A DNA stretch of 64,000 nt, taken from the IMG/VR virus record IMGVR_UViG_3300002143_000235, positions 124,001-188,000 of that record; one strand, written 5' to 3'. Below, one piece after another: positions 1 to 64,000 of the stretch. Within the stretch, counting starts at the first letter, position 1. Each line of letters begins with the position of its first letter. The notes beneath the pieces were generated by a model. That model saw nothing but the letters and a program-made list of their open reading frames with translations, searched no databases and was not told where the DNA came from. The position numbers were made by a program, and so were the translations under genes.

Positions 1-2
1 AA

Positions 3-548
3 AATAACTCTGCAATCCCAGGTAAGTACAACTTTACAGTTGCTGCTGGTACTGAAGATGGACGCGTTCTTGGAATCGCTGGTACTGAAATGAACTTCAC
101 TGAAGATGATTACGTATCAATGAATCAAATGGGATCAAACCCAATCTCTTACGCTAAGAACATTGGATGGTATATTGAAACTGAATACACAGCTTCTCAA
201 GCACCTAAATCAGCATTGTCTTACTTACACGTACGTGAGATCTTGATTGACCTTGAGAACGAGCTTTACGCAATGTTGTTCAAGTACCAATACAAGTTCA
301 ACATTCCAGCTGTAAGAGCTAAAATCAAACGTGAGGCTGATGACATCTGTCAGAAATACCTTGATCGTTCTGCAATCACTGCGTTCACGAACGTAATTGA
401 TGATACGAATAACACTGCCGATCTTATCGACAACCAATTCGGTCTATTGAATACATACATCACACCGGTACGAGCTATGGCAACTATCGTCAACGTGATC
501 GGTATCCAATCAAACGGAGCAGTTGGTACAAGTACAGGATTCAACTAA
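3..548 (+). CDS. Tail sheath protein, C-terminal part (runs off window start)
   Basis: Frame open from nt 3. SALSYLHVREILI...YQYKFN...VIDDTNNT..ID..G.....ITPVRAM matches the contractile sheath C-terminal domain. Confidence 0.85.
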   Translation, partial: NNSAIPGKYNFTVAAGTEDGRVLGIAGTEMNFTEDDYVSMNQMGSNPISYAKNIGWYIETEYTASQAPKSALSYLHVREILIDLENELYAMLFKYQYKFNIPAVRAKIKREADDICQKYLDRSAITAFTNVIDDTNNTADLIDNQFGLLNTYITPVRAMATIVNVIGIQSNGAVGTSTGFN

Positions 549-564
549 AAACAAATACAATGAG

Positions 565-592
565 AAAGGCATCCAATTGGATGCCTTTTTTT
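565..592 (+). terminator. Intrinsic terminator
   Basis: AAAGGCATCC-AATT-GGATGCCTTT followed by a T-run, between convergent genes. Confidence 0.85.
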
Positions 593-782
593 ATGCTTCT
601 ACTTTTTCAGTTTCAGCAGTAAGTACATGTTGAATTTGTGGAAGAATCATTTTCTGAAACTTCATACTCACAAATTTAATTCGTTGATGCTTATTATCAC
701 CTACTGCTTGTCTAAATACAAGACCAGATAAGTGATCTGCTAATTTTGCGTAGTTCTCGTTTGTGATGAGGTATGTCAGCAT
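591..782 (-). CDS. Small hypothetical protein
   Basis: 63-aa ORF in a minus-strand run. Confidence 0.5.
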   Translation of the reverse strand: MLTYLITNENYAKLADHLSGLVFRQAVGDNKHQRIKFVSMKFQKMILPQIQHVLTAETEKVEA

Positions 783-799
783 TTCGTTTTATATTTTTT

Positions 800-1102
800 T
801 TATTTTATAGTGAATACAAAAGTAACTGTTCCAGCCATTGAACCTACGCCAGTCCATGCAAAATCAGCAAAGCTCGGTTGACCTTTTCCAGTTGTTTTGT
901 CATAAATTTCTTTTCCAAGTCCAGCAAGAATTGCTGTTCCAAATCCTATAAATATTGCTTGTTTTTTACTTGCACCAAGTTTATACGATACAAAAGATGA
1001 TGTATAGGATATTACTGTACCTGCTACAAAATGCTTAACCTTATCTGGTTGAATTTGAGATTGTGATAAAAAAGGTATTAAAAAAAATAATAAGAATTTC
1101 AT
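800..1102 (-). CDS. YfiM/DUF2279-like membrane protein
   Basis: Signal peptide, DKVKHFVAG, GLGKEIYD and SFADFAW motifs. Confidence 0.65.
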   Translation of the reverse strand: MKFLLFFLIPFLSQSQIQPDKVKHFVAGTVISYTSSFVSYKLGASKKQAIFIGFGTAILAGLGKEIYDKTTGKGQPSFADFAWTGVGSMAGTVTFVFTIK

Positions 1103-1193
1103 AAAAAATATTTAATAGCAAATATAATAAAAAAAAGGACACCATTGCTGATGTCCTTTAAAAATTTACCTAAAAGTATGAAAAAAGTATCTA

Positions 1194-1499
1194 TTAACCG
1201 TTTTTACGGAAAGTTGATACACGTTGTGAACGGATGTTAGAGATGTTTGTTCCTACGATTTTTGACATCGCGTTACGTACCTCGTCACGTGTGAAACTCA
1301 TAGAGAACACAAGTCCGTTTGATGTTTGACCTGCAGGGAATGCAACCCATAGGTTTTTGTTTGTACGATTAGTGATTTGACTCACTGTGTACATTGCTTT
1401 GATCGTTGCACCTTTAACAACTGCAGAGTTAACTGGAGTCTTTGGTGTTACAGATTTCGCTTTTGATGCTGTTTGTGTTTTTGATGCTTTAGTTGCCAT
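1194..1499 (-). CDS. Small basic hypothetical protein (paralog of 25898-26128)
   Basis: Likely start MATKASK at 1499, downstream of an AAAC-N18-TATA site. Lys/Ala/Thr-rich N-terminus. Confidence 0.7.
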   Translation of the reverse strand: MATKASKTQTASKAKSVTPKTPVNSAVVKGATIKAMYTVSQITNRTNKNLWVAFPAGQTSNGLVFSMSFTRDEVRNAMSKIVGTNISNIRSQRVSTFRKNG

Positions 1500-1734
1500 A
1501 ATTGTAACTGTTTGATTTTGATTTGAATTATATTCTTTAGGACTATTATAGTCAGGTGTTTTAGGAAAGTTTAAACCAGTGCTTAAAATTAGTTCATGTT
1601 TCTTACGAGATGGATTTTTTTCAAAGTAATCCATAGCTTTTAGTACATTACTTTAAAAAGTACCTGTTGTAATAAATTTATCATTGATATACAAATCAGA
1701 CCATGGATAATACATTTGAATCTCAATCGTCATA

Positions 1735-2496
1735 TTATCGAATATTTGAGAGTTCAAGACCAATCATGAGCGCCACATTGTCTTCTTTAAATAAAAGAAA
1801 CTGGTCAAACATGTGAATGGTAATGTGATCCGAAGGCGTGATGCTCTTCAGGTACTTATTATTAAAAGTCCAGATTTCATCTTCAACTGTTGGAAGATCT
1901 GCAACATGTACTGACCATCTTGTATCAAAGAATTCAAGTTTACCTTTTTTTACTCGCATCGAGATTGTTTCACTCTTATTAAGAGCAGATAGTTTCTTGA
2001 TATCACTAAATTCATCACCAGTCATAGTAAATGAAAAGTTTGCAAGATCAGGATTCATCTTATTTTCAACATCTTGTTTTGAGATGTCTTTAATTTGACG
2101 GTAGTCACCGGTAACAAAGTTGAATTTCAATTTACCGTCTGTGATATACATCATTCCAGCAATTTTGTCTTTATCCTTGTAAGCTAATCGACCATGAATA
2201 GGCGTTTCTTTTGCAAGATACAATTCTAGATTTTTCACAAAGTTACCACCATTCAAAACAATAAAGTCCATAATGATTGGTTCGTCAGCTGTAATGAATT
2301 CCTCAACAGGATACATAAATGACTTAAACCCGTGAATGAAATTATCTTTTCCTTCACGTGAATAAAATAATACATGTTCTTTATCGATCTTCATTTTAAT
2401 CATTTGATCGATTCTAGTGAGGTCTTTCAATACTGTAATAATCTCTTTTAGATTGGCACGATTGAACTCAAAGTTATAATCTCGTAAATTACTCAT
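1735..2496 (-). CDS. Putative DNA polymerase sliding clamp (PCNA/gp45-like)
   Basis: 253 aa with a two-domain alpha/beta repeat pattern like PCNA (LKEIITVLKDL...; FNNKYLKSI). Confidence 0.6.
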   Translation of the reverse strand: MSNLRDYNFEFNRANLKEIITVLKDLTRIDQMIKMKIDKEHVLFYSREGKDNFIHGFKSFMYPVEEFITADEPIIMDFIVLNGGNFVKNLELYLAKETPIHGRLAYKDKDKIAGMMYITDGKLKFNFVTGDYRQIKDISKQDVENKMNPDLANFSFTMTGDEFSDIKKLSALNKSETISMRVKKGKLEFFDTRWSVHVADLPTVEDEIWTFNNKYLKSITPSDHITIHMFDQFLLFKEDNVALMIGLELSNIR

Positions 2497-2501
2497 ACGA
2501 A

Positions 2502-2768
2502 TTATACTTGTTCCAGATTAATTTGTTTGATAACTGAACGATCTACTTTTAAAATTTTTGATGCAAGACCATGTAAAATAGTATTTGTACTATCAACACA
2601 GTAATCATATAATAATTCAATATGTCTATCGGATAATTCCAATGCTGTATTATCACCAGTCTTATCCATTACAGATTGTGTTAGGATACAGATAACGTTA
2701 AAATCAGTAGATGCTTCCAAAACATCGCGTTCTGGAATAGATAATCTAATTGATGTGAGTGTATTCAT
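2502..2768 (-). CDS. Hypothetical protein
   Basis: ORF co-oriented with and adjacent to the clamp gene. Confidence 0.65.
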   Translation of the reverse strand: MNTLTSIRLSIPERDVLEASTDFNVICILTQSVMDKTGDNTALELSDRHIELLYDYCVDSTNTILHGLASKILKVDRSVIKQINLEQV

Positions 2769-2864
2769 ATGTCTTAAATGTTATTAAAATCTATGTTTTT
2801 AGAACTATTTTTTAAAAAAGTTTAAAAAAATGTGGTAAAAGTTTTTTTATATCAAATACTTTGC

Positions 2865-2886
2865 TATCTTTGTATTGTTCAATTAA
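2865..2886 (+). promoter_or_regulatory. Bacteroidota-type -7 promoter element (TAnnTTTG) plus conserved TATTGTTCAATTAA
   Basis: TATCTTTG-TATTGTTCAATTAA. Near-identical copies at 5824, 29972 and 59760-59781 (minus). Confidence 0.75.
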
Positions 2887-2897
2887 TAATTACAAAT

Positions 2898-3254
2898 ATG
2901 AAAAACAGAGAATTCGCAGCAGCAGTAAACGCAAAAGCAGCACACTTAAGAGAAATTAAACGTGAAGCATCACAACGTTGTAGAGCACGCCAAAAAGCAA
3001 TCCTTAATGGTGAATTGTTTACACCAGAACTTGCTCTTCGTTCATTGCAACCAAAAGCAATCAAAGTTGAGAACTTCAAAATGGAGATTGGTAACAAAAC
3101 CATTCGTCTTAACAGAAATGGTGGTACAGCTGTTGCAATGATTACAGCAGAAAAAACTGAATCAGGAACTGTTAAAACAAGAAAGTCTTTCAAAGACATT
3201 CAAACAGCAGTTCGTGAATTTATGACAGTTACAAGCACAGTAGCTACTGCATAA
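2898..3254 (+). CDS. Hypothetical early protein
   Basis: Start MKNREF follows the host-type promoter. Terminator at about 3275-3302. Confidence 0.75.
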   Translation: MKNREFAAAVNAKAAHLREIKREASQRCRARQKAILNGELFTPELALRSLQPKAIKVENFKMEIGNKTIRLNRNGGTAVAMITAEKTESGTVKTRKSFKDIQTAVREFMTVTSTVATA

Positions 3255-3313
3255 TTGAAACAAACTACAACGACAAGAGGATCATTTGGTCCTCTTTTTT
3301 TTATTAAAAATTA

Positions 3314-3350
3314 TGCCACATATGTAATATGTATGCATATATGCACATAT
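3314..3350. repeat. Dispersed intergenic element, copy 1
   Basis: TGCCACATATGTA-N15-TGCACATAT. Copy 2 at 43297-43332. Confidence 0.65.
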
Positions 3351-3384
3351 TTAGACTTTGATTTATATTTTTTGTATAAAGTAT

Positions 3385-3867
3385 ATGAATTATAAATTAA
3401 CCATTGAATTAGTACCTGAAACAGCGTGGTATTCAAATGTACGTAGTAATGTTACTCGAACAGAATGGGATAAACTCCGTAAGGAATGCTATAGAAGAGC
3501 TGGACACAAATGTGAAATCTGTTCATCGACCGGACTTGTACAAGGATTCAAATGGCCTGTTGAATGTCATGAAATATGGGATTACAACGATGAGACACAT
3601 ATTCAAAAATTGATTGGTCTTATCTCACTCTGTCCTTTATGTCACAAGGTAAAACATCCAGGTCTTGCTGGTATACGCGGTGAATCGGATCTTGTTATCA
3701 AACAATTAATGCATGTCAATGAAATGTCGAAATATGATGCGACAAGGTATGTATCAAGTGCTTTTCGTATATTTGAACAAAGATCAGAACACAAATGGGA
3801 GTGTGATATCACATACTTAAATAATTATTTACAAGGACCAAATGATTGGATTACTAAAACAGATTGA
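3385..3867 (+). CDS. HNH-family nuclease-like protein
   Basis: CEIC...ECHEIW...LCPLCHKVKH zinc/HNH signature. Confidence 0.75.
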   Translation: MNYKLTIELVPETAWYSNVRSNVTRTEWDKLRKECYRRAGHKCEICSSTGLVQGFKWPVECHEIWDYNDETHIQKLIGLISLCPLCHKVKHPGLAGIRGESDLVIKQLMHVNEMSKYDATRYVSSAFRIFEQRSEHKWECDITYLNNYLQGPNDWITKTD

Positions 3868-4396
3868 AAAGGAACAGATAATAGCTATTCTACGCTATCC
3901 TGTTAAATATTTTAAAACGCTTTACATTGATTATGAAAAGCCATATGTTTCAAGATTGCAATATGATCTTGGAAATGGTTACAGATTATCATTTCACAAA
4001 ATTGAAGAATGTGATACAAATGAAGCGCTTTATCATCCACATCCTTGGCCATCAGCTATTCATGTAATTAAAGGATCATATGAAATGGGAATTTCGTATT
4101 CAGAACAAAATTATCATTATGGTCAAGAAAATGCTAACAACAGTTTCCAATCCGAAATCGTAAAAAATGAAGTATGTAAACTTGTTGTGAATGATGGTTT
4201 CTATTATGAGATGCTCAATAGACATGGTTGGCATTATGTAAAACCATTAGATCAATGTTCAATGAGTGTAATGCTTATGGGACCAAAATGGTATGATGGT
4301 AGTCGACCAACGAAACAGTTACATGAATTGGATCCAGTTGTTGCTAATAATATTAGATTGGAGTTTTTGAATTATTATCTTGATTTATTAGTGTAA
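3842..4396 (+). CDS. Cupin-fold protein
   Basis: HPHPW.....IKGSYE...WHYV cupin metal motif. Confidence 0.6.
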   Translation: MIGLLKQIEKEQIIAILRYPVKYFKTLYIDYEKPYVSRLQYDLGNGYRLSFHKIEECDTNEALYHPHPWPSAIHVIKGSYEMGISYSEQNYHYGQENANNSFQSEIVKNEVCKLVVNDGFYYEMLNRHGWHYVKPLDQCSMSVMLMGPKWYDGSRPTKQLHELDPVVANNIRLEFLNYYLDLLV

Positions 4397-4446
4397 AAGT
4401 TTTTTAAGTAGTTTTATTTTCGTATTTTTGTACAAAATGAAAATCA

Positions 4447-5724
4447 ATGGGAAAAGAGGTTAGACTTATCAAGGTTGATGGTGATGCGAACAATAATAAG
4501 TATTACAACATGGTCGAAAACGGTGATGGTACTTTCACTGCAACTTACGGACGTGTTGGAGCAGCTAAACCGCAGACCGATACTAAACCGATGTCGAAAT
4601 GGGATGCAACATATCGTGAAAAGACGAGTATCAAGAAAGGTTATGTCGATCAGACAGATCTATTCATTGATGAATCAGTAACGATTGATGTTGATGCATC
4701 AACAGGAACTAAAAAGAAATCAGTATTTAAAGATTTTCTTTCATCAAGATCAGCAGCAGTTGTACAAATGGTACGAGATCTTCAAGGTTGGGCAAAGGGA
4801 TCGGTAGAACGAAACTATACCGTAAGTTCTGAAGCTGTAACACAGAAGCAAGTTGACAAAGCACAGGAAACACTTGATCAAATTGTAGGTTTTCAATTAG
4901 ATGCTAACAACATTGCTGAGTTCAACAAACTCTTGCAGACGTTTTACAGTATTGTGCCTCGTAAGATGAAACATGTGAAAACACATCTTGTTGATCCTGA
5001 TTCTGATCTTACTGAACGTAAGAATGAAATCATTACGGAAGAACAGACAACACTCGACGTTATGGCAGGTCAGGTAAAATTGAATGCTGATATGAAAGAC
5101 AGTGATGTTGAAGAAGATCAGGAAGAAGTTGAAACTGACATTTTGAAATCATCTGGTCTTGATGTTATCGAAGTAACTGATGATGCTGTGATCAATAAGA
5201 TCAAAGGTCTGATGGCTGATAACTCACGAAAATTCCGTAAAGCATTTGAGGTTGTAAATACCAAAACACAATCAGCTTACGAGGGACAAATTAAGAAAGC
5301 CAAAAATCAAAAAGAAGAACTTTTCTGGCATGGTTCACGAAATGAAAATTGGTGGTCTATCCTTACAACCGGTTTACTTATTCGTCCATCCAATGCCGTT
5401 TATTCTGGTTCAATGTTTGGTGATGGTATCTACTTTGCAGACAAGTTTCAGAAGTCATTTGGATACACGTCAGGACGTGGTTCATACTGGGCTGGTGGAA
5501 ATGCCAATACAGCAATTTTAGCTCTTTACAATGTGCATGTGGGTGAACAAAAGATCATCAAACGCCATGATTCATCTTGCTACAAATTGTGTCATTCAAT
5601 CCTTGCAAAAGAGAACTGTGATTCTGTATTTGCACAAGGTGGAATTGATCTTCGTAACAATGAATACATTGTTTATCAATCACAACAAAATACAGTTAAG
5701 TATCTTGTAGTTGTTGAGGCATAA
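4447..5724 (+). CDS. PARP-like ADP-ribosyltransferase (WGR, helical regulatory and catalytic domains)
   Basis: N-terminal NNNKYY..YGRVG (WGR), FYSIVPR (regulatory domain), and catalytic H-Y-E motifs FWHGS, GSMFGDGIYFAD..KS.GY and NNEYIVY. Confidence 0.9.
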   Translation: MGKEVRLIKVDGDANNNKYYNMVENGDGTFTATYGRVGAAKPQTDTKPMSKWDATYREKTSIKKGYVDQTDLFIDESVTIDVDASTGTKKKSVFKDFLSSRSAAVVQMVRDLQGWAKGSVERNYTVSSEAVTQKQVDKAQETLDQIVGFQLDANNIAEFNKLLQTFYSIVPRKMKHVKTHLVDPDSDLTERKNEIITEEQTTLDVMAGQVKLNADMKDSDVEEDQEEVETDILKSSGLDVIEVTDDAVINKIKGLMADNSRKFRKAFEVVNTKTQSAYEGQIKKAKNQKEELFWHGSRNENWWSILTTGLLIRPSNAVYSGSMFGDGIYFADKFQKSFGYTSGRGSYWAGGNANTAILALYNVHVGEQKIIKRHDSSCYKLCHSILAKENCDSVFAQGGIDLRNNEYIVYQSQQNTVKYLVVVEA

Positions 5725-5730
5725 AAATAA

Positions 5731-5790
5731 TTTACTACTTTTACTACTACTTTTACTACTACTTTTACTACTACTTTTACTACTACTTTT
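5731..5790 (+). repeat. Tandem repeat (TTTTACTACTAC)x4 plus partial units
   Basis: Perfect 12-mers at 5739, 5751, 5763 and 5775. Confidence 0.95.
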
Positions 5791-5791
5791 T

Positions 5792-5821
5792 AAAACCGGT
5801 GCGTTTCGTATCGGTTTTTTT
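5792..5821 (+). terminator. Intrinsic terminator after PARP
   Basis: AAAACCGGTGCG-TTT-CGTATCGGTTTTTT. Confidence 0.75.
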
Positions 5822-5853
5822 ATTATATTTGTATTGTTCAATTAATTATTTAT

Positions 5854-6069
5854 ATGTCATTTACAGATTTTTTAGGAGCAGAGCTAAATGTTGGTGATGA
5901 GGTCGTTTTCATTTCCCGTGGATACAGAGACTTCAGTCGTGGAACTGTTGTTTCGTTTACACCACAAAAGGTTCGCATTGCACATATTCATCGCAATATA
6001 CCAGATTATGCAAAGTTACTTTTGCAAGATCCATATCAGTTAATCAAAGTACCCATTCAAACAAAATAA
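5854..6069 (+). CDS. Small SH3/KOW-like hypothetical protein
   Basis: ELNVGDEVVF...GTVVSFTPQKVRI. Follows the TATATTTG promoter at 5824. Confidence 0.7.
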   Translation: MSFTDFLGAELNVGDEVVFISRGYRDFSRGTVVSFTPQKVRIAHIHRNIPDYAKLLLQDPYQLIKVPIQTK

Positions 6070-6071
6070 TT

Positions 6072-6473
6072 ATGAAACTCTTTGGAAATAAAAATTCAAG
6101 TGTTGTAATCATCAACGGTAAGAAATATACTGGAAGTGGTGATATTCAGATTACCGATAATAAGATTCTAATCGGTGGAAAGGATGTGACAAAGGATCTT
6201 GAAAATTCACTCACTGTTACCATCGAGGTCCATGGTGATGCATCGATAGATGCTGATTGTTGTGAGAAAATCACGGTGAACGGAAATGCTGAAAGCGTTA
6301 AAACAATGTCAGGCAGTGTTCAATGTCAGAATGTTGCTGGTAGTATCAACACACAGTCAGGTGATGTTCGTTGTGGTGATGTCGGAAATGATGTAAAAAC
6401 AATGTCAGGTGATGTAACAGCTAAATCTATTATGGGTAAGGTGAGCACTATGTCAGGTGATATCAAACGTTAA
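6072..6473 (+). CDS. Beta-strand-repeat (DUF4097/adhesin-like) protein
   Basis: Repeated VKTMSG(D/S)V units. Confidence 0.7.
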   Translation: MKLFGNKNSSVVIINGKKYTGSGDIQITDNKILIGGKDVTKDLENSLTVTIEVHGDASIDADCCEKITVNGNAESVKTMSGSVQCQNVAGSINTQSGDVRCGDVGNDVKTMSGDVTAKSIMGKVSTMSGDIKR

Positions 6474-6477
6474 GGAT

Positions 6478-6834
6478 ATGCAAGTAAAGATCAAAAATAT
6501 TGTAGTACACAACAAGCTTGAACTGATTAAGCTTCTTCGTGTAAATTTGGGTTATACAATGGATAATTGCATGAAGCTTGCAACACAACTCAGTGATAAC
6601 GAGACAATGGAATTGGATGAACATATCACATATGCTATACATGAGGGAAGGGATACTAAATGTATTACTTTCGATTTCGATAGGGAAGAAGAACCTGTAT
6701 ACAATCCGTATGCTTATCAGAACGATCTCGACTACATCGATGCGAAGGGATGGTATGACTCATTACCTGAGACACAGAAAGAATTTGTACGAACATTGGC
6801 AAGGGATTTTGTCCCTGGTCCAGCAATGGGATAA
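6478..6834 (+). CDS. Hypothetical protein
   Basis: Tightly packed ORF in an operon, ATG at 6478. Confidence 0.7.
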   Translation: MQVKIKNIVVHNKLELIKLLRVNLGYTMDNCMKLATQLSDNETMELDEHITYAIHEGRDTKCITFDFDREEEPVYNPYAYQNDLDYIDAKGWYDSLPETQKEFVRTLARDFVPGPAMG

Positions 6835-6837
6835 AGA

Positions 6838-7716
6838 ATGGAAAGCATGAGATTAAATCAAGAATCAAATCGTGAGATAACGGCTAAGGTTCGAGCAATC
6901 AAACTGATGGAAGAACAAAATAATCAAAATGACATTTGGATGGATTCTATTGTTACTTCAACAAAACCCAGTGCCGATTCTTTACCAGGTTTCTATGAAC
7001 CGGCTGCAAGTATTCAACTTGGTCCACTGACACACAGTACAAGAATTCCTGGAATAGATGAGGATCAGGCTGTCATTATTCGTAACGCATTGACACATAA
7101 TGAGTGTGCACAATTGATTGAGTTTATGAATCAATCAGACAACTTTGAAGATGTTGGTGTACAAGGAATGATGGATCAGAAAGATGAACGTATTGGTTCA
7201 AAACGCACATCAATATGGGCTCCTGAAGTTGCACACCAAATCTGGCAACGTGTAATGCCTTTTCTAAAACCAAAAATGTGCACAAAGTTCACACCAACAG
7301 ATTGGTGGCAAGACAATGATGTAGACTATAACATGTTTTACAAACCAATCGGTATGTCGCCACTATTGCGATTTATGCAATATGAAAACGGTGGTCAACA
7401 TTATGCACATTATGATGCATCGTACATTTATCCTATTTCACAATACCGTACATTAAAGAGTGTTGTGATTTATCTCACAACAAATTATGGTGCTGCAACA
7501 CGTTTTGTAAAAGACGGACAGAATAGTATTCCAATAAACGAACGTAATCATATGGATTGGGATCGTCCAGTTAAGGATGAGGAGATTATTGGTAAGAGTG
7601 AATGCATCAGAGGAAATATTTTGATCTTTGATCATCGTTTGTGTCATGATGTAGAACAATACCTTGGAACTGAGAAACGCATCATTATTCGTGGTGATAT
7701 TATATACGTTGCGTAA
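6838..7716 (+). CDS. 2OG-Fe(II) dioxygenase (prolyl-4-hydroxylase-like)
   Basis: LRFMQY..G..YAHYD, VVIYL, G..LIFDHRLCHD and KRIIIRGD (HxD..H..R). Confidence 0.85.
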   Translation: MESMRLNQESNREITAKVRAIKLMEEQNNQNDIWMDSIVTSTKPSADSLPGFYEPAASIQLGPLTHSTRIPGIDEDQAVIIRNALTHNECAQLIEFMNQSDNFEDVGVQGMMDQKDERIGSKRTSIWAPEVAHQIWQRVMPFLKPKMCTKFTPTDWWQDNDVDYNMFYKPIGMSPLLRFMQYENGGQHYAHYDASYIYPISQYRTLKSVVIYLTTNYGAATRFVKDGQNSIPINERNHMDWDRPVKDEEIIGKSECIRGNILIFDHRLCHDVEQYLGTEKRIIIRGDIIYVA

Positions 7717-8051
7717 TGACAAGACCAAGACCAAAAAAGAATAATCGAGAAGTTCGGTACCAATCATTACAAATTAATTGGAAACTTTTGTTCAAAATGT
7801 TGTTTATATTTGTTACATGTGGTATTATTGTAAATCAGTGTGAATCGAATACAACATTAAAACTCGAGAATGAAATTTTACAGTATGAACTTCTTGAAAA
7901 GGACAGTATTATTCATACACTGACACCAAAACCTGTCATTGAAAAAAAGATCGATTCTATTAAAGTAGAATCAATACAAGTAAAACGCATACCTAAACCG
8001 ATAGTAGTTGATACAATTATACCGGTTGAAATTATACACGACACATTATAA
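7716..8051 (+). CDS. Membrane-anchored hypothetical protein
   Basis: One transmembrane segment followed by a coiled coil. Confidence 0.65.
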   Translation: MTRPRPKKNNREVRYQSLQINWKLLFKMLFIFVTCGIIVNQCESNTTLKLENEILQYELLEKDSIIHTLTPKPVIEKKIDSIKVESIQVKRIPKPIVVDTIIPVEIIHDTL

Positions 8052-8458
8052 TGGATACAATAGAAAAACATAAAGCCGAACTAAAAGAGTTCCAAGATGA
8101 ATTAAAATTAGTTTATCAAAGAAAACGTTATCTAGTTTCTATGATTGAGAATACGGTAAAGATAATTGATGAATTGGAATCTCCTGTTATTATTTCTGCA
8201 CCAACAACAAGTCAAGTATTATGGAATCGTGATATGCGTATCTGTGTTGATTTTATTGAAAAACACGAACGTGTTACTTCAAGACAGATTATAGATCATT
8301 TGAATATGAATTTGAAAAATCTGTCTACGCGTTGGAAAAATGAACTTGACGGAAATCTTTTCATGAATTACATGGGTAAAAGATTATCTGAGAATCAAAG
8401 AATCAAGTCATATAAAGATCCGGATAAGAAAACAATTACTTGGTGGGAAATTAAATAA
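8051..8458 (+). CDS. Hypothetical protein
   Basis: Translationally coupled ORF. Confidence 0.7.
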   Translation: MDTIEKHKAELKEFQDELKLVYQRKRYLVSMIENTVKIIDELESPVIISAPTTSQVLWNRDMRICVDFIEKHERVTSRQIIDHLNMNLKNLSTRWKNELDGNLFMNYMGKRLSENQRIKSYKDPDKKTITWWEIK

Positions 8459-8529
8459 TTTTTTTTTCTCTTTTTGCACCGCCGTATCATTTTTTTATCT
8501 ATATTTGTAATGTAATCAAAAAGCAATAT

Positions 8530-9072
8530 ATGTCAACAGCAACACAAAAAGAAGTTATCCAGGTAAATACTCAAGACTTGATGCGAGTTCTTACTCAAGT
8601 TAAAGGAGCTAAACCAGCAACGATCTTAACAACTACAGAAGTAAAAATGAACAAAACTGGTAATCCATACCACGGTCGTATCACAAAACAAGCTGTAGCA
8701 AACATTTTCTTGAACTACAATTATGAGAAAGCAGTAAATGCACGTCTTGTAAAAGAAGGTAAAGAAGCAAATTTTGTTGCAAGTGCACCAGTTTGGGGTG
8801 AAGCAATTCCAGGAACACCACTTGTTCTTTACAAAGGTTCTTTGTATTTGACTGTTGGATACCTTACAAATAACACACCGAAGTCTGAATACTTCTGTGA
8901 TGGTGAGCCTATTGCAAAAGACACAATCGCAGATTACTTGAAACCAAAAAGTTCAAGTGCTGCTAAGCAAGGTCTTGAAGCAGAAGACGAAGTTGTTGTT
9001 CGTAAATTCAAACTTGAGTCAATCAAAGAAATCCGTATGGGTGGAAAGATTTACCAAATTATCGCAGACTAA
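8530..9072 (+). CDS. Hypothetical early protein
   Basis: TATATTTG at 8500 upstream and a terminator downstream (about 9094-9124). Confidence 0.8.
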   Translation: MSTATQKEVIQVNTQDLMRVLTQVKGAKPATILTTTEVKMNKTGNPYHGRITKQAVANIFLNYNYEKAVNARLVKEGKEANFVASAPVWGEAIPGTPLVLYKGSLYLTVGYLTNNTPKSEYFCDGEPIAKDTIADYLKPKSSSAAKQGLEAEDEVVVRKFKLESIKEIRMGGKIYQIIAD

Positions 9073-9168
9073 TTACTACTACTGTCAGCGTGAGAAAGGG
9101 ATACCCAACCGGTATCCTTTTTTTATTTTTATCGCATTTTGATATATAATTCAAATTTGTAAAAGAAT

Positions 9169-9309
9169 GCGAAGATAAAAAAAGGAGGATCAGTGTCTTT
9201 TAAACGTCAATCACACGTCAAGAAAAGACCTAAGGTACATGCAAAAGCTGGTAGTTCTAAGAATAAAAATTCAAAGAATTATAAGAAGATGAATCGCGGA
9301 CAAGGATAA
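9169..9309 (+). CDS. Small very basic protein ending KKMNRGQG, start uncertain
   Basis: Open frame AKIKKGGSVSFKRQSHVKKRPKVHAKAGSSKNKNSKNYKKMNRGQG*. The ATG at 9167 is one base out of frame. An in-frame GTG lies at 9193. Confidence 0.6.
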   Translation, partial: AKIKKGGSVSFKRQSHVKKRPKVHAKAGSSKNKNSKNYKKMNRGQG

Positions 9310-9341
9310 TAAAAAGGAGCTAATTAGCTCCTTTTCTTTTT

Positions 9342-9367
9342 AAACAAAATTACCAAAATAGTGTATA
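9342..9367 (+). promoter_or_regulatory. AAAC-N18-TATA putative phage middle promoter
   Basis: The same exact spacing recurs at 11 sites. Confidence 0.7.
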
Positions 9368-9373
9368 CAGTGC

Positions 9374-10471
9374 ATGAAGTTATGGTTTCTCTCTGATGCG
9401 CACATTGGTAAGTACAGCGCAGATTCTGATCGCTGGCTAAATCTCATGCGTAATTATTTCTTTGAATTCTTTATTCCTTTGTTGAAGGAGAATGCAAAAC
9501 CAAATGACAAGTTTTTTTTTCTTGGTGATCTTTTTGATAACCGCACATCGATCGATATGCGAGCTCTTACGCTTGCTGTGGAGATCTTTGAAGAACTTGG
9601 TAAGATAATTGAATGTCATGTTCTTTTAGGTAACCACGATCAACGTATGATGAATGATCCAACAATTAATAGTGTTGTTTCAATTCGGAATATTCCAAAT
9701 GTAACCACCTATTCAACGGATTGTGTAATTGATGTTGATGATCATAAAATTCTTATGCTTCCATGGATTCATGGAAAGAATAGTGAGAAAGAAATCATGA
9801 CCAAACACAAGAATTGTGATATTCTTTTGTGCCATTCAGATTTGAATGGTTGTCGAACACAACTATATCCCACTAGACCACTTAATCGTGATATCCTTGA
9901 TATTGATGATTTTGCTGGTTTTGAGCGTGTATACTCTGGACATATTCATATTGTTCAAACAATCAAGAACTTCACCTTTGTTGGAAGCCCGTATCACCTC
10001 GATAGGAATGACGTGGGGAACCGAAAAGGTGTTTGGGTATATGATACTAAGAAGCGTAAAGATGTGTTCATAGAGAACGATTATTCACCTGAATTTATTA
10101 AACACAAGATTCTTCAATCTAATGATATTGTTACTCTTCAGCAATTATTACAAACAAATAATTTTATTGATGTTGAGATCAGTAAGAATTTATTTTTGAA
10201 TGAACCAAATTTACGTTTAGAATTTGATAAACTTAGTAATAAGTTCAGGATTGAGAACATTGATTATATCGATGATATTGAGGTTGAGAAAAACGTTCAG
10301 AAGGAACAATCTTATGTTAAAGGATTGACAATCAAAGAAGCAAGTGAGGCTTGGTGTGATCGTATCAAAATCAATGTTGATACAGAATTATTTACTGAGA
10401 TTGAGTTCAGACACTTGATGAAAGGAACAATTGAAAATTGTTTCAATCTTCTTACTGCGCAAAAGAAATAA
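9374..10471 (+). CDS. Recombination nuclease, gp47/SbcD/Mre11-like metallophosphoesterase
   Basis: SDAHIG, LGDLFD, LGNHD, SGHIH and VGSPY motifs. Confidence 0.9.
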   Translation: MKLWFLSDAHIGKYSADSDRWLNLMRNYFFEFFIPLLKENAKPNDKFFFLGDLFDNRTSIDMRALTLAVEIFEELGKIIECHVLLGNHDQRMMNDPTINSVVSIRNIPNVTTYSTDCVIDVDDHKILMLPWIHGKNSEKEIMTKHKNCDILLCHSDLNGCRTQLYPTRPLNRDILDIDDFAGFERVYSGHIHIVQTIKNFTFVGSPYHLDRNDVGNRKGVWVYDTKKRKDVFIENDYSPEFIKHKILQSNDIVTLQQLLQTNNFIDVEISKNLFLNEPNLRLEFDKLSNKFRIENIDYIDDIEVEKNVQKEQSYVKGLTIKEASEAWCDRIKINVDTELFTEIEFRHLMKGTIENCFNLLTAQKK

Positions 10472-10658
10472 CGGTGCTTTATATATGGAATTTATAAAGG
10501 TATTCTATTTTTCAATATGTAAAATCTATATAATTAAAACACAAAAACATCTTAACTGTGCTCGTGGAATATATAACGTTTCAAGCAGAAAAAAATGTAG
10601 TTTAATTGATGTTGTTTTTGTGTCATAATATAATTATTTTAAAAAAAACTTTTACACT

Positions 10659-10841
10659 ATGCAATCAGAATTGATTAAGAATGAATATCTGTCAGAACAG
10701 GATGTCATCACACTACGTGAATCTTTTGTTCGTAATTATTGCGAACAAAAAAATTGGGACAAGAATAACCTAGATTTTGAACAGGTACTTGAAATCCGCT
10801 CACATAATGAATGGAAAGCACCTGGAATGCTTAAGGGATAA
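10659..10841 (+). CDS. Small hypothetical protein
   Basis: 60-aa ORF followed by a terminator at about 10874-10897. Confidence 0.65.
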   Translation: MQSELIKNEYLSEQDVITLRESFVRNYCEQKNWDKNNLDFEQVLEIRSHNEWKAPGMLKG

Positions 10842-10968
10842 ATTCCATTCAAACATATTTATTTAATAGTACTAAGCCCGTGTAATACGGGCTTTTTATT
10901 TTTAAGTAGTTTGCATTACGTATCTATTTATTTACTATATTTGTCACAACAACATTAAAGAAATAATT

Positions 10969-12243
10969 ATGGCTGAATACTTTGCATTGTGCATTCCAAT
11001 TTTTCTTGGTCTTATTGCATTTTTTCTATTTAACACAAGAGTTACTATTGGTGAAGTGATTCTTCCGACTGTTGCTTGTATGCTACTGATTTTTACAATG
11101 AAAGGTTGTAGTACATCTTACAATACATCGGATACTGAATACCATACAAACAAAGCTTACAAAGTTGTGTATGAAGAAGATTGGAATGAATACATTGAAA
11201 AAACGTGTACTAAAACAGTTTGTACAGGCTCTGGAAAGGATGAAAAGTGTCATACTGAAACATACGACTGTTCATATGTAGATTATCATCCAGCAACATA
11301 TACACTTATAGATGATGCTGAAAATTCATACAGTATCAGTCCTTTAGAATTTGAAAAAATTTGTAAAAAATGGCATGATAAGCATTGGGTAAATATGTAT
11401 CGTGATTATCATAATAATGATGGTGACAAATATTATGGTGAATGGAACGGTGATATAAAAACACTTATTACAACACACAGTACACATAGTTACGAAAATC
11501 GTGTACAAGCTGCTCGATCTATTTATAACTATGAAGAACTTACAGAAAAGGATGTAAAAGATAATCGTCTTATTGAATATCCTGATCCTAATGGTTATGA
11601 AATGCCAGCGATTCTTTCAAATGATGTGAAATTTCCAAAGTGGAAGCAAGATGAATTAAATCGAATCAATGGTATTTTAGGTGCAAAAAAACAAGTGCAA
11701 GTATTTCTACTTGTATGGAAAAATATGCCGAGTGATGTTGCCGAGATGCAAAAAGCTTACTGGAAAGGTGGAAATAAAAATGAACTTGTTATCTGTGTGG
11801 GTGTTGATAAAAATGAAAACATTGTATGGAATAATGTATTTACATGGTCTGAAAAAGATATTGTAAAAATCAAAATTCGTGATTATTTATTGGATGAACG
11901 TGGAAAGAAATTAAATATTAAAGGTTTAAGTAAATTTACAGAAACAGTTATTGTTAAGGATTGGAAACGTAAACAATTTAAAGATTTTGCATATTTGCAT
12001 ATTGAACTTACACGTGGACAAGTTATTTGGATTTATATCATGACAACAATTGTATCTATTGGACTTACAATTTTTATAGTTGTTAATGGATATAACCCAG
12101 TTTATACTGTATCAAAGTTCAGTACTGATAAGATCAAACAATTCTTCAAAAATCTTGTATATAAGTTGCGTGTATTTTTTATAAACATTTGGACAAAAGT
12201 TGTTAAACTATATTCCAAAATACTAGCACACTTTAAAAAATAA
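10969..12243 (+). CDS. Membrane protein with large extracytoplasmic domain
   Basis: Two N-terminal and one C-terminal TM segments, YWKGGNKNELVICVG, and a host-type promoter at 10936. Confidence 0.75.
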   Translation: MAEYFALCIPIFLGLIAFFLFNTRVTIGEVILPTVACMLLIFTMKGCSTSYNTSDTEYHTNKAYKVVYEEDWNEYIEKTCTKTVCTGSGKDEKCHTETYDCSYVDYHPATYTLIDDAENSYSISPLEFEKICKKWHDKHWVNMYRDYHNNDGDKYYGEWNGDIKTLITTHSTHSYENRVQAARSIYNYEELTEKDVKDNRLIEYPDPNGYEMPAILSNDVKFPKWKQDELNRINGILGAKKQVQVFLLVWKNMPSDVAEMQKAYWKGGNKNELVICVGVDKNENIVWNNVFTWSEKDIVKIKIRDYLLDERGKKLNIKGLSKFTETVIVKDWKRKQFKDFAYLHIELTRGQVIWIYIMTTIVSIGLTIFIVVNGYNPVYTVSKFSTDKIKQFFKNLVYKLRVFFINIWTKVVKLYSKILAHFKK

Positions 12244-12253
12244 TTATTACTGC

Positions 12254-12712
12254 ATGTTATTAGACGGATTAGAAAAAGCATACAATAGTGCCATAATTAA
12301 AGGATGGGATAAAATTTATATTGCGGTTGATATTCACGATACAATTGTTCATGGAAACTATGTCGCTGATGTATTACCAACAGAGTTTCTGTTTAGAGCA
12401 AAAGAAACGTTAAAGTATCTATCAAAACGTACTGATGTATGTCTTATCTTGTACACATGTTCACACCCACATGAAATTGTTAAATACCAAGAGTTTTTTT
12501 CAAAACATGATATAAATTTTCAGTATGCAAACTGTAATCCAGAAGTTCCAAATAATGCACTAGGTTGCTATACAGATAAACTATATTTTAATCTATTGCT
12601 TGATGACAAAGCCGGATTTATTGAAGACGATTGGTTGATAATATTCAATTTTTTTAAATCAAAACAACTTCTTGTTAAATCTATAGACAAACGAGAAAAT
12701 AAAACTAATTAA
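12254..12712 (+). CDS. HAD-superfamily phosphatase-like protein
   Basis: IAVDIHDTI, LILYTCS and LLLDDKAG. Confidence 0.75.
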   Translation: MLLDGLEKAYNSAIIKGWDKIYIAVDIHDTIVHGNYVADVLPTEFLFRAKETLKYLSKRTDVCLILYTCSHPHEIVKYQEFFSKHDINFQYANCNPEVPNNALGCYTDKLYFNLLLDDKAGFIEDDWLIIFNFFKSKQLLVKSIDKRENKTN

Positions 12713-12714
12713 TA

Positions 12715-13329
12715 ATGAAAATAGCATTTCACAATTTCTTAAATAGACAGTTTGAAAAAACAGCATCAGGTACAAGATTACACAACAAAGACAGAGCGGA
12801 GTATATGACACTTTTTAATAAAGCTGCACAGTTCCCTGGTAATGTATTTACATCAGACAATGATTTCTGCAAGTACGTTATTATTGAAAATCCTTTTGAA
12901 GATATAAAATCTCCAGTCATGCCGCTGACTCTTGATCTATATCCATTTATTCGAACATCTTATTCTGCACGAGTTGAAGGAGAATTACCAGTACTTACAC
13001 GATTTGTACAACTTCCTCCAGGTTTTGATCTTCCAAAGGCTAATTATCTAGTAGGTATTATTTATACTACTGAACATTTAGAAAAAGAACATGAAGCGAA
13101 TTTATATTATGAAGGTGAAAAATTTCGAGATTTTATGGATACGAGTGCTGACTACGGTTTAATTTGTGTATTAGGTACAGTAAATGCTGAAGCCGATCCT
13201 TATGTACCAGTTACAATTATGCGAAATGCGCTTGGAATGTCAGAAGGTGGAAATGGTGTAAAACTAGACCGTGAAATGTACATGAAAAGTGTTGAATTCT
13301 GGTCAAAAAATATTATGGTCGGAAATTAA
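12715..13329 (+). CDS. DUF3228-like protein
   Basis: YSAR...ELPVLTRF and PVTIMRNALG.SEGG.GVKLDRE.Y.KSVEFW. Confidence 0.75.
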   Translation: MKIAFHNFLNRQFEKTASGTRLHNKDRAEYMTLFNKAAQFPGNVFTSDNDFCKYVIIENPFEDIKSPVMPLTLDLYPFIRTSYSARVEGELPVLTRFVQLPPGFDLPKANYLVGIIYTTEHLEKEHEANLYYEGEKFRDFMDTSADYGLICVLGTVNAEADPYVPVTIMRNALGMSEGGNGVKLDREMYMKSVEFWSKNIMVGN

Positions 13330-13504
13330 ATAAATAAGTTTTTTAGAAAAAAGGATCAACATTGTTGATCCTTTTTTTTCATTATATGTAAATAAAAAAA
13401 ACAGTACTATATCTAAAGATAAGTTTATTAATAAAAACATTGAAAGTGCTTATTTTATTAACACTGTGATGATATATAATGTAAATTAATAAGGAAAAAT
13501 ACTC

Positions 13505-14131
13505 ATGACATTTGGATTAGTAGAAATAATGACTGGTATAGGTGGATTTCTTACTATTTACATTATTAATAATGCACGTCTTAAAGAAGGTATTACTGAT
13601 TGGGTTTTAGGTGTATTTGGACGAAATACATACGATATAACTGATCATAATGTTCGTGAACAGCTTAAAGCACTCAAATTTGATTCAATACTTAATGAAT
13701 TTGATAATAAGATTAAGACTGATCTTTATCATTATTATGTTGAAACAGTTTTAAATACTATGCATGATCTTGTAAGTGATATATTAGATAATCAAAAGAA
13801 AATGAATTTTTCGGCACTTAAGGCACATGTTAAAAATAATATGTACGATAGATTATCTAGTATAGATATAGAAATTGATAAACATGTTTCTATGCCTGAT
13901 CAATTACAAGAAAAATTTGACAAGTTTAGAAACTATTTGACAAAACAACATACGTATTCGATTGATAATGCTCTACATGCATCAAATAAAAAGTTACTTC
14001 TTGTTCAAGTTTTAGATGCTATTGAAAATAATAGTCGTTGGTTTCTTTTTTACACTACTGAGATGATGGAAAATTTTAACGGTCACTTTGATGCTTTATC
14101 ACGTAGTGATGTTTTCATTAAACAAAATTAA
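13505..14131 (+). CDS. Hypothetical protein with N-terminal TM segment
   Basis: GATATATAA motif upstream at 13471. Confidence 0.7.
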   Translation: MTFGLVEIMTGIGGFLTIYIINNARLKEGITDWVLGVFGRNTYDITDHNVREQLKALKFDSILNEFDNKIKTDLYHYYVETVLNTMHDLVSDILDNQKKMNFSALKAHVKNNMYDRLSSIDIEIDKHVSMPDQLQEKFDKFRNYLTKQHTYSIDNALHASNKKLLLVQVLDAIENNSRWFLFYTTEMMENFNGHFDALSRSDVFIKQN

Positions 14132-14151
14132 TTCTTTGCGTTATAATACGC

Positions 14152-14655
14152 ATGATACCTACGTACAAAGAAATTAGATTATTAGCAAATAATATTCAGC
14201 AACAAGCACATACACTTGCTACATTACGCGGTGTAAAATTCGCGCGTGCTTTGAGTATAAATATTGCAGTTATAGGACGTATTATTGATTTTCTTGATAA
14301 TCTTAAAAGACCACTACCAGAATATATTGAATACAATAATCAAAGAATAGCAATATGTAAACTATTTTGTAAACGCTCCAATGATGGTGTGTTACAACAT
14401 CTTGTTGTTGAAGGTAAAAATTTATTTGATGTGGATATTGATGATCCAGTATTTATAAAAGAAATGAATGATTTATACTCTAAATACGGTGAAGATATTC
14501 ATCGTCAAAAAAATCAAGATAGTATTTATAATATGGTAGTTAATAATGAAATAGGTCAAGAATGGATTGATCAATTTGTTAAGATAAAAGAGGAATGGAT
14601 TGATGAAAATATTACAGTTCAACAGATGGAACTGATAATGTATTTTATAGAATGA
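14152..14655 (+). CDS. Hypothetical protein
   Basis: AAAC-N18-TATA at 14120-14145. Confidence 0.7.
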   Translation: MIPTYKEIRLLANNIQQQAHTLATLRGVKFARALSINIAVIGRIIDFLDNLKRPLPEYIEYNNQRIAICKLFCKRSNDGVLQHLVVEGKNLFDVDIDDPVFIKEMNDLYSKYGEDIHRQKNQDSIYNMVVNNEIGQEWIDQFVKIKEEWIDENITVQQMELIMYFIE

Positions 14656-14682
14656 AAAAGGGTATCAAATTGATACCCTTTT
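14655..14682. terminator. Bidirectional terminator
   Basis: AAAAAGGGTATCAA-A-TTGATACCCTTTT between convergent genes. Confidence 0.8.
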
Positions 14683-14683
14683 C

Positions 14684-14995
14684 TTATTTTCTGTTTTTGA
14701 ATTGTTCAAATGTTGGAAATTCAAGTGATTCATTCTCTGTTTCATCTTCAAGTGTTGAATCATCTTCACCTTCTGTATCTGTTTCTAATTCATCTTCAGT
14801 CCCAGTTGCATCAGCATTAACATCTTCAGCTGTTTCCATTCCTGGATCTTCAACTTCAGGTTCTGGTGTTCCTTCTAGTGTTTGAGTGTATGTATTGTTA
14901 GCAAGCTCCTTACCAGAAGCGTCCAAAACTTTAACTGACATCTCTGCTTCATTTGTATTGATTTCAATATCAAAACCATTAATTTGAATCTTCAT
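14684..14995 (-). CDS. Acidic hypothetical protein (possible virion internal protein)
   Basis: Start MKIQING. E/D-rich and ends FPTFEQFK. ATATATA motif upstream. Confidence 0.7.
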   Translation of the reverse strand: MKIQINGFDIEINTNEAEMSVKVLDASGKELANNTYTQTLEGTPEPEVEDPGMETAEDVNADATGTEDELETDTEGEDDSTLEDETENESLEFPTFEQFKNRK

Positions 14996-15043
14996 AATAA
15001 GACGTTTATTTTTATATATCAAAATTTTTAGTATATTTGTAAC

Positions 15044-15424
15044 ATGAATAACAAATATTGGTGGACGCCTGAAGAAAAGGGGCTTACACCAGAACAGATT
15101 GATATAAAAGTTGAAGAACTCTGGCAAAAAAGTCTTGCTGAAGTTACACATTGTTGTCCAGATTGTATTGTTAGTCCCGGTGAAGCTCATGAATTTCTGT
15201 GTGACGTTGCAAGATGTATGTCATGTAAAGGACAAGCATTAAGTTGTGGTTGTGAAGATATTGGTGAAGATATTTGGACTGGTTTATGGCCAGGAATTAA
15301 AGAGTGTTACGAATTAAAACTTATTTGTTGGTCTGATCCAAATCGTATTGGTGGAACAGATTGGACTTTTGATTTGAATACACTTGCTGAAATAAATGCT
15401 AGAAAGAAATGGACAAAAGATTAG
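15044..15424 (+). CDS. Cys-rich hypothetical protein
   Basis: CPDC...H...CDVARCMSC.GQ.LSCGC. Host-type promoter at 15032. Confidence 0.7.
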   Translation: MNNKYWWTPEEKGLTPEQIDIKVEELWQKSLAEVTHCCPDCIVSPGEAHEFLCDVARCMSCKGQALSCGCEDIGEDIWTGLWPGIKECYELKLICWSDPNRIGGTDWTFDLNTLAEINARKKWTKD

Positions 15425-15951
15425 AACGAGTATCACGACATATGTCTAAATTACTTAGACATGATAGTGAAGGCCTTGTAATGGATAATGAAGGTTGGAT
15501 ACAGTGTAGTGATTTATGTAAGCATACAAACATTACATTAACAGAACTTCGTGATATTGTATCATCAAATGATAAGAAACGATTTGCATTTGATAAGTAT
15601 GAACAACGAATTCGTGCATCACAAGGTCACTCGAAAGGTATGAATATTGATATTACAATGCCATGTATAACACTAGTTCAACAAGATTTTCCAATATATC
15701 ATGGCACATCTATGTCTATTGCACAGAAAATTATAGGAACATCAATCCTACCAGGTGAACATATTTATGTACACTGAACAAAAAATCTTACTTTGGCATG
15801 GAAACGTGCTAGACAGCGTGATCGCGACAATCCAGCTCTGGTTGTTCTTGATGTAAAAAAATACCTAGCTGACGGAAATGTACTTTATATTTCTGAAAAT
15901 GAAGTGTATCATACAGGAGAAGTAGATGGAAAATATTTACGTATTGAATAA
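15409..15951 (+). pseudogene. kptA: Tpt1/KptA RNA 2'-phosphotransferase interrupted by in-frame TGA (15775-15777)
   Basis: SKLLRHD, DKKRF, IRASQGHS, IYHGT and YVH*. The same frame continues ...VLYISENEVYHTGEVDGKYL to TAA at 15951. Confidence 0.85.
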
Positions 15952-16020
15952 TTTTTTAATAATTTGCACAACCTATTCATTTTTTATCTATATTTGTAAG
16001 GTAAATTAAAAATAAAAAAT

Positions 16021-16758
16021 ATGACTGAAGTATTTATAACATCTTCGACATCCTACCGCATTGTAAAAAACGGTATTGAAATTTTTGAAACAAAAAACGC
16101 TCTTGCATCAATGAATGATGTATTAAATACACTTGGTTTAAATGCAGACGAAGTTTCAATTTTTTCAGGAGATGGTAATTTTGCACAAGAACATTCAATT
16201 ACGGGTATTGGTGCCTATCGTGAAATTTTAACAAATTACGATGCAAACGAAGACGAAACTCAAAGTGTTGACGAAATCATTGCTGAGATGAACGGCGGAA
16301 TGAAAGCACGTAATGCTGATCGTTATCGTCACATTGTAACACAAGAAACACCTACAGTTGAAGACGAAGAAGAAACGGTAACAGATAAACAATCTGAATC
16401 AAATCAACACGTACCAGTGGGAGCTGTTGAACGTCCAGAAATTGGTAATCTTATTTACATTGATGGAATGAAGAGTATTCTTCGTACAATTCTTGGTGGT
16501 GTTGCGACAGTATCTGCAGTTCATGATACAAATACTTATGTTCCAAACGGTGAATCGGATTCTTATATTGACGATCAATACGATGAAGAAGACTATAATG
16601 GTAATTACAGCGGTGAAGAAGATATTGAAACCACTGAGGCTAATATTATGGTTGAGATTGAAGAGTTCCCCGGAATATACTTCTCTTGGTCAATGTTACG
16701 TGCACGTCAAGAAGAACTTGCAGCACAGTACGGTTACAAACCAGCACAACAATTGTAA
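16021..16758 (+). CDS. Acidic hypothetical early protein
   Basis: TTTGCA and TATATTTG promoter elements upstream, terminator at about 16771-16803. Confidence 0.75.
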   Translation: MTEVFITSSTSYRIVKNGIEIFETKNALASMNDVLNTLGLNADEVSIFSGDGNFAQEHSITGIGAYREILTNYDANEDETQSVDEIIAEMNGGMKARNADRYRHIVTQETPTVEDEEETVTDKQSESNQHVPVGAVERPEIGNLIYIDGMKSILRTILGGVATVSAVHDTNTYVPNGESDSYIDDQYDEEDYNGNYSGEEDIETTEANIMVEIEEFPGIYFSWSMLRARQEELAAQYGYKPAQQL

Positions 16759-16863
16759 TTATTGATAAAATAAAAAAAACGTTTCAAATTGAAACGTTTT
16801 TTTATTTCGTAATTATTAAACAACTATCATTTTGTGATTTATAATAAAGAAAATAAATTACGT

Positions 16864-17493
16864 ATGGTTTCAGCTCTTACTTCGACTGCAAGACGTCGAA
16901 AGCTACCGCAAGGTTTCACACCGATGATTGTTGAAGAAACAGATTTAAATGCAAATAGCATTTCTGTTTTTGATAAGTTGATGCAGGAACGTATCATATT
17001 TTTAGGTGTAGAAATAGATGATTACATCGCAAATACGATTAATGCTCAATTATTATATTTAAATTCTGAAAGTGCTGATGAACCTATTTGGATGTATATC
17101 AACTCACCGGGCGGAAGTGTTTATTCTGGTCTAGCAATCTATGATACAATGAATATGATTGACGCACCAGTTTACACTTGTGTGATGGGATTAGCTGCTT
17201 CAATGGCATTTATTCTTGCTATTGCTGGTGAGAAGGGTCATAGATATGCTTTACCAAACAGTAAACTAATGTTGCACCAACCACTTGGTGGAATTGATTA
17301 CGCACAAGCTACTGATATTGCAATTCACAACGATGAAATTCAAGATCTTAAAAAAGATATAAACACAATAATTGCTGAACACACTGGTCAATCGATTGCC
17401 AAAGTGAAAAAACTTTCTGAGCGTGATACGTGGATGAAAGCTAGTGATGCATTAGCTTTCGGAGCAATTGATGTAGTGCGAACAAAAAAATAA
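16864..17493 (+). CDS. clpP: ATP-dependent Clp protease proteolytic subunit
   Basis: ERIIFLG, YINSPGG, AASMA (Ser), MLHQP (His) and ERDTWM (Asp). AAAC-N18-TATA at 16818-16843. Confidence 0.95.
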   Translation: MVSALTSTARRRKLPQGFTPMIVEETDLNANSISVFDKLMQERIIFLGVEIDDYIANTINAQLLYLNSESADEPIWMYINSPGGSVYSGLAIYDTMNMIDAPVYTCVMGLAASMAFILAIAGEKGHRYALPNSKLMLHQPLGGIDYAQATDIAIHNDEIQDLKKDINTIIAEHTGQSIAKVKKLSERDTWMKASDALAFGAIDVVRTKK

Positions 17494-17570
17494 TGATACT
17501 GAAATTAAACAATCTTTTCAGATCACTATATAAATACTAACAAAGATACTTCTGATAATTATCAGAGGAT

Positions 17571-17580
17571 GTTCATTGAC
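17571..17580 (+). promoter_or_regulatory. boxA-like antitermination element
   Basis: GTTCATTGAC just before the tmRNA. An identical 10-mer lies at 26131 before the tRNA array. Confidence 0.55.
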
Positions 17581-17584
17581 TTCT

Positions 17585-17963
17585 GGGGGTGACCGATTTT
17601 GATTTGCATTTGATATGTAAATAAGCATGTGGTGATAGTATAATTTCACCTTAAAAAGAATACACAACAATAAACGCAAACACTAAAAATTCTGCAGCTT
17701 TCGCACAGATCGCAGCAGACCTTGGAGCAAATGCAGTTACGACTGTAAACGATACGGCTGATATCGTTGAATTTGCAGCCTAAGGTACTCCGAAAGGACT
17801 TAACACAGCACAAGAGGTTCTGACACGCCTGAACAAATGTGTCAACAAAGTTTTGTATGTCTTCACAAGACATTCTATTTGGTCCGCAAAGAAAAGTGGA
17901 ATAAACATGTAGAAGGTTTATCCTATTGCTGTAAAGATCGGGGTTTGATTCCCCGCACCTCCA
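17585..17963 (+). ncRNA. ssrA: tmRNA
   Basis: 5' GGGGGTG pairs with 3' CACCTCC-A (G3:U70). T-arm CGGGG-TTTGATT-CCCCG and GCATG/CATGT helix. Tag ORF 17676-17783 starts GCA after ATAAAC and ends EFAA*. Confidence 0.93.
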
Positions 17964-17964
17964 C

Positions 17965-17996
17965 AAAAAAGGCTTCAAATTCTTGAAGCCTTTTTT
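17965..17996 (+). terminator. Terminator after tmRNA
   Basis: AAAAAAGGCTTCAA-ATTC-TTGAAGCCTTTTTT. Confidence 0.85.
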
Positions 17997-18036
17997 ATTT
18001 CATAAAATCTCGGTATATTTACTAAAATTGTAAATT

Positions 18037-18744
18037 ATGATTAAATCCAACAATATCAAACGAGCAATAAAGAATATGTTGAACAACATTCATACACATT
18101 TTATATTCAATTCAGGTTTTCGTAAAGTATTTTTTACGTCTATTGTTATGAGTCTTATGTTTCCGCTTATTTGGCTTATGGGTTATAAGGATAGAGATCT
18201 TATTGTTATGGCACAAAGAAATAACATTACTCAACTTAAATCAGATACAATCCGTTTAAAATCAGAAATGATTGCATATGTTGATGACGTGAATGCTTAC
18301 AACGAGTTGACATCAGATCATGATTACATTCGTTACATGGCTTTTAAGCACTCCGATATCATTGTACCTAAGGATTTTAATGCTAGTGACCTTAAAGTGC
18401 TTCACAGGATGTGTAAACGCTTCAATGTTCCTTATTCATATGTCTATCGATTAATTTATAAAGAAAGTAAATTTATTCCTGGACTTGTGTCGAGTGGTGG
18501 TGCACGTGGGTATATGCAATTAATGCCAGCAACATATTTAATTTATAAATCAAAATACATAAAAAAATACAATGATTTTGATACCTACACAGATAATCAG
18601 AAAAATCTTGTTATTGGTACATTCATGATTGCCACAATATATGAAAAATATGGTGATTGGAAAAAGGTATTTGCTTGCTACAATACAGGCAATCCAAAAA
18701 ATACACACCTAGCATATGTAAACTTTATTGTAAAAATAAGATAA
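18037..18744 (+). CDS. Membrane-anchored lytic transglycosylase (SLT domain)
   Basis: IYKESKF, SSGGARGYMQLMPAT and ACYNTG, with an N-terminal TM segment. Confidence 0.85.
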   Translation: MIKSNNIKRAIKNMLNNIHTHFIFNSGFRKVFFTSIVMSLMFPLIWLMGYKDRDLIVMAQRNNITQLKSDTIRLKSEMIAYVDDVNAYNELTSDHDYIRYMAFKHSDIIVPKDFNASDLKVLHRMCKRFNVPYSYVYRLIYKESKFIPGLVSSGGARGYMQLMPATYLIYKSKYIKKYNDFDTYTDNQKNLVIGTFMIATIYEKYGDWKKVFACYNTGNPKNTHLAYVNFIVKIR

Positions 18745-18759
18745 AATAAAAAAGAAGTC

Positions 18760-19053
18760 ATGGCACGATACAAATACAAATTGGATACAGACAAATTATC
18801 AGTAAGTTATAAAATTTTAGTGTTAGTGGTTGGTATTTTATTTATGGCTTCAATAATAACTGGTATTGGTGCGATTATAAGTATTGCCATATCAAGTCAA
18901 ATAACAAATTATTGGTGTATAGTATGTTTTTTTATATCATTATTTTATGTGATTTTAAGAGCAATATCAAAACCATTAATATTTGATACTGATGATGAAA
19001 TAAAAAAAGAATTTAGGAAGATAACTAAAGATGAAAAAGAGACTATATGTTGA
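18760..19053 (+). CDS. Two-TM membrane protein
   Basis: Two hydrophobic helices and a charged tail. Confidence 0.65.
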   Translation: MARYKYKLDTDKLSVSYKILVLVVGILFMASIITGIGAIISIAISSQITNYWCIVCFFISLFYVILRAISKPLIFDTDDEIKKEFRKITKDEKETIC

Positions 19054-19510
19054 TTTAGATGGTGTTTTATGTGATATTGCTGCACAACATGTTACATATA
19101 AAAAACTTTTCCCAACACAACCATATCCACAATCACAATATGGTTTTTTTAGTGGAATGCTTCCTATTAAAGATGGTGTTGAAACTGTCAAACAATTGAT
19201 GAAGTATTTTGATGTATGGATCTGTACTGCACCAAGTTGGAAAAATCCAATGTGTTTAGCAGAAAAAAATATGTGGATTAGACAACATTTTGGAATCGAT
19301 TTTTGTGAAAAAATTATTATTACATCAGATAAATCATTATGTATTGGTGATTATCTTATTGATGATAATCTTGAAGGTCGTGGACAGGATAGATTTATGG
19401 GTGAATTAATTCATTTTGGTTCACAAATTTTTTTTACGTGGCAAGATGTTTACAACTATCTAATTAAAAAAGAATCAATTAAATTTCCTATTTTACAGAT
19501 CAATGGCTGA
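19031..19510 (+). CDS. 5'(3')-deoxyribonucleotidase (NT5C-like HAD)
   Basis: YVDLDGVLCD, EKNMWIRQHFG and GDYLIDD. Confidence 0.85.
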   Translation: MKKRLYVDLDGVLCDIAAQHVTYKKLFPTQPYPQSQYGFFSGMLPIKDGVETVKQLMKYFDVWICTAPSWKNPMCLAEKNMWIRQHFGIDFCEKIIITSDKSLCIGDYLIDDNLEGRGQDRFMGELIHFGSQIFFTWQDVYNYLIKKESIKFPILQING

Positions 19511-19808
19511 GACAAAAGTTGTTCACTGTAAGAAGGATGCATTTGACATCTATATTGGTCGTGGAAGCATTTATGGTAATCCATTTACACATATAAAGGA
19601 TAGAGAAACAAAAGCTGAATTTGTGGTAGCAACTAGATCGGAAGCTATTGAAAGTTATCGAGAATGGATTAAAAGCCAACCAAATATTTTACAAAAGCTT
19701 GAAACATTGAGAGGTAAACGTCTTGGTTGTTTTTGTGCGCCTAAAACATGTCACGGTGATATACTTGTGGAATTATTAAACGGAAAACAATACCATTCAA
19801 TTTTTTGA
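19503..19808 (+). CDS. DUF4326 protein
   Basis: YIGRGSIYGNPF...LRGKRLGCFCAPKTCHGDIL. Confidence 0.85.
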   Translation: MAETKVVHCKKDAFDIYIGRGSIYGNPFTHIKDRETKAEFVVATRSEAIESYREWIKSQPNILQKLETLRGKRLGCFCAPKTCHGDILVELLNGKQYHSIF

Positions 19809-20248
19809 TTACTTATAAAACATATACTGGTTTACTTACTTATTTAGATGAGAACAGTATTTTTGTTTTTGGTTCAAATACACAGGGTCGACATGGTAAA
19901 GGTTCAGCATTGACAGCTAAGATTTATTTTGGTGCAATCTATGGTAAAGCTAGAGGTAGACAGGGACAATCATATGCTATTGTAACAAAAGATCTTACAA
20001 AGAAAATTCATCCAAGTATACCACGACAAGTTGTTGTGGATCAAATATGTATTCTTTACGACTATGCATTAAATAATCCAAAACTTCAATTTTACGTAGC
20101 TTATAATGGAATCAGTAAAAATCTGAATGGCTATTCAAATCAAGAAATGGTAGAAATGTTTTCAACATTTGAAATTCCAATTAATATGATATTTGAATGG
20201 GAGTTCAGTAAACTTCTTAAAGCTCCCACACGTTTATCACTCTTTTAA
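19805..20248 (+). CDS. Conserved phage protein of the IFVFGSN..GxHGxG family (possibly macrodomain-related)
   Basis: IFVFGSNTQGRHGKGSALTA...GRQGQSYAIVTK. TTG start. Confidence 0.7.
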   Translation: MITYKTYTGLLTYLDENSIFVFGSNTQGRHGKGSALTAKIYFGAIYGKARGRQGQSYAIVTKDLTKKIHPSIPRQVVVDQICILYDYALNNPKLQFYVAYNGISKNLNGYSNQEMVEMFSTFEIPINMIFEWEFSKLLKAPTRLSLF

Positions 20249-20258
20249 TATATACGAT

Positions 20259-20582
20259 ATGCAACGATTTAAGCAACTAAAAACAGATGAAAAAGTAATA
20301 ACTATCTCAAAAGAGGTAGAACAATATCTTTATTCATCGCCTTTTTCATGGTTGTTAATGTGTGAACTTGATGATGCAGATATTGAAATTAAAAACAATG
20401 TACTTTATTGGAATTCCGGTATAATTTATTGGGGTATATGGGAATGGGGTGTATTCGTAAATGGTGATTTTAGATCAGGTACGTGGCTTGGTGGAATACT
20501 ACTTGGTGGAACTGTCAGTGCTGATTGGCATCGAGGTGTTTTGAAGACTGGTCAATTAAAAGGAAAACGTCTAGATACATGA
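20259..20582 (+). CDS. Hypothetical protein with W/F-x-x-G repeats
   Basis: WNSG..YWG.WEWG.FVNG.FRSG.WLGG pentapeptide-like repeats. Confidence 0.65.
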   Translation: MQRFKQLKTDEKVITISKEVEQYLYSSPFSWLLMCELDDADIEIKNNVLYWNSGIIYWGIWEWGVFVNGDFRSGTWLGGILLGGTVSADWHRGVLKTGQLKGKRLDT

Positions 20583-21397
20583 GAAAAGCAATACACTGGG
20601 TTGATTTAGATGAGACTATTTGGCGTACAAATGCTAAATGGTGGATTGTTGATAAACGAAATCCTTCTACATATTTAATGCGTATTACACAGTATGACGC
20701 ACAACTTATTCTTAATGGTAAATACATGCAAGATGGTCAAGAAATTAATTATAATGGAATGACAGGTTGGTTGTCAAATGAATTGATAACTAAAATCAAA
20801 CAAAAACGTGCAATTGATTTGAAAGACATTGGAATATCATTTCGTGAGTACCAGGATGAGAAATTGATCATTAATCAAACAAAAGATATGTTTATCTTTA
20901 TTGATCGAATAAGTCTTATAAAAAAATCTACTGATACTGTTAATCTTCTAACAGCACGTTCAAATGCAAGAGCACATATTCAACTTGTTGAGATTTTGAA
21001 AAAAGAATTAAAAGAACACGGATTGAATATTAATAAGAGTATGTTTGTAAACGATCCTCTTGTTATGAACAGTTACGGCTCTACATCAGATAAAAAATTA
21101 ATAGTTATTATTGAATCAATTATTGGTTACCAAGTAAAAGATAATACATTCACACCAATTATGTGTGATCATTACGATGATTGTCATTTTTACGATGATG
21201 AAGATTTAAATATAAGTGCATGTGAAGGTATTAATGCACGAATATCAACATTGTTGAACAATACACAACCATGGTTAAAACAACGTGTTGTTGAGCGTAT
21301 AAATTTAGCAGAAAAAAAATTGATACTAAATCATGTTACTACGAATGAATTGAATCCATTTACTACTCAAGTGATAGATATCAAGATGCATTCATAA
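20579..21397 (+). CDS. HAD-like protein
   Basis: WVDLDETI, LLTARS and FYDDE motifs. Confidence 0.65.
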   Translation: MRKAIHWVDLDETIWRTNAKWWIVDKRNPSTYLMRITQYDAQLILNGKYMQDGQEINYNGMTGWLSNELITKIKQKRAIDLKDIGISFREYQDEKLIINQTKDMFIFIDRISLIKKSTDTVNLLTARSNARAHIQLVEILKKELKEHGLNINKSMFVNDPLVMNSYGSTSDKKLIVIIESIIGYQVKDNTFTPIMCDHYDDCHFYDDEDLNISACEGINARISTLLNNTQPWLKQRVVERINLAEKKLILNHVTTNELNPFTTQVIDIKMHS

Positions 21398-21605
21398 TGT
21401 TTTGAGTTGCTCTGTTTCATCAACTCAATTTTAGGACCGCTATAGTTATAGCAAAACAAAACACCAGAATTCGCTACTCTGGTGTTTTATTTTTTAATCT
21501 TTTTTGTGAAACTGTTGTATAATATTATGATATTAACACAAATTTTACTCTATAGATGAGCAAGTACATCGGTAATATATAAGAAAAATAGAAGTTTAAA
21601 GACAT

Positions 21606-22562
21606 ATGTCAGATCAACCAGATCACCTGATGAATTTTCTAGGTGAGAATCACAAGCCTGAACAACCAGAGATCATAACAAATATTGAAACTTTTGGACA
21701 AAGTACACGTCAAAAAGTTAAACACATTGAAACTACAGCCGATTCAAATTGGATAGATATTGAACTTGCATTTCTTCCTTATAATAAATTTTATAAAGAT
21801 GGAACACATATTTTCATTAGACCAGCAAAAACCATCGAAATTGAATCATTTGCTATTGTGAATGATAAGAATCCATTTGATGTTCAACTAAAAGTTAATG
21901 AACTTATTAAAGCCTGTACTAAAGTGCAACATCTTGATGGACACATTGGATCTTATGAAGAAATTCAAGATGGTGATCGTGAAACATTAGCAATTTTAAT
22001 TGCTCGTGCTTCAGCTAAGAATGGACGTAAGATTGCTAAGACTGTTAATTGTACATGTGGTAGTGAAGAAGTTATTGAATTTATTCCAGCAAATTATGTT
22101 TATCAAGAACCAAATGCAGAAGCAGAAGCATGGTTCAATCCAAACACAAAACGTTACGAATTTCAATTAGCTGATGGATCACAGATTAATCTTGCACCAC
22201 CATCAATTGGACTTGCCAGTAGCATCAATCAGTATATTTTTTACAAGACTGCACAAAGTGAAGGTAAGATTATGCCAAATTTATCATTTATGCAGATCTT
22301 ACCTTATATTAAAGCTGCAAATGGTGTTACTGAATTGACAACAGAACAATTAGAGACAGAAGAATTTGCATTTGGTAAAATGAATGATGAGCATTTTATG
22401 TTTATTGATGATGCTGTTGAAAAAATTAATTACGGTGTAAAGGAGGCACGATGCAACTGTTCGAAGTGCGGGAAAGAGTTGACCACACCCTTTCGCTACC
22501 CTAACGGAGCTCGAGCTCTTCTCATTATTCCAAATGCCTTTAACCAGCTTATCAGAAAATGA
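21606..22562 (+). CDS. Baseplate hub assembly protein (T4 gp26-like)
   Basis: IFIRP....E, GDR..L, CTCG and C-terminal CSKCG. Confidence 0.65.
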   Translation: MSDQPDHLMNFLGENHKPEQPEIITNIETFGQSTRQKVKHIETTADSNWIDIELAFLPYNKFYKDGTHIFIRPAKTIEIESFAIVNDKNPFDVQLKVNELIKACTKVQHLDGHIGSYEEIQDGDRETLAILIARASAKNGRKIAKTVNCTCGSEEVIEFIPANYVYQEPNAEAEAWFNPNTKRYEFQLADGSQINLAPPSIGLASSINQYIFYKTAQSEGKIMPNLSFMQILPYIKAANGVTELTTEQLETEEFAFGKMNDEHFMFIDDAVEKINYGVKEARCNCSKCGKELTTPFRYPNGARALLIIPNAFNQLIRK

Positions 22563-22788
22563 GTTTGAGTTCATGATGCAGTCAAGACAACCCTTGTCTG
22601 AAATTATGAACATGCCTTATTGGAAATTTGAAGATTTTATCGAACGTCTTAATAAACGAAATGAAGAGATGAATCATGAAAGAAAAAAACAAGAAGAGCA
22701 ACAAAATAAGTCACAATCACAATACAGTGCGAGTGCTTTAAAAGCTGGACCAAATATGAATAACTTTAAAGTTCCGAAATTTAGATAA
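22534..22788 (+). CDS. Baseplate hub assembly chaperone (gp51-like)
   Basis: LSEIMNMPYWKFEDFIERL, overlapping the gp26-like gene. Confidence 0.55.
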   Translation: MPLTSLSENEFEFMMQSRQPLSEIMNMPYWKFEDFIERLNKRNEEMNHERKKQEEQQNKSQSQYSASALKAGPNMNNFKVPKFR

Positions 22789-22888
22789 TTTCGGAACTTT
22801 TTTTTAAACAATTTGTATTTATATGTTTATAAGTATTAGACATGCCGGTCTCTAAATGAGCAATATATAAATACATACATTTCTTATT

Positions 22889-23653
22889 ATGAGTTTTATC
22901 CTCAGAACAGTTGATGAACATAACATCAACTACCACACGTACCTTGGAGAAAAGTACGATGTTGTTAATCGTGAACGTTCGCCAGAGTATTTCGAAACAC
23001 TTCTTAACCGAGATCCTTTTGGTGGAGATTCTAAAAAAGCTTTTGTCTATGTCAGTTATAGTGATGGATACAAATACATTCAACAAGGCGAGCATGCCTA
23101 CATTATGATAAGTAATGGTGAAACGTTTGACAATTTAACACCAAAAAGTATTTTTAAACTTCCTAAACTTGATAATACTGAACCGACAAATGAAATACCA
23201 TACCAGTTTGATTCACGTGATATAAAACCAAAAAGCTGGTTGAAATTAGAAAAAGCTACTGTACATAAACTTTGTATTAATAAAGATAATGAAGTATCTA
23301 TAAATACATATAACGAATTTGGTAGAAATGTTGCAAGTTTTTTAAATGTACAAAAAGAAATGCATGAAGCTGGTTATTGTATGATTTTTCCAACATATGA
23401 TGGAAAGTTTATTATTTGTGGTTTTACTGGTCGTGGCTATAATAATGGTATTTATGAATCTGATAATATAAAAAAAATTGGAAGTAAAATACATGTTCTT
23501 TCACAAGCTGATTCAAATGGTCAGTATTATCTTATTCAACTTGATGAATGTGCAGGAGAATTTTTAGTTTCAGATGAAACATGTTCAAGTAGGGTCGGAT
23601 ACGGTCTTTTATTAGATCGTGAAACTGTTTACAATCTTATTTCGGAAAAATAA
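22889..23653 (+). CDS. Hypothetical protein
   Basis: AAAC-N18-TATA at 22806-22831. Confidence 0.7.
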   Translation: MSFILRTVDEHNINYHTYLGEKYDVVNRERSPEYFETLLNRDPFGGDSKKAFVYVSYSDGYKYIQQGEHAYIMISNGETFDNLTPKSIFKLPKLDNTEPTNEIPYQFDSRDIKPKSWLKLEKATVHKLCINKDNEVSINTYNEFGRNVASFLNVQKEMHEAGYCMIFPTYDGKFIICGFTGRGYNNGIYESDNIKKIGSKIHVLSQADSNGQYYLIQLDECAGEFLVSDETCSSRVGYGLLLDRETVYNLISEK

Positions 23654-23754
23654 TAAATTTAAGATGATAGTGAGAGGTATTCAAATGGATACCTCTCTTC
23701 TTTTTGTGTGTTTTTGATTAATATATAGATTAAACAAAAACTACACACCAAGAT

Positions 23755-24318
23755 ATGGCTTTAGCTCACTTTTCAAACGTGTTGAGTCACAACAGACTAG
23801 ACGAAGCAGTTTACAAAGCATTGTTCGAAATTACATTCGACCTTCCACCTATTCTCGGACGTTCTACAACTGAAGTTCAGTTGATGTTAGAGAATGCACG
23901 AAATATTACATTGCCTGTAACTCCAGACCTTGATGTTGTTACACAACGATTCAAATATAGTACACGTGCTTTCGTGGGTCTTCCGTCTCAAACACATAAC
24001 CCAGATATTAATATCAACTTCAACCTTAATGAAAATGATAAGAATGCTGTTTATGTTTGGAACATTTTGAAAGCATGGTATGATTTAGCATGGAACTCAC
24101 AAACTGGTGAAACACATACTAAACGTGATATGGTTGGAAACATCATTGTTAATCAACATAATCGTGAAGGACAAGTTATCAGACGTGTAACTTACAAGAA
24201 CTGCCAGATTATCGGTGTTTCTGAAACTGAACTTAACTGGGATTCTCCTGCAGATATCCTTGAGTGTAGCGGTAAATGGGTTGCTGATTACTGGGAAGAT
24301 CTTTACATCGACGCTTAA
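23755..24318 (+). CDS. Tail tube protein (gp19-like)
   Basis: LFEITF..P, ITLP, WYDL..N..TG, GNIIV...NREG...RRVTY.NC and LNW..........W..DYWED. Confidence 0.8.
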   Translation: MALAHFSNVLSHNRLDEAVYKALFEITFDLPPILGRSTTEVQLMLENARNITLPVTPDLDVVTQRFKYSTRAFVGLPSQTHNPDININFNLNENDKNAVYVWNILKAWYDLAWNSQTGETHTKRDMVGNIIVNQHNREGQVIRRVTYKNCQIIGVSETELNWDSPADILECSGKWVADYWEDLYIDA

Positions 24319-24352
24319 TAAATTATAATTTTTAAAAATAATGTATTAATGT

Positions 24353-24919
24353 ATGATAACAACTATAAATGAGTTTCGACAATATAGTTCTGGACATTTA
24401 GTAGATACTAATAAATTATTTCCTGAGGATAATATCTATGTTGGAAATTTAATTATAGTTGATGAGATGCACGATATGAAGATAACTATTACCACAGTGA
24501 CAGGTAATGTATTTATAGCGTCATCAACAATACCTAAATGGTGTAAAAACATTACCGTGAATGGTGACTTTAATGCTGGTAAAGGTATTATTTCTGTTGC
24601 AACTGAAGGATCTAATATTTTAAAGAATAAAGTAAGTTGGACAGGGTCAATTGATCTTCCAAATCTTATAAGTTTAGTTAATTGTCCAAAGATTATAAAT
24701 GGTGATTGTAATATAGTTGGTAATCTAAATATTGATTTAGAAAATGGACCAAAAGTTGTTACTGGTACATATGTAGTAAGTACTACAAAATCTGTTAAAT
24801 ATATTGAAAGGTACACAGAAGTGAGTAAAAATATCATAACACAGAATGATAATCACAGTGTACGTGATTCTAGAGATCGTTATCATAAACGAAAAGAACG
24901 CTATAAATTTTGGAAATAA
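24353..24919 (+). CDS. Hypothetical protein (possible internal virion protein)
   Basis: MITTINEF N-terminus and SLxNCPK..NGD repeats. Confidence 0.7.
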   Translation: MITTINEFRQYSSGHLVDTNKLFPEDNIYVGNLIIVDEMHDMKITITTVTGNVFIASSTIPKWCKNITVNGDFNAGKGIISVATEGSNILKNKVSWTGSIDLPNLISLVNCPKIINGDCNIVGNLNIDLENGPKVVTGTYVVSTTKSVKYIERYTEVSKNIITQNDNHSVRDSRDRYHKRKERYKFWK

Positions 24920-25014
24920 CATTTTTAATGAATTACAAAGGACCTTCGGGTCTTTTTTTTATTTTAAACAAATTCATAATCTGTGTCTATAAATTGAAAA
25001 GGTCCTGATGATGG

Positions 25015-25653
25015 ATGAAAGCACAAACACAAGAAAAACAAACGGTTGAAGCAACAACCTTAACAAAAAAAGAACTCTGTATCCTTAAACAAGGAAAACA
25101 GATTGTTACAGAAGAACAATTTGCAGTATGCTACATGACAGCTAAATGTCAACTCAAAAACCGAACACCTGAATTTGGTATCTACAACAAAAATTTGGCT
25201 GCTGAATGTGGTATGAATCCAGAGACATTCAGACGTACTGTTGAAAAATTTAAACTTGTTATTACGGGTAAAGATGAAGATCCATCTGAAACAGATAAAG
25301 AGGCAATTTATCCAAAAATCAGAATAGCTTATAACAAGTTTATAGAATTACTTGATGAGACTGTATACGATTTTGCTGAACGTTCGTTTACAGAAGAAAA
25401 CAGAAACATCGGTTACGAAATGGCATTGGAGAAAGCAGAGCAACAAGATAAGTATGCAGCTGAATATAAGAAACGTGATGCTGAAATAAAGAACAAAGTA
25501 ACATTACTATTCAATTCACTTAATAGTGTCTTTAAAGATGCTACAAAAGCAAAACGTCAAGCAATCAATAAGGTTGCAAATGAATCAAATGTAAGTGTTG
25601 AAAGAGTGCTTGGTGTTTGGAATAAAGATGAGATGTTGAAAAAAATATCATAA
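25015..25653 (+). CDS. Hypothetical protein (possible HTH)
   Basis: AAAC-N18-TATA at 24966-24991. NLAAECGMNPETFRRTV resembles a helix-turn-helix. Confidence 0.7.
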   Translation: MKAQTQEKQTVEATTLTKKELCILKQGKQIVTEEQFAVCYMTAKCQLKNRTPEFGIYNKNLAAECGMNPETFRRTVEKFKLVITGKDEDPSETDKEAIYPKIRIAYNKFIELLDETVYDFAERSFTEENRNIGYEMALEKAEQQDKYAAEYKKRDAEIKNKVTLLFNSLNSVFKDATKAKRQAINKVANESNVSVERVLGVWNKDEMLKKIS

Positions 25654-25670
25654 AAATTAATAAAGGAAGT

Positions 25671-25696
25671 AAACAATTACATATATAGATTGTATA
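25671..25696 (+). promoter_or_regulatory. AAAC-N18-TATA promoter driving leader ORF and tRNA array
   Basis: AAAC at 25671-25674 and TATA at 25693-25696. Confidence 0.7.
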
Positions 25697-25705
25697 ACTA
25701 ACGAA

Positions 25706-25777
25706 ATGAAGAACCTGATAACATTAACGATTATTACCCTATGTACTTTGATGTGCAACGGTCTTGTCGTGAGTTAA
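25706..25777 (+). CDS. Putative attenuator leader peptide MKNLITLTIITLCTLMCNGLVVS
   Basis: Codons 4-17 are all Leu/Ile/Thr/Cys/Met (13 distinct codons of 14). The 3' end is complementary to the terminator 5' arm. Confidence 0.8.
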   Translation: MKNLITLTIITLCTLMCNGLVVS

Positions 25778-25837
25778 TGTTTGAAAGAAAATATTGATAA
25801 GTGATAAGACCGGAACTGAAAAGTTTCGGTTTTTTTT
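25759..25837 (+). terminator. Attenuator: alternative antiterminator and terminator
   Basis: Terminator AAGACCGGAAC-TGAAAA-GTTTCGGTTTT plus T-run (25806-25837). Antiterminator CGGTCTTGTC (25759-68) pairs with GATAAGACCG (25803-12). Confidence 0.8.
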
Positions 25838-25897
25838 GTCTTAGTATGTCGTAGATTGAAAAATGTTTCGTATATTTGTCAAACAAAACAAATAGAT

Positions 25898-26128
25898 ATG
25901 GGATATTCAAATGAAATCAAGCCTACGTGCCGACTAAGTGAGATTAAAGATCGCACAGCTGTAAACGGTGAAGTATTCGTAGTTCGAGATACAAATAACA
26001 AAGCAGCGGCTTTGGTTTATGCTAACGATGGTGATAATAACTCAGATCGCGTACGATCAGCATTTGCTAAAAGTACAGGAGTAAAATTCACTGATACACG
26101 TTGTTCACGTTTGAAAAACGTTAAGTAA
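25898..26128 (+). CDS. Small basic hypothetical protein (paralog of 1194-1499)
   Basis: TATATTTG at 25871 upstream. Start MGYSNEIK. Confidence 0.7.
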   Translation: MGYSNEIKPTCRLSEIKDRTAVNGEVFVVRDTNNKAAALVYANDGDNNSDRVRSAFAKSTGVKFTDTRCSRLKNVK

Positions 26129-26130
26129 AC

Positions 26131-26140
26131 GTTCATTGAC
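26131..26140 (+). promoter_or_regulatory. boxA-like element preceding tRNA array
   Basis: GTTCATTGAC, identical to 17571-17580. Confidence 0.55.
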
Positions 26141-26215
26141 ATAATGGTAATTGAATACATATTACTCGGTAAAAGTGCGAACTTTACGTAACACGAATCC
26201 TGAGAGTATGTATAT

Positions 26216-26301
26216 GGGCCGATGGTGGAATTGGTAGACACGTCGCGTTTAAGCCGCGATGCTCCGTAAGGGGCGTGTGGGTTCGACTCCCACTTGGCCT
26301 A
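26216..26301 (+). tRNA. tRNA-Leu(TAA)
   Basis: Cloverleaf with TCGCG-TT TAA GC-CGCGA and a long variable arm. No encoded CCA. Confidence 0.95.
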
Positions 26302-26420
26302 CACAAACACTAAACACCAATTACTGAAACAGAGTGTACAATCTGTGTAAAGAAATGTCGATAAAAAACAATACTGTGGTGCTTGGTATTGGAGACGGCG
26401 AAATTAAAGCGCTAAGATAT

Positions 26421-26501
26421 TGTGAGTGAGAGAAGCTGGTCACTTGTTGTTCGTATGGGTTCAGAAACCAAAGATCATCGGTTCGAATCCGACACTCACT
26501 A
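26421..26501 (+). tRNA. Atypical tRNA, anticodon CAG (Leu?), possibly degenerate
   Basis: Acceptor TGTGAGT/ACTCACT with a 1:72 mismatch, expanded D region, weak stem ATGGG-TT CAG AA-ACCAA, short variable loop and a good T-arm. Confidence 0.55.
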
Positions 26502-26578
26502 CTAATTGAACGCTGTAAAGCAAACTGAAGTTCTGTGAATCAATTCATTTTAGAATTGAAAGAGTTAATAAGTAAATT

Positions 26579-26662
26579 GGCCGTGTGGTGGAATTGGTAG
26601 ACACGCCATCTTGAGGGGGTGGTGCTCGTAAGAGCGTGTGGGTTCGAATCCCACCATGGTCA
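26579..26662 (+). tRNA. tRNA-Leu(GAG)
   Basis: CCATC-TT GAG GG-GGTGG with a long variable arm. Confidence 0.95.
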
Positions 26663-26737
26663 CTTCTGAGGATTTAGTATTTAACGTAGAGCTGGATCAA
26701 CGGTAAAATAACAAGTTGGATGAGAAGACAACAATTT

Positions 26738-26811
26738 AGTCGTATAGCTCAGTTGGTTAGAGCACCACACTGATAATGTGGGGGTCGCAAGTTCAAGTCT
26801 TGCTATGACTA
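26738..26811 (+). tRNA. tRNA-Ile(GAT)
   Basis: CCACA-CT GAT AA-TGTGG. Confidence 0.95.
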
Positions 26812-26813
26812 CG

Positions 26814-27023
26814 AAATACCTGCTGAAGACGATCAGTAATGGATAAAGGGTGGAGCTGTTATATGATAAGCCATCTCGAATGGAGATGTGTAACGGAAGA
26901 CCACGACACTATAGTTTTAACCAGCAAAACGTTGGTCGTTGTAGGAAAAGAGACTGATTAAAAGCAAACTCACCGACCGGGAGATGAAAACAACTCTTGA
27001 TTCGCTGGAATGGACAGGTATTT
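26814..27023 (+). ncRNA. Unclassified structured RNA (about 210 nt)
   Basis: Closing helix AAATACCTG/CAGGTATTT, internal GATCAGT/ACTGATT and CATCTC/GAGATG stems. GC-richer than the genome and not in the ORF track. Confidence 0.55.
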
Positions 27024-27028
27024 TATTT

Positions 27029-27100
27029 AGGCGCGTAGTAGAACGGTTATCACGCATGACTGATAATCATGTAATGGGAGTTCGATTCTCCCCGTGCCTA
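27029..27100 (+). tRNA. tRNA-Ile(GAT), second divergent copy
   Basis: CATGA-CT GAT AA-TCATG. Confidence 0.9.
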
Positions 27101-27219
27101 CACTAAAGATGGTTGACCACATAATAGCATTGTGTTAAAAATTGGGATAAGATGTCACCCAGTAGGAAGGAAAGTCTAGCAACGAAACCTGCTTAGTATT
27201 TGAAACGTAAATACAAACT

Positions 27220-27269
27220 GCTCGTGTGGTGGAATTGGTAGACACACAAAATACTTGTGTGTCTACCAA
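27220..27269 (+). pseudogene. 5' fragment of a Leu-type tRNA with 15-bp inverted duplication
   Basis: GCTCGTG-TGGTGGAATTGGTAGACAC then a perfect inverted repeat TTGGTAGACACACAA/TTGTGTGTCTACCAA (27235-27269). Confidence 0.7.
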
Positions 27270-27298
27270 ACTTCTTAAAAAACATATGTATATTATAC

Positions 27299-27754
27299 AT
27301 GTGGAGCAGGAATTATATTACAGATGAACAAATAATAGAAGCAGTTAAATTATCTAAAACAATGAGCGAAGCTGCAGCTATTGTTAAATTAAAATTTGAA
27401 ACATTTAAACGTAGAGCACAACATTTAGATATTTATAAACCAAATCAATATCGGAAAGGAATTAAACGTTCTGAAAGTGAATTTGAAAAACAAACAATAC
27501 CACTTGAAGAAATATTGAATGGAAAACACCCATCTTATAATACATCAAGATTACGAAAACGATTAATTAAAGCAGGATTAAAAGAAAATAAATGTGAAGA
27601 AAAAGATTGTACTGTTTCAGATTGGAAAGGTAAATCATTAACATGTGAACTTCATCATATTGATGGTGATAGAACAAATCACAAGTTAAATAATTTACAA
27701 ATAATTTGTCCAAATTGTCATAGCCAAACTGATAGTTTTGCACGAAGAAAATAA
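27299..27754 (+). mobile_element. Free-standing HNH homing endonuclease in tRNA array
   Basis: ELHHIDGDRTNHKLNNLQIICPNCHSQT with an N-terminal HTH-like region. Confidence 0.85.
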
Positions 27755-27757
27755 TAT

Positions 27758-27831
27758 AGCTACATAGCCCAATTGGAAGAGGCAATAGATTTAGAATCTA
27801 TATAGTGTGGGTTCGAGTCCCACTGTGGCTA
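27758..27831 (+). tRNA. tRNA-Leu(TAG) with short variable loop
   Basis: ATAGA-TT TAG AA-TCTAT with a 5-nt variable region. Confidence 0.85.
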
Positions 27832-27835
27832 CAAC

Positions 27836-27918
27836 GGCAGGTGAGATGTATTATTCTCTGAAAAGTTAGACTGCAACAGACTGTTGAGAAGCAGTGGCAT
27901 TGTTGGTGTTAGCCCAAC
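27836..27918 (+). ncRNA. tRNA-like structured element (T-arm-like hairpin)
   Basis: GATGT/GCATT helix enclosing an ACTGTT-GAGA-AGCAGT hairpin, then GTTGG-TGTTAGC-CCAAC. Confidence 0.4.
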
Positions 27919-27969
27919 TAGGGAAAAGTCCCCGAATGAGAGTTCCTTTCACGCTGGTGGTAAACGTGT

Positions 27970-28054
27970 TTTATGTAAAAGCGATCAGTTTGACTGAGTA
28001 TAAAAACGTCTAGCACAGTTGAAAGATAAGACGTTCTAATTGTTTTTACATAAA
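27970..28054 (+). ncRNA. Unclassified stem-closed RNA (about 85 nt)
   Basis: 16-bp closing helix TTTATGTAAAAGCGAT/ATTGTTTTTACATAAA, with internal TCAGT/ACTGA and AACGTCT/AGACGTT. Confidence 0.5.
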
Positions 28055-28059
28055 TAAAT

Positions 28060-28136
28060 GCTTCGTTATACCCTCATGCTTATACCATGTAGAAAGGTTA
28101 GTCTGGTTCACGTTGGTTCAAATCCAACACGAAGTA
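28060..28136 (+). ncRNA. tRNA-like RNA with rearranged arms, TAT anticodon-like loop
   Basis: Acceptor GCTTCGT/ACGAAGT-A and canonical T-arm. The CATG-CT TAT AC-CATG hairpin precedes a D-loop-like AGTCTGGT. Confidence 0.6.
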
Positions 28137-28146
28137 CAAGCATAAA

Positions 28147-28171
28147 GATGGTTCGACTCCATCCAGGCCTA
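28147..28171 (+). pseudogene. Orphan tRNA 3' fragment (T-arm plus acceptor strand)
   Basis: GATGG-TTCGACT-CCATC-CAGGCCT-A with no matching 5' half nearby. Confidence 0.6.
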
Positions 28172-28188
28172 CAAATAAAGAATTGAAA

Positions 28189-28326
28189 ATGAATAAGAAA
28201 TTGATACAACGAATTGAAGAAATCTTCGAACAAAAGTTACAATCGAAGACAGGTTGGGGTCGCAACGAGATCCTGGCACTTCACAAAGAAGCAGTTAATG
28301 AAGCTCTTTTAGAGTTAATTGACTAA
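28189..28326 (+). CDS. Small hypothetical protein (45 aa)
   Basis: MNKKLIQRIEEIFEQKLQSKTGWGRNEIL... with an A-rich leader. Confidence 0.65.
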   Translation: MNKKLIQRIEEIFEQKLQSKTGWGRNEILALHKEAVNEALLELID

Positions 28327-28330
28327 AAAT

Positions 28331-28402
28331 GCTGGAATAGTATAATGGTTATTATATCTGTTTTGTAATCAGGTGATCACAGTTCGATCCTGTGTTCCAG
28401 CT
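28331..28402 (+). tRNA. tRNA-Thr(TGT)
   Basis: GCTGGAA/TTCCAGC acceptor and TT TGT AA loop. Confidence 0.9.
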
Positions 28403-28528
28403 CTGATATGCCACGTAAGCCTCTACAAGTATGCTCAAACCGCGGACGTTAGGTAATCTGTCTGAGGTACCAGAGGACAGATTGAAAAGATACGGAGTTG
28501 TGAATCTCGAGGGCTAAAATCACAAACT

Positions 28529-28600
28529 GCCGGAATGGTCGAGCGATTAGGCGTCTCCCTGCAAAGGAGAATCACGGGGGTTTGAATCCCTCTTCCGGCT
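28529..28600 (+). tRNA. tRNA-Cys(GCA)
   Basis: TCTCC-CT GCA AA-GGAGA with U73. Confidence 0.92.
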
Positions 28601-28615
28601 CAATAAATTTAAAAT

Positions 28616-28765
28616 ATGTCAATATTATCAATCATTCTCATCTGTTTAGGTGTTTACGCTGTAATCGGATTAATTGTAGGACTTGTTACAAAGAGTGTTG
28701 CAAACGGTTTTCTCTGGGGTGTTGAATTGATTGGTGAGTTATTTGAAAATATTGATTTCGATTAA
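28616..28765 (+). CDS. Small membrane protein (49 aa)
   Basis: MSILSIILICLGVYAVIGLIVGLV... hydrophobic. Confidence 0.6.
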   Translation: MSILSIILICLGVYAVIGLIVGLVTKSVANGFLWGVELIGELFENIDFD

Positions 28766-28769
28766 AAAT

Positions 28770-28841
28770 GTTGGTGTGTCCGAATAGTTATGGTACTGGT
28801 CTGCAAAACCAGTTAAGTAGGCGCAAGTCCTACCACCAACT
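28770..28841 (+). tRNA. tRNA-Cys(GCA), second copy with atypical T-loop
   Basis: CTGGT-CT GCA AA-ACCAG, T-loop CGCAAGT, U73. Confidence 0.85.
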
Positions 28842-28855
28842 CAAATAAATTAAGA

Positions 28856-29023
28856 ATGGTACTTTACATTATTTTAGCAGCACTCATTTACATCATTATA
28901 AGCGTGATAGTTTATTTCATTATGCAAAATGAAGAATCTGATAAGAAATGGTTATGGACAATCTTTTGGCCGATTGCACTTGGATTTGAGCTTTTAGCAA
29001 ATAGTATGTGGTTTTTCTTCTGA
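28856..29023 (+). CDS. Small membrane protein (55 aa)
   Basis: MVLYIILAALIYIIISVIVYF...IFWPIAL. TGATG coupling to the next gene. Confidence 0.6.
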   Translation: MVLYIILAALIYIIISVIVYFIMQNEESDKKWLWTIFWPIALGFELLANSMWFFF

Positions 29024-29433
29024 TGAGATACATTTTTACAGATATTGATGGAGTTCTTCAGATAAAGAATCCTAAAAAGTGGGATAAGAAGTGTTGTGCT
29101 TTGTATAATAAGCTTTGTAACGAGCTTGATTTGAAAGCTGTTATAACTTCTACTTGGAGAGTACGATACAGTGTTAGAGAGCTTCAAAACATCTTTTATG
29201 ATCAAGGTATTGATGTAGAAATTGTTGGTGTAACTGATGTATTAGGAATTGATCGTGGTGAAGAAATCTTGAACTACATTCGAGATAACAGTGTAAGTGA
29301 ATATGTTGTGATCGATGATAATGTTAGAGACATAATACCATTTGTAAATAATGTTGTAGGTATCGATAAATCATATATTGGACTTACAGAAGAAAATTGT
29401 AAAGAAATTAAAAAAATATTTAGTAATGATTGA
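29023..29433 (+). CDS. HAD domain of Swiss-Army-Knife RNA-repair type (HAD_SAK_2-like)
   Basis: IFTDIDGVL, VITSTWR, RGEEI and YVVIDD. Confidence 0.8.
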   Translation: MRYIFTDIDGVLQIKNPKKWDKKCCALYNKLCNELDLKAVITSTWRVRYSVRELQNIFYDQGIDVEIVGVTDVLGIDRGEEILNYIRDNSVSEYVVIDDNVRDIIPFVNNVVGIDKSYIGLTEENCKEIKKIFSND

Positions 29434-29635
29434 ACATAATGGAAAAATTTATGTCGAAGTACGTAGAATCAAGAAGTCAACATTTGAGACAGGTCTTGAA
29501 GGTGTAAAAAAATATATGGAGCACATTAAGGCTGAACATGTATTACAAGATGCTGAGTATTTCATCTTTGTTAATTTTGTTGATGATGTAGAATTTGAAA
29601 TGGTTGAAGAACCAGTTGTCGATGAGACAGCATAA
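29426..29635 (+). CDS. Hypothetical protein
   Basis: Coupled ORF starting MIEHNGK. Confidence 0.65.
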   Translation: MIEHNGKIYVEVRRIKKSTFETGLEGVKKYMEHIKAEHVLQDAEYFIFVNFVDDVEFEMVEEPVVDETA

Positions 29636-29644
29636 AATAAATAT

Positions 29645-29715
29645 GGCAATATAGTTCAAGGGTAGAACGGTGGAATCATAACCCACTAATTTCAGTTCGA
29701 GTCTGAATATTGCTA
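29645..29715 (+). tRNA. tRNA with CAT anticodon (Met or Ile2)
   Basis: GGCAATA/TATTGCT-A and GTGGA-AT CAT AA-CCCAC. Confidence 0.88.
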
Positions 29716-29797
29716 CTTTGACTTTTTAGTGAAACAGATTTCATATAACTGGTCTAAAGGAAGAAAAAATTAAATTAAAATTAATACCTGTGTATCA

Positions 29798-29935
29798 ATG
29801 TCAAAACAATTACCATTAAAGTTTAAATTCTTTGATGAATCTGGAAAACTTTTAGAATTTGTTAATACAAAAAATGTTGAAGTTGTTGCTATTACTACAC
29901 CACACAATTTATGTTTTTATCTTTTTTACAGATAA
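29798..29935 (+). CDS. Small hypothetical protein (45 aa)
   Basis: MSKQLPLKFKFFDESGKLLEFVN... Confidence 0.45.
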   Translation: MSKQLPLKFKFFDESGKLLEFVNTKNVEVVAITTPHNLCFYLFYR

Positions 29936-30001
29936 AATTGCTAAAATATTTTTTTGTATCGTTTTTTTTATTATATTTGTATTGTTCAATTAATAATTCA
30001 A

Positions 30002-30316
30002 ATGGAAAATCCTTTACAAGATATCATTCAGAGTATGTTTAAGAAATTAAATGATCCGAAAGTAACTACGGCTAAGCTAGCACAAATTATTATGATTGCA
30101 AGCGAATCACGGGAGGGATTACTTGAGGAACCTGAAAACTGTCCAGCAGAAAATATTTCGTGGGTAAATGAATCAATTATCGAATACACTAAAATAATTG
30201 TGCAAGCAAACCATAAAGCACAACGTATGTTGAATGGTGATTTGGTACCAGAATCGTGTGATGCTGAATTGGAAGAGGCACTTACTGAGATTTCACAACA
30301 GCTGATTTCAGCATAA
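30002..30316 (+). CDS. Hypothetical early protein
   Basis: Host-type promoter with conserved leader at 29972-29993. Confidence 0.7.
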   Translation: MENPLQDIIQSMFKKLNDPKVTTAKLAQIIMIASESREGLLEEPENCPAENISWVNESIIEYTKIIVQANHKAQRMLNGDLVPESCDAELEEALTEISQQLISA

Positions 30317-30326
30317 AAATATTTTT

Positions 30327-30722
30327 ATGAGCATAGTAGAACTAACTAGTAAAGGTAAAATTAAGATCAAACGCGGAATGTCTGACGATCTTAAAGCACA
30401 CATTCATCAATTGAATACACTCAAATCTGTAGATCCTGAATTGGGTACATGGTATGATGCAAAGAAATTTAAACCTGTGGCTAATGGTAGTTATCTTACC
30501 ATTCTGGAATCTGGTGCTCGTAATCGTGATTCTCAAAGTTGGGCTGGTATGGGTGATCCAGAAACAGCATCATATAACACAAACTACGATTCTTCACCAT
30601 TGAATAATTGGAGTGGACGTGGAACATTACGTGTAGCATTCTTTACAGCAATGCCTATTTTTGATAAAACTTGGGAAAAAGGTATTTTTAATGAATGTGG
30701 TAAATGGATTGATCCAGCTTAA
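30327..30722 (+). CDS. Hypothetical protein
   Basis: ORF in an operon. Confidence 0.7.
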   Translation: MSIVELTSKGKIKIKRGMSDDLKAHIHQLNTLKSVDPELGTWYDAKKFKPVANGSYLTILESGARNRDSQSWAGMGDPETASYNTNYDSSPLNNWSGRGTLRVAFFTAMPIFDKTWEKGIFNECGKWIDPA

Positions 30723-30751
30723 ATAGAATTTATTTAATTAATAGAAAAAAT

Positions 30752-31126
30752 ATGTTTAGTAAATTATTTGGTAAGAAAAAACCAGTTGTAACACAACAAA
30801 CCGAAACAGTTGTTTTAGAAGAAACAATTCAAGAAGATGTAATTGAAGAAGTAGCCACACAAATCGAATCAGAAACACTAGTTGAACCGATTTATGATGA
30901 ACTTATGCACTATATTGCATTTTATAATACACCAAGTGGTGGAAAAGCAAAAGGTTATTGGCAAACATCTCAAGCAAAAGTTGATGAAGAAACAAATAGT
31001 TTTTTATTTAAAAATCAATTAGGATATACACGTTATCAGACAGCGAGTATTTCACATGCAAAAGTTGTCAAAATTGCTGAAGAATTAAATATCAATATCA
31101 GTGATGTATTAGCATCAGTGGGTTAA
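30752..31126 (+). CDS. Hypothetical protein
   Basis: MFSKLFGKKK amphipathic N-terminus. Confidence 0.7.
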   Translation: MFSKLFGKKKPVVTQQTETVVLEETIQEDVIEEVATQIESETLVEPIYDELMHYIAFYNTPSGGKAKGYWQTSQAKVDEETNSFLFKNQLGYTRYQTASISHAKVVKIAEELNINISDVLASVG

Positions 31127-31152
31127 TTAAGACTTTTCATTGTTTAATTGAT

Positions 31153-31455
31153 ATGGAAAAAAGAAATCAATTTTTAGAAGCTGACGGTTTGTATTGGGAA
31201 TCTGATACACATGAATGGTTTCATGATAAAAGTACGACATCTTATGCACAAAAAAATCAATTTTGTGGAACTACTGAAATGAAAGATAGTTTAACAAATA
31301 TTTATTGTTTTATTGTAAGAGATAAGAATAATGGTGAATATAATTATGTCATTTTAGATTCAAAAAAAAATGAGGTTATATATGATTCCAAAAAATTAGA
31401 AGATTTAGCATTTTATATCGATAAATTAAAAATTGAAAAACGTTTCAATTTATAG
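31153..31455 (+). CDS. Hypothetical protein
   Basis: ORF in an operon. Confidence 0.65.
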   Translation: MEKRNQFLEADGLYWESDTHEWFHDKSTTSYAQKNQFCGTTEMKDSLTNIYCFIVRDKNNGEYNYVILDSKKNEVIYDSKKLEDLAFYIDKLKIEKRFNL

Positions 31456-31489
31456 TGTTTAATTGAAATATTATACCTATATTTACAGT

Positions 31490-32614
31490 ATGAAAATTCT
31501 ATCAAAAGAACAAGCATCGACAAAATTGAAAGGTATTTTACCTGTAGACATTCAGATTCTAGCAAACGCATTTCAGCTTGCTAGTTTTGATTTGTTCTTG
31601 GTTGGTGGTTGTATACGTGATGCATTTATGGACAAAGCACCAAAAGATTTCGATGTTTGTACAAATGCAATGCCTGAGCAAGTAATGGAAATTCTTAAAG
31701 CAAATGCAATTAACTTCCAACTTCAAGGTGAAGCATTTGGTGTTGTTGTTGCGAGAATGTCTGAGGATATAGAAATTGCCACATTTCGCACGGATATTTC
31801 AGGAGGAACTGGTAAAAATTCAGACGATAGTGTTGTATTAGGGGTTACTATTGAAGAAGACGTTGCACGACGTGATCTTACGATAAATGCACTCTTTATG
31901 AATTTGCAGACTGGTGAGATTATTGATCTTGTTGGTGGTATTGATGATTTAAATAATGGTATCGTTCGAACTGTTGGACATCCATCTGAACGTTTTGCAG
32001 AAGACAATCTTCGTAAATTACGTGCTGTTGTTAGAACTGTTAAAACAAATTTTCAATTTGAAGAAAATACTTTTAATTCTATTAAAAATGATCCATCTCT
32101 AAATGTGTCAAAAGAAAGAATCATTATAGAATTATTTAAAATAGATTTCAATTTTGATATTTTACATGATTTATTATTTTCAAGTAATTTAATTTTTGAA
32201 ATTTTACCTGATCTTGATATTACTAATGATACAAATAAACCGATTATATCATTGGATTCAATGTTTGCTATTATTCTTCAAAATGAAAATCTAAAGAATT
32301 TAAATAATAAATTAAACAATTTAAATTTTCCTTGCACATTATCTAATAATATTTGTTTTTTAATTAAATCTATGAAAACTGATTTAACTGAAATTAATCC
32401 CTTTCACTTTTCAAAGGATCGCAAAAAAACAAAATTAACAGTTGATGAATTAATTTTATTTTTTGATAATGATCAAAACATTATTGAATTAATAAATTTT
32501 AAAATAAAACCAGAATTGTCTCAAGAATTAATGGATCAAGGTTTTAAAGGAAAAGATTTAGGTTTGGCTATTGAATTATTTTGTTTTGAGAATCGCACAA
32601 ATATTTTGAAATAA
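31490..32614 (+). CDS. cca: Class II tRNA nucleotidyltransferase (CCA-adding enzyme)
   Basis: LVGGCIRD, KDFDVCT, EIATFR, EDVARRDLTINAL and RFAEDNLRKLRA. Confidence 0.88.
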   Translation: MKILSKEQASTKLKGILPVDIQILANAFQLASFDLFLVGGCIRDAFMDKAPKDFDVCTNAMPEQVMEILKANAINFQLQGEAFGVVVARMSEDIEIATFRTDISGGTGKNSDDSVVLGVTIEEDVARRDLTINALFMNLQTGEIIDLVGGIDDLNNGIVRTVGHPSERFAEDNLRKLRAVVRTVKTNFQFEENTFNSIKNDPSLNVSKERIIIELFKIDFNFDILHDLLFSSNLIFEILPDLDITNDTNKPIISLDSMFAIILQNENLKNLNNKLNNLNFPCTLSNNICFLIKSMKTDLTEINPFHFSKDRKKTKLTVDELILFFDNDQNIIELINFKIKPELSQELMDQGFKGKDLGLAIELFCFENRTNILK

Positions 32615-32724
32615 TAGAATGAAGATTGATTTTATTTTTATGAATGAAATTCTCCTAGAAGAAGAGAAATTTAAAATTACAGGATCAAATTAACGACCTT
32701 GTAAAAAACCAGAAAAAAATAATT

Positions 32725-33360
32725 ATGGGTTGGTGGTCAGAAGACATTATGGGTGGAGATACTCCGCTTGATTTTGAAGCAAATATCTACAGCATTTGTG
32801 GCGCACAAATGTTCTACGAGAATAACAAGATCTTACTTTCTCATCTTGAAATTTCAGGAAATATGCCTGCGATTGTTGAAATGATTGAACGTGAAGATGA
32901 TCCAATTGGATGGCAAGTATTAGCTGTGCTTGGTATGGAATGTGGTGTTATTTTCAGTGATGCCATCACTGAAAAGATGCTCCAGGCGTGTGACGAAGAC
33001 GAATGGGCGCAGGAAAACGATATTCGTAAAACACGTATTAATGAGTTAAAGAACGCTATTACCAATTATACAGGTGAATTAGTGGTCATAAATTCTAAAG
33101 GACTGTTTGACACAATGTTTGGTAATTCGACACAACCATTTGTAATTCCAAGCTTCAATCCACAGACTGAGGAAGAGATCCAGAAACTGAATGACTTCCA
33201 GCATTTGGGACCATTTCATCCTTATACTTGTGATCGTGGAGCTGTTGAATGCGAAGTTAATAATATACCGAGAGATTATTCAAAGGATGGTATTTTGATT
33301 GCTACAACTGATGGTTGGATTTGTCCTTGCGGTAAATACAAACAACCGTATCGGGACTGA
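32725..33360 (+). CDS. Hypothetical protein with C-terminal Zn-binding motif
   Basis: MGWWS..I.GGD N-terminus and FHPYTC...GWICPCGKYKQ. Confidence 0.7.
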   Translation: MGWWSEDIMGGDTPLDFEANIYSICGAQMFYENNKILLSHLEISGNMPAIVEMIEREDDPIGWQVLAVLGMECGVIFSDAITEKMLQACDEDEWAQENDIRKTRINELKNAITNYTGELVVINSKGLFDTMFGNSTQPFVIPSFNPQTEEEIQKLNDFQHLGPFHPYTCDRGAVECEVNNIPRDYSKDGILIATTDGWICPCGKYKQPYRD

Positions 33361-33396
33361 TCGGATGATATATATGGTAAAGGATCTGATTATCCC

Positions 33397-36375
33397 GTGC
33401 CATTTGACAAATCAATACGTTTATTAAATTTCTGTGTAGAAGAGTCTAATAGACTGAAACTATACACATCATTACCACATGATTATGTCGTAGGTGATAC
33501 TGTTTTTATTAATGGTGGTTATTATGATAATAGTAAAAACTTAGTCAATGTATCATCTTTTGCAGGTGGAACTGCATATAATCCATTCTCTAACCAATTA
33601 AAAGGTTATGAAGTTTTAGCTATAAACTATTCAGATAATAGTGTTGTACTTGATATTATTGTTGATGTCAACAATTTAATTTATCCATACGGTGTTGAAA
33701 ATAATCCATACGGTGATCCACAAAATCTTATAGATTTAGCTTATAACACATTTGATAATGATGATTTATACAAACACGTTTATATAAGTCGTGCACTATT
33801 TTCTACTGGTTCATTTCGCCAAGGTATCATCAATAATGGTGTATTTGGAAATGATCATAACACTGTAAGAATCAATCGTCAAATTTCATCAACAAACACT
33901 CAATGTGTTGTTAATCATATTGCATCAAAAAATGTATTAATGTCAAGTGGTGTTATACATTCTAAAACTGATAGTGATGTTGCTCCATGTCTCGCTATAA
34001 AAGTTGTAGAAGATGCTACAGTTGGAAGTCCAAACCCTTTTTATCTTGATCTTGTAGGATTTGATGCCAATAACAATGGATTTGGATTTAATATGTTCGA
34101 CCGTTTTACAGTTACAGATAATGCTAATATTGATAATGGTGTATTGGATAATCCAATACTTAATGGTATTGATATTACATTACCAACATTTACTGGTGGA
34201 TATATTGGATCGGATGGACCAATTTATGGATTGACTCTTAACGATAATATAAGTATGGATGGTGTTACACTTAGATCATCAACTATGATTAGTACTCATG
34301 TTGAAATAGCAAATGCACAAATTGATACATCTATTTCTCTTCGTGGAATTTCATTTGCTTATACTGCAAATGAATCAGAATTTATTTTAAATGTTAATTA
34401 TGAAACTGTTGCTAACAAGAAATGGGATATTAATACATTTTACTATATTCAAGGTTTTCGTTTTTTAGATAATAATACATACTTTCCATTTAATCAAGCT
34501 GAGATGTGGGCTAAATTAACGGATGTTTCATACACTTTTGGTGATATAACAAGTGCAACAATGACATTTGATACAGATATTGAGTATATTATTGATTGGG
34601 CAGTAATGATGAGTACTTATGCTGCAAATGATATTGATTGTTCAGATGTAATTCTTTATCCACGTTTAACTATTACACCTAAACATATCATACCTAATAC
34701 TTATATAAATCAATCAACTTTACGAACATTATATGATAATACACTTGGTACTATGTTTGTTTCAAATACAAATATTTCAGGTATACATATTGGTACAATG
34801 TTTGATGGTTATTGTACTCTTAACGGAACTCATGCTGGTTTAAGTACACGTCTTGCTAAATTTATACAAGTACATGATGCTATTACTGAATCAGCAACAG
34901 CATTAGATGGTCAATATGTGACAATTGAATATAAGACACCAATAAAAGCTAATTTTATTAATTCTGAAATTAGAGAAGGTTGGATTTATGATTCATTTAT
35001 TCGTGATACACATGTATATGGTAGTACAAATAGTGTTTATTTGAATAATTTAAAATTACAAGATGGTTCTAAAGTAGATTCTGGAGTGTTTTGGAATGAT
35101 GCTCAAGTTAATTTTACTGGTACAGATATTGGTGGATTATCAGGATTTGATCTTATTGAAACTGCGTATCTTGGTGATCGAAAAACACCATGGATTACAG
35201 GACTTGCTGGTATTGCTCCACTTAATTCAACACAAGGTGCAACTAATATTAATAAAATTGAAGGAAATAGAGCTGCAGGATATTACACGTCACAAGCACA
35301 AACAACTTTACAAACATTATTTCCAGTTAATAATAATACAATAAACTATGAAGTCCCAACACTTTACAATGTTATTACATCTATAAATACTTCTAAACAA
35401 ATTGCTATTCTTGATTATAAGACAATGACATATAATGGTGTCATTTGGCAGTCGGGTATTGTTAAACCACGTATTATGTATGGAAGTGTTATTGCTTTAA
35501 ATTTTACACTTCAACTAGCGCTTCAAAGAAAATTTGCTAATACGCTTGCTGGAATTTATACGTTACCAGGAGTTGATCCAAGTATTGCAACAACATCACA
35601 GATTACACGTGTGGATGATAATTTCTTAGTAACACAAAACCTCTACGGATATCCAACAGAAGCTCGTACACAGCGTGAAATGACTATCTATGTCAAAGAT
35701 TTGATTTCTCCTATGTCAAATGCTGTACCAGATCCAGTAAACAATAATCCAAATGTATTATTTTTTGCTAAAGTAACACCAAATGTTGGACCAAGTTATG
35801 ATAATATTTTAACAGGTTCAACAACTGCTATTGCTAATGGTATTAACAAATTAAAATTTAGACATAATGGTGTATTTGCAGCAACTGTTGGAAATGCAAC
35901 AGATGTACCAGCATGTTTTATTGAAATTGAGCGTATAATTATAACAGAAAAAGATTTATTAGATGTTATCACTAATAGAAATATTGTTATATCAAATTAT
36001 TGTGTCCCATCACCAACAGCTGTTGGTGATACACGTTATTCATTTGATACAACTGTTGCACTTAATACTTATCCAACTGATTTTGTAATTAAAGATAATG
36101 CTGATGTTGATGTTACAATTAATATGGATTCGACAAAAAAGATTGATGTTATAATTGAATACTGGGTTACATGGTATTATAAATCTGCAACATATGCTGT
36201 TACTAATTTAGGTAACTCTAATCTTCTTACAGGTCATAGTGGTGGTGTTAGAACAAAACATACTCTTAATCTTGCATTTGAATCGAATAATGAAACATAC
36301 TATTTGATTACAGCAACAGGTAACAACCGAATTACATCAAGCGCTGGTGATCCATTAGTTTATGAATTACCGTGA
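33397..36375 (+). CDS. Large putative virion structural protein (992 aa)
   Basis: T/N/G-rich and beta-rich composition. GATATATA upstream. Confidence 0.6.
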   Translation: MPFDKSIRLLNFCVEESNRLKLYTSLPHDYVVGDTVFINGGYYDNSKNLVNVSSFAGGTAYNPFSNQLKGYEVLAINYSDNSVVLDIIVDVNNLIYPYGVENNPYGDPQNLIDLAYNTFDNDDLYKHVYISRALFSTGSFRQGIINNGVFGNDHNTVRINRQISSTNTQCVVNHIASKNVLMSSGVIHSKTDSDVAPCLAIKVVEDATVGSPNPFYLDLVGFDANNNGFGFNMFDRFTVTDNANIDNGVLDNPILNGIDITLPTFTGGYIGSDGPIYGLTLNDNISMDGVTLRSSTMISTHVEIANAQIDTSISLRGISFAYTANESEFILNVNYETVANKKWDINTFYYIQGFRFLDNNTYFPFNQAEMWAKLTDVSYTFGDITSATMTFDTDIEYIIDWAVMMSTYAANDIDCSDVILYPRLTITPKHIIPNTYINQSTLRTLYDNTLGTMFVSNTNISGIHIGTMFDGYCTLNGTHAGLSTRLAKFIQVHDAITESATALDGQYVTIEYKTPIKANFINSEIREGWIYDSFIRDTHVYGSTNSVYLNNLKLQDGSKVDSGVFWNDAQVNFTGTDIGGLSGFDLIETAYLGDRKTPWITGLAGIAPLNSTQGATNINKIEGNRAAGYYTSQAQTTLQTLFPVNNNTINYEVPTLYNVITSINTSKQIAILDYKTMTYNGVIWQSGIVKPRIMYGSVIALNFTLQLALQRKFANTLAGIYTLPGVDPSIATTSQITRVDDNFLVTQNLYGYPTEARTQREMTIYVKDLISPMSNAVPDPVNNNPNVLFFAKVTPNVGPSYDNILTGSTTAIANGINKLKFRHNGVFAATVGNATDVPACFIEIERIIITEKDLLDVITNRNIVISNYCVPSPTAVGDTRYSFDTTVALNTYPTDFVIKDNADVDVTINMDSTKKIDVIIEYWVTWYYKSATYAVTNLGNSNLLTGHSGGVRTKHTLNLAFESNNETYYLITATGNNRITSSAGDPLVYELP

Positions 36376-36409
36376 TGAATATATAAAATAACAACGAGAA
36401 TTTATAAAA

Positions 36410-37045
36410 ATGGATTTAGCTATTCACGCTTTACCGGCTGGAGCTGGTAACCTTTTATCAACAGACAGAATACCATATGACAGAGATCTTGGTGGTGGTA
36501 ACTGGAATTCTGAATACCATACAGGTACTGAAATTATTAATGCTATAACTGGACTTGCAACAGCAACGTTTACAAATATTAATACATCAATTAATAATGC
36601 AATTACAACAGCTGTAAGTACAGTTGACTCTAATTTACATATTTTAGCACGTGATACATTTGTATCAGCTTCACATAGTTCAGGTGTATCAATTTTTTTT
36701 GATAGTAATACAGATATTAATACGTTTGTACAAGCTAATAGAATTTATACATTAAAAGTTCGCATTTATGCTTATAAAGCTTTAGGTGCTTGTGCTGTAC
36801 GTGCGCAAGAATACAATATTACAATTAGTACTGATTCAGCTCTACCATCGCCTTTTATACAAATTCTTGGTGGTGGTGGTTCAACAGACTTTTTATTTGA
36901 TCATAACAATACAGCTGGTAGTGATATAATTTTAAATCCTTCCGGATTTTCAATAACTAGTGGAGGTAAATTACGCTGTAGTGTTTCACATAATATTGTA
37001 GGTGAAATTGTAACATTTTTAGGACATTTTCAAATTATTCTTTAA
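36410..37045 (+). CDS. Putative virion/fiber protein
   Basis: Beta-rich and follows the large structural gene. ATATATA upstream. Confidence 0.55.
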   Translation: MDLAIHALPAGAGNLLSTDRIPYDRDLGGGNWNSEYHTGTEIINAITGLATATFTNINTSINNAITTAVSTVDSNLHILARDTFVSASHSSGVSIFFDSNTDINTFVQANRIYTLKVRIYAYKALGACAVRAQEYNITISTDSALPSPFIQILGGGGSTDFLFDHNNTAGSDIILNPSGFSITSGGKLRCSVSHNIVGEIVTFLGHFQIIL

Positions 37046-37554
37046 AGTTGAATATGATTAAATGCTGGTTCATCTAATATTTTTTCAAGTAATTCTTTAA
37101 CAGACATTTTTTTCTCGTCTATAATTATTGGAACTTCTTCATTGGTTAATTTACCATTTAAAAGATCCGTATATCCAGAATATTTTTTTGACATGCGTTC
37201 AACAAATGCCATGATACGTTTAGTCATGTGTGGAATTGGTGCATAAAATAATATATCATCCTTTGAGCCAATTGCTATAATACGCTCAATATTTACCATC
37301 ACATGATCTGGACAAATAGTACATATAAAATGTATACAAGTTCTATATAATTTAGTTTTCTGTATAGTATATGAATTGCTAATATGCATAAAAATTCTGA
37401 AGAATGCGTACGGATCTTCATCTATAGCAAGAGACATCAAATCAAATGCAGTACCTACTACATTTTCATTCTTAATCATTATTACATCATCATTTTGCAT
37501 GTACCAATCAAGGAATATGTAATTCCATTTTAGCGTCTTATGTCCAGTGTCCAT
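37042..37554 (-). CDS. Hypothetical protein
   Basis: ORF downstream of primase. Confidence 0.7.
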   Translation of the reverse strand: MDTGHKTLKWNYIFLDWYMQNDDVIMIKNENVVGTAFDLMSLAIDEDPYAFFRIFMHISNSYTIQKTKLYRTCIHFICTICPDHVMVNIERIIAIGSKDDILFYAPIPHMTKRIMAFVERMSKKYSGYTDLLNGKLTNEEVPIIIDEKKMSVKELLEKILDEPAFNHIQL

Positions 37555-38726
37555 TCGTAATTGTGTAAGTTTTTTTCAGGTTCTTTCTTCTTATATGAAG
37601 TTTTTTTAGAATAGTTTATATAGAGTGTATCTGCGCGTTCTTTACTAAAAAATGGTATGAGTGTTTTCCAATGACATGGTAAAACTTGCATTAGTTTATT
37701 AAGATCTTTCACATTATTGTTAAACCATAATTTGTATTTATGGGGGTCAAAATTTCCTTTAATAATGTGTTGTAAATATTTTTCCCAGAGAAATACTTTA
37801 TAACCTTTTTTCAACCACTCATCAGCTTTACGTTTTCCGACTTCATCATTATCAAAGAAAAAACGAATATCCAAATCATTCTGTGTGAAAATTCCGTAAT
37901 CAGTATTCAGACCTACCGCTCCAACACTATTTGGCATAAATACAGAATCGGTGTATCCTTCAAAAAGTGTTATAGGGGCTTCAAAATCAATATTCAATAC
38001 ATTGTAGAGATAACTAAGTTTGTTGTAGGAAACACTTTCTACAGGATCTAATTCTTCTTCATATACAGCTTCATATAAATCTTTGAATGACCAAACACGG
38101 AATCGTCTATCTATGCCAGTTTTAAGGTTACGTTCCTGCATACCTAATATTTTATCATCTTTTTTATTTAAAAAAACAACATAAGGTTCACTAAATTTAC
38201 CTCTAACTTTTAGTCCTTCATAAAAGTGTGTTTGAATAATATCTTTTGGCATTCCACGATCAAGTAAATATTGATAAACTTTTGAACCGAATCGAACTGG
38301 TGTAAAATTCTTAATCGTTCCGTTTGGTGAGTCCATCCATTCTTTAAGATCTTTCATTTCAATAAGCTTATCAAAATTACTGATAAACCATGCATCGTCT
38401 TTTTCCTGGTAGAAGTGAAACTGAGTATCAATGTAATCAATGATTTTCTTTTTCATTGACGGATCGAGGCGAATACCATAGTTCTTACAGAGACCAGTAA
38501 ACGTCGATCGGCAATCCTCATTATGACATTTGTAGTAAAGACTACTCAAGTAAAGATCACCACGTTTCTTAGACATGTCCTTTGCACTGTCTCCACAGAT
38601 TGGACAAGCAAAAGAAATTTTCTCAGCTTTTTTTGTATTAATGACACGCTTCTTTGGATGCGTATGTGCTTGATCCAGAATGACCTGAATATTGCTTATG
38701 ATAAATTCTCTGTCAATTACACTCAT
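37530..38726 (-). CDS. DNA primase (T4 gp61-like)
   Basis: CPICGDS...YKCHNEDC zinc finger and TOPRIM LFEGYTDS, FFFDND..G, KDLN. Start MSVIDRE follows AAAC-N18-TATA (38758-38733). Confidence 0.9.
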   Translation of the reverse strand: MSVIDREFIISNIQVILDQAHTHPKKRVINTKKAEKISFACPICGDSAKDMSKKRGDLYLSSLYYKCHNEDCRSTFTGLCKNYGIRLDPSMKKKIIDYIDTQFHFYQEKDDAWFISNFDKLIEMKDLKEWMDSPNGTIKNFTPVRFGSKVYQYLLDRGMPKDIIQTHFYEGLKVRGKFSEPYVVFLNKKDDKILGMQERNLKTGIDRRFRVWSFKDLYEAVYEEELDPVESVSYNKLSYLYNVLNIDFEAPITLFEGYTDSVFMPNSVGAVGLNTDYGIFTQNDLDIRFFFDNDEVGKRKADEWLKKGYKVFLWEKYLQHIIKGNFDPHKYKLWFNNNVKDLNKLMQVLPCHWKTLIPFFSKERADTLYINYSKKTSYKKKEPEKNLHNYEWTLDIRR

Positions 38727-38890
38727 ACTCTTTATACATTTCAAGAAAAAAATTGTTTAGTGACGGGAACCTTTTCACAAATACTTGTTTATTATAGTAG
38801 AGCTTAACAATAACTGATATAAGAGACCGGGTTTAATATATAATCTTGTATCAGCATTAAAGGCAATTTAAAAAAGGATTTAAAAAATTT

Positions 38891-39547
38891 ATGGAATTTA
38901 CAACAACATCTACGGCTTCCGTTACAGCAAACTACACAATTGTTTCGGAAAAAACAAATTACGAACAACGATTCGAAGAAGTTACCGGTGAAAACTTCAA
39001 TCGTTTTTACGCTAAATACTATCCTAAACTTGTGTGGCATATTCAAAAGATGAATATCAACACAATAGATGCAGAAGATTTAGCGAACAGAGCATTTATG
39101 AATGCTTTAACAAAAATAGACATGTATGATCCCAATTATCATTTTAGTACATGGTTATTTACAGCTGGAAAAAATCTAGCTTACAAATTCAAGACTGATA
39201 GCTCAAAGATCTTTCTTATCGATACAAATGGTGGTTCACACGAAACGAATGATCATGCTTATAGCACATTACAGTATCATTTAGTATCACAACACGACAC
39301 ATCAAATCTTGATTACGATAATATTACAAAACTCAAGTATGAAGCAACACTTGAAGAAATTCAACGTTTAAGTCCAATTTACAAAACCATTGTTACAATG
39401 CGTGATGTTGAAGGATATACTTACGCTGAAATTTGTGAACAATTAGGTATACAACTTCACACAGTGAAGAATCGTTTACACCACGGACGAACAACTATCG
39501 AAAATAAATTAAAAGAAAAGTTCTCTTATATTTACGAGAATTATTAA
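38891..39547 (+). CDS. ECF-type sigma-70 factor
   Basis: Region 2 DAEDLANRAF...FSTWLF..KN and region 4 EGYTYAEICEQLGIQLHTVKNRLHHGR. Confidence 0.88.
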   Translation: MEFTTTSTASVTANYTIVSEKTNYEQRFEEVTGENFNRFYAKYYPKLVWHIQKMNINTIDAEDLANRAFMNALTKIDMYDPNYHFSTWLFTAGKNLAYKFKTDSSKIFLIDTNGGSHETNDHAYSTLQYHLVSQHDTSNLDYDNITKLKYEATLEEIQRLSPIYKTIVTMRDVEGYTYAEICEQLGIQLHTVKNRLHHGRTTIENKLKEKFSYIYENY

Positions 39548-39604
39548 TACATTTTTGCTGATACAAAAGGGAGAAGGATTTCTCCCTTTTTTCATATATA
39601 GTTT

Positions 39605-41098
39605 ATGGAAAAGTCACATGTAAAGATACTTAATAGTAACCCAGTAAAAGCTGAGAATCGTCTCAAAAAAGAGATAGAAAAAATTCAATCACTCATAAAA
39701 AAATATGAGAATGATGAAGATCCTTATTCTAAACTTGAACAAGCTCTTAGAACAATTCGTAACAAAAGTAATGATGCAATTAGATTATGGATTATTGCAA
39801 ATGCTCTTGATAATCTTGAAATGTCTGATATAGCTTTAGAATTTAAAGTAAAAGCTGATGAATTGGGTTACAGTGTGACGGTTGATGAAAAACGAACTTG
39901 GCCAGAAGAACATCACCAATTAATGTTAAATGTTAATTTCAGATCAAATATTTCAATGAGTGATTTTAAAAAGAACATTGAAAGTTTAATTAGTTCATTT
40001 GATGAGACTAATGAAGCTGGAATTATCGATTATAATTTGGAAGCACATTCTGTAAAAAGTGAAATGGATGCTTCAAATGAAACTGCTAGTACAACTGCTA
40101 GTACAACAACTAATGAAGCTGCTGGTATGACAATAAGATTTACTAAAAATGATCTTAATAAAATGGTATTAAATAGTGATTTTTTCTATATCACTGAAGG
40201 TGATAAATATTTAATACGTTCTGAAAAAACATATAACAATGAAAATCTTGGAATTTGGGATTCTTTAAAAGAAGAGTTAACTGTTATTTATGCAAATTTG
40301 TTAAAGTGGCTTAAACAAAATTCTTATATTAATTCTAATCATAATGAGGGTCAAGAGTTTATTTATAATGAAAAAGATCTTCAACCTTGGAGCATGTTTC
40401 AACAAACATCTGATGAAGAACGTGCTAAACCAGAATATACAACAACGGCAGTTTTAAAAATGACACAAGACGTTCCTATCTTACGTTTTGCTTATTCACA
40501 ACTTACAAGTGGTGATAATGATAAAGATGCAAAAATGATTTATAATACGTACATCAAGTCTGATGATGATTTAGTTGATAAACTTAAAACTTATGAATCA
40601 TACGTAATGTCTATTTATGAATTTGTAAGCAACTCACCGTATGCTGAAATTGTTTATGATACACTTACGGCATACCAAGTTGAACCATCTGATGAAGATA
40701 CAAAGAAATTATTATCTCTTGTAGTAAACAAAATGACGCGCGCGCTTACAAAGCAGATTGAGTACGAACGTTCAGTATTTGCTCTTTACACATCAGATGT
40801 CAAACAATCACTTTATGATACATTTAAAGATATGGATGTAATTGATATTGTTGAACAATTTAAAAAATCTGGATTTGATATAGACAATGTTGATGCATTA
40901 AATTTTGATGCAGAAAATATATTAAATCTTCCTGATGCTGCAAAAAATCTAGTAAGAGACACAATTAAAAGTGTTGATTATACAGATGCTCTTTATTTAG
41001 ATGATAGCCTTGCAACAATTGTTTATACAACAATGATTGCAATAATTTTAAAAGAAATGGTTGGATTAAGTATTACAAAATCAGAAACAACAATATGA
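39605..41098 (+). CDS. Hypothetical protein (possible internal head protein)
   Basis: Repeated xNE sites and VMSIYEFV. ATATATA upstream. Confidence 0.65.
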   Translation: MEKSHVKILNSNPVKAENRLKKEIEKIQSLIKKYENDEDPYSKLEQALRTIRNKSNDAIRLWIIANALDNLEMSDIALEFKVKADELGYSVTVDEKRTWPEEHHQLMLNVNFRSNISMSDFKKNIESLISSFDETNEAGIIDYNLEAHSVKSEMDASNETASTTASTTTNEAAGMTIRFTKNDLNKMVLNSDFFYITEGDKYLIRSEKTYNNENLGIWDSLKEELTVIYANLLKWLKQNSYINSNHNEGQEFIYNEKDLQPWSMFQQTSDEERAKPEYTTTAVLKMTQDVPILRFAYSQLTSGDNDKDAKMIYNTYIKSDDDLVDKLKTYESYVMSIYEFVSNSPYAEIVYDTLTAYQVEPSDEDTKKLLSLVVNKMTRALTKQIEYERSVFALYTSDVKQSLYDTFKDMDVIDIVEQFKKSGFDIDNVDALNFDAENILNLPDAAKNLVRDTIKSVDYTDALYLDDSLATIVYTTMIAIILKEMVGLSITKSETTI

Positions 41099-41610
41099 TT
41101 ACAACATTGAATGAATGGAAACATGTTAACGAAGTTAATTCAAATAATGTAGTATATCATGGAACTACTCGAAAATTTACATCATTTAAAATTAATTCAG
41201 AAATTAGTACAAACACATATGGTGGTACAACTGATCAAGCATTAGGTATTTTTTTTACTGATAATATTATAATGGCAAAATGGTTTGCAGGTTTAATAGA
41301 ATATAGTTTAAACTATGATAAATATGTTAAAACTGATAATACTAATGGTCAAATAATATCTGCAAAATTAAATATGAAGAATCCATGGATTCTTAAAGAC
41401 CATATTGATGATATTGATGTAGATGATCCAGGACAAACATATTTTCAAACTGTTGATAGTATGGGTGGTGGTGAAAATATGCGTAAAACTTTACAAGAAC
41501 AAGGTTACGATGGTGTAATTGTTAATAATATGAACACAAATTATTATGCTGATGGTGATTATAATATTTATGTTGTATTTAATACATCTGATATAAATGT
41601 AATCAAATAA
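41095..41610 (+). CDS. ADP-ribosyltransferase-fold protein (ART-PolyVal-like)
   Basis: VVYHGT...F, GIFFTDN..MA.WFA, LQEQGYDGVI and YVVFN..DI. N-terminus MITTLNEW. Confidence 0.7.
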   Translation: MITTLNEWKHVNEVNSNNVVYHGTTRKFTSFKINSEISTNTYGGTTDQALGIFFTDNIIMAKWFAGLIEYSLNYDKYVKTDNTNGQIISAKLNMKNPWILKDHIDDIDVDDPGQTYFQTVDSMGGGENMRKTLQEQGYDGVIVNNMNTNYYADGDYNIYVVFNTSDINVIK

Positions 41611-42015
41611 TTAGAATTTGTTCTTCTTCTTCTGATTACATTTATAGCATAGAACCTGATAATTTTTCATAGTATTTGATCCACCTTTTGATTTGGGCCA
41701 GATATGATCTTTTGTAATCATTACTTCTTCACCATTTTCATCGATAGCATAAAGATTAAAGTGAAATCGTGGTTCAATTGCTTGTTTGTGATTGAAGTTA
41801 GCATCACGTTCTTTACGAAAAAATGTTCCTTCAAGTCCACAATCCACACATACGCATCCATCACGTTTGAAAAGATAATATCGTTGTGAATCCATTTTAA
41901 TAGGATCTCCATCAAAATCAACAATTCTTTTTTTATTTGTTGCATCAATACTGTTCATAGCATCAAAAATCTGCTTTACAGTATATGATTCTTTTTTGAT
42001 GTAATTAGTCTTCAT
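41611..42015 (-). CDS. HNH endonuclease
   Basis: CVDCG...TKDHIWPKSKGGSN...NYQVLCYKCNQKK. Confidence 0.85.
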   Translation of the reverse strand: MKTNYIKKESYTVKQIFDAMNSIDATNKKRIVDFDGDPIKMDSQRYYLFKRDGCVCVDCGLEGTFFRKERDANFNHKQAIEPRFHFNLYAIDENGEEVMITKDHIWPKSKGGSNTMKNYQVLCYKCNQKKKNKF

Positions 42016-42236
42016 AAATTGATAAGCTTTACAAAATGTTCTTCAACATACGATGCATGAATATGACATTTATCATTTACATATGCACCACAAACCGTAA
42101 ACATAAATGGAACTTTACTTTGAAGTGCAAGAACGCGGGTATGATTGCGAATAGTTTGATCGTCTGGTAGAGTTGTTGATACTCTTTCCTCAATCATTTC
42201 GGTGAAAAGTTTATTACAATTTTTAGCTACTGACAT
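42012..42236 (-). CDS. Hypothetical protein
   Basis: Host-type promoter at 42273-42280 (minus). Confidence 0.6.
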   Translation of the reverse strand: MSVAKNCNKLFTEMIEERVSTTLPDDQTIRNHTRVLALQSKVPFMFTVCGAYVNDKCHIHASYVEEHFVKLINL

Positions 42237-42389
42237 ATCTTATTTATTGATTGCTTTACACAATTTATATCACAAATATACACATAAAGTTTGTATTAAC
42301 GAAATAAATATATCATAAACTTAAATAGATAGTGTTTATATGACTTCTATTACATTTAAAAAATAAAATAGTACGTTTATATAGGTAGA

Positions 42390-42785
42390 TCAATTTGGAA
42401 TCAACACAGGCTCTGTTTCTAATGTTTGTAAATCATGATTTATAAACTGTGACGGTATGATATCAATTCCTAGACGTTTGGCACTATTGATAATAAAAAT
42501 TAAAAGAAGTGTACCACCAGGTAAAGGGTTAAGTGCTATAACACCCAAACCAACAAGTTTAAGTGTATCTCTTACAATAATTTTTAATTGTTGTGCTTCT
42601 TCTTTTGTCAGTTCACCTGTACGAATATAATCAGCTATAATTTCACGTGCACTATCATTAAATGCAAATTGTTTTTTAAGCTTTGCAAAAAAAATATTGA
42701 ATTGTTTCTTATATTTAGTTAACAAATCGCCAGCCCAACCTTCAGAAATATATTCTATATTTTTTTTAGTGCGTATATTTTTCAT
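42390..42785 (-). CDS. Hypothetical protein, LETM1-like segment
   Basis: DTLKLVGLGVI..PLPGGTLLL...IIPSQF. Confidence 0.55.
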   Translation of the reverse strand: MKNIRTKKNIEYISEGWAGDLLTKYKKQFNIFFAKLKKQFAFNDSAREIIADYIRTGELTKEEAQQLKIIVRDTLKLVGLGVIALNPLPGGTLLLIFIINSAKRLGIDIIPSQFINHDLQTLETEPVLIPN

Positions 42786-43243
42786 TCTTCAGATGTGTTA
42801 TCAAGTGTTTTATCTGGTCCAACACCTTCAGGATCAATTGTAAGGTTTAGTCTTTTTGTATAATAAATACCATCACCAGTCTTCACATTCTTCTTTGGTT
42901 TCTCTTCAGCATGAGATTGTTCATTCGACTCAAACGTACATGTTGCTGCTAGGTTTGGAAATCTACTACATACAAGTTGTGTTACATGTTCAACATTAAT
43001 GTCTGAACCTAATTCAATATCTATTGCTCTACCGTTTCCAGGAGGCTTAACAAGTGCTGCATATTCACTACCACGTTTAATTACATCTACATAGTAATTA
43101 CTAGGTAACTTCTCTTGTAATGCATTTTTAAGTATTAAAGATGCATCTATGTTTATGTTAGAACTCTTTGGCTTAATAATATTAAGACTACCCAAACTAT
43201 TGAGAGAATTTTCATTTATGAATTGATTAAAATCTGTTATCAT
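42782..43243 (-). CDS. Hypothetical protein (MITDFNQFINE N-terminus)
   Basis: GATATATA upstream on the minus strand (43267-43274). Confidence 0.65.
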   Translation of the reverse strand: MITDFNQFINENSLNSLGSLNIIKPKSSNINIDASLILKNALQEKLPSNYYVDVIKRGSEYAALVKPPGNGRAIDIELGSDINVEHVTQLVCSRFPNLAATCTFESNEQSHAEEKPKKNVKTGDGIYYTKRLNLTIDPEGVGPDKTLDNTSEE

Positions 43244-43296
43244 AACTTTGAGTTACTAATTTAAATTATATATCATCTAAAATGATTTAAAAAGTG

Positions 43297-43332
43297 TGCC
43301 ACATATGTATTATAGGCACATAGTGCACATAT
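43297..43332. repeat. Dispersed intergenic element, copy 2
   Basis: TGCCACATATGTA-N14-TGCACATAT. Confidence 0.65.
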
Positions 43333-43415
43333 AGAAAACAATTTAATATTTTATCAAACTTAGAAGGATGACTTGAATATGATATATAAACTCAACAAAC
43401 TCGTTTTATTCCTTA

Positions 43416-46400
43416 ATGCTTACACCATTGTACAAACCTCTCAAAAAAAATGGGACAACACTTTATGTGTTTCCAGGAGTTGCTGAGGATAAGAATTTTG
43501 AAACACAGAATGACAACTATAAGATGTCACTCTCGCACTTTGTTCTGGTAAACTTTCCGCGTCAAGATGCAATTGAAGGTGTCATGGACTTTGAAACAAC
43601 GTTTTATGATAATGCTACATCAATCGCTCCAGCTACATTTAAAGATCAATTGGTAGAATCATTACGTAATTACGTTGCTAATCATGAAACAACTATTCGT
43701 AATAGTAAAGTAAATGCTAATACATTTTACTATGATACATTTGAGCCTTTTACAACAACAGAAAAAATATTTTGGAAATGGGCATTAAAAACAAAGCTTA
43801 TTGATTTTGAACCGGCTGATACTACAAATGATTATTTTGGTGCCAGTTCAAAATATGATAATACTGGACCATCGGGTAACACATCACATTTTCGTGAATA
43901 TTTATGGAAAGAGCGTATCAATGATACGTATAGTGTTATTAATGCAACAATTGATGGTCTTATTCCATCGCTTACACCAATAATAACAGTTGGTGTTGGT
44001 GAACAATACATCACATTACAATTGAGTAATGGAACAACTTTTAAACCTGGTGATAAAATATTAATTAACAGACCAAATATTGACTCTGTACCAAATTATT
44101 CTACAACACAGTCTTTATTAGTTGTATCGGGTGTTGATACAACAAACTTATCAAACACTAATGACACAATCATGCTTATTGCTGATACATCAGTAATTTT
44201 AGGTGATTTACAACCTCTCAATACACTTGAACTTTACTCAGCATATGAACGATTTGTTCAATATATTGGTGAAATTAGTGGTGTAAATAATGTTCAACTT
44301 GCTGATAGAGCATATACAGAAACATTTGCACATATTTCAGGACAACATGGTTTGACGCCGTATACACTTTGGAATGTAAAGGATGATAACAATTACAAAC
44401 CAAACCTTACATTTCCAATACTAAATGCAGAAATTCAACAAGAGATCCAGGGTGGAGAACATCCAAACAATCCAATTCTTGTTGATCCATCATTATATCC
44501 GGGTGATATTTGGGCACAATTTGATAACAACTCTTTTCAGTATAAAACATCTGTTGGTAACGTTGCAACGCGTTCTGGTGCATATTATGGAAACTATGCG
44601 TTGTCTAACATTGCTCCATTCTTGAAATGGCCAGACTTCAGATCTGAAGGACTTGATGGTCTTTCACTTAATTTGAATATTAATGATTATGCGAAAGCTG
44701 TGTCTTATGCACTTCCAATTGATTCATTTAATGAATTTGCTGCAACAGCATTTAACAATACTGCGCCAAAAGATTTTAAATTTAATGCTATTCTTTGGTA
44801 TTATACAATTGAAGATGTTACAGGTACAAATGTAAGAAGTGCAACTAATCTTTATGCTGTTGAATTTCTTGACACTCCAGATAATGACATTGATGTACTT
44901 AAAACTACAATTCCTGAACAAACAAAACTTGTATCTAATGGACTTCAAGATGGTAATGCATTCACATTTACACTTGATACAAATGTTTCAATTGAATCAG
45001 GTACTGAAACACCAGCATTTGACCCAGATAAAGTTTATTCAATGTTTGGAATGGAATTGTATTATGAAGCTCTTACACGTATTACATATTTTAACGATCA
45101 GCTAACAACGTTCTTGAATTCAATGCAAGGATTACGACAACAGGTTGATGGTTTAACTGGACTTGTCTATACACAGGAATCTGTTGATTCTATTCGTTCA
45201 CGTATGAATAATCTTGAGAATTTGCTTACGATTTATTCTACACTTCAAATGGGCGAATCAGATACAATTATACCGTATCTTGATACATCTGTTACACCAG
45301 CTGTTGTTCGATTAAACAGTATTGATAAGCAGTACGGTTTTGTTTATCAATTTAGTACAAAGGATATGTTTACTGAGGTATTGAATGCCAATACGCTTAC
45401 AGAAATTGTACCAGTTCCAAAAGAAATTAAAGTTGTGAATGGTAAAGATTTTCTTGTTGTAATAAACAACAACGATAACTCTTCACCAGCTCAACCATAT
45501 GATACAACTATTGAGCAAGATAAATTATCAATCACGCTTGAAAAGGATTTGTTCTACAAACAGAAAATAGATATTATTATACAACCAAAAATTAATCCAG
45601 TACTTTCGGGTTCAACTGTGCCTGTTTCACCATTTGGAGATAAAAAACTTGATTTTTACATTAATTATGATGATGGTATAACTATATCACAACAATTAGT
45701 AAAAACGTTTGATTTACCGGTTCTTGTTAACTGGGATGGTACAAATGAATTTAACGAGACACATACACAATATTCTGACAATGTTCCAACATGGAAAGTA
45801 CGTAATGTTTTCTACTCGAAGGCTAATACAAACGACCGTATTTTTTCATTTGTAATTGAAGATGATCTTATTAGTCGTATTGATGTAACTGATCGTTCAT
45901 TTATTGAAAGACTTTCTCGTGTATTTATTGAAAATTTTCTTATTGAAAAAGAACCAGCTGCACCTACAAACGCATATACAGATTTGTCTGGACAATATGT
46001 AGTATACAATACTTTAAATAATCCATCATACATAAGAGCTGAAGTAGTAGATATTGAAATTGTAGATGCTGGTACAGGTTATCCTTCAGGTACACTTGTC
46101 AATTATCCGGGTCTTACAAATATTAATATCCCAGGTGTTACTATAAGTGTAGATGCAAGAGCAAATACTTCAGGTTTCATCAACGAGGTGTATTTAAGTA
46201 CAGAAAATGGATTGATAAATCCAGATGATATTACAGCTCCTGGTGTTTTTACAATTCCTGGTGGTGCAAAAGTACGTCCAGTAATTAAACGTGTTACACG
46301 TATTGATATTGGTGTGAACATCAATATCAATCAAGATATGTTTGTGCTTTTGACAAACTATGACAACGTTACTGATGTAAACACACTTCCTACTGGTGTT

Positions 46401-46547
46401 TATAGAAACATTGATAAGTATGTATATTCTATGCCAAATCTTACATTCCTTAGAGGATTCAAACTTTCTATGGTTCGAATCAGTGATACTGTAGTACCTT
46501 TTAATAATATCGAACAGCGATACAGTATTCAAATTGAAAAAATTTGA
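43416..46547 (+). CDS. Large virion structural protein (1043 aa)
   Basis: Starts the baseplate gene block. Contains a short coiled coil and a GTGY fiber-like motif. Confidence 0.65.
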   Translation: MLTPLYKPLKKNGTTLYVFPGVAEDKNFETQNDNYKMSLSHFVLVNFPRQDAIEGVMDFETTFYDNATSIAPATFKDQLVESLRNYVANHETTIRNSKVNANTFYYDTFEPFTTTEKIFWKWALKTKLIDFEPADTTNDYFGASSKYDNTGPSGNTSHFREYLWKERINDTYSVINATIDGLIPSLTPIITVGVGEQYITLQLSNGTTFKPGDKILINRPNIDSVPNYSTTQSLLVVSGVDTTNLSNTNDTIMLIADTSVILGDLQPLNTLELYSAYERFVQYIGEISGVNNVQLADRAYTETFAHISGQHGLTPYTLWNVKDDNNYKPNLTFPILNAEIQQEIQGGEHPNNPILVDPSLYPGDIWAQFDNNSFQYKTSVGNVATRSGAYYGNYALSNIAPFLKWPDFRSEGLDGLSLNLNINDYAKAVSYALPIDSFNEFAATAFNNTAPKDFKFNAILWYYTIEDVTGTNVRSATNLYAVEFLDTPDNDIDVLKTTIPEQTKLVSNGLQDGNAFTFTLDTNVSIESGTETPAFDPDKVYSMFGMELYYEALTRITYFNDQLTTFLNSMQGLRQQVDGLTGLVYTQESVDSIRSRMNNLENLLTIYSTLQMGESDTIIPYLDTSVTPAVVRLNSIDKQYGFVYQFSTKDMFTEVLNANTLTEIVPVPKEIKVVNGKDFLVVINNNDNSSPAQPYDTTIEQDKLSITLEKDLFYKQKIDIIIQPKINPVLSGSTVPVSPFGDKKLDFYINYDDGITISQQLVKTFDLPVLVNWDGTNEFNETHTQYSDNVPTWKVRNVFYSKANTNDRIFSFVIEDDLISRIDVTDRSFIERLSRVFIENFLIEKEPAAPTNAYTDLSGQYVVYNTLNNPSYIRAEVVDIEIVDAGTGYPSGTLVNYPGLTNINIPGVTISVDARANTSGFINEVYLSTENGLINPDDITAPGVFTIPGGAKVRPVIKRVTRIDIGVNININQDMFVLLTNYDNVTDVNTLPTGVYRNIDKYVYSMPNLTFLRGFKLSMVRISDTVVPFNNIEQRYSIQIEKI

Positions 46548-46550
46548 TAA

Positions 46551-47177
46551 ATGGATGCAAAAATAGTATTGACAACATTTGAGGAAGAAATCAAAAAATA
46601 TAAAACTTTATTTTTTGATAAATTACGTGAGCATACAACTGACGGGTGGAAACTCATCTATTGTATTCAAGGAATGACATGGGAAAGTAATTTCTTTTTA
46701 AATTTAAAATTTATATTTTGGTTTGATGAGAAGATGGAAAAATTAACACATCAATCAATTACATACTTATACAGACAGGATGGTGAATATAAAACTATTG
46801 ATCTTACAAATGATGTATTAACACTTATCAATGATATACTAAACAATATAAGTGAAGAAAAAAGTAATAGTGAAATTAGTAGTTTTACTATTAGTGGTAC
46901 AGATAAATTTAATGCTGAATTTAAAGAAATAAACTCTGATCGATTTATTCAAAATCTTCGGTATGAGCCACAAGGTGTAACACCGAGTGCATTGACAACA
47001 TTTACATTTTTTCTTGAAGAAGCTAATGCAGAAAATGTATTAATTCTCAGATATGTAAAAGAAAAATGGATAATAATTAAACCTGAAGCAGAAAATATTA
47101 ATACGACTATGGAGAAAGGTATGACTATAGACGAGATATATAAAGAAGTAGTAAACAGATTGAGTACTGACACGTAA
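46551..47177 (+). CDS. Hypothetical protein
   Basis: ORF coupled to the gp6-like gene. Confidence 0.7.
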   Translation: MDAKIVLTTFEEEIKKYKTLFFDKLREHTTDGWKLIYCIQGMTWESNFFLNLKFIFWFDEKMEKLTHQSITYLYRQDGEYKTIDLTNDVLTLINDILNNISEEKSNSEISSFTISGTDKFNAEFKEINSDRFIQNLRYEPQGVTPSALTTFTFFLEEANAENVLILRYVKEKWIIIKPEAENINTTMEKGMTIDEIYKEVVNRLSTDT

Positions 47178-49072
47178 TGAAATTAACCGAAATAACATTT
47201 AAAAAACTGTATCAACAAATTGTTTACAACCTTAAACAAATGTATAGTCGTGCGGACAGTGTGTTTACGCTTGCATCACCATTTGGTCAAATTCTTCAAA
47301 CACTTACACAGTTATTTCAATTCACACAATTAAATGTTCAAAATGTTCAACGATCTTTTGATATAAACGATCCTTTAAATGCTAATGAAAAAGCAATTAG
47401 AGCCCTTGCACGCATTGGTCAATATAATCCATCAAGAGGACAAAGTGCATCAGGTAGTATTAATGTAAAACTTAAACAAGGTGTAGATATAGCAGCTGAG
47501 ATTGGTGGCACATCTATTACATTTGCAAATCGTTCCAGATTAAAAAACAGTAAAAATAATTTTGATTATATTGTTGATCTTAACCAAGACACAGCTACAT
47601 TTACATTACACAATGATACAGCAATATCATTACCAATTGTACAGGGAACTTACAAAACAATAACTTTTACTGGAACTGGTGAAAAAAATCAATCTTTTGT
47701 TGTCCCTTCACCAGTGGGAAAAGATATTGATAACTTTAAATTTAAACTGTATGTTGATTCACAGCTTTGGCAAAACAAACGTCATAAATTTGATATGCTA
47801 TCGCTTGAACAGGCTTATGTCACACTTACTTCATTTTCTGGTGGCGTTGATATTATATTTGGTAATGGTAATGAAGGAGCAATTCCACCGCTTGGATCTA
47901 TTATAACTTTTGAATACCTTGTTACAGACGGAGTTGATGGAAATTTACTCGATACTCAATTGAATGAATTTAAATTTATAGACTTCCCATTTAATGAATT
48001 TGGTGATGATATTTCGGCTGATACATTACTTGATGTTTATATTGATACACAGGTAACTTTTGGTAGTGATGGCGATACAACTGATTATTTAAAAAGTATC
48101 ATGCCATACACTAGTGCAAACTTTGTACTTGCAGGACCAGATCAGTATAAATTCTTTTTAAAGCGTTTGGGTGTATTCTCGCTCATTGATGTTTATACAT
48201 CTGACAAGATACCTTCAAATTTACCACAGAAGATGTATGAGCTTGCTAAGGCAAACCAGGACATGTTTAATCAGATGGCAAATACTGATAATAACTCGAC
48301 GCTTAAAACGCTTGTTGAATCGAATCTTAATGAGATTCGTTTAATGCGTAAATTACTTATAACATCAGGTGGTGAGAACCTCATCAACTTGTTCTTAATA
48401 CCAGATATTCGTGTGTTTTACGGACGTTCAAAAGATGCAAATTATTTCAATATTGATTTGAGTGCATTTACACTTGATACAACTGAAAAAAATCGTGTTT
48501 TGAATTATTTATCACAAGAAGGACTTCAAGTGATTACAAATGAAGTGAAGGTTGTTGATCCAGAGATCATTAGATATGCTGTGAATATCACAACACGTCT
48601 TTATGATGATGCAATAGATAATAATGTCATGAATGCAATGGTAAGTGTGATTTCTGATTATTTCATCAACGAGGCAAGACGTGATCGTATCCCAGCATCA
48701 GATCTAGTACGTCTTATGGATGGTATTGACGGTGTAGACTCAGTTACTGTTGAATTTGTCTCAGAAGCTACTGAAACATACCATAAAGAGTTTTTGATGA
48801 AGTCTGAACAATTCTTTTTGACAAACAATACTGTAGCACTAGATACAGACATTATCATGAGTGACGGTAATACCTATGATTCAGAACGTTATATTGGTTT
48901 AGATTCAATTCTTGGCGATATACTGATTGAAAAATATCAATTACCAATTATTCGTGGCGGATTTAGCGATCGATACAATAATGTATATTCCACTGTTCCA
49001 GGACAAACAGCATATTCACCAGTGAATATTATTGTTCTACCACAACGAACAAAACGTAAGAATTTTTCATAA
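47177..49072 (+). CDS. Baseplate wedge subunit (T4 gp6-like)
   Basis: LARIGQYNP, IIFGNGNEGAIP..GS.I..EYLVTDG..GN and SDL...MDGIDGVDSV. Confidence 0.8.
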   Translation: MKLTEITFKKLYQQIVYNLKQMYSRADSVFTLASPFGQILQTLTQLFQFTQLNVQNVQRSFDINDPLNANEKAIRALARIGQYNPSRGQSASGSINVKLKQGVDIAAEIGGTSITFANRSRLKNSKNNFDYIVDLNQDTATFTLHNDTAISLPIVQGTYKTITFTGTGEKNQSFVVPSPVGKDIDNFKFKLYVDSQLWQNKRHKFDMLSLEQAYVTLTSFSGGVDIIFGNGNEGAIPPLGSIITFEYLVTDGVDGNLLDTQLNEFKFIDFPFNEFGDDISADTLLDVYIDTQVTFGSDGDTTDYLKSIMPYTSANFVLAGPDQYKFFLKRLGVFSLIDVYTSDKIPSNLPQKMYELAKANQDMFNQMANTDNNSTLKTLVESNLNEIRLMRKLLITSGGENLINLFLIPDIRVFYGRSKDANYFNIDLSAFTLDTTEKNRVLNYLSQEGLQVITNEVKVVDPEIIRYAVNITTRLYDDAIDNNVMNAMVSVISDYFINEARRDRIPASDLVRLMDGIDGVDSVTVEFVSEATETYHKEFLMKSEQFFLTNNTVALDTDIIMSDGNTYDSERYIGLDSILGDILIEKYQLPIIRGGFSDRYNNVYSTVPGQTAYSPVNIIVLPQRTKRKNFS

Positions 49073-49078
49073 TAAATC

Positions 49079-49345
49079 ATGAGTTTAATAGAAAAAAACA
49101 GTCAGATACCTGATATGTATCTGTCTAGACATAAGCATGATACCGTGAGCGAGGATCATGGATATGATTATTCATCAAATATTTTGAGACGAACGCTATC
49201 ACCAGTACTATATAACAATACTGACACAGCAGATCAGTTGGATAAATTACAGGATATGACAGTGACTATGGTAGAGGAAATTTTACCAGTGCGTAACTTG
49301 TTCCTATTCACACACGATAAATATTATAACAAGCATGGAAGATAA
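49079..49345 (+). CDS. Hypothetical protein
   Basis: ORF in the baseplate block. Confidence 0.65.
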   Translation: MSLIEKNSQIPDMYLSRHKHDTVSEDHGYDYSSNILRRTLSPVLYNNTDTADQLDKLQDMTVTMVEEILPVRNLFLFTHDKYYNKHGR

Positions 49346-49724
49346 TATCCGTCTACACGGCAAGGTTGCCAAATTTCCTAAGAATAGTAAAGCATCTAAG
49401 GCACTAAAGTTTCTTGAACACGTAAGAGTGAATCCAAACAAACTTTGGTACATCCTCATTGAGGATCAGGATACTGAACTTAAAGCTGTAAAATACAACA
49501 GAGCAAAAGGTGTTAACCTCATCGAGTACACACAAAAGTTGAAAGACTATTATCTGAATGAGTACAAACTCAACACTGAATTCTGTGCAAAGCTGAATGA
49601 GATTCAATTGGTGGGAGAAGCAGACTTCTCTATAATCAAAAATATTCCACAACTTGTGCTTGAGAATGGACAAACGCTTATCTCAAAAATTGCGTCAGAC
49701 CTTATTAAATTATTAGAAGACTAA
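49335..49724 (+). CDS. Hypothetical protein
   Basis: Coupled ORF. Confidence 0.7.
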   Translation: MEDNIRLHGKVAKFPKNSKASKALKFLEHVRVNPNKLWYILIEDQDTELKAVKYNRAKGVNLIEYTQKLKDYYLNEYKLNTEFCAKLNEIQLVGEADFSIIKNIPQLVLENGQTLISKIASDLIKLLED

Positions 49725-49729
49725 AATTA

Positions 49730-50143
49730 ATGCAAGAGCTTAAACCCTTAAATTTCTTTTTGGTTCTTTGTAAGACCCGGAAGAAGATTGAAAAATACAT
49801 GAAGGTCAACAAGATCCGAAATAAATATATCATTGATATCAAGAAGATGCTTGAAGAAGAAGATATTATGATCGAAGATATACACAACTCAGATTTACTT
49901 AAAATTCTCATCCTCAAGAAATTCAACCTTGCAAAAGAAAAAGGTAAGGACATCTATTACATTCCGTATTTTGCGCTGCAACAAGATTTAGATAAAGTTT
50001 TTAATATCAAGAAAATTTTAGCTGATACGCATAACTTCAACTTGCTTTATTTCCACGAGGATTTTGAGAAGGACAAACAACCTGAACAGGTATTGAACAG
50101 AGTTGAACAGTTTGACATTACACAACTAATTCAAGATTATTAA
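49730..50143 (+). CDS. Hypothetical protein
   Basis: ORF in an operon. Confidence 0.7.
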   Translation: MQELKPLNFFLVLCKTRKKIEKYMKVNKIRNKYIIDIKKMLEEEDIMIEDIHNSDLLKILILKKFNLAKEKGKDIYYIPYFALQQDLDKVFNIKKILADTHNFNLLYFHEDFEKDKQPEQVLNRVEQFDITQLIQDY

Positions 50144-50273
50144 TTATGTTACCACATTTTCAGGAGGTAATACATCAGCTGCTTTTGTAAACATACATCT
50201 TGTTTTAGTGTATCAAAAGTACACATTATTTTCCAAATATCAAACATTTGCTTGATTTAGTTGTATATCTGGC

Positions 50274-50672
50274 ATGATCGAATACAATATCAAACCTCGA
50301 AATAATGAATACGGCGGAATTCTGGCTGATTTATTTGCATCAATTGATACATTTCAATATGACAGTAATATTGTTTATGATCGATACCACTATTATGATC
50401 GATACCACTATGAGCCTAATAATATTATCACTATCAAGTTTAAAACTGATGATGTGTTTGAAGCATATTTTATGAGTTTACTTGGAGAGGATGGCTTTAT
50501 AAGACAAGACATTGGATTTGATCTTACTGTTACGCGTTTTAATAAATTTGGAATTGCACTCATTCGCATTACATTTATAAATGCACAATTAAGCGATATG
50601 AGTTTTGATTGTGACGAGAATGTGATGAATTTTTGTTGCAACAATATACAAACCGAATACCTTGACATCTAG
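50274..50672 (+). CDS. Hypothetical protein (weak tail-tube-like pattern)
   Basis: AAAC-N18-TATA at 50242-50267. In-frame 18-bp tandem duplication at 50376-50411. Confidence 0.6.
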   Translation: MIEYNIKPRNNEYGGILADLFASIDTFQYDSNIVYDRYHYYDRYHYEPNNIITIKFKTDDVFEAYFMSLLGEDGFIRQDIGFDLTVTRFNKFGIALIRITFINAQLSDMSFDCDENVMNFCCNNIQTEYLDI

Positions 50673-50720
50673 GGCGTAAATAGGTCTTGACAATATATAC
50701 ATGTAAAATGAATAATTTGT

Positions 50721-52382
50721 ATGGACAAGAGTCTCAAATTTTTTTTAGGAATTGACAAAGCTCCAGTCAATCGTGATACAAAGACAAATACTGGTTTGTC
50801 TACACAGACTGTAGAAGGTGATGTGATTATAAATTACTTTGATCCAGCAGATCCAACTCGTACAATTACGCGTACGGAAAAGAAACCATACAAATACGAT
50901 GCGCTTGCATCTGAACAAAATCCAGGTCAATTTATTTCATACCTTGGTAATTCTGCTCAAAATGATGTTCAGCCATTTGCTATTAACCCAGAAAATCAAT
51001 CAGATATAGATTTAGAATCTATTATAATTTGGTCACAACAAAATTATCCAAGTATGGCACTTCATCCAAAACATATTGCATACTTGGATAAATTTAGAAC
51101 AATGCCAGCCAACCGTTTCATTGTATTAAGACGATTCAAAGGTCCTTGTAGACACAATCTTTTTGCTGCTAAAAAATCAAAACCAATGTCAACTATGGTT
51201 GGTTATTACGATTTTGAAAATATGCCAATGAAGATATCATTTAACGAGAAATGGAAACAGTTTGATACAACATTTATGTCTATTATTCAGGATGTTGTAG
51301 GTATTCAATTCGATACTATTCCAGGTGTAGGTGCTCTTTTTTCTAAAGCAGCAACTTCACCACTTGGTCAAGATCTTTTATATCTTGTTGGTCAACGTCT
51401 TGGTTTTATTACTCCAGGAGATATGCCTTATGGTGATCCAAACCTTATTCATGATGCAGCAATGCGTGATGTTTCTGGTGAAACTTTATCAACAGGTCTT
51501 GAATCAGAAATTACTGTAGATTTTGAAACAACTTATGTAATGCGCGAAATTTTAGGTATTGATGGTAAAGCTGCCATGCTTGATATTCTTGCAAATATAA
51601 CAACAATGGCAACAGGTAAAGCGCGTTTTGTATCTGGTAATATTGGGCCACTTAATTCACTTCTTAAGTCACTTGAATCCGGAAGTATTGAGGGTATTGT
51701 TAATTCATTTAAAGAAGCTTTGATGGCTGTTGTAAATAGTTTAAGTGATAAAGAAAAAACTACTAAAGAAGAAGCAGCAAAAGCATCAGATCGATCTCTA
51801 GCACAAAAGGGTGTTGATAACGCATTTTCACCACTCGATCAGTTTCTTGCTCAAGGTAAAGAAGTTGTATCACAAGTTATTCGTAATAGGTATTCAAGAT
51901 ACAAATGGAAATTACGTGGAGCAGTTGGTGCAATGACTGGAGCACCAACTGCTCCTTGGCATATATCTATTGGTAATCCAAAATTTCCATGGTTTGTATG
52001 TGGTAACATGGTATTAGAATCATGTGAACTTATTCCAGAAGGAGAACTTGGATACAACGATATGTTTGATAGATTAACTGTGAAAATAAAACTACGTTCA
52101 GGTCGTGTTATGGGTGGTGAAGAAATTGAAACATTATTTAATGCTGGAACTGGTAGAATTTATGATACACCTGAAAAAGTTATTCAATATGTTGTACCAG
52201 AGGGAACAACAGTTAATGTACCAAATGATGGCGGTGATATTACATTTACACAAGGATCTAAAGAAGATATTACAAATGCACCAGTTACACCTGAATCATT
52301 AAATCAATTACCAGATGGTGCAGCAACAAATTTTTCAATTAACAACGTAACTGAACCAGTTGGTCCACCAATAGCACCATAA
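50721..52382 (+). CDS. Putative baseplate/tail-tube initiator protein
   Basis: PWHISIGNP..P.F.CGNMV...ELGYND...L.V.IKL..GR, directly before the gp53-like gene. Confidence 0.55.
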   Translation: MDKSLKFFLGIDKAPVNRDTKTNTGLSTQTVEGDVIINYFDPADPTRTITRTEKKPYKYDALASEQNPGQFISYLGNSAQNDVQPFAINPENQSDIDLESIIIWSQQNYPSMALHPKHIAYLDKFRTMPANRFIVLRRFKGPCRHNLFAAKKSKPMSTMVGYYDFENMPMKISFNEKWKQFDTTFMSIIQDVVGIQFDTIPGVGALFSKAATSPLGQDLLYLVGQRLGFITPGDMPYGDPNLIHDAAMRDVSGETLSTGLESEITVDFETTYVMREILGIDGKAAMLDILANITTMATGKARFVSGNIGPLNSLLKSLESGSIEGIVNSFKEALMAVVNSLSDKEKTTKEEAAKASDRSLAQKGVDNAFSPLDQFLAQGKEVVSQVIRNRYSRYKWKLRGAVGAMTGAPTAPWHISIGNPKFPWFVCGNMVLESCELIPEGELGYNDMFDRLTVKIKLRSGRVMGGEEIETLFNAGTGRIYDTPEKVIQYVVPEGTTVNVPNDGGDITFTQGSKEDITNAPVTPESLNQLPDGAATNFSINNVTEPVGPPIAP

Positions 52383-52422
52383 TTATATAACATAGAGAAA
52401 TATATTTGAAGGTATATATCAT

Positions 52423-52911
52423 ATGCGTATCAAGAGTTTAGAATCAGCACGTCGTAATACTGACGGAAGTTACAATTTGTACTTTACAGCTACTGTTAAT
52501 GGAGTAAATATTCCTATTCTATCATTTCCATGTATATCACGTCATGATATGCGTCTTGATTTGGTTTGTTATGATATTTATGATAATACCGATAACATTG
52601 ATCTTTTATGTGATTTAAACGGTATCATTAACCCATTTTCTATAAAAAACGGTGATGACATATTATATGTAGAAGAGGAATTTATAGAAACACTTACATC
52701 ATCTGATTCGTATTTATCTAATATACAAGATCAATTAAAAACAGCTAATAAAGGTAAAGTATACAAGACTGATACAGCAAGACAAAAAGACATCGAGCAA
52801 CGTCGTAAACGCGAAAAAGATAAAGTTTACACGTCACCAACTATGCTCGGAGCTGGTGATACAAATCTTCGTTATGAAAATGGTAATCTTATACTCAAAC
52901 CAAACTTTTAA
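52423..52911 (+). CDS. Baseplate wedge protein (gp53/LysM-like)
   Basis: MRLDLVCYDIY....DLLCDLNGIINPFSIKNGDDILY. Confidence 0.75.
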   Translation: MRIKSLESARRNTDGSYNLYFTATVNGVNIPILSFPCISRHDMRLDLVCYDIYDNTDNIDLLCDLNGIINPFSIKNGDDILYVEEEFIETLTSSDSYLSNIQDQLKTANKGKVYKTDTARQKDIEQRRKREKDKVYTSPTMLGAGDTNLRYENGNLILKPNF

Positions 52912-52913
52912 AT

Positions 52914-54269
52914 ATGTTAAAACAAAAGTTTAAACCTAATCGTGAAATTCTTAAAATCAAAGATATTTCAGTTGACATGCAGGGTCTTACACAGGAACAA
53001 AAAACAAGTAAAGAAGAAGCTGTATCATCCACACCTGTTGTATATTATTATAATACAATGCTCCCACCACAAACAATTAAACGTTTGACAATAAGTTCTG
53101 TAGGATTTTTACCAACCATAAGTATGGTATATCTTGACAGTATGAATATTATGCATGATATAGGTTTTCCAGGTGATAATGCAACAATTACAGTTGTACT
53201 TCCAGCTAATCATAAACAGTTGGCAAATATTTACATGGAATTTAAAATACAAACATATGAAGTGGAGTTGAAACGCGGTGAATTTCGTCAACTTATTCTT
53301 ACAGGTGTTTGTAATGTTGATAAAATGTTGATTTCTGAGTATAAATCTTTTCAAGATAATACAAGCTATCAAGTAATGGCACAAATGGCACAAGAAGGTG
53401 GATTAGGATTTCAATCTAATGTTGAATCATCTAATGATAAAATGAATTGGATAAATCCAGGTTTAAAAAATTATGCATTTTTAGAAGATACAGCAAATAA
53501 ATCTTGGGTTGGTGAAGCAGGTTTTATTTGGTCATTTGTCGATTTGTATTATAATTTAAATTACATAGATGTTGAACGTGCTTTATCTCAAGATATCAAT
53601 GAAATTAAATGGTTGCAATCTTTTTTCTCTCAAGGACAAATGGCTACAGATGAACCACCTGAAAATGATGGAGTTATTTTACCGCAATTAACTAATGGTC
53701 ATGCTGTTACTGGTTCTAATACACATTTTACCGGTGAAAAAATAATTAACAATGCAACAAAGATATCGCTTGATCGAGGTTACATTAGGTATGTACATTA
53801 TTACGATATTGATGGTAAATGGGATGATCGAAGTGGTTCGTACAAAAAATACGCATTGGATACAATTACTACACCAGGAACTGAAAATATATCTATTTAT
53901 TTAAAAGGTGAAGCAGGTTCAACAGATTTTTACAATAGTAATACTTCACAACATTATGTAGGACGTTTAGATACAAAAAACATGTATGCTGATTTTCTTT
54001 GGGCAAGTATGCAAAATCAAGAAAATATGCAAGATATACAAAAAATTACTATGCAAATTATTATACCTGTACCAAATTTTAATATTAAACGATTTGAAAA
54101 AGTATTGCTGAAATTTGTAAATAACACTCCAACTGTACAAGGTAATTTAAAAAATGCAAAACTTAACGGTGAGTGGTTAGTCACAGGTTATTATATGGAA
54201 TATAATGGTAGTGCAATGTGGCAAGTTGTAAATTTAATTAAACGTGAGTTAACCTTTGAAGACTTGTAG
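52914..54269 (+). CDS. Baseplate hub protein (gp27-like)
   Basis: Position between gp53-like and gp5-like genes. C-terminal LNGEWLVTG...VNLIKRE. Confidence 0.6.
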   Translation: MLKQKFKPNREILKIKDISVDMQGLTQEQKTSKEEAVSSTPVVYYYNTMLPPQTIKRLTISSVGFLPTISMVYLDSMNIMHDIGFPGDNATITVVLPANHKQLANIYMEFKIQTYEVELKRGEFRQLILTGVCNVDKMLISEYKSFQDNTSYQVMAQMAQEGGLGFQSNVESSNDKMNWINPGLKNYAFLEDTANKSWVGEAGFIWSFVDLYYNLNYIDVERALSQDINEIKWLQSFFSQGQMATDEPPENDGVILPQLTNGHAVTGSNTHFTGEKIINNATKISLDRGYIRYVHYYDIDGKWDDRSGSYKKYALDTITTPGTENISIYLKGEAGSTDFYNSNTSQHYVGRLDTKNMYADFLWASMQNQENMQDIQKITMQIIIPVPNFNIKRFEKVLLKFVNNTPTVQGNLKNAKLNGEWLVTGYYMEYNGSAMWQVVNLIKRELTFEDL

Positions 54270-54332
54270 CATCATTTACAGCATCGTTTATAATAAAATA
54301 TGCTAGAATTATAATGTTTCGATATATAAATT

Positions 54333-55901
54333 ATGGCAGATATTAATCCATCTTACAGGGCTCTCGTTGATGGGAACCAAGACGTTTTCAGATACGGTTT
54401 AGCAACACTAGATCAATCTATATACGAAGATCCAACTTACATTGGTTTCACTATTGAGTTAGATGAGACATCAGCTCTTTTTAATGACGTTTTACCATTT
54501 TTAGAAAAGCATGCTTCTACACGAGCAGAAATGAAAGCCCGTATTCCTGTCTATAATGAATTTATTCGTAGAGTAAAACAAGTATTTAATTCACAAGAAA
54601 GTATTGTCTCACCAAATGATAAAACTGAATTTATTAAACAACATTATATTAATTCTGTTTCAGGTTTAGAGACACTTACAAAAAAAATGATTTTATGGCG
54701 TGAAGATAAGCTTAGTTTTGTAATGCATGAAGATATTGGTCTCTATTCGTCATATCTAGCATATCTATATAATAATTTAGTATACAGTTATGAAAATGGT
54801 CGTGTCATTATTCCAGAGAATTTAGTAAAGTTTAATTGCTACATTAAAATGTCAGAAGTTCGATCATTAACATCAGTTAAAAATTTAATATCAAACAATG
54901 CATCAGAACGGGCTATAGCAAATGCACTTAAAAATAGTGTTACATCAATTATTTACAAATTGTATGACTGTGAATATGATTTTTTTAATTCAAAACCATT
55001 TGAGAATGAAATTTCACAATCTGGAATTGATACACCGCAACCTATACATTCACTAATTTCTTTTGATATGTATTTTAAAAGTGTGAGTCGACAAATTTAT
55101 ACACCACTCATAAATGATTCTGTATCAATGAATGATGATAGAACAGATCTTGATATTATAGTTAATATTACGCCTTCTAATACAAGTATGGATGGTATAC
55201 CTAAAGATCCATCTAAAACTGATATAACAACCGATGGAAATGCACCACAAACTGGAAGTGTTCAATCCGTTTCAGCATTTAAGCAAGAATCATTCATGAA
55301 TGAATCATCTAAAAAACCATCATCTTCAGCAACTTCATCTTTTGAAAAGAAAGGATTGAACGAAGATGATATTCGTGGTCGCGATAAAGCTTTGAATGAA
55401 ATTACATCATACAATGATGAATTTGTTGCTGATAGAAAAGAACAAGAGCAAGCTGCAATTTTACGTGCGGCAGGTCAAGTTGCTGATCAAGATGGTACAG
55501 ATTTGACACTTGAAAATGCTGGAGGAGATGGAGCGCTTCAACAATTATTAAATGATCCACAAGCAGCACTTACGGCTTATGGTGATAAATTAAAAGGTGT
55601 TGGAAAAAATGCACTTCTATCACAACTTAAAGCAGCACGTAAATTAATAGTGAACAGACGAAATGAACTTATTCGTGCTTTTGTATCTGAAGCTGTTCAA
55701 AAAACAGGAATTAAAAAAATTGTGCCAGATAATGTATACAAAGATCAAAATTTCCTTCAAGAAACACTTGATCAAATAGCTGGTTCTGTTGGTAACACTG
55801 TAGCAAATGAAGTTGTAAGCGAACTTACCAACAATAATACCATTCCAGGACTTGATGGTGGTATTGGTAACACATTGAATAATTTTATTCAAGGATTATA
55901 A
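54333..55901 (+). CDS. Putative tail/baseplate structural protein
   Basis: YEDPTYIGF and YINSVSGL, located in the baseplate block. Confidence 0.5.
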   Translation: MADINPSYRALVDGNQDVFRYGLATLDQSIYEDPTYIGFTIELDETSALFNDVLPFLEKHASTRAEMKARIPVYNEFIRRVKQVFNSQESIVSPNDKTEFIKQHYINSVSGLETLTKKMILWREDKLSFVMHEDIGLYSSYLAYLYNNLVYSYENGRVIIPENLVKFNCYIKMSEVRSLTSVKNLISNNASERAIANALKNSVTSIIYKLYDCEYDFFNSKPFENEISQSGIDTPQPIHSLISFDMYFKSVSRQIYTPLINDSVSMNDDRTDLDIIVNITPSNTSMDGIPKDPSKTDITTDGNAPQTGSVQSVSAFKQESFMNESSKKPSSSATSSFEKKGLNEDDIRGRDKALNEITSYNDEFVADRKEQEQAAILRAAGQVADQDGTDLTLENAGGDGALQQLLNDPQAALTAYGDKLKGVGKNALLSQLKAARKLIVNRRNELIRAFVSEAVQKTGIKKIVPDNVYKDQNFLQETLDQIAGSVGNTVANEVVSELTNNNTIPGLDGGIGNTLNNFIQGL

Positions 55902-55916
55902 AACATTGAATCATAT

Positions 55917-57734
55917 ATGAATGACTACGAATTAAAACTCAAAAACCATGAGTTTATTGGAATTGTCGAGGACACAAATGATCCAGACAAAAAACAACGT
56001 GTACGTATACGTATACCATATTTACATGGTACAAAAAAAGAAATACCAACTGATGCACTTCCATGGGCACATCCAAAGCGTAGTAATAATGGTTTTTCAT
56101 TTTCTATACCAGAAGTCAACAAAATTGTGATGGTCACATTTCCAAGTGGTAATGCATATTTTCCTGTTTATAATGATGCTGTTCATTTAAATATCAATCT
56201 TCAGAAGAAAATTGAATCATATAACGGTGATGATTATGCGTCATTTATGGCTATATGTTACAACTACAATACACAAATTTTTGTTGATAATGAAGCACTA
56301 AACATGTATTATAAGTTAAACGGTATTAAAGTAACAAATGATACAGTATTACTTGATTTAAAAGATAATGAATCAATGATAAAATTGGGTGATATATCTG
56401 CCTCACAAGAAGCTGTACTCGGTACTAATTTTTTCAAATGGATGGATGAACTTGTTAAAGTATTAAGTAATGCATACATTGGTAATAGTGGAGTTGCTGT
56501 AATTCCAAATCCAGATCTTATACGTGTATTATCAAATTATGGTACACAACGTAAAGATTTCATTTCTAAACATATATCACTTGTAGAAAATAGAGGTGTA
56601 ACTGTTGAACAAACTGATATTGATGCAACTATTGGTGATAAGTATGAATTAGTTGCTGAATCAGGCGTACTTGATGTGAAACAAGCAGATTTGACAACCA
56701 TTGATACGCAAACACGACAATTAGATTTTGAACCAACACCACCAAATATAAATAAAAAAGCTGTTGAAACAGCTGATTTTGAACCATTGTTATCCGGTGA
56801 TCAATCAGCATCTGGAGAATTTTATGAAGTAAAAACTCCAACAGATATTAATGATCAAAATGCTGTTGATGAGGTAAATGATATTTATGGATCAGAAGAA
56901 CCGGTAAAAGTATTTGATAATGGTTCTTCTGATATTTATTTTGGAGAGGGCGATGACGTATTGTTTGATGATACTTATCTAACAGAAGCCGCAGCAGCAA
57001 ATCCAATAAATTATGGTAGTGGCTCTATTGGTGGTTCTAATCCGACAATTCTTTCACCAGTTGTTTTTGATCCACCACTTCCAAATCCAGCAACTGGAAA
57101 TCAGAAGAATGATGTTAACCGAATGAAAAAATATTTTAAATCAAAAAGTTATCAATATTCTAATTTACCGTTTCATATGAATATTGTAGGTATTCGTAAT
57201 ACACAAAAAGAAAGTGGACAAATTACAAATCAATTTGATGATTACATGTGGGTATTTTGTAATGATGATAAAGGTGGATTAGAATTTTATAAATTTGCAA
57301 TAACTACAACACCAGGTTTTGAACCCGGTACAAATCATTTACCATCTGATCCAGTTGGAATGGTTACATATGGTCAATATCCAACTTATCGTTTACATTT
57401 TCACAATCAAGATACATACGGTACAAGTAGACCATGTTTAGGACAATCTGAAAATTCATACATTAGACATGCGGCTAATGCTAATAGATATTATACACCA
57501 AGTGAATATGTTGGTACTGAAAAATATGGTGGTCGTGGATTTAATATTCATAATTCTACAATGTCAGGAAGTGCAACAAGTGTGAACAACTGGTCAAAAG
57601 GTTGTCAAGTTTTTAAAAATGCTGATGATTGGCGTAAATTTATGTCTTTGTGTTATAGACAGAGAGATAAAGCAAAAATTGATAATTATACCTATACACT
57701 TATTTCACAAAAAGAATTTTCAAAATTCAAATAA
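55917..57734 (+). CDS. Baseplate spike (gp5-like OB-fold) with C-terminal His/Cys peptidase-like domain
   Basis: GIVEDTNDP....RVRIRIPYLHG...LPWA (gp5 OB-fold). C-terminus NIVGIRN..N.FDD, TT.PG and GFNIH...NWSKGCQV. Confidence 0.8.
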   Translation: MNDYELKLKNHEFIGIVEDTNDPDKKQRVRIRIPYLHGTKKEIPTDALPWAHPKRSNNGFSFSIPEVNKIVMVTFPSGNAYFPVYNDAVHLNINLQKKIESYNGDDYASFMAICYNYNTQIFVDNEALNMYYKLNGIKVTNDTVLLDLKDNESMIKLGDISASQEAVLGTNFFKWMDELVKVLSNAYIGNSGVAVIPNPDLIRVLSNYGTQRKDFISKHISLVENRGVTVEQTDIDATIGDKYELVAESGVLDVKQADLTTIDTQTRQLDFEPTPPNINKKAVETADFEPLLSGDQSASGEFYEVKTPTDINDQNAVDEVNDIYGSEEPVKVFDNGSSDIYFGEGDDVLFDDTYLTEAAAANPINYGSGSIGGSNPTILSPVVFDPPLPNPATGNQKNDVNRMKKYFKSKSYQYSNLPFHMNIVGIRNTQKESGQITNQFDDYMWVFCNDDKGGLEFYKFAITTTPGFEPGTNHLPSDPVGMVTYGQYPTYRLHFHNQDTYGTSRPCLGQSENSYIRHAANANRYYTPSEYVGTEKYGGRGFNIHNSTMSGSATSVNNWSKGCQVFKNADDWRKFMSLCYRQRDKAKIDNYTYTLISQKEFSKFK

Positions 57735-57772
57735 ATATTTAAACAATAATATACAATTTAACTATACAATGT

Positions 57773-57982
57773 ATGAGTAATAGTATTGCGGAGTGGAGTC
57801 ATGTCTTCACATTAATGATGGGTAAAGAATGGACAAATACATGGACCATTGATACACCGAATTTATATGATTTTCAGAAAGCTGAGATTATTGATGAGCT
57901 ATTTGAAAATTGCACACTTCAAGAACTTCAAAATTTGCTTGATATAGCAAAACAACGTAAAATAAGTGAAATAATAAAATGA
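57773..57982 (+). CDS. Small hypothetical protein
   Basis: AAAC-N18-TATA at 57741-57766. Confidence 0.6.
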   Translation: MSNSIAEWSHVFTLMMGKEWTNTWTIDTPNLYDFQKAEIIDELFENCTLQELQNLLDIAKQRKISEIIK

Positions 57983-58923
57983 TAAAAAAATTTGATTTTG
58001 ATGACATAAACCTCATTCCACAAAAATGTATTGTTGATTCACGATCTGAGTGTGATACAACTGTAACACTTGGAAAACATACATTTAAAATACCTGTTGT
58101 TCCAGCAAATATGAGTGCTGTTATTGACCCAAATGTTGCTGAAAGACTAGCACAAAATGGTTTCTTTTATATCATGCATAGATTTAATATTGATCCTATA
58201 GTTTTTGTGTCAGAATTCAAAGCACGTAATCTTGTTACTTCAATATCTATTGGTGTAAATGACGCAGATTATAAAATGATAGGTGAACTTTCTGCACGAA
58301 ATTTATGTCCTAATTTTATCACTGTTGATATTGCTCATGGTCACTCTACAAAAATGGAACGCATGCTTGCATTCATAAAGAATAATTTACCTGATGCTTT
58401 TATTATTGCTGGAAATGTATCTACTAGAGAAGCAGCTACAGCTTTAGCAGATTGGGGTGCAGATGCTGTCAAAGTTGGAATTGCTCCAGGTCACGCTTGT
58501 ACAACAGCATTTGCTACAGGTTTTGGTTCTAGAAATTGTCAAGCATCAACAATTCATGATATTGCACAATATTGTAAAGTACCAGTAATTGCTGATGGTG
58601 GTATTAAACATCCATCAGATATCGTTAAATCAATTGTTATGGGCGCAACAATGGTAATGTGTGGAAATCTAATGAGTGGTTGTTCTGACTCACCAGGTGA
58701 GCTTAAAACAATCAATGGTGAGCAATTTAAAGAATATTGGGGAAGTGCATCGGATCGACAGGATGGAAAATCCAATAGAATTGAAGGTACAACAAAACTA
58801 ATACCATATAAGAACAAAACAGTTCTTCAACAGATGATCTATCTTAAAGAGTGTCTACAATCAGCTATTTCTTATGGTGGTGGAAAGAATTTACAATCAC
58901 TAGCTTATGTAAGATGGCATTAA
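57979..58923 (+). CDS. guaC: GMP reductase (GuaC type 2)
   Basis: SRSECDT, VPANM, DIAHGHS, KVGIAPGHACTT, ADGGI and LQSAISYGGG. Confidence 0.92.
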   Translation: MIKKFDFDDINLIPQKCIVDSRSECDTTVTLGKHTFKIPVVPANMSAVIDPNVAERLAQNGFFYIMHRFNIDPIVFVSEFKARNLVTSISIGVNDADYKMIGELSARNLCPNFITVDIAHGHSTKMERMLAFIKNNLPDAFIIAGNVSTREAATALADWGADAVKVGIAPGHACTTAFATGFGSRNCQASTIHDIAQYCKVPVIADGGIKHPSDIVKSIVMGATMVMCGNLMSGCSDSPGELKTINGEQFKEYWGSASDRQDGKSNRIEGTTKLIPYKNKTVLQQMIYLKECLQSAISYGGGKNLQSLAYVRWH

Positions 58924-58924
58924 T

Positions 58925-58954
58925 AAAAAAGCTGATCAATGATCAGCTTTTTTT
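58925..58954. terminator. Bidirectional terminator
   Basis: AAAAAAGCTGATCA-A-TGATCAGCTTTTTT. Confidence 0.85.
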
Positions 58955-58956
58955 AT

Positions 58957-59304
58957 TTAATTGACTTCAAAAGTTCGAATAATGGTATACATATTTAAAA
59001 GATCTGTTTCATTCATTTTGTATCGTTTATTTTTATAACGACGCCAATAATTAATGTTTGATTTTTCTTCTTTGTAATCAGCATGATTTTTACCCAATGA
59101 CTCTACAGCATCTTCTCTACTTTTTAGAACATCTTCAAAAGGTTTAAAGGAATGGTAATCACCATCTGTATCCCATATTTCAACATGAAAGTATTTTGAT
59201 CCATTAACATCAATAAACTCTATACAATCAATATCAAGTGAACCTGGTGTTTCCCGGTTTTTGAATTCTAATTTATGTTTGATCAGTCTTTTAATTTCTT
59301 TCAT
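58957..59304 (-). CDS. Hypothetical protein
   Basis: ORF in the minus-strand early region. Confidence 0.65.
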   Translation of the reverse strand: MKEIKRLIKHKLEFKNRETPGSLDIDCIEFIDVNGSKYFHVEIWDTDGDYHSFKPFEDVLKSREDAVESLGKNHADYKEEKSNINYWRRYKNKRYKMNETDLLNMYTIIRTFEVN

Positions 59305-59750
59305 TCTGTAAGTTTTTTGATATCAGCATCAGTCAACTTCATATCATATTGAAAGAGAACAAGAATACCGAAAATATAATGAGTTCGATTCTTTTTCAGA
59401 TTTGTATTTTGAAAGTAATCATTTGTTACAACAAAATCACCACGCATTGTAGTTACTCTCGAATAGAAGTATCCAAGTGGTTTGATCAAACATGACCAGA
59501 CAAACATGAATGTATAAGTTTTAAATCGAAGCATAACAAATTGACGATTTAATTTCCGTGTAACATCTTCATTTGTCATTCCAGCAACAATCACTAAGTT
59601 ATCTCGTAATTTCTGAATGACTTCTGATTTGTTAGATAGCATTTTGACAAACTGTGCATACAGTTTCCAATATGTCAAATATCCACCAAATTTCTGTGTG
59701 AACTTATTGTCCACACTATTCCGGCTTACTGTATGTGTACGAGTTATCAT
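59301..59750 (-). CDS. Hypothetical early protein
   Basis: TATCTTTG-TAATGTTCAATTAA upstream (minus). Confidence 0.7.
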   Translation of the reverse strand: MITRTHTVSRNSVDNKFTQKFGGYLTYWKLYAQFVKMLSNKSEVIQKLRDNLVIVAGMTNEDVTRKLNRQFVMLRFKTYTFMFVWSCLIKPLGYFYSRVTTMRGDFVVTNDYFQNTNLKKNRTHYIFGILVLFQYDMKLTDADIKKLTE

Positions 59751-59806
59751 ATCTTCTTATTAATTGAACATTACAAAGATAGGATAATTTTTGACATAAA
59801 GAAATT

Positions 59807-60370
59807 TTATGCGATCTTTTTATCAAAGAAAACTTCGTAATGGTCTTTTGAAAAGAATCCACGTTTTTTTACAGTTGATATATCACCTGGTTTTGTATGT
59901 TCGGTGGACACCATACGATTGTTTGCAATTTCTTTTTGAAGTGCTTTCATCCAAACTTTAAATGATGTCTTCACCCATGAACCATATTCTTGAATAACAT
60001 CAGGGCGTTTCACATGACTACCAAGATGATGCCAAAACTCTTCTTCTGGTTTAATATCGAATTTATGGTAATGTGCATTGAGAATTTTTAATTCTTTCTT
60101 ATTGTACTTATCCCAATCAATTTCACCATCAGTACCACGAAATTTTTCAGGATCTGGTGTGATAAAAGTTTTCGGTTGAGTATTAGGAAGACAACCTATA
60201 ATGAAGCGTTCCTGCAGTGTATATGGCATTGCATAGAAACCATAATTTGTAGGTGGTGCGTGAAACGAATGATCGTCACTGTATGCTTGATTCGCTGTAT
60301 GTCCTTTTTGTTTTACAGGTCCAAGAGTTCCAAAGCGAACGAAAGTACGATATTTTGTTTCTTTTGCCAT
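59807..60370 (-). CDS. Hypothetical early protein
   Basis: FHAPP..YGFYAMP motif. TATCTTTG at 60391-60384. Confidence 0.7.
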   Translation of the reverse strand: MAKETKYRTFVRFGTLGPVKQKGHTANQAYSDDHSFHAPPTNYGFYAMPYTLQERFIIGCLPNTQPKTFITPDPEKFRGTDGEIDWDKYNKKELKILNAHYHKFDIKPEEEFWHHLGSHVKRPDVIQEYGSWVKTSFKVWMKALQKEIANNRMVSTEHTKPGDISTVKKRGFFSKDHYEVFFDKKIA

Positions 60371-60412
60371 AATTTTAATAACACAAAGATAAAAGAAAAA
60401 ATGATATATTTA

Positions 60413-61108
60413 TTAAATCATTGGAATTTTTATTGGAGTATTGACATATTTATCAATATTCTTATTCATATACGTATTTAAAACTAATACATCATCATTT
60501 GCTAGTTTATCTATAAATGTCTTCACATAATCTTTTGCATTATTAATACAACATTCAAGATAAACATTGTGTATATTTTTGGTGTATTGTGGATAATATG
60601 ATGGACCATCTATAATTGGACATTGTTTAATAAATGTTTCAGCATATTTTTCAGCTTCGTATTCATGAATAAAATCAGGTCGTGTGTCATCAAGATGTTG
60701 ACACATATAATGACCTATTTCATGAAGCCATGTCCAAACATCCATAAGTTTTGTTATCTCTGGTAAAATAATATAGATTTTACCAAATTCAAATTTATTA
60801 CTTAAATGTTGATATATTTCTCGATTTAAATGTTTAGCATTAAAATGTTTAAAATATTTTGAATTCTGCCTAAAAATTATACCACCACATGTATTTGGAG
60901 CAATATAAACATTATCAAGATCAAATCCTGAATCAAGTAAACAGGCTTCAGCAAATTCTTTATAAACTTCAACTTGTGCCTGTTTTATAATTTCAACACT
61001 TTTATCATGCTGTTTATAAGCTTTGTATTTTTGTATTAATTGTATAAAAGCTAATACAAGTGTACAAGAGCCAATAAAAAACATTAAGAATATCAATAAT
61101 GTAAACAT
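60413..61108 (-). CDS. Membrane-anchored HExxH metallopeptidase-like protein (ImmA/IrrE-like)
   Basis: N-terminal TM segment and WLHEIGH...EYEAEKYA. Confidence 0.65.
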   Translation of the reverse strand: MFTLLIFLMFFIGSCTLVLAFIQLIQKYKAYKQHDKSVEIIKQAQVEVYKEFAEACLLDSGFDLDNVYIAPNTCGGIIFRQNSKYFKHFNAKHLNREIYQHLSNKFEFGKIYIILPEITKLMDVWTWLHEIGHYMCQHLDDTRPDFIHEYEAEKYAETFIKQCPIIDGPSYYPQYTKNIHNVYLECCINNAKDYVKTFIDKLANDDVLVLNTYMNKNIDKYVNTPIKIPMI

Positions 61109-61116
61109 ATTAAAAA

Positions 61117-61569
61117 TTATTGGTAGATAGCTTTAAATATTCCAATGTACTTATTTTTGTCCATAACTGCACCATTCATTTTAATGACTTTCATATCATC
61201 AACACGGTCGCAGATTCGGTCACATACAATTCGATTTGAAAATTTATAATCAAAATCAGTTGGATTCCAATCATTATATAAATCATCTGGTAGATTATGG
61301 AACATGTCATCAGTCATAGTAACTGCAACATTTCGTGTAATTAATTCGTTTCGTAGTTCGTTGAAACGATCATGTAGAAATTTTAGCTTGTCATAAAAGA
61401 ATACAACATGTCCTGTACCTAATCTAAATTGAATTGGTTGATCAACTTTACGAACACGATCTGGATTGGATCGTACAGCATTTGGTATTCGAACTATCTC
61501 ACGGTATTCAGCCATCAGATGTTGATCACATAAATGTGCTGGTCGTATCTTTGCGTTTATTCTTGTCAT
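61117..61569 (-). CDS. denV: Pyrimidine-dimer DNA glycosylase (T4 endonuclease V)
   Basis: MTRIN..., L.DQHLMAEYREI.R and FRLGTGHVVFFYDKL.FL..R...L..E. Confidence 0.92.
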   Translation of the reverse strand: MTRINAKIRPAHLCDQHLMAEYREIVRIPNAVRSNPDRVRKVDQPIQFRLGTGHVVFFYDKLKFLHDRFNELRNELITRNVAVTMTDDMFHNLPDDLYNDWNPTDFDYKFSNRIVCDRICDRVDDMKVIKMNGAVMDKNKYIGIFKAIYQ

Positions 61570-61629
61570 GTTTTATATTTGTATAACAATTAATAATGAA
61601 AACAAATATAAGAAAAAAATCGATATTGA

Positions 61630-62349
61630 TTATTTGTTTAACATTTTATTAAAAGCTAATAAAACTGTAAGCTGATAGTGATCAAGTTTACTTTCTACAT
61701 ATGCTGCATCGACTTTAGTAATTCCGCCATATCTAAAGTTCAATAATTCACCAACAATAGATGCGTTTGTATCAGTATCACCACCACACTCTATAGCTCG
61801 AATGATTCCTTCTTGTGGTGTTGAACATTGTGCAGCAAGATTCAAACAAAATTTTACTGTATCATCAGCACGTACTTTGAATTTTTTAAACGGTTTAACT
61901 TGAGCAAGCCGTTTGTTGTATTGCTCAGTATAAGCTAAATACAATTTGTAAACAGCTTCGTATGATACGGTGTGTTTATGTGATCCACGAAGTGTGTCAA
62001 AAAGTTGTGGAAGTGGATCTTGAATGTACATCAATGGACTTACACGCATCAAACAACCATTTCCAAATGAATCAACAACATCAAGACCATCACCAGTTAA
62101 CCAAGCTTTGAATCCTTTTCCATAGTGATCACCATTGTACAGATTTCCCCATCTGTGATAATTTTCAGTAAAATCAAATCCAAGCATCATTGCTTCAGCT
62201 GTTGCGAGTGTCATGATTGTGTCATCAGTGATAACTGAATTGGGATTATGTAAATTTACATTTGTATAATCACCTCTCATCGAAGGAAATTCAAATGGTT
62301 GACCAACAAGATCTCCTAGAATTGCACCGTATAATTTATATTTTGTCAT
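61630..62349 (-). CDS. ADP-ribosylglycohydrolase (ARH/DraG family)
   Basis: GAILGD..G..FEF, TDDT.MT, SFGNGCLMRVSP and GGDTDTNASIVG. Confidence 0.9.
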   Translation of the reverse strand: MTKYKLYGAILGDLVGQPFEFPSMRGDYTNVNLHNPNSVITDDTIMTLATAEAMMLGFDFTENYHRWGNLYNGDHYGKGFKAWLTGDGLDVVDSFGNGCLMRVSPLMYIQDPLPQLFDTLRGSHKHTVSYEAVYKLYLAYTEQYNKRLAQVKPFKKFKVRADDTVKFCLNLAAQCSTPQEGIIRAIECGGDTDTNASIVGELLNFRYGGITKVDAAYVESKLDHYQLTVLLAFNKMLNK

Positions 62350-62588
62350 TTTGTGTTAGTAAATAATATGCTAAATATATTAATAGGAACAGTAATACAA
62401 GCCCTGTCTGTATCAGGTGTATAAAAACAATCAATTTTCCTTCTCAATATAATGTCATCGTCAGTTAGTGTATGACCCAATTCAATTTTTTGAATTAATT
62501 CAAGAAATTGAAAAACAGTTGTATCCTGTCTAGGAGAAATATATACTGAGATTGTTGATGCAGTTTTTGGTTTTAAAAGTGTTTTCAT
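62346..62588 (-). CDS. Hypothetical protein
   Basis: Coupled ORF. Confidence 0.6.
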   Translation of the reverse strand: MKTLLKPKTASTISVYISPRQDTTVFQFLELIQKIELGHTLTDDDIILRRKIDCFYTPDTDRACITVPINIFSILFTNTK

Positions 62589-63232
62589 ACTCCAAGTGCT
62601 TTATCTTTATCATTTTCTGTAAATCCATCAAGTCCTGGTATTGAATCCATCTGTTTGATTTTAACTTGTTCCAGTTTAAAATCTTCCTGAATAGGATTAA
62701 GATTGCGTCTGATTGGAAGATTTGTTTTTGCATCAATCCATTCACCGTGCTTCCCACTATTTATATCATAGTATTTAGAGTAAAAATCATCAACAGTTTG
62801 CACAAGAACAAATGATCCTTGACCAACTACAAGTTCACATACATATCCATGAAGAATATAGGCAGATTGTGTAAACATTCCACCAAACTTCCACATATCT
62901 TCTTCTGGAACATGCACATCATTAATCTGTGCAGCATCAAAGATAAGATATATTAATAGTTCAGGAGCATCATAGTGTCCCATTTTTGTACTACGATCTT
63001 TGTAAGCTTCTGAATCATACTTTGCTTTAACAGCTTTGACAAATGCATCAAATCCTATTGGATCATCTTTAAAACGATCTAATAGACGTTGTGCTTGATT
63101 TCCTTCCATATCTCGCTTATCATGGGCTTTCTTAAAGAATGCTTTTGCTTCAGCTAATTTTTCAGGATCTTCTAACTCTTTGATTACACGATCAAGTAGA
63201 CTTAATGTTTCTTTATTATTCTGATCTTTCAT
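62585..63232 (-). CDS. Hypothetical early protein
   Basis: TATATTTG at 63245-63238 (minus). Confidence 0.7.
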   Translation of the reverse strand: MKDQNNKETLSLLDRVIKELEDPEKLAEAKAFFKKAHDKRDMEGNQAQRLLDRFKDDPIGFDAFVKAVKAKYDSEAYKDRSTKMGHYDAPELLIYLIFDAAQINDVHVPEEDMWKFGGMFTQSAYILHGYVCELVVGQGSFVLVQTVDDFYSKYYDINSGKHGEWIDAKTNLPIRRNLNPIQEDFKLEQVKIKQMDSIPGLDGFTENDKDKALGV

Positions 63233-63253
63233 AAGTACAAATATAACAATAAA

Positions 63254-64000
63254 TTATTTAGAAAAATATTCATGAACAGCATAAACAATTGCAACAGTAT
63301 CACAATCGTAATGTCCTGAACAATTGATGCAATTGATCTCAACAACTTTGAATCCTTCATTTGTAATAGCAATGTCAATAACAAATGCATCAGCTGGTTG
63401 ATATGTATCAATCATTTCTTGGGCAAAGGTAAACAATTCTAGTTCAGCATGAATATTTGTTCGTTCAGTTATTACACGCATATTGATCATGTACTGTGAC
63501 GCAGAGATGATCTTTCCATCAACCACAAAGAAACGTACTTCACGGAAGATATCTTTACGGGAACAGATTTGAACAGGCGTATCAGCATTGAGCGCACCGG
63601 TATGCACATTATTCAATGCCCATTCAACATATTCATCCCATGATTCTTTTGTAAATACCTGACCTGTGAATGCTTTGTTGTCTTCACACGGTCTAGCAAA
63701 AAATAAGTATCCAGGTTCTTTGAATGTATCAGAAAATTTGATAATCTGAGAATCGTGGTTAAGCATATGTGTACCATAGTGTGGAGCATAGATGCGGTAA
63801 TCATGGTTGTCATTATGCATTGAACCAGGTGACCATCCGTATTTTTTCGCAATATGAGCCATTTTTACAGTTCCCCAACAAAATACATCCTTTGTGTCAA
63901 AAGACTCGTGTATGATGTCCTGTGTGAACGGTACGATATGCACAGACTGGTACGGATACTCTAATCCTTCGAATGCATCGATGATTGACTGATACTTTGC
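63254..64000 (-). CDS. ATP-grasp protein (R2K/DUF4343-like), start beyond window
   Basis: FARP..D.KAFTG.V, EVRFFVVDGKIISASQY and FVIDIA......VVEIN. Frame open to the window end. Confidence 0.8.
   Translation of the reverse strand, partial: AKYQSIIDAFEGLEYPYQSVHIVPFTQDIIHESFDTKDVFCWGTVKMAHIAKKYGWSPGSMHNDNHDYRIYAPHYGTHMLNHDSQIIKFSDTFKEPGYLFFARPCEDNKAFTGQVFTKESWDEYVEWALNNVHTGALNADTPVQICSRKDIFREVRFFVVDGKIISASQYMINMRVITERTNIHAELELFTFAQEMIDTYQPADAFVIDIAITNEGFKVVEINCINCSGHYDCDTVAIVYAVHEYFSK

Follow-up and report, generated by a model that had tools for sequence, protein, structure and literature searches.

The window analysed here is the whole 64,000-nucleotide stretch taken from IMG/VR virus record IMGVR_UViG_3300002143_000235 (positions 124,001 to 188,000 of that record). 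Within it, a structural-gene operon ends at 25653 and is followed by a promoter-like motif, a short leader open reading frame (ORF), two overlapping hairpins, a second promoter-like motif, a 76-aa ORF and an array of nine tRNA genes (Table 1). As in described phage tRNA clusters, homing endonucleases and small ORFs lie among the tRNA genes. A first-pass annotation, made from sequence alone, had listed two further tRNA-like genes, and its downstream set is only partly upheld: the nine tRNAs are confirmed, while a TAT-like tRNA at 28060–28136 remains sub-threshold (27 bits, with a gathering score of 29) and a CAG-like tRNA near 26425–26503 is called by neither ARAGORN nor Rfam.

Table 1. Features of the leader region and the downstream tRNA array (window coordinates)
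Feature	Position	Strand	Description
Promoter-like motif TATATAGATT	25682–25691	+	Conserved, late-type, phage-specific; 14 nt upstream of leader ATG; activity inferred
Leader ORF	25706–25777	+	23 codons, ATG start, TAA stop
Sensor codons 4–17	25715–25756	+	Leu, Ile, Thr, Cys and Met only; 13 different codons
Antiterminator hairpin	25759–25812	+	12 + 10 bp (22 bp), −23.1 kcal/mol
Intrinsic terminator	25806–25837	+	12-pair stem, GAAA loop, U8; −14.2 kcal/mol
Host-type promoter-like TATATTTG	25871–25878	+	Bacteroidota −7 box; probable bypass promoter; activity inferred
76-aa ORF	25898–26128	+	Unknown function; between putative attenuator and tRNAs; called as gene in L005–L008
tRNA array	26216–29716	+	Nine tRNAs, protein genes interspersed; ARAGORN and Rfam agree
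tRNA Leu-taa	26216–26302	+	ARAGORN, Rfam
tRNA Leu-gag	26579–26663	+	ARAGORN, Rfam
tRNA Ile-gat (two)	26738–26812 and 27029–27101	+	ARAGORN, Rfam
tRNA Leu-tag	27758–27832	+	ARAGORN, Rfam
tRNA Thr-tgt	28331–28403	+	ARAGORN, Rfam
tRNA Cys-gca (two)	28529–28601 and 28770–28842	+	ARAGORN, Rfam
tRNA cat (Met/CAT)	29645–29716	+	ARAGORN, Rfam
HNH endonuclease	27257–27754		Within array; family search
Small membrane-protein ORFs	28616–28765 and 28856–29023		Within array
HAD_SAK_2 RNA-repair-type domain protein	29008–29433		Within array; family search

The leader ORF is present with every codon that the first-pass annotation had quoted for it, and a recount confirms 13 different codons, restricted to five amino acids, among codons 4–17. 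Phage codon usage would give 8.2 different codons in a run of this length (P ~0.001). For enrichment in the amino-acid set of the array, the leader ranks first among 689 small ORFs in the window, and a scan of all six reading frames finds only one other Leu/Ile/Thr/Cys/Met run of at least 14 residues, a poly-Leu repeat. The array could decode all 14 sensor codons if U34 tRNAs read four-codon boxes, and 12 of the 14 under strict wobble. The leader peptide is hydrophobic, begins Met-Lys-Asn and carries Cys at positions 13 and 17; family searches return no match for it.

Two hairpins compete at the end of the leader. The 5′ strand of the antiterminator (25759–25782) covers leader codons 18–23 and extends slightly beyond the stop codon, and its 3′ strand (25789–25812) shares bases with the 5′ arm of the terminator, whose stem (25806–25833) runs directly into U8. 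The region as a whole folds with a z-score of −5.6, and folding computation shows the two structures to be mutually exclusive, with the antiterminator the more stable (Table 1). In constrained folds with no ribosome, or with a ribosome stalled at codon 10, antiterminator pairs have a probability of ~1.0 and the C-G core pairs of the terminator 0.0; the terminator instead has a probability of ~1.0 once the ribosome is placed at codon 17 or on the stop codon. The pairing of 25759–25770 with 25801–25812 proposed in the first-pass annotation holds, as the outer part of this longer hairpin, and its suggested check of folding with and without 25759–25770 masked switches as predicted: the unconstrained fold retains the antiterminator, and masking brings the terminator core pairs to a probability of ~1. 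No upstream pause or anti-antiterminator (1:2) hairpin is evident, the sensor region forming only weak hairpins of 5–7 bp, and the untranslated default is therefore readthrough. Rfam leader families (Thr_leader, His_leader, Leu_leader, Trp_leader and others) give no match between 24000 and 31000 at E values up to 1, where only tRNAs are found, and none reaches its gathering score anywhere in the window; scans of the region and of the window also find no T-box riboswitch (Stem I, specifier loop and T-box sequence). The attenuator criteria of a leader ORF enriched in codons for the amino acids of the array, a terminator and a competing antiterminator are thus all met; that of a 1:2 hairpin is not.

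Upstream of the leader, an AAAC-N18-TATA promoter had been described in the first-pass annotation. This description is not confirmed, and the conserved motif TATATAGATT fits better. The motif is invariant in the relatives L005–L008 and also precedes the tail-tube gene at 23722, and close variants lie directly 5′ of two ORFs, with starts at 39605 and 54333.

The leader region is strongly conserved. In L005 and L008, identity over positions 25700–25799 is 97%, against 75–90% for the flanking genes, and the leader ORF differs from its counterparts in L005–L008 by only 2 substitutions in 72 nt: N3K, in L005–L007 only, and a synonymous Leu change from CTA to CTC, common to L005–L008. Conservation is at the nucleotide level, third codon positions included, and synonymous sites have changed less than those of the flanking genes. 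Substitutions in the terminator leave its stem paired in relatives. The close relatives are too similar to reveal compensatory stem changes, and one substitution, T25802G (L002 and L008), costs a base pair. In L009, a distant relative in which the neighbouring protein is only 54% identical and the array is inverted, the same promoter motif lies upstream of the array and is followed by an ORF of 28 codons that contains the run ICTMIMTMINTI, and next by a segment that could pair with the 5′ arm of a terminator; Thr, Met, Ile and Cys tRNAs directly follow.

The arrangement of a short ORF enriched in the amino acids of the downstream tRNAs, an antiterminator and a terminator recurs ahead of tRNA blocks in about 25 cases, spanning at least seven unrelated viral lineages; two published huge phages, LR756502 and LR745206, are among them. 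In L016, the sensor run ISIHINSIMNWRRNSS precedes His, Trp, Ser, Asn, Arg, Ile and Met tRNAs. Three genomes (L191, L197 and L214) have two to four different blocks each, every block with its own matching leader, such as PQPMQDQD ahead of Gln/Pro/Asp and EFFAAERAAAEFAAAAFEAF ahead of Glu/Ala/Phe. In the two huge phages, SSRSRSS precedes Arg/Ser, YESYYEE precedes Glu/Tyr and ISIAVIGNGAGAI precedes Ile/Gly/Met/Gly, with Gly/Ala further on. The leaders resemble their own tRNAs in composition, and not each other in sequence or hydrophobicity. Most sampled tRNA arrays have no such leader, and a composition-matched ORF (Cys/Ser) in L083 has no terminator.

Several statistics bear on this match. First, in a screen of 73 informative arrays made without prior choice of ORF, the small ORF that best matches the amino acids of the array lies directly upstream of it in 15, compared with 3.5 expected (Poisson P ~5e-6). 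Second, among ORFs in the stretches upstream of arrays, 13 of 937 encoded on the tRNA strand score at least 6, compared with 1 of 827 on the other strand. Third, a terminator follows 21 of 23 high-scoring leaders and only 17 of 300 low-scoring upstream ORFs. Fourth, the terminator 5′ arms pair with their own leaders at a summed −269 kcal/mol, against −181 ± 10 kcal/mol when the leaders are shuffled among units; none of 20,000 permutations attains the observed sum. Finally, the amino-acid set of its own array gives the best score for 11 of 14 leaders. The covariation of leader content with tRNA content across phages that the first-pass annotation had suggested checking is therefore found at the level of amino acids. 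Its proposal of codon-by-codon sensing is not supported: across 13 leaders, codons and anticodons do not match significantly better than the amino-acid match alone predicts (54 of 81 covered versus 47.3 expected, z = 1.65).

Two alternative accounts of the locus can be weighed against these data. In one, the terminator ends the structural operon in the ordinary way, within a structured 3′ untranslated region, and the small ORF is accidental. The terminator does sit at the end of a structural-gene operon, 150 nt past a 212-aa gene and downstream of tail genes, where one is needed regardless, and short ORFs are abundant in AT-rich genomes. However, the leader ranks first among the small ORFs and has its own conserved promoter motif, its synonymous positions are more conserved than those of the flanking genes, the hairpin competes specifically with the terminator and the same combination, with matching composition, recurs in unrelated phages. 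We regard this account as very improbable.

In the other, the leader encodes a functional small hydrophobic membrane peptide, type I toxin-like or lipoprotein-signal-like, with a terminator of its own, and the likeness to the tRNAs is coincidental. The hydrophobicity of the peptide, its Met-Lys-Asn start and the membrane-protein ORFs nearby favour this account. Against it, the L009 counterpart and the other leaders are not hydrophobic, with Ser/Arg, Glu/Tyr, Pro/Gln/Asp and Asn-rich runs that follow tRNA composition and not a shared sequence; the peptide has no family match; and conservation acts on nucleotides, third codon positions included. It too can be held only with great difficulty. A conserved peptide with a hydrophobic helix, the criterion for a type I toxin or small membrane peptide, is not met among the L009 counterpart and the other leaders.

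We consider it likely (probability ~0.8) that 25682–25837 is a ribosome-mediated, leader-peptide transcription attenuator ahead of the phage tRNA array, with translation, stalling and regulation inferred. The comparisons support this reading strongly; there are no expression data and there is no experimental support. The same interpretation in the first-pass annotation is upheld with corrections to the promoter, two tRNAs, the codon level of sensing and the reach of the gating. In the proposed mechanism, a transcript would start at the late-type phage promoter and the 23-codon leader would be translated almost immediately. Codons 4–17 would demand only what the nine downstream tRNAs carry: Leu, Ile, Thr, Cys and Met. 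A ribosome reading them quickly would reach codons 18–23 and the stop codon and cover the antiterminator 5′ strand, so that the terminator would form and transcription would end. If a matching charged tRNA were scarce and the ribosome stalled around codons 4–13, or if no ribosome were present, the more stable antiterminator would form first and sequester the terminator 5′ arm, and RNA polymerase would go on to transcribe the 76-aa ORF and the tRNAs beyond it. The newly made tRNAs would relieve the stall, closing a negative feedback loop on decoding capacity. Candidate triggers are codon-usage mismatch, loss of host tRNAs in infection or anticodon nucleases. That the leader is translated, that its translation is coupled to transcription, which way the switch regulates, whether and when the promoters are active and what the physiological trigger is are all inferred.

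What lies between the terminator and the tRNAs qualifies this scheme. The caveat in the first-pass annotation, that a host-type promoter at 25871 lies downstream of the terminator, holds, and the 76-aa ORF also intervenes; this promoter and ORF lie 340 nt ahead of the first tRNA. The TATATTTG box is invariant in relatives, and the extended motif to which it belongs also lies 14–25 nt ahead of the ATG of the ORFs at 5854, 8530, 10969, 16021 and others. The 76-aa ORF has no match in family searches; a similar small ORF occupies the equivalent position in L016 and L141. With this promoter and ORF in place, only readthrough from the upstream promoter would be gated, and tRNA output may rest mostly on the 25871 promoter. 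The promoter would probably feed the same genes unconditionally, and likely early; what the attenuator adds would then be a late input, given on demand. A stronger form of the objection is that the attenuator is real but minor for the tRNAs, which the 25871 promoter transcribes, and that the switch tunes only the 76-aa ORF or late readthrough, or yields a stable, terminated leader RNA acting in trans; small RNAs derived from attenuators are known in bacteria, for example rnTrpL (PMC6614838). The recurrence of the promoter motif ahead of many ORFs, its invariance and the 76-aa ORF directly after it speak for this account. Against it, the sensor composition fits the tRNAs and not the 76-aa protein, and in L009, L197, L214, LR756502 and others the tRNAs lie 25–90 nt past the terminator with no ORF between. 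We judge a minor role unlikely.

The attenuator reading can be set beside known systems. Leader attenuators that respond to several amino acids include thr (Thr and Ile codons) and ilvGMEDA (Leu/Val/Ile), and others of this kind are ilvBN, leu, his, trp and pheA. Like these enterobacterial attenuators, the phage unit has its regulatory codons clustered in a short ORF upstream, and an antiterminator that overlaps the 3′ end of the ORF and rivals the terminator; a stalled ribosome would likewise lead to readthrough and smooth translation to termination, and the thr and ilv leaders also sense several amino acids. Unlike them, it would regulate tRNAs and not biosynthetic enzymes, so its products would feed back directly on the sensor; it is phage-borne and modular, each tRNA block having a leader of its own for up to five amino acids or more; and it matches no Rfam leader family. 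It also departs from the classical trp design in having no evident 1:2 hairpin and in reading through when untranslated, although the 1:2 feature is trp-type and not universal. In E. coli, the pheST attenuator uses a leader with Phe codons to control phenylalanyl-tRNA synthetase. This too is leader-peptide attenuation of a decoding component in response to the supply of matching charged tRNA, but pheST regulates a bacterial synthetase for one amino acid and not tRNA genes. T-box elements share transcription attenuation, the reading of tRNA status through a codon-like element and translation-related targets; they bind uncharged tRNA directly, without a ribosome, whereas the reader in the phage unit would be the translating ribosome.

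The tRNA clusters of T4, T5, KVP40, mycobacteriophages and huge phages are thought to offset codon mismatch, host tRNA loss and anticodon nucleases. Descriptions of their expression concern promoters and processing, and to our knowledge none involves a translated leader or attenuator; the literature searched holds no prior description of either ahead of phage tRNA genes. The recurrence in unrelated large phages suggests an undescribed viral route to tRNA production when decoding falls short. On a bolder reading, which we also think probable, these units form a widespread modular class of attenuators in large phages: each tRNA block would have its own mini-ORF, antiterminator and terminator, decoding would be measured per amino-acid group and only blocks in short supply would be transcribed. 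If so, the class would act as a tRNA homeostat, and could also be an inducible means of countering anticodon-nuclease defence or the depletion of host tRNAs. The unit in the window would be one member, unusual in sampling 13 different codons; among the leaders compared, such exceptional codon diversity is specific to it.

The unit upstream of the window's tRNA array is likely (probability roughly 0.8) a ribosome-mediated transcription attenuator, in which a short leader ORF enriched in the amino acids of the tRNA block is followed by an antiterminator, a terminator and the tRNAs themselves; this reading rests on no experiment or transcript data. The source is a viral contig of around 314 kb, IMGVR_UViG_3300002143_000235, and the G+C content of the window is 32%. 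The large proteins of the phage are similar to those of two metagenomic huge phages, LR745206 and LR756502; their similarity to proteins of Prevotella Lak and Flavobacterium phages is more distant. Scattered among the tRNAs of the array are an HNH endonuclease, small membrane-protein ORFs and a HAD_SAK_2 protein.

Features of the leader locus, in window positions
Feature	Position	Remark
Tail and baseplate genes	5′ of leader locus	including tail-tube gene, 23755–24318
212-aa gene	ends 25653	upstream of motif and leader
TATATAGATT motif	25682–25691	promoter-like, 5′ of leader ORF
Leader ORF, 23 codons	25706–25777	
Long (antiterminator) hairpin	25759–25812	
Terminator	25806–25837	
TATATTTG box	25871	promoter-like
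76-aa ORF	25898–26128	between terminator and tRNAs
Nine tRNA genes	26216–29716	Leu-taa, Leu-gag, Ile-gat (×2), Leu-tag, Thr-tgt, Cys-gca (×2), anticodon cat (×1)

The antiterminator hairpin (12 + 10 bp, −23.1 kcal/mol) and the terminator (−14.2 kcal/mol by itself) are mutually entangled with the leader: the 5′ strand of the antiterminator spans leader codons 18–23, the stop codon and a few bases past it, and its 3′ strand includes the first seven bases of the terminator 5′ arm. In partition-function folds constrained with a 31-nt ribosome footprint, the antiterminator had a probability of around 1 and the C–G core pairs of the terminator a probability of 0, both without a ribosome and with a ribosome stalled at codon 10. 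With the ribosome at codon 17 or at the stop codon, the antiterminator was not formed and the core pairs reached around 1. The first-pass annotation had proposed this leader peptide, its individual codons and a pairing of leader nucleotides 25759–25770 with 25801–25812, and all of these held; masking 25759–25770, as it had suggested, likewise abolished the antiterminator and brought the terminator core to around 1. The leader region also folds far better than shuffled sequence (z = −5.6). The geometry is that of classical attenuation except in one respect: no strong upstream 1:2 hairpin was seen, so an untranslated leader should give readthrough by default.

The composition of the leader is exceptional within the window. 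When all ATG-initiated ORFs of 12–70 aa on both strands were scored for enrichment in the array's amino acids, the leader ranked first of 689, with a −log10 P of 5.8 compared with 3.8 for the second. In all six frames of the window, just one other run of at least 14 residues is drawn from Leu, Ile, Thr, Cys and Met, and it is a poly-Leu repeat.

Close relatives retain the unit. A DNA similarity search against 50,697 phage records returned tRNA and HNH fragments only and no relatives, and locus searches anchored on the 212-aa and 76-aa proteins returned only the source phage, its strain variant and one short contig; L005–L012 were reached by exact-protein look-ups. Among them are four contigs, the close relatives L005–L008, whose 212-aa protein is 92% or 82% identical to that of the window and whose layout is the same. 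DNA identity with them is 75–90% in the flanking genes and 97% in the block 25700–25799, which is among the most conserved 100-nt bins, exceeded only by a bin upstream of the tail-tube gene. The leader ORF differs from that of the window at just two places: N3K, outside the sensor run, in L005–L007, and a synonymous Leu change within the run, CTA to CTC, in L005–L008. Stem changes mostly preserve pairs, with a single pair broken in both L008 and the strain variant L002; these relatives diverge too little for compensatory changes to show. This pattern of conservation in leader and stems indicates constraint on nucleotides, third codon positions included, which fits a regulatory RNA in which codon identity matters and not an ordinary small protein. 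The leader peptide has no match in Pfam or PHROGs. A 188-aa gene with its own terminator (24937–24956) occupies window positions 24353–24956 and is missing from L005 and L008, an insertion or deletion that lies after the tail-tube gene and before the 212-aa gene.

A distant relative, L009, shares 54% identity in the 212-aa protein and has an inverted tRNA array, whose upstream end therefore lies elsewhere. The first element at that end is the TATATAGATT motif found in the window, followed by a 28-codon ORF with the core ICTMIMTMINTI after three Leu codons. The 3′ part of this ORF contains a segment that repeats the 3′ arm of the terminator and is therefore able to base-pair with its 5′ arm. 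Next come a strong terminator and, around 40 nt on, Thr, Met/cat, Ile and Cys tRNAs. This leader peptide has no sequence similarity to that of the window and is not hydrophobic; composition alone is common to the two.

Units of the same kind occur in unrelated phages, at loci gathered independently of leaders, through a nuclease gene often present in the tRNA regions of phages (80 loci) or an exact three-tRNA-T-loop pattern (119 loci). On the 360-kb contig L016, the array reads His, His, Trp, Ser, Asn (×4), Ser, Arg, Ile, Ile, Ser, Met, Arg, Arg, and the upstream ORF contains ISIHINSIMNWRRNSS; among the tRNAs, Ser-tga, Ser-gct, Ser-gga, Arg-tct and Arg-acg correspond to its codons for Ser and Arg. 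After this leader come a segment, AGGUCAAG, that pairs with the terminator 5′ arm, then the terminator and a 57-aa ORF, as in the window. Single genomes carry several leaders. In L197, TTNLNINLTLNVLCLRR precedes Arg/Leu tRNAs with Asn/Val/Cys/Thr further on, TNTVNINVITITNCVNNTT precedes Asn/Val/Cys/Thr, and PQPMQDQD precedes Gln/Pro/Asp; the 424-kb contig L191 has NTNNTNPNNNP before Asn/Pro/Thr/Tyr and EFFAAERAAAEFAAAAFEAF before Glu/Ala/Phe; and L214 has ETYYYEAYEE before Glu/Tyr and GNGAIAGGG before Gly/Gly/Ala. The published huge phages LR756502 and LR745206 have such units too: Arg/Ser tRNAs follow SSRSRSS, Glu/Tyr tRNAs follow YESYYEE, Ile/Gly/Met/Gly tRNAs (and, at a greater distance, Gly/Ala) follow ISIAVIGNGAGAI, and Asn/Leu/Val/Ile/Thr tRNAs follow NLNMNLNTLTVVNNTL. 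General codon bias could be put forward as the source of leader composition; the presence of several different leaders in one genome excludes it. Judged by promoter type, terminator sequence and G+C content (23–48%), the units form at least seven unrelated groups. The units of L119 and L143 are of the sigma-70 type, and an Asn/Leu/Thr leader family spans LR756502, L197 and L214. By DNA similarity, no cultured relative turned up for the leaders of L119, L141 and L191. Flavobacterium phage MaF61 has no annotated tRNAs in its first 50 kb.

Two loci stand apart from this set. The top ORF of L077, which overlaps a structured region rich in G+C, was left out of the count. In L083, an ORF at 953–1063 (+) ends in a Cys/Ser/Tyr-rich run in which both Cys codons and all but one of the six Ser codons appear. 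A block of Cys, Cys, Ser, Ser, Ser tRNAs begins 30 nt further on, with no terminator between; this match in composition may be chance or another mode of coupling, and we keep it as an exception.

The association holds statistically across arrays. Of 73 informative arrays, 15 had the top-scoring small ORF of their whole locus on the same strand as the first tRNA and no more than 600 nt upstream of it, against 3.5 by chance (Poisson P of around 5 × 10−6). At enrichment scores of at least 5, 6 and 7, there were 22, 13 and 9 of 937 ORFs on the tRNA strand of the upstream stretches, compared with 3, 1 and 0 of 827 on the opposite strand of the identical stretches. A strong intrinsic terminator lies between stop codon and tRNA for 21 of 23 high-scoring ORFs and for 17 of 300 low-scoring ones. 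In the 25 units with terminators, the terminator 5′ arm prefers its own leader (summed −269 kcal/mol versus −181 ± 10 when permuted; 0 of 20,000 permutations equal), and the pairing mostly ends in the final third of the ORF. For 11 of 14 leaders the top score came from the amino-acid set of their own array, the other three favouring closely overlapping sets; since these 14 were picked for high scores, the matrix serves as an illustration of specificity, not as independent evidence. No leader was seen at most sampled phage arrays. Almost every amino acid is represented in the T5-like (LVR16A) and T4-like (AsFcp_2) arrays, leaving the composition test powerless there. The same screen of 120 bacterial tRNA arrays, which has limited power, gave 0 of 221 upstream ORFs at score 6.

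The resolution of the proposed sensing is coarser than the first-pass annotation supposed. Its attenuator reading is supported with corrections, the underlying observation is confirmed, and the covariation of leader and tRNA content that it proposed to test in other phages was seen at the amino-acid level. Its proposal that the phage samples decoding capacity codon by codon is backed only by the window leader, in which 13 different codons occur among 14 non-Met sensor codons, where phage codon usage predicts 8.2 (P of around 0.001); such diversity is not general among leaders. Under strict wobble rules, 54 of 81 informative codons across leaders were covered compared with 47.3 expected (z = 1.65), no significant preference beyond the amino-acid match. 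In the absence of experimental or transcript data, what the comparisons show is sensing per amino acid, not per codon.

Transcription of the array probably has two inputs. TATATAGATT and close variants also precede the tail-tube gene, the only one of these genes with a known function, and ORFs at 22889, 39605 and 54333, from which we infer that the leader's promoter is late-type. In the window the attenuator is not directly adjacent to the tRNAs, and the TATATTTG box downstream of the terminator is invariant in relatives and part of a motif found 14–25 nt before the start codons of many window ORFs. A caveat raised earlier, that a promoter here could bypass the terminator, held, and a second, ungated input to the tRNAs is likely, with promoter activity inferred. 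An extended form of this promoter-like motif, a T-rich stretch followed by TATATTTGT, occurs at 5824, 8500, 10936, 15989, 25871, 29972 and other window positions at the same spacing; its match to the −7 box of Bacteroidota supports a host from that phylum.

Among known systems, the multivalent thr and ilv leaders are the closest match to the mechanism, and pheST is alike in controlling the decoding apparatus. The element is not a T-box and belongs to none of the curated Rfam leader families. Its novelty would lie in the target, tRNA genes with products that read the sensor codons and so feed back on it directly, and also in carriage by phages, a modular plan of one leader per block, and readthrough as the default. 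We found no description of such an element in the full-text literature searched, which did not cover subscription-only papers. If the reading is correct, this would be, to our knowledge and within that literature, the first leader-peptide attenuation of tRNA genes and the first regulatory logic other than promoters proposed for phage tRNA arrays. The choice of tRNAs that a phage carries, and the timing of its need for them, would become open to direct tests, the leader naming the decoding shortages that are monitored. Sensor runs could help to identify ambiguous phage tRNAs (CAT as Met or Ile, and odd Leu and Tyr tRNAs) and mark tRNAs important against tRNA-targeting defences, and the units could serve synthetic biology as compact, modular gauges of codon- or amino-acid-specific translation capacity. 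Because the units are easily found computationally, the claim can be checked at scale.

The array has further peculiarities. Two additional tRNAs listed in the first-pass annotation were not confirmed: a sequence at 28060–28136 with a TAT anticodon loop falls below threshold (Rfam 27 bits versus a gathering score of 29), and one at around 26425–26503, with a perfect 7-bp acceptor stem, a T arm and an aberrant middle, is called by neither tool. L008 has an intact tRNA with anticodon cat at a site homologous to a window tRNA-like sequence. The tRNA with the Leu anticodon TAG (27758–27832) is only 75 nt and, unlike bacterial tRNA-Leu, has no long variable arm, so that its amino-acid identity is uncertain. 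Directly before the HNH homing endonuclease gene (27257–27754) lies a tRNA-Leu 5′ fragment (acceptor and D arm, 27218–27247), and a matching 3′ fragment (T arm and acceptor end) lies around 900 nt downstream at 28146–28172, suggesting that endonuclease activity split a tRNA gene or duplicated part of it. In the strain variant (IMGVR_UViG_3300002138_000147; L002, L004 and L014; for example, L002 11550), the 212-aa gene and leader ORF are identical and the array is rearranged, with extra Thr-tgt genes, one Cys fewer and a CTA-anticodon tRNA (amber-suppressor type) not in the window.

Other RNA-related features were noted. The array of L009 contains a sub-threshold match to archaeal-type RNase P RNA at 5310–5508 (−) (39 bits, gathering score 84, E = 4 × 10−8). 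The window phage encodes a tmRNA at 17585–17966 (+) (Rfam RF00023, 87 bits, full length) that ARAGORN missed; its L005 homologue, called by ARAGORN with tag peptide DTADIVEFAA, sits between ClpP-like and transglycosylase genes. Finally, the protein at 29008–29433, inside the array, carries the HAD domain of ‘Swiss Army Knife’ RNA-repair proteins (PF18143, E = 1 × 10−18), and L005 encodes an RNA 2′-phosphotransferase-like protein at 1–371; together they hint at possible tRNA repair beside tRNA supply.

Follow-up and report, generated by a model that had tools for sequence, protein, structure and literature searches.

[quoted passage not shown] This question is raised by a 77-base element in a giant phage, at positions 28060–28136 (+) of the analyzed window. 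The window is a 64,000-nucleotide stretch, bases 124001–188000 of the 313.7-kb IMG/VR virus record IMGVR_UViG_3300002143_000235, which is estimated to be 80% complete. A first-pass annotation made from the sequence alone had described a tRNA-like RNA with a good acceptor stem and a canonical T arm, in which the anticodon hairpin follows almost directly after the 5′ acceptor strand and a D-loop-like segment takes the place of the variable region. It had proposed either a topologically rearranged tRNA, with a UAU anticodon that would read AUA without lysidine, or a decoy for anticodon nucleases. We therefore examined the element and its homologues, and conclude that it is most likely a functional tRNA-Ile(UAU) with a rewired D region, although its function is inferred from sequence comparison alone.

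Anatomy of the element

Inspection of the sequence confirmed the described arrangement to the base. The acceptor stem is formed by GCTTCGT (28060–28066) and ACGAAGT (28129–28135), giving 7 bp with G1–U72 as a wobble, and is followed by the unpaired discriminator A73 (28136). No CCA is encoded, the next bases being CAA. The 5′ acceptor strand is followed by a TAT connector (28067–28069), in which U8 and A9 match the canonical positions 8 and 9 and U10 faces U40 (28099). Next comes ACC (28070–28072), the 5′ strand of a 3-bp D-like helix whose 3′ strand is GGT (28096–28098). This helix encloses the anticodon arm (28073–28091), which consists of C14, a U15·U31 mismatch, the hairpin CATG-CTTATAC-CATG (28075–28089), and then U and A. 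The hairpin starts 8 nt after the acceptor strand and has a canonical 7-nt loop with U33, the anticodon TAT (28081–28083) and the purine A37. A GAAA bulge (28092–28095) separates the anticodon stem from the 3′ strand of the D-like helix. The D-loop-like segment TAGTCTGGTTCAC (28099–28111) lies directly before the T arm GTTGG-TTCAAAT-CCAAC (28112–28128), which has the canonical T54, T55, C56, R57 and A58.

Standard tRNA finders reject the element. ARAGORN did not call it at default or lowered thresholds, nor with introns or in the mitochondrial modes (-mt and -mtx), and at low thresholds returned only implausible overlapping candidates. The Rfam tRNA model RF00005 aligned exactly 28060–28136 at 27.0 bits, below the gathering score of 29, by deleting the D arm and placing an 18-nt insertion in the variable region. 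Two relatives, from Streptomyces phage Jay2Jay and Kehishuvirus ‘tikkala’, scored 30.8 and 24.5 bits, respectively. No other Rfam family fitted the element. Folding of the single sequence was not significant (z = −1.16) and gave an alternative rod-like fold that the comparative data did not support. The support for the structure comes from comparison with homologues and not from folding energy.

The first-pass annotation had also pointed to an ATA codon in a leader peptide. This argument is an artefact. The 42-codon ORF at 28058–28186 (+) simply reads through the tRNA gene, its ATA codon is the anticodon itself, and it is almost certainly spurious.

A family with covarying helices

To test whether the layout is unique to this phage, IMG/VR was scanned with sequence patterns. 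A pattern built on the anticodon hairpin and the T loop found 10 viral contigs whose acceptor, T and ACC/GGT segments differed in a compensatory way. A pattern independent of the anticodon hairpin found the same layout with GAU and CAU anticodons. A third pattern, which left the anticodon and all stems free, gave at least 135 good hits, 103 of them distinct and all 76–78 nt long. These patterns fixed TAT, GAAA, U33 and TAR..TGG, and the hits were filtered for acceptor and T-stem pairing, so that the invariance of some positions is circular. The enclosing helix, the anticodon stem, the R15/Y48-like pair, A35, A37, C50-A51, the T-loop bases and A73 were not imposed.

Absence of covariation among homologues had been named beforehand as a finding that would speak against the structure. 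In contrast, covariation was found in all four helices. On the alignment of the 103 distinct sequences (A1), RNAalifold independently predicted the acceptor stem, the T stem, the anticodon stem and the 3-bp helix between columns 11–13 and 37–39. Of all helix cells 97.2% were paired, against 61% in shuffles (0 of 500 shuffles reached the observed value), and sliding the partners dropped this to 37–45%. Since many of the sequences are related, these cell counts overstate the number of independent events. Acceptor cells were 95.7% paired with compensatory changes in all 7 pairs, T-stem cells were 96.9% paired with covariation in four of the 5 pairs, and the four anticodon-stem pairs covaried and were 99.3% paired. 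The enclosing helix was 100% paired, and all three of its pairs showed double changes. The first anticodon-stem pair is a near-invariant U·U, and recurrent U·U mismatches were seen at the sixth acceptor pair (columns 6/72, 21 of 103) and the second T-stem pair (columns 55/69, 15 of 103). A35, A37, C50-A51 and A73 (103 of 103) were invariant, and the T loop was canonical. The TAT connector and the GAAA bulge were invariant as well, but both had been required by the pattern.

The segment UAGUCUGGUUCAC (28099–28111) carries by sequence the inferred equivalents of A14 (28100), R15 (28101), G18 and G19 (28105–28106), U20 (28107) and Y48 (28111), and U8 is present in the connector, but the segment lies at a non-canonical place in the chain and the tertiary contacts are inferred. 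The purine after UA and the last base before the T stem covaried as A–U in 62 sequences, G–C in 32, G–U in 2 and other combinations in 7, which is the behaviour of the Levitt 15–48 pair. In an unbiased mutual-information scan the top 19 column pairs were exactly the 18 variable helix pairs and this additional pair, which ranked 18th. A covariance model built from A1 (R1) scored the element at 79.4 bits (E 6e-19 in the window), while the canonical tRNAs of the same phage scored 24 bits or less. Hence the element is far beyond chance.

Anticodons and isotype

In the set with U after the GG of the D-loop-like segment, the anticodons were UAU 64, GAU 23, CAU 13 and UAC 1. We initially read this as an Ile-specific fold. 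However, the pattern had required U after the GG, and the idea was abandoned when covariance-model hits of intermediate score showed variants of the same layout with Arg anticodons. A scan for TAATTGGA placed 5–12 nt before a T arm gave about 60 rewired tRNAs with the anticodons UCU 35, ACG 14, UCG 6 and CCU 3, plus 2 GAU. A scan of the GAAA layout with any base but U after the GG gave Arg anticodons in 63 of 66 sequences with A at this position, and CAU or GAU with C or G. Several members of this sister family (loci L288, L290, L305, L261 and L220 of our collection and about 60 further loci, with the anticodons UCU, ACG, CCU, UCG and GCG) share the exact TAT-NNN-CT...GAAA-NNN-TAATTGG layout, while others have different junction sequences. 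In the Arg-type set the enclosing helix was fully paired in 63 of 63, with 14 different triplet pairs, and 58 of 63 have TAT although it was not required. The discriminator was G in 36, A in 16 and U in 11, that is G or A in 52 of 63.

The intermediate hits also revealed a second rewired tRNA-Ile(GAU) subtype with a UAA-CC connector, a 5-bp anticodon stem and a GG-UAA(N)GGUUG(N)AAAU segment, at loci L026 4973–5049 (−), L045 11632–11708 (+), L105 2956–3032 (+), L160 4553–4629 (+) and L098 65–142 (−). It scored only 32–52 bits with R1.

The bacterial identity sets comprise A/G73, A20, C35 and U/G36 for Arg, and A73, U20, A35, U36, A37 and A38 for Ile (PMC9976931). The element carries A73, A35, U36, A37 and U at the position-20 equivalent, and the Arg-type relatives carry A at that position, the ArgRS determinant A20. 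So the base after the GG behaves like position 20 of a real D loop read by the cognate synthetase. This is the strongest argument that the relocated segment is a working D loop and that these RNAs are aminoacylated, which remains inferred. In contrast, the Ile identity pairs C4–G69, U12–A23 and C29–G41 are absent. The element has U4–A69 and A29–U41, and the middle pair of the D-like helix is C–G. These pairs vary across the family, were defined in Escherichia coli, and may not hold in other hosts.

Genomic context and carriers

The element lies inside an array of nine ARAGORN-called tRNAs on the + strand between 26216 and 29716, between tRNA-Leu(UAG) and a 47-codon ORF followed by tRNA-Thr. 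In 81 of the 135 viral loci a canonical tRNA lies within 200 nt, always on the same strand and at a median gap of 43 nt. ARAGORN calls overlapped only 2 of the 135. Clustering of the ORFs around these loci and Pfam searches revealed no consistently linked protein family. The most frequent neighbouring cluster was seen in only 25 of 135 loci, and the top clusters were HTH or HNH homing-endonuclease-like genes, besides unrelated ORFs.

Cultured carriers include about 78 Streptomyces phages of the Jay2Jay group, in nearly all of which the gene is not annotated. In Jay2Jay itself (KM652554) it lies at 75237–75313. One record, Streptomyces phage EGole (MK494112.1, 75265–75341), annotates the rewired tRNA-Ile(GAU) as tRNA-Leu reading UUA with exactly the same 77-nt ends, presumably by taking the D-loop-like UUAAU as the anticodon loop. 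In the crAss-like Kehishuvirus ‘tikkala’ (OQ198717, 95577–95653) the gene fills the 90-nt gap between the annotated tRNA-Trp and tRNA-Met genes. Further carriers are uncultured phage cr130_1, bajarodcaudo virus 1 and a 462-kb uncultured phage. A scan of one genome per prokaryotic species gave about 33 good hits. Ohtaekwangia, Chryseolinea and Chryseosolibacter isolates (Cytophagales) each carry a single copy inside a chromosomal tRNA array with conserved flanking genes. Truncated copies of the Cytophagales rewired tRNA-Ile(UAU) were seen in MAGs of Chryseolinea sp. and a Bacteroidetes bacterium (loci L145 and L170), where the sequence diverges after the 5′ strand of the T stem into ...CCCGATAGCTATCGG, as at the edge of an inserted element.

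The rewired genes usually carry an Ile anticodon that the neighbouring canonical tRNA-Ile lacks. Of 37 viral loci with a canonical tRNA-Ile nearby, 32 have a different Ile-box anticodon on the rewired gene: rewired UAU with canonical GAU (16 loci), rewired GAU with canonical UAU (11), rewired CAU with canonical GAU (4) and rewired UAC with canonical GAU (1). In the phage studied here both canonical tRNA-Ile genes are GAU and the rewired one is the only UAU, while in ‘tikkala’ the only GAU gene is the rewired one. The phage has 32% GC and uses AUA at 18.2 per 1000 codons, which is 22% of its Ile codons. No TilS or IleRS gene was found in the 80%-complete record. A search for TilS in CPR and other MAGs carrying the gene gave a mixed and uninformative result (3 of 5 have it). 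An ORF of the tRNA nucleotidyltransferase (CCA-adding) family lies 3.3 kb downstream at 31463–32614 (+) (Pfam PF01743 PolyA_pol head domain, E 4e-34), and its link to this particular tRNA is inferred.

A search of public read data, covering 801 bases, gave only weak matches, all of them metagenome contigs of relatives that carry no information on expression. Contigs of close relatives in two public runs (X8 and X9) lack window 28046–28188, a 143-nt module that holds the rewired tRNA and an orphan T arm and that is replaced by 23 other bases. In X9 alone, the stretch 27824–27982 is replaced by 13 bases. The array is modular with cassette-like indels, and the module is dispensable for these relatives.

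A rewired tRNA-Ile as the favoured interpretation

We consider it likely that the element encodes a functional elongator tRNA-Ile with anticodon UAU, which would supply the AUA decoder for an AT-rich jumbo phage. The anatomy, the covariation, the isotype-specific identity bases and the genomic context are established by the data, whereas expression, end processing, CCA addition, charging, decoding and the three-dimensional fold are inferred. In this view, the gene is transcribed with the surrounding array, the ordinary machinery trims its ends because the acceptor/T-arm half is canonical, CCA is added after transcription, probably by the phage's own enzyme, and the host IleRS charges the product. 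Reading of AUA by UAU without lysidine, as the first-pass annotation had suggested, is plausible given the AUA usage and the lack of TilS and of any other UAU tRNA in the phage record. However, an unmodified U34 could also misread AUG.

The body of the molecule is not a cloverleaf. The strand that follows positions 8–9 pairs with a strand 3′ of the anticodon arm and not with one 5′ of it, and the D-loop nucleotides follow that 3′ strand and run straight into the T stem. In effect, the 5′ half of the D arm (positions 10–21) has moved into the variable region. The following fold is reasoned from canonical tRNA geometry and was not computed. U8 would keep its place opposite the A14 equivalent. 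U10·U40 and the three Watson–Crick pairs would make a 4-layer D-like stem continuous with the anticodon stem, its 5′ strand occupying the geometric place of canonical 22–25 and its 3′ strand that of 10–13. C14 with N32 or G33 would take the place of the 26–44 layer, so that the limb would have about 10 stacked layers, the canonical number by our own count with one junction layer assumed. The relocated D loop could then still make the U8–A14, R15–Y48 and G18G19/T-loop contacts, and the molecule would reach the usual L shape with a different chain path. The GAAA bulge may fill the helix groove or junction, in place of the contacts that positions 9, 45 and 46 normally make.

Thus the interpretation in the first-pass annotation is supported in part: a topologically rearranged tRNA is strongly supported, while the decoy has no specific support. 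A decoy, sponge or bait for host anticodon nucleases or other tRNA-targeting defences, or a regulator that binds IleRS or another tRNA-binding protein, appears unlikely. An altered core could let such an RNA be bound yet processed differently from host tRNA, tRNA arrays in phages and mycobacteria have been proposed as anti-defence devices (PMC12803027), and close relatives do without the module. But a decoy for a nuclease that attacks host tRNA should copy the host tRNA rather than depart from it. The family keeps A73, A37, a canonical acceptor/T half and isotype-matched position-20 bases for two different synthetases, its anticodons vary within the Ile box so as to complement the canonical neighbours, as decoding and not baiting predicts, and no conserved partner gene lies nearby.

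A refinement rather than a replacement of our interpretation is that the RNA decodes like any tRNA-Ile, but that its rewired D region was selected to escape a host tRNA nuclease, a modification enzyme or the phage's own depletion of host tRNA. The layout is found mainly in phages and mobile-looking tRNA arrays, occurs for two isotypes and often coexists with canonical tRNAs of the same amino acid. We nevertheless regard this as unlikely, since no defence or counter-defence gene is consistently linked to it, no tRNA-Ile-specific or tRNA-Arg D-arm-specific nuclease was identified here, and plain decoding is a sufficient explanation for genes that usually fill an anticodon gap rather than duplicate a canonical gene. 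A decayed pseudogene, or a transcript rearranged or spliced into a normal cloverleaf, is very unlikely. Rejection by standard finders and tRNA debris 11 nt downstream would fit decay, but more than 160 distinct sequences across unrelated phages and bacteria keep the layout with compensatory changes in every helix, which pseudogenes do not do. Furthermore, no removal of a single segment and no circular permutation restores the order D stem, D loop, D stem, anticodon arm, as the D-loop-like segment lies 3′ of the anticodon arm while the acceptor ends are in their normal places.

Comparison with described tRNAs

Canonical bacterial and phage tRNA-Ile, including tRNA-Ile(UAU) of TilS-less bacteria such as Mycoplasma mobile, share with the element the 7/5 acceptor and T-arm half, the 7-nt anticodon loop with U33 and A37, the NAU anticodon, A73, U at the position-20 equivalent, a G18G19-like dinucleotide and the overall length of 76–78 nt. 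AUA decoding without TilS has been treated for Bacillus subtilis (PMC3919564). The element differs in having no D hairpin between position 9 and the anticodon arm, in a D-like helix closed across that arm, in D-loop nucleotides located in the variable region and in its score below the Rfam threshold. D-armless mitochondrial tRNAs, e.g. metazoan mt-tRNA-Ser(AGY), and the engineered ‘mini HisT’ (PMC7609411, PMC11551756) likewise have only a short connector after the acceptor stem and no D stem-loop 5′ of the anticodon arm. They are short (about 60–65 nt), lose the D-loop/T-loop contact and adopt Y or boomerang shapes, and as natural molecules are known only in mitochondria. In contrast, the element is 77 nt long, keeps a conserved UARU(U)GGU segment and a Levitt-like covarying pair, and occurs in phages and bacteria.

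Class II tRNAs (Leu, Ser, Tyr, Sec) also have about 20 nt between the anticodon stem and the T stem, which is how the Rfam model aligns the element. In class II tRNAs these nucleotides form their own hairpin and a normal D arm is present, whereas here the long region pairs with 28070–28072, carries the D-loop motifs, and no D arm exists. Allo-tRNAs and 8/4 or 9/3 tRNAs of bacteria and phages (PMC5389517) are likewise non-standard tRNAs found by mining genomes and metagenomes, are present in phage tRNA clusters, and have UAU among their frequent anticodons. They remain cloverleaves with shifted acceptor and T-stem lengths, while the element has a standard 7/5 half and a different D region. In permuted or split tRNA genes (Cyanidioschyzon, Nanoarchaeum) the segment order also departs from the textbook order, but processing restores a canonical mature tRNA. 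Here no simple processing can do so, and the covariation supports the rearranged pairing itself.

We found no prior description of this layout in the literature searched, which did not extend to subscription-only papers. A 2024 paper states that all known bacterial tRNAs are cloverleaves and that natural arm-less tRNAs exist only in mitochondria (PMC11551756). We consider it somewhat more likely than not that the element belongs to a widespread and so far undescribed structural class of elongator tRNAs, with at least Ile and Arg families, in phages and bacterial tRNA arrays, in which the 5′ half of the D arm is relocated into the variable region. This would be the first natural non-cloverleaf tRNA class outside mitochondria, used by the standard translation machinery and systematically missed or misnamed by current annotation pipelines. 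If these RNAs are charged and used, the cloverleaf is not the only chain path to an L-shaped adaptor in bacterial-type translation, and RNase P, the CCA enzyme, IleRS, ArgRS, EF-Tu and the ribosome all tolerate the alternative. The tRNA repertoires of many phages, including crAss-like gut phages and about 80 cultured Streptomyces phages, would then be under-counted or mis-annotated. The class also gives a natural scaffold for tRNA engineering and poses a concrete question as to why phages and mobile tRNA arrays keep such a fold.

Other tRNA-like elements of the phage

An orphan tRNA 3′ half lies 11 nt after the element at 28147–28171 (+), with the T arm GATGG-TTCGACT-CCATC followed by CAGGCCT and A. 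No matching 5′ acceptor strand (AGGCCTG) exists on the + strand of the window, and a BLAST search of the fragment against E. coli genomes found nothing. It may be a remnant of a replaced tRNA or an attachment-site copy. Low-threshold Rfam and T-arm motif scans revealed no other missed tRNA in the array. A tRNA-like remnant at 26422–26500 (+), between two tRNA-Leu genes, reads GTGAGTG ... TCGG-TTCGAAT-CCGA-CACTCAC, that is, a 7-bp acceptor-like pairing and a 4-bp T-like stem. It was not called by ARAGORN and had no Rfam tRNA match even at E up to 1.

The 75-nt tRNA with anticodon UAG (Leu) at 27758–27832 (+) has only a 5-nt variable loop, whereas bacterial tRNA-Leu normally has a long variable arm. 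Similar genes are annotated as tRNA-Leu in Enterococcus, Vibrio and mycobacterial phages. Outside the window, ARAGORN called unusually long tRNAs in the same phage at 51700–51787 (Gln, 88 nt), 76261–76345 (His, 85 nt) and 77015–77102 (Met, 88 nt) of the record, which may carry insertions or non-standard arms. Finally, a phage-encoded tmRNA at 17585–17966 (+) of the window scored 87.1 bits with Rfam RF00023, but was not reported by ARAGORN.
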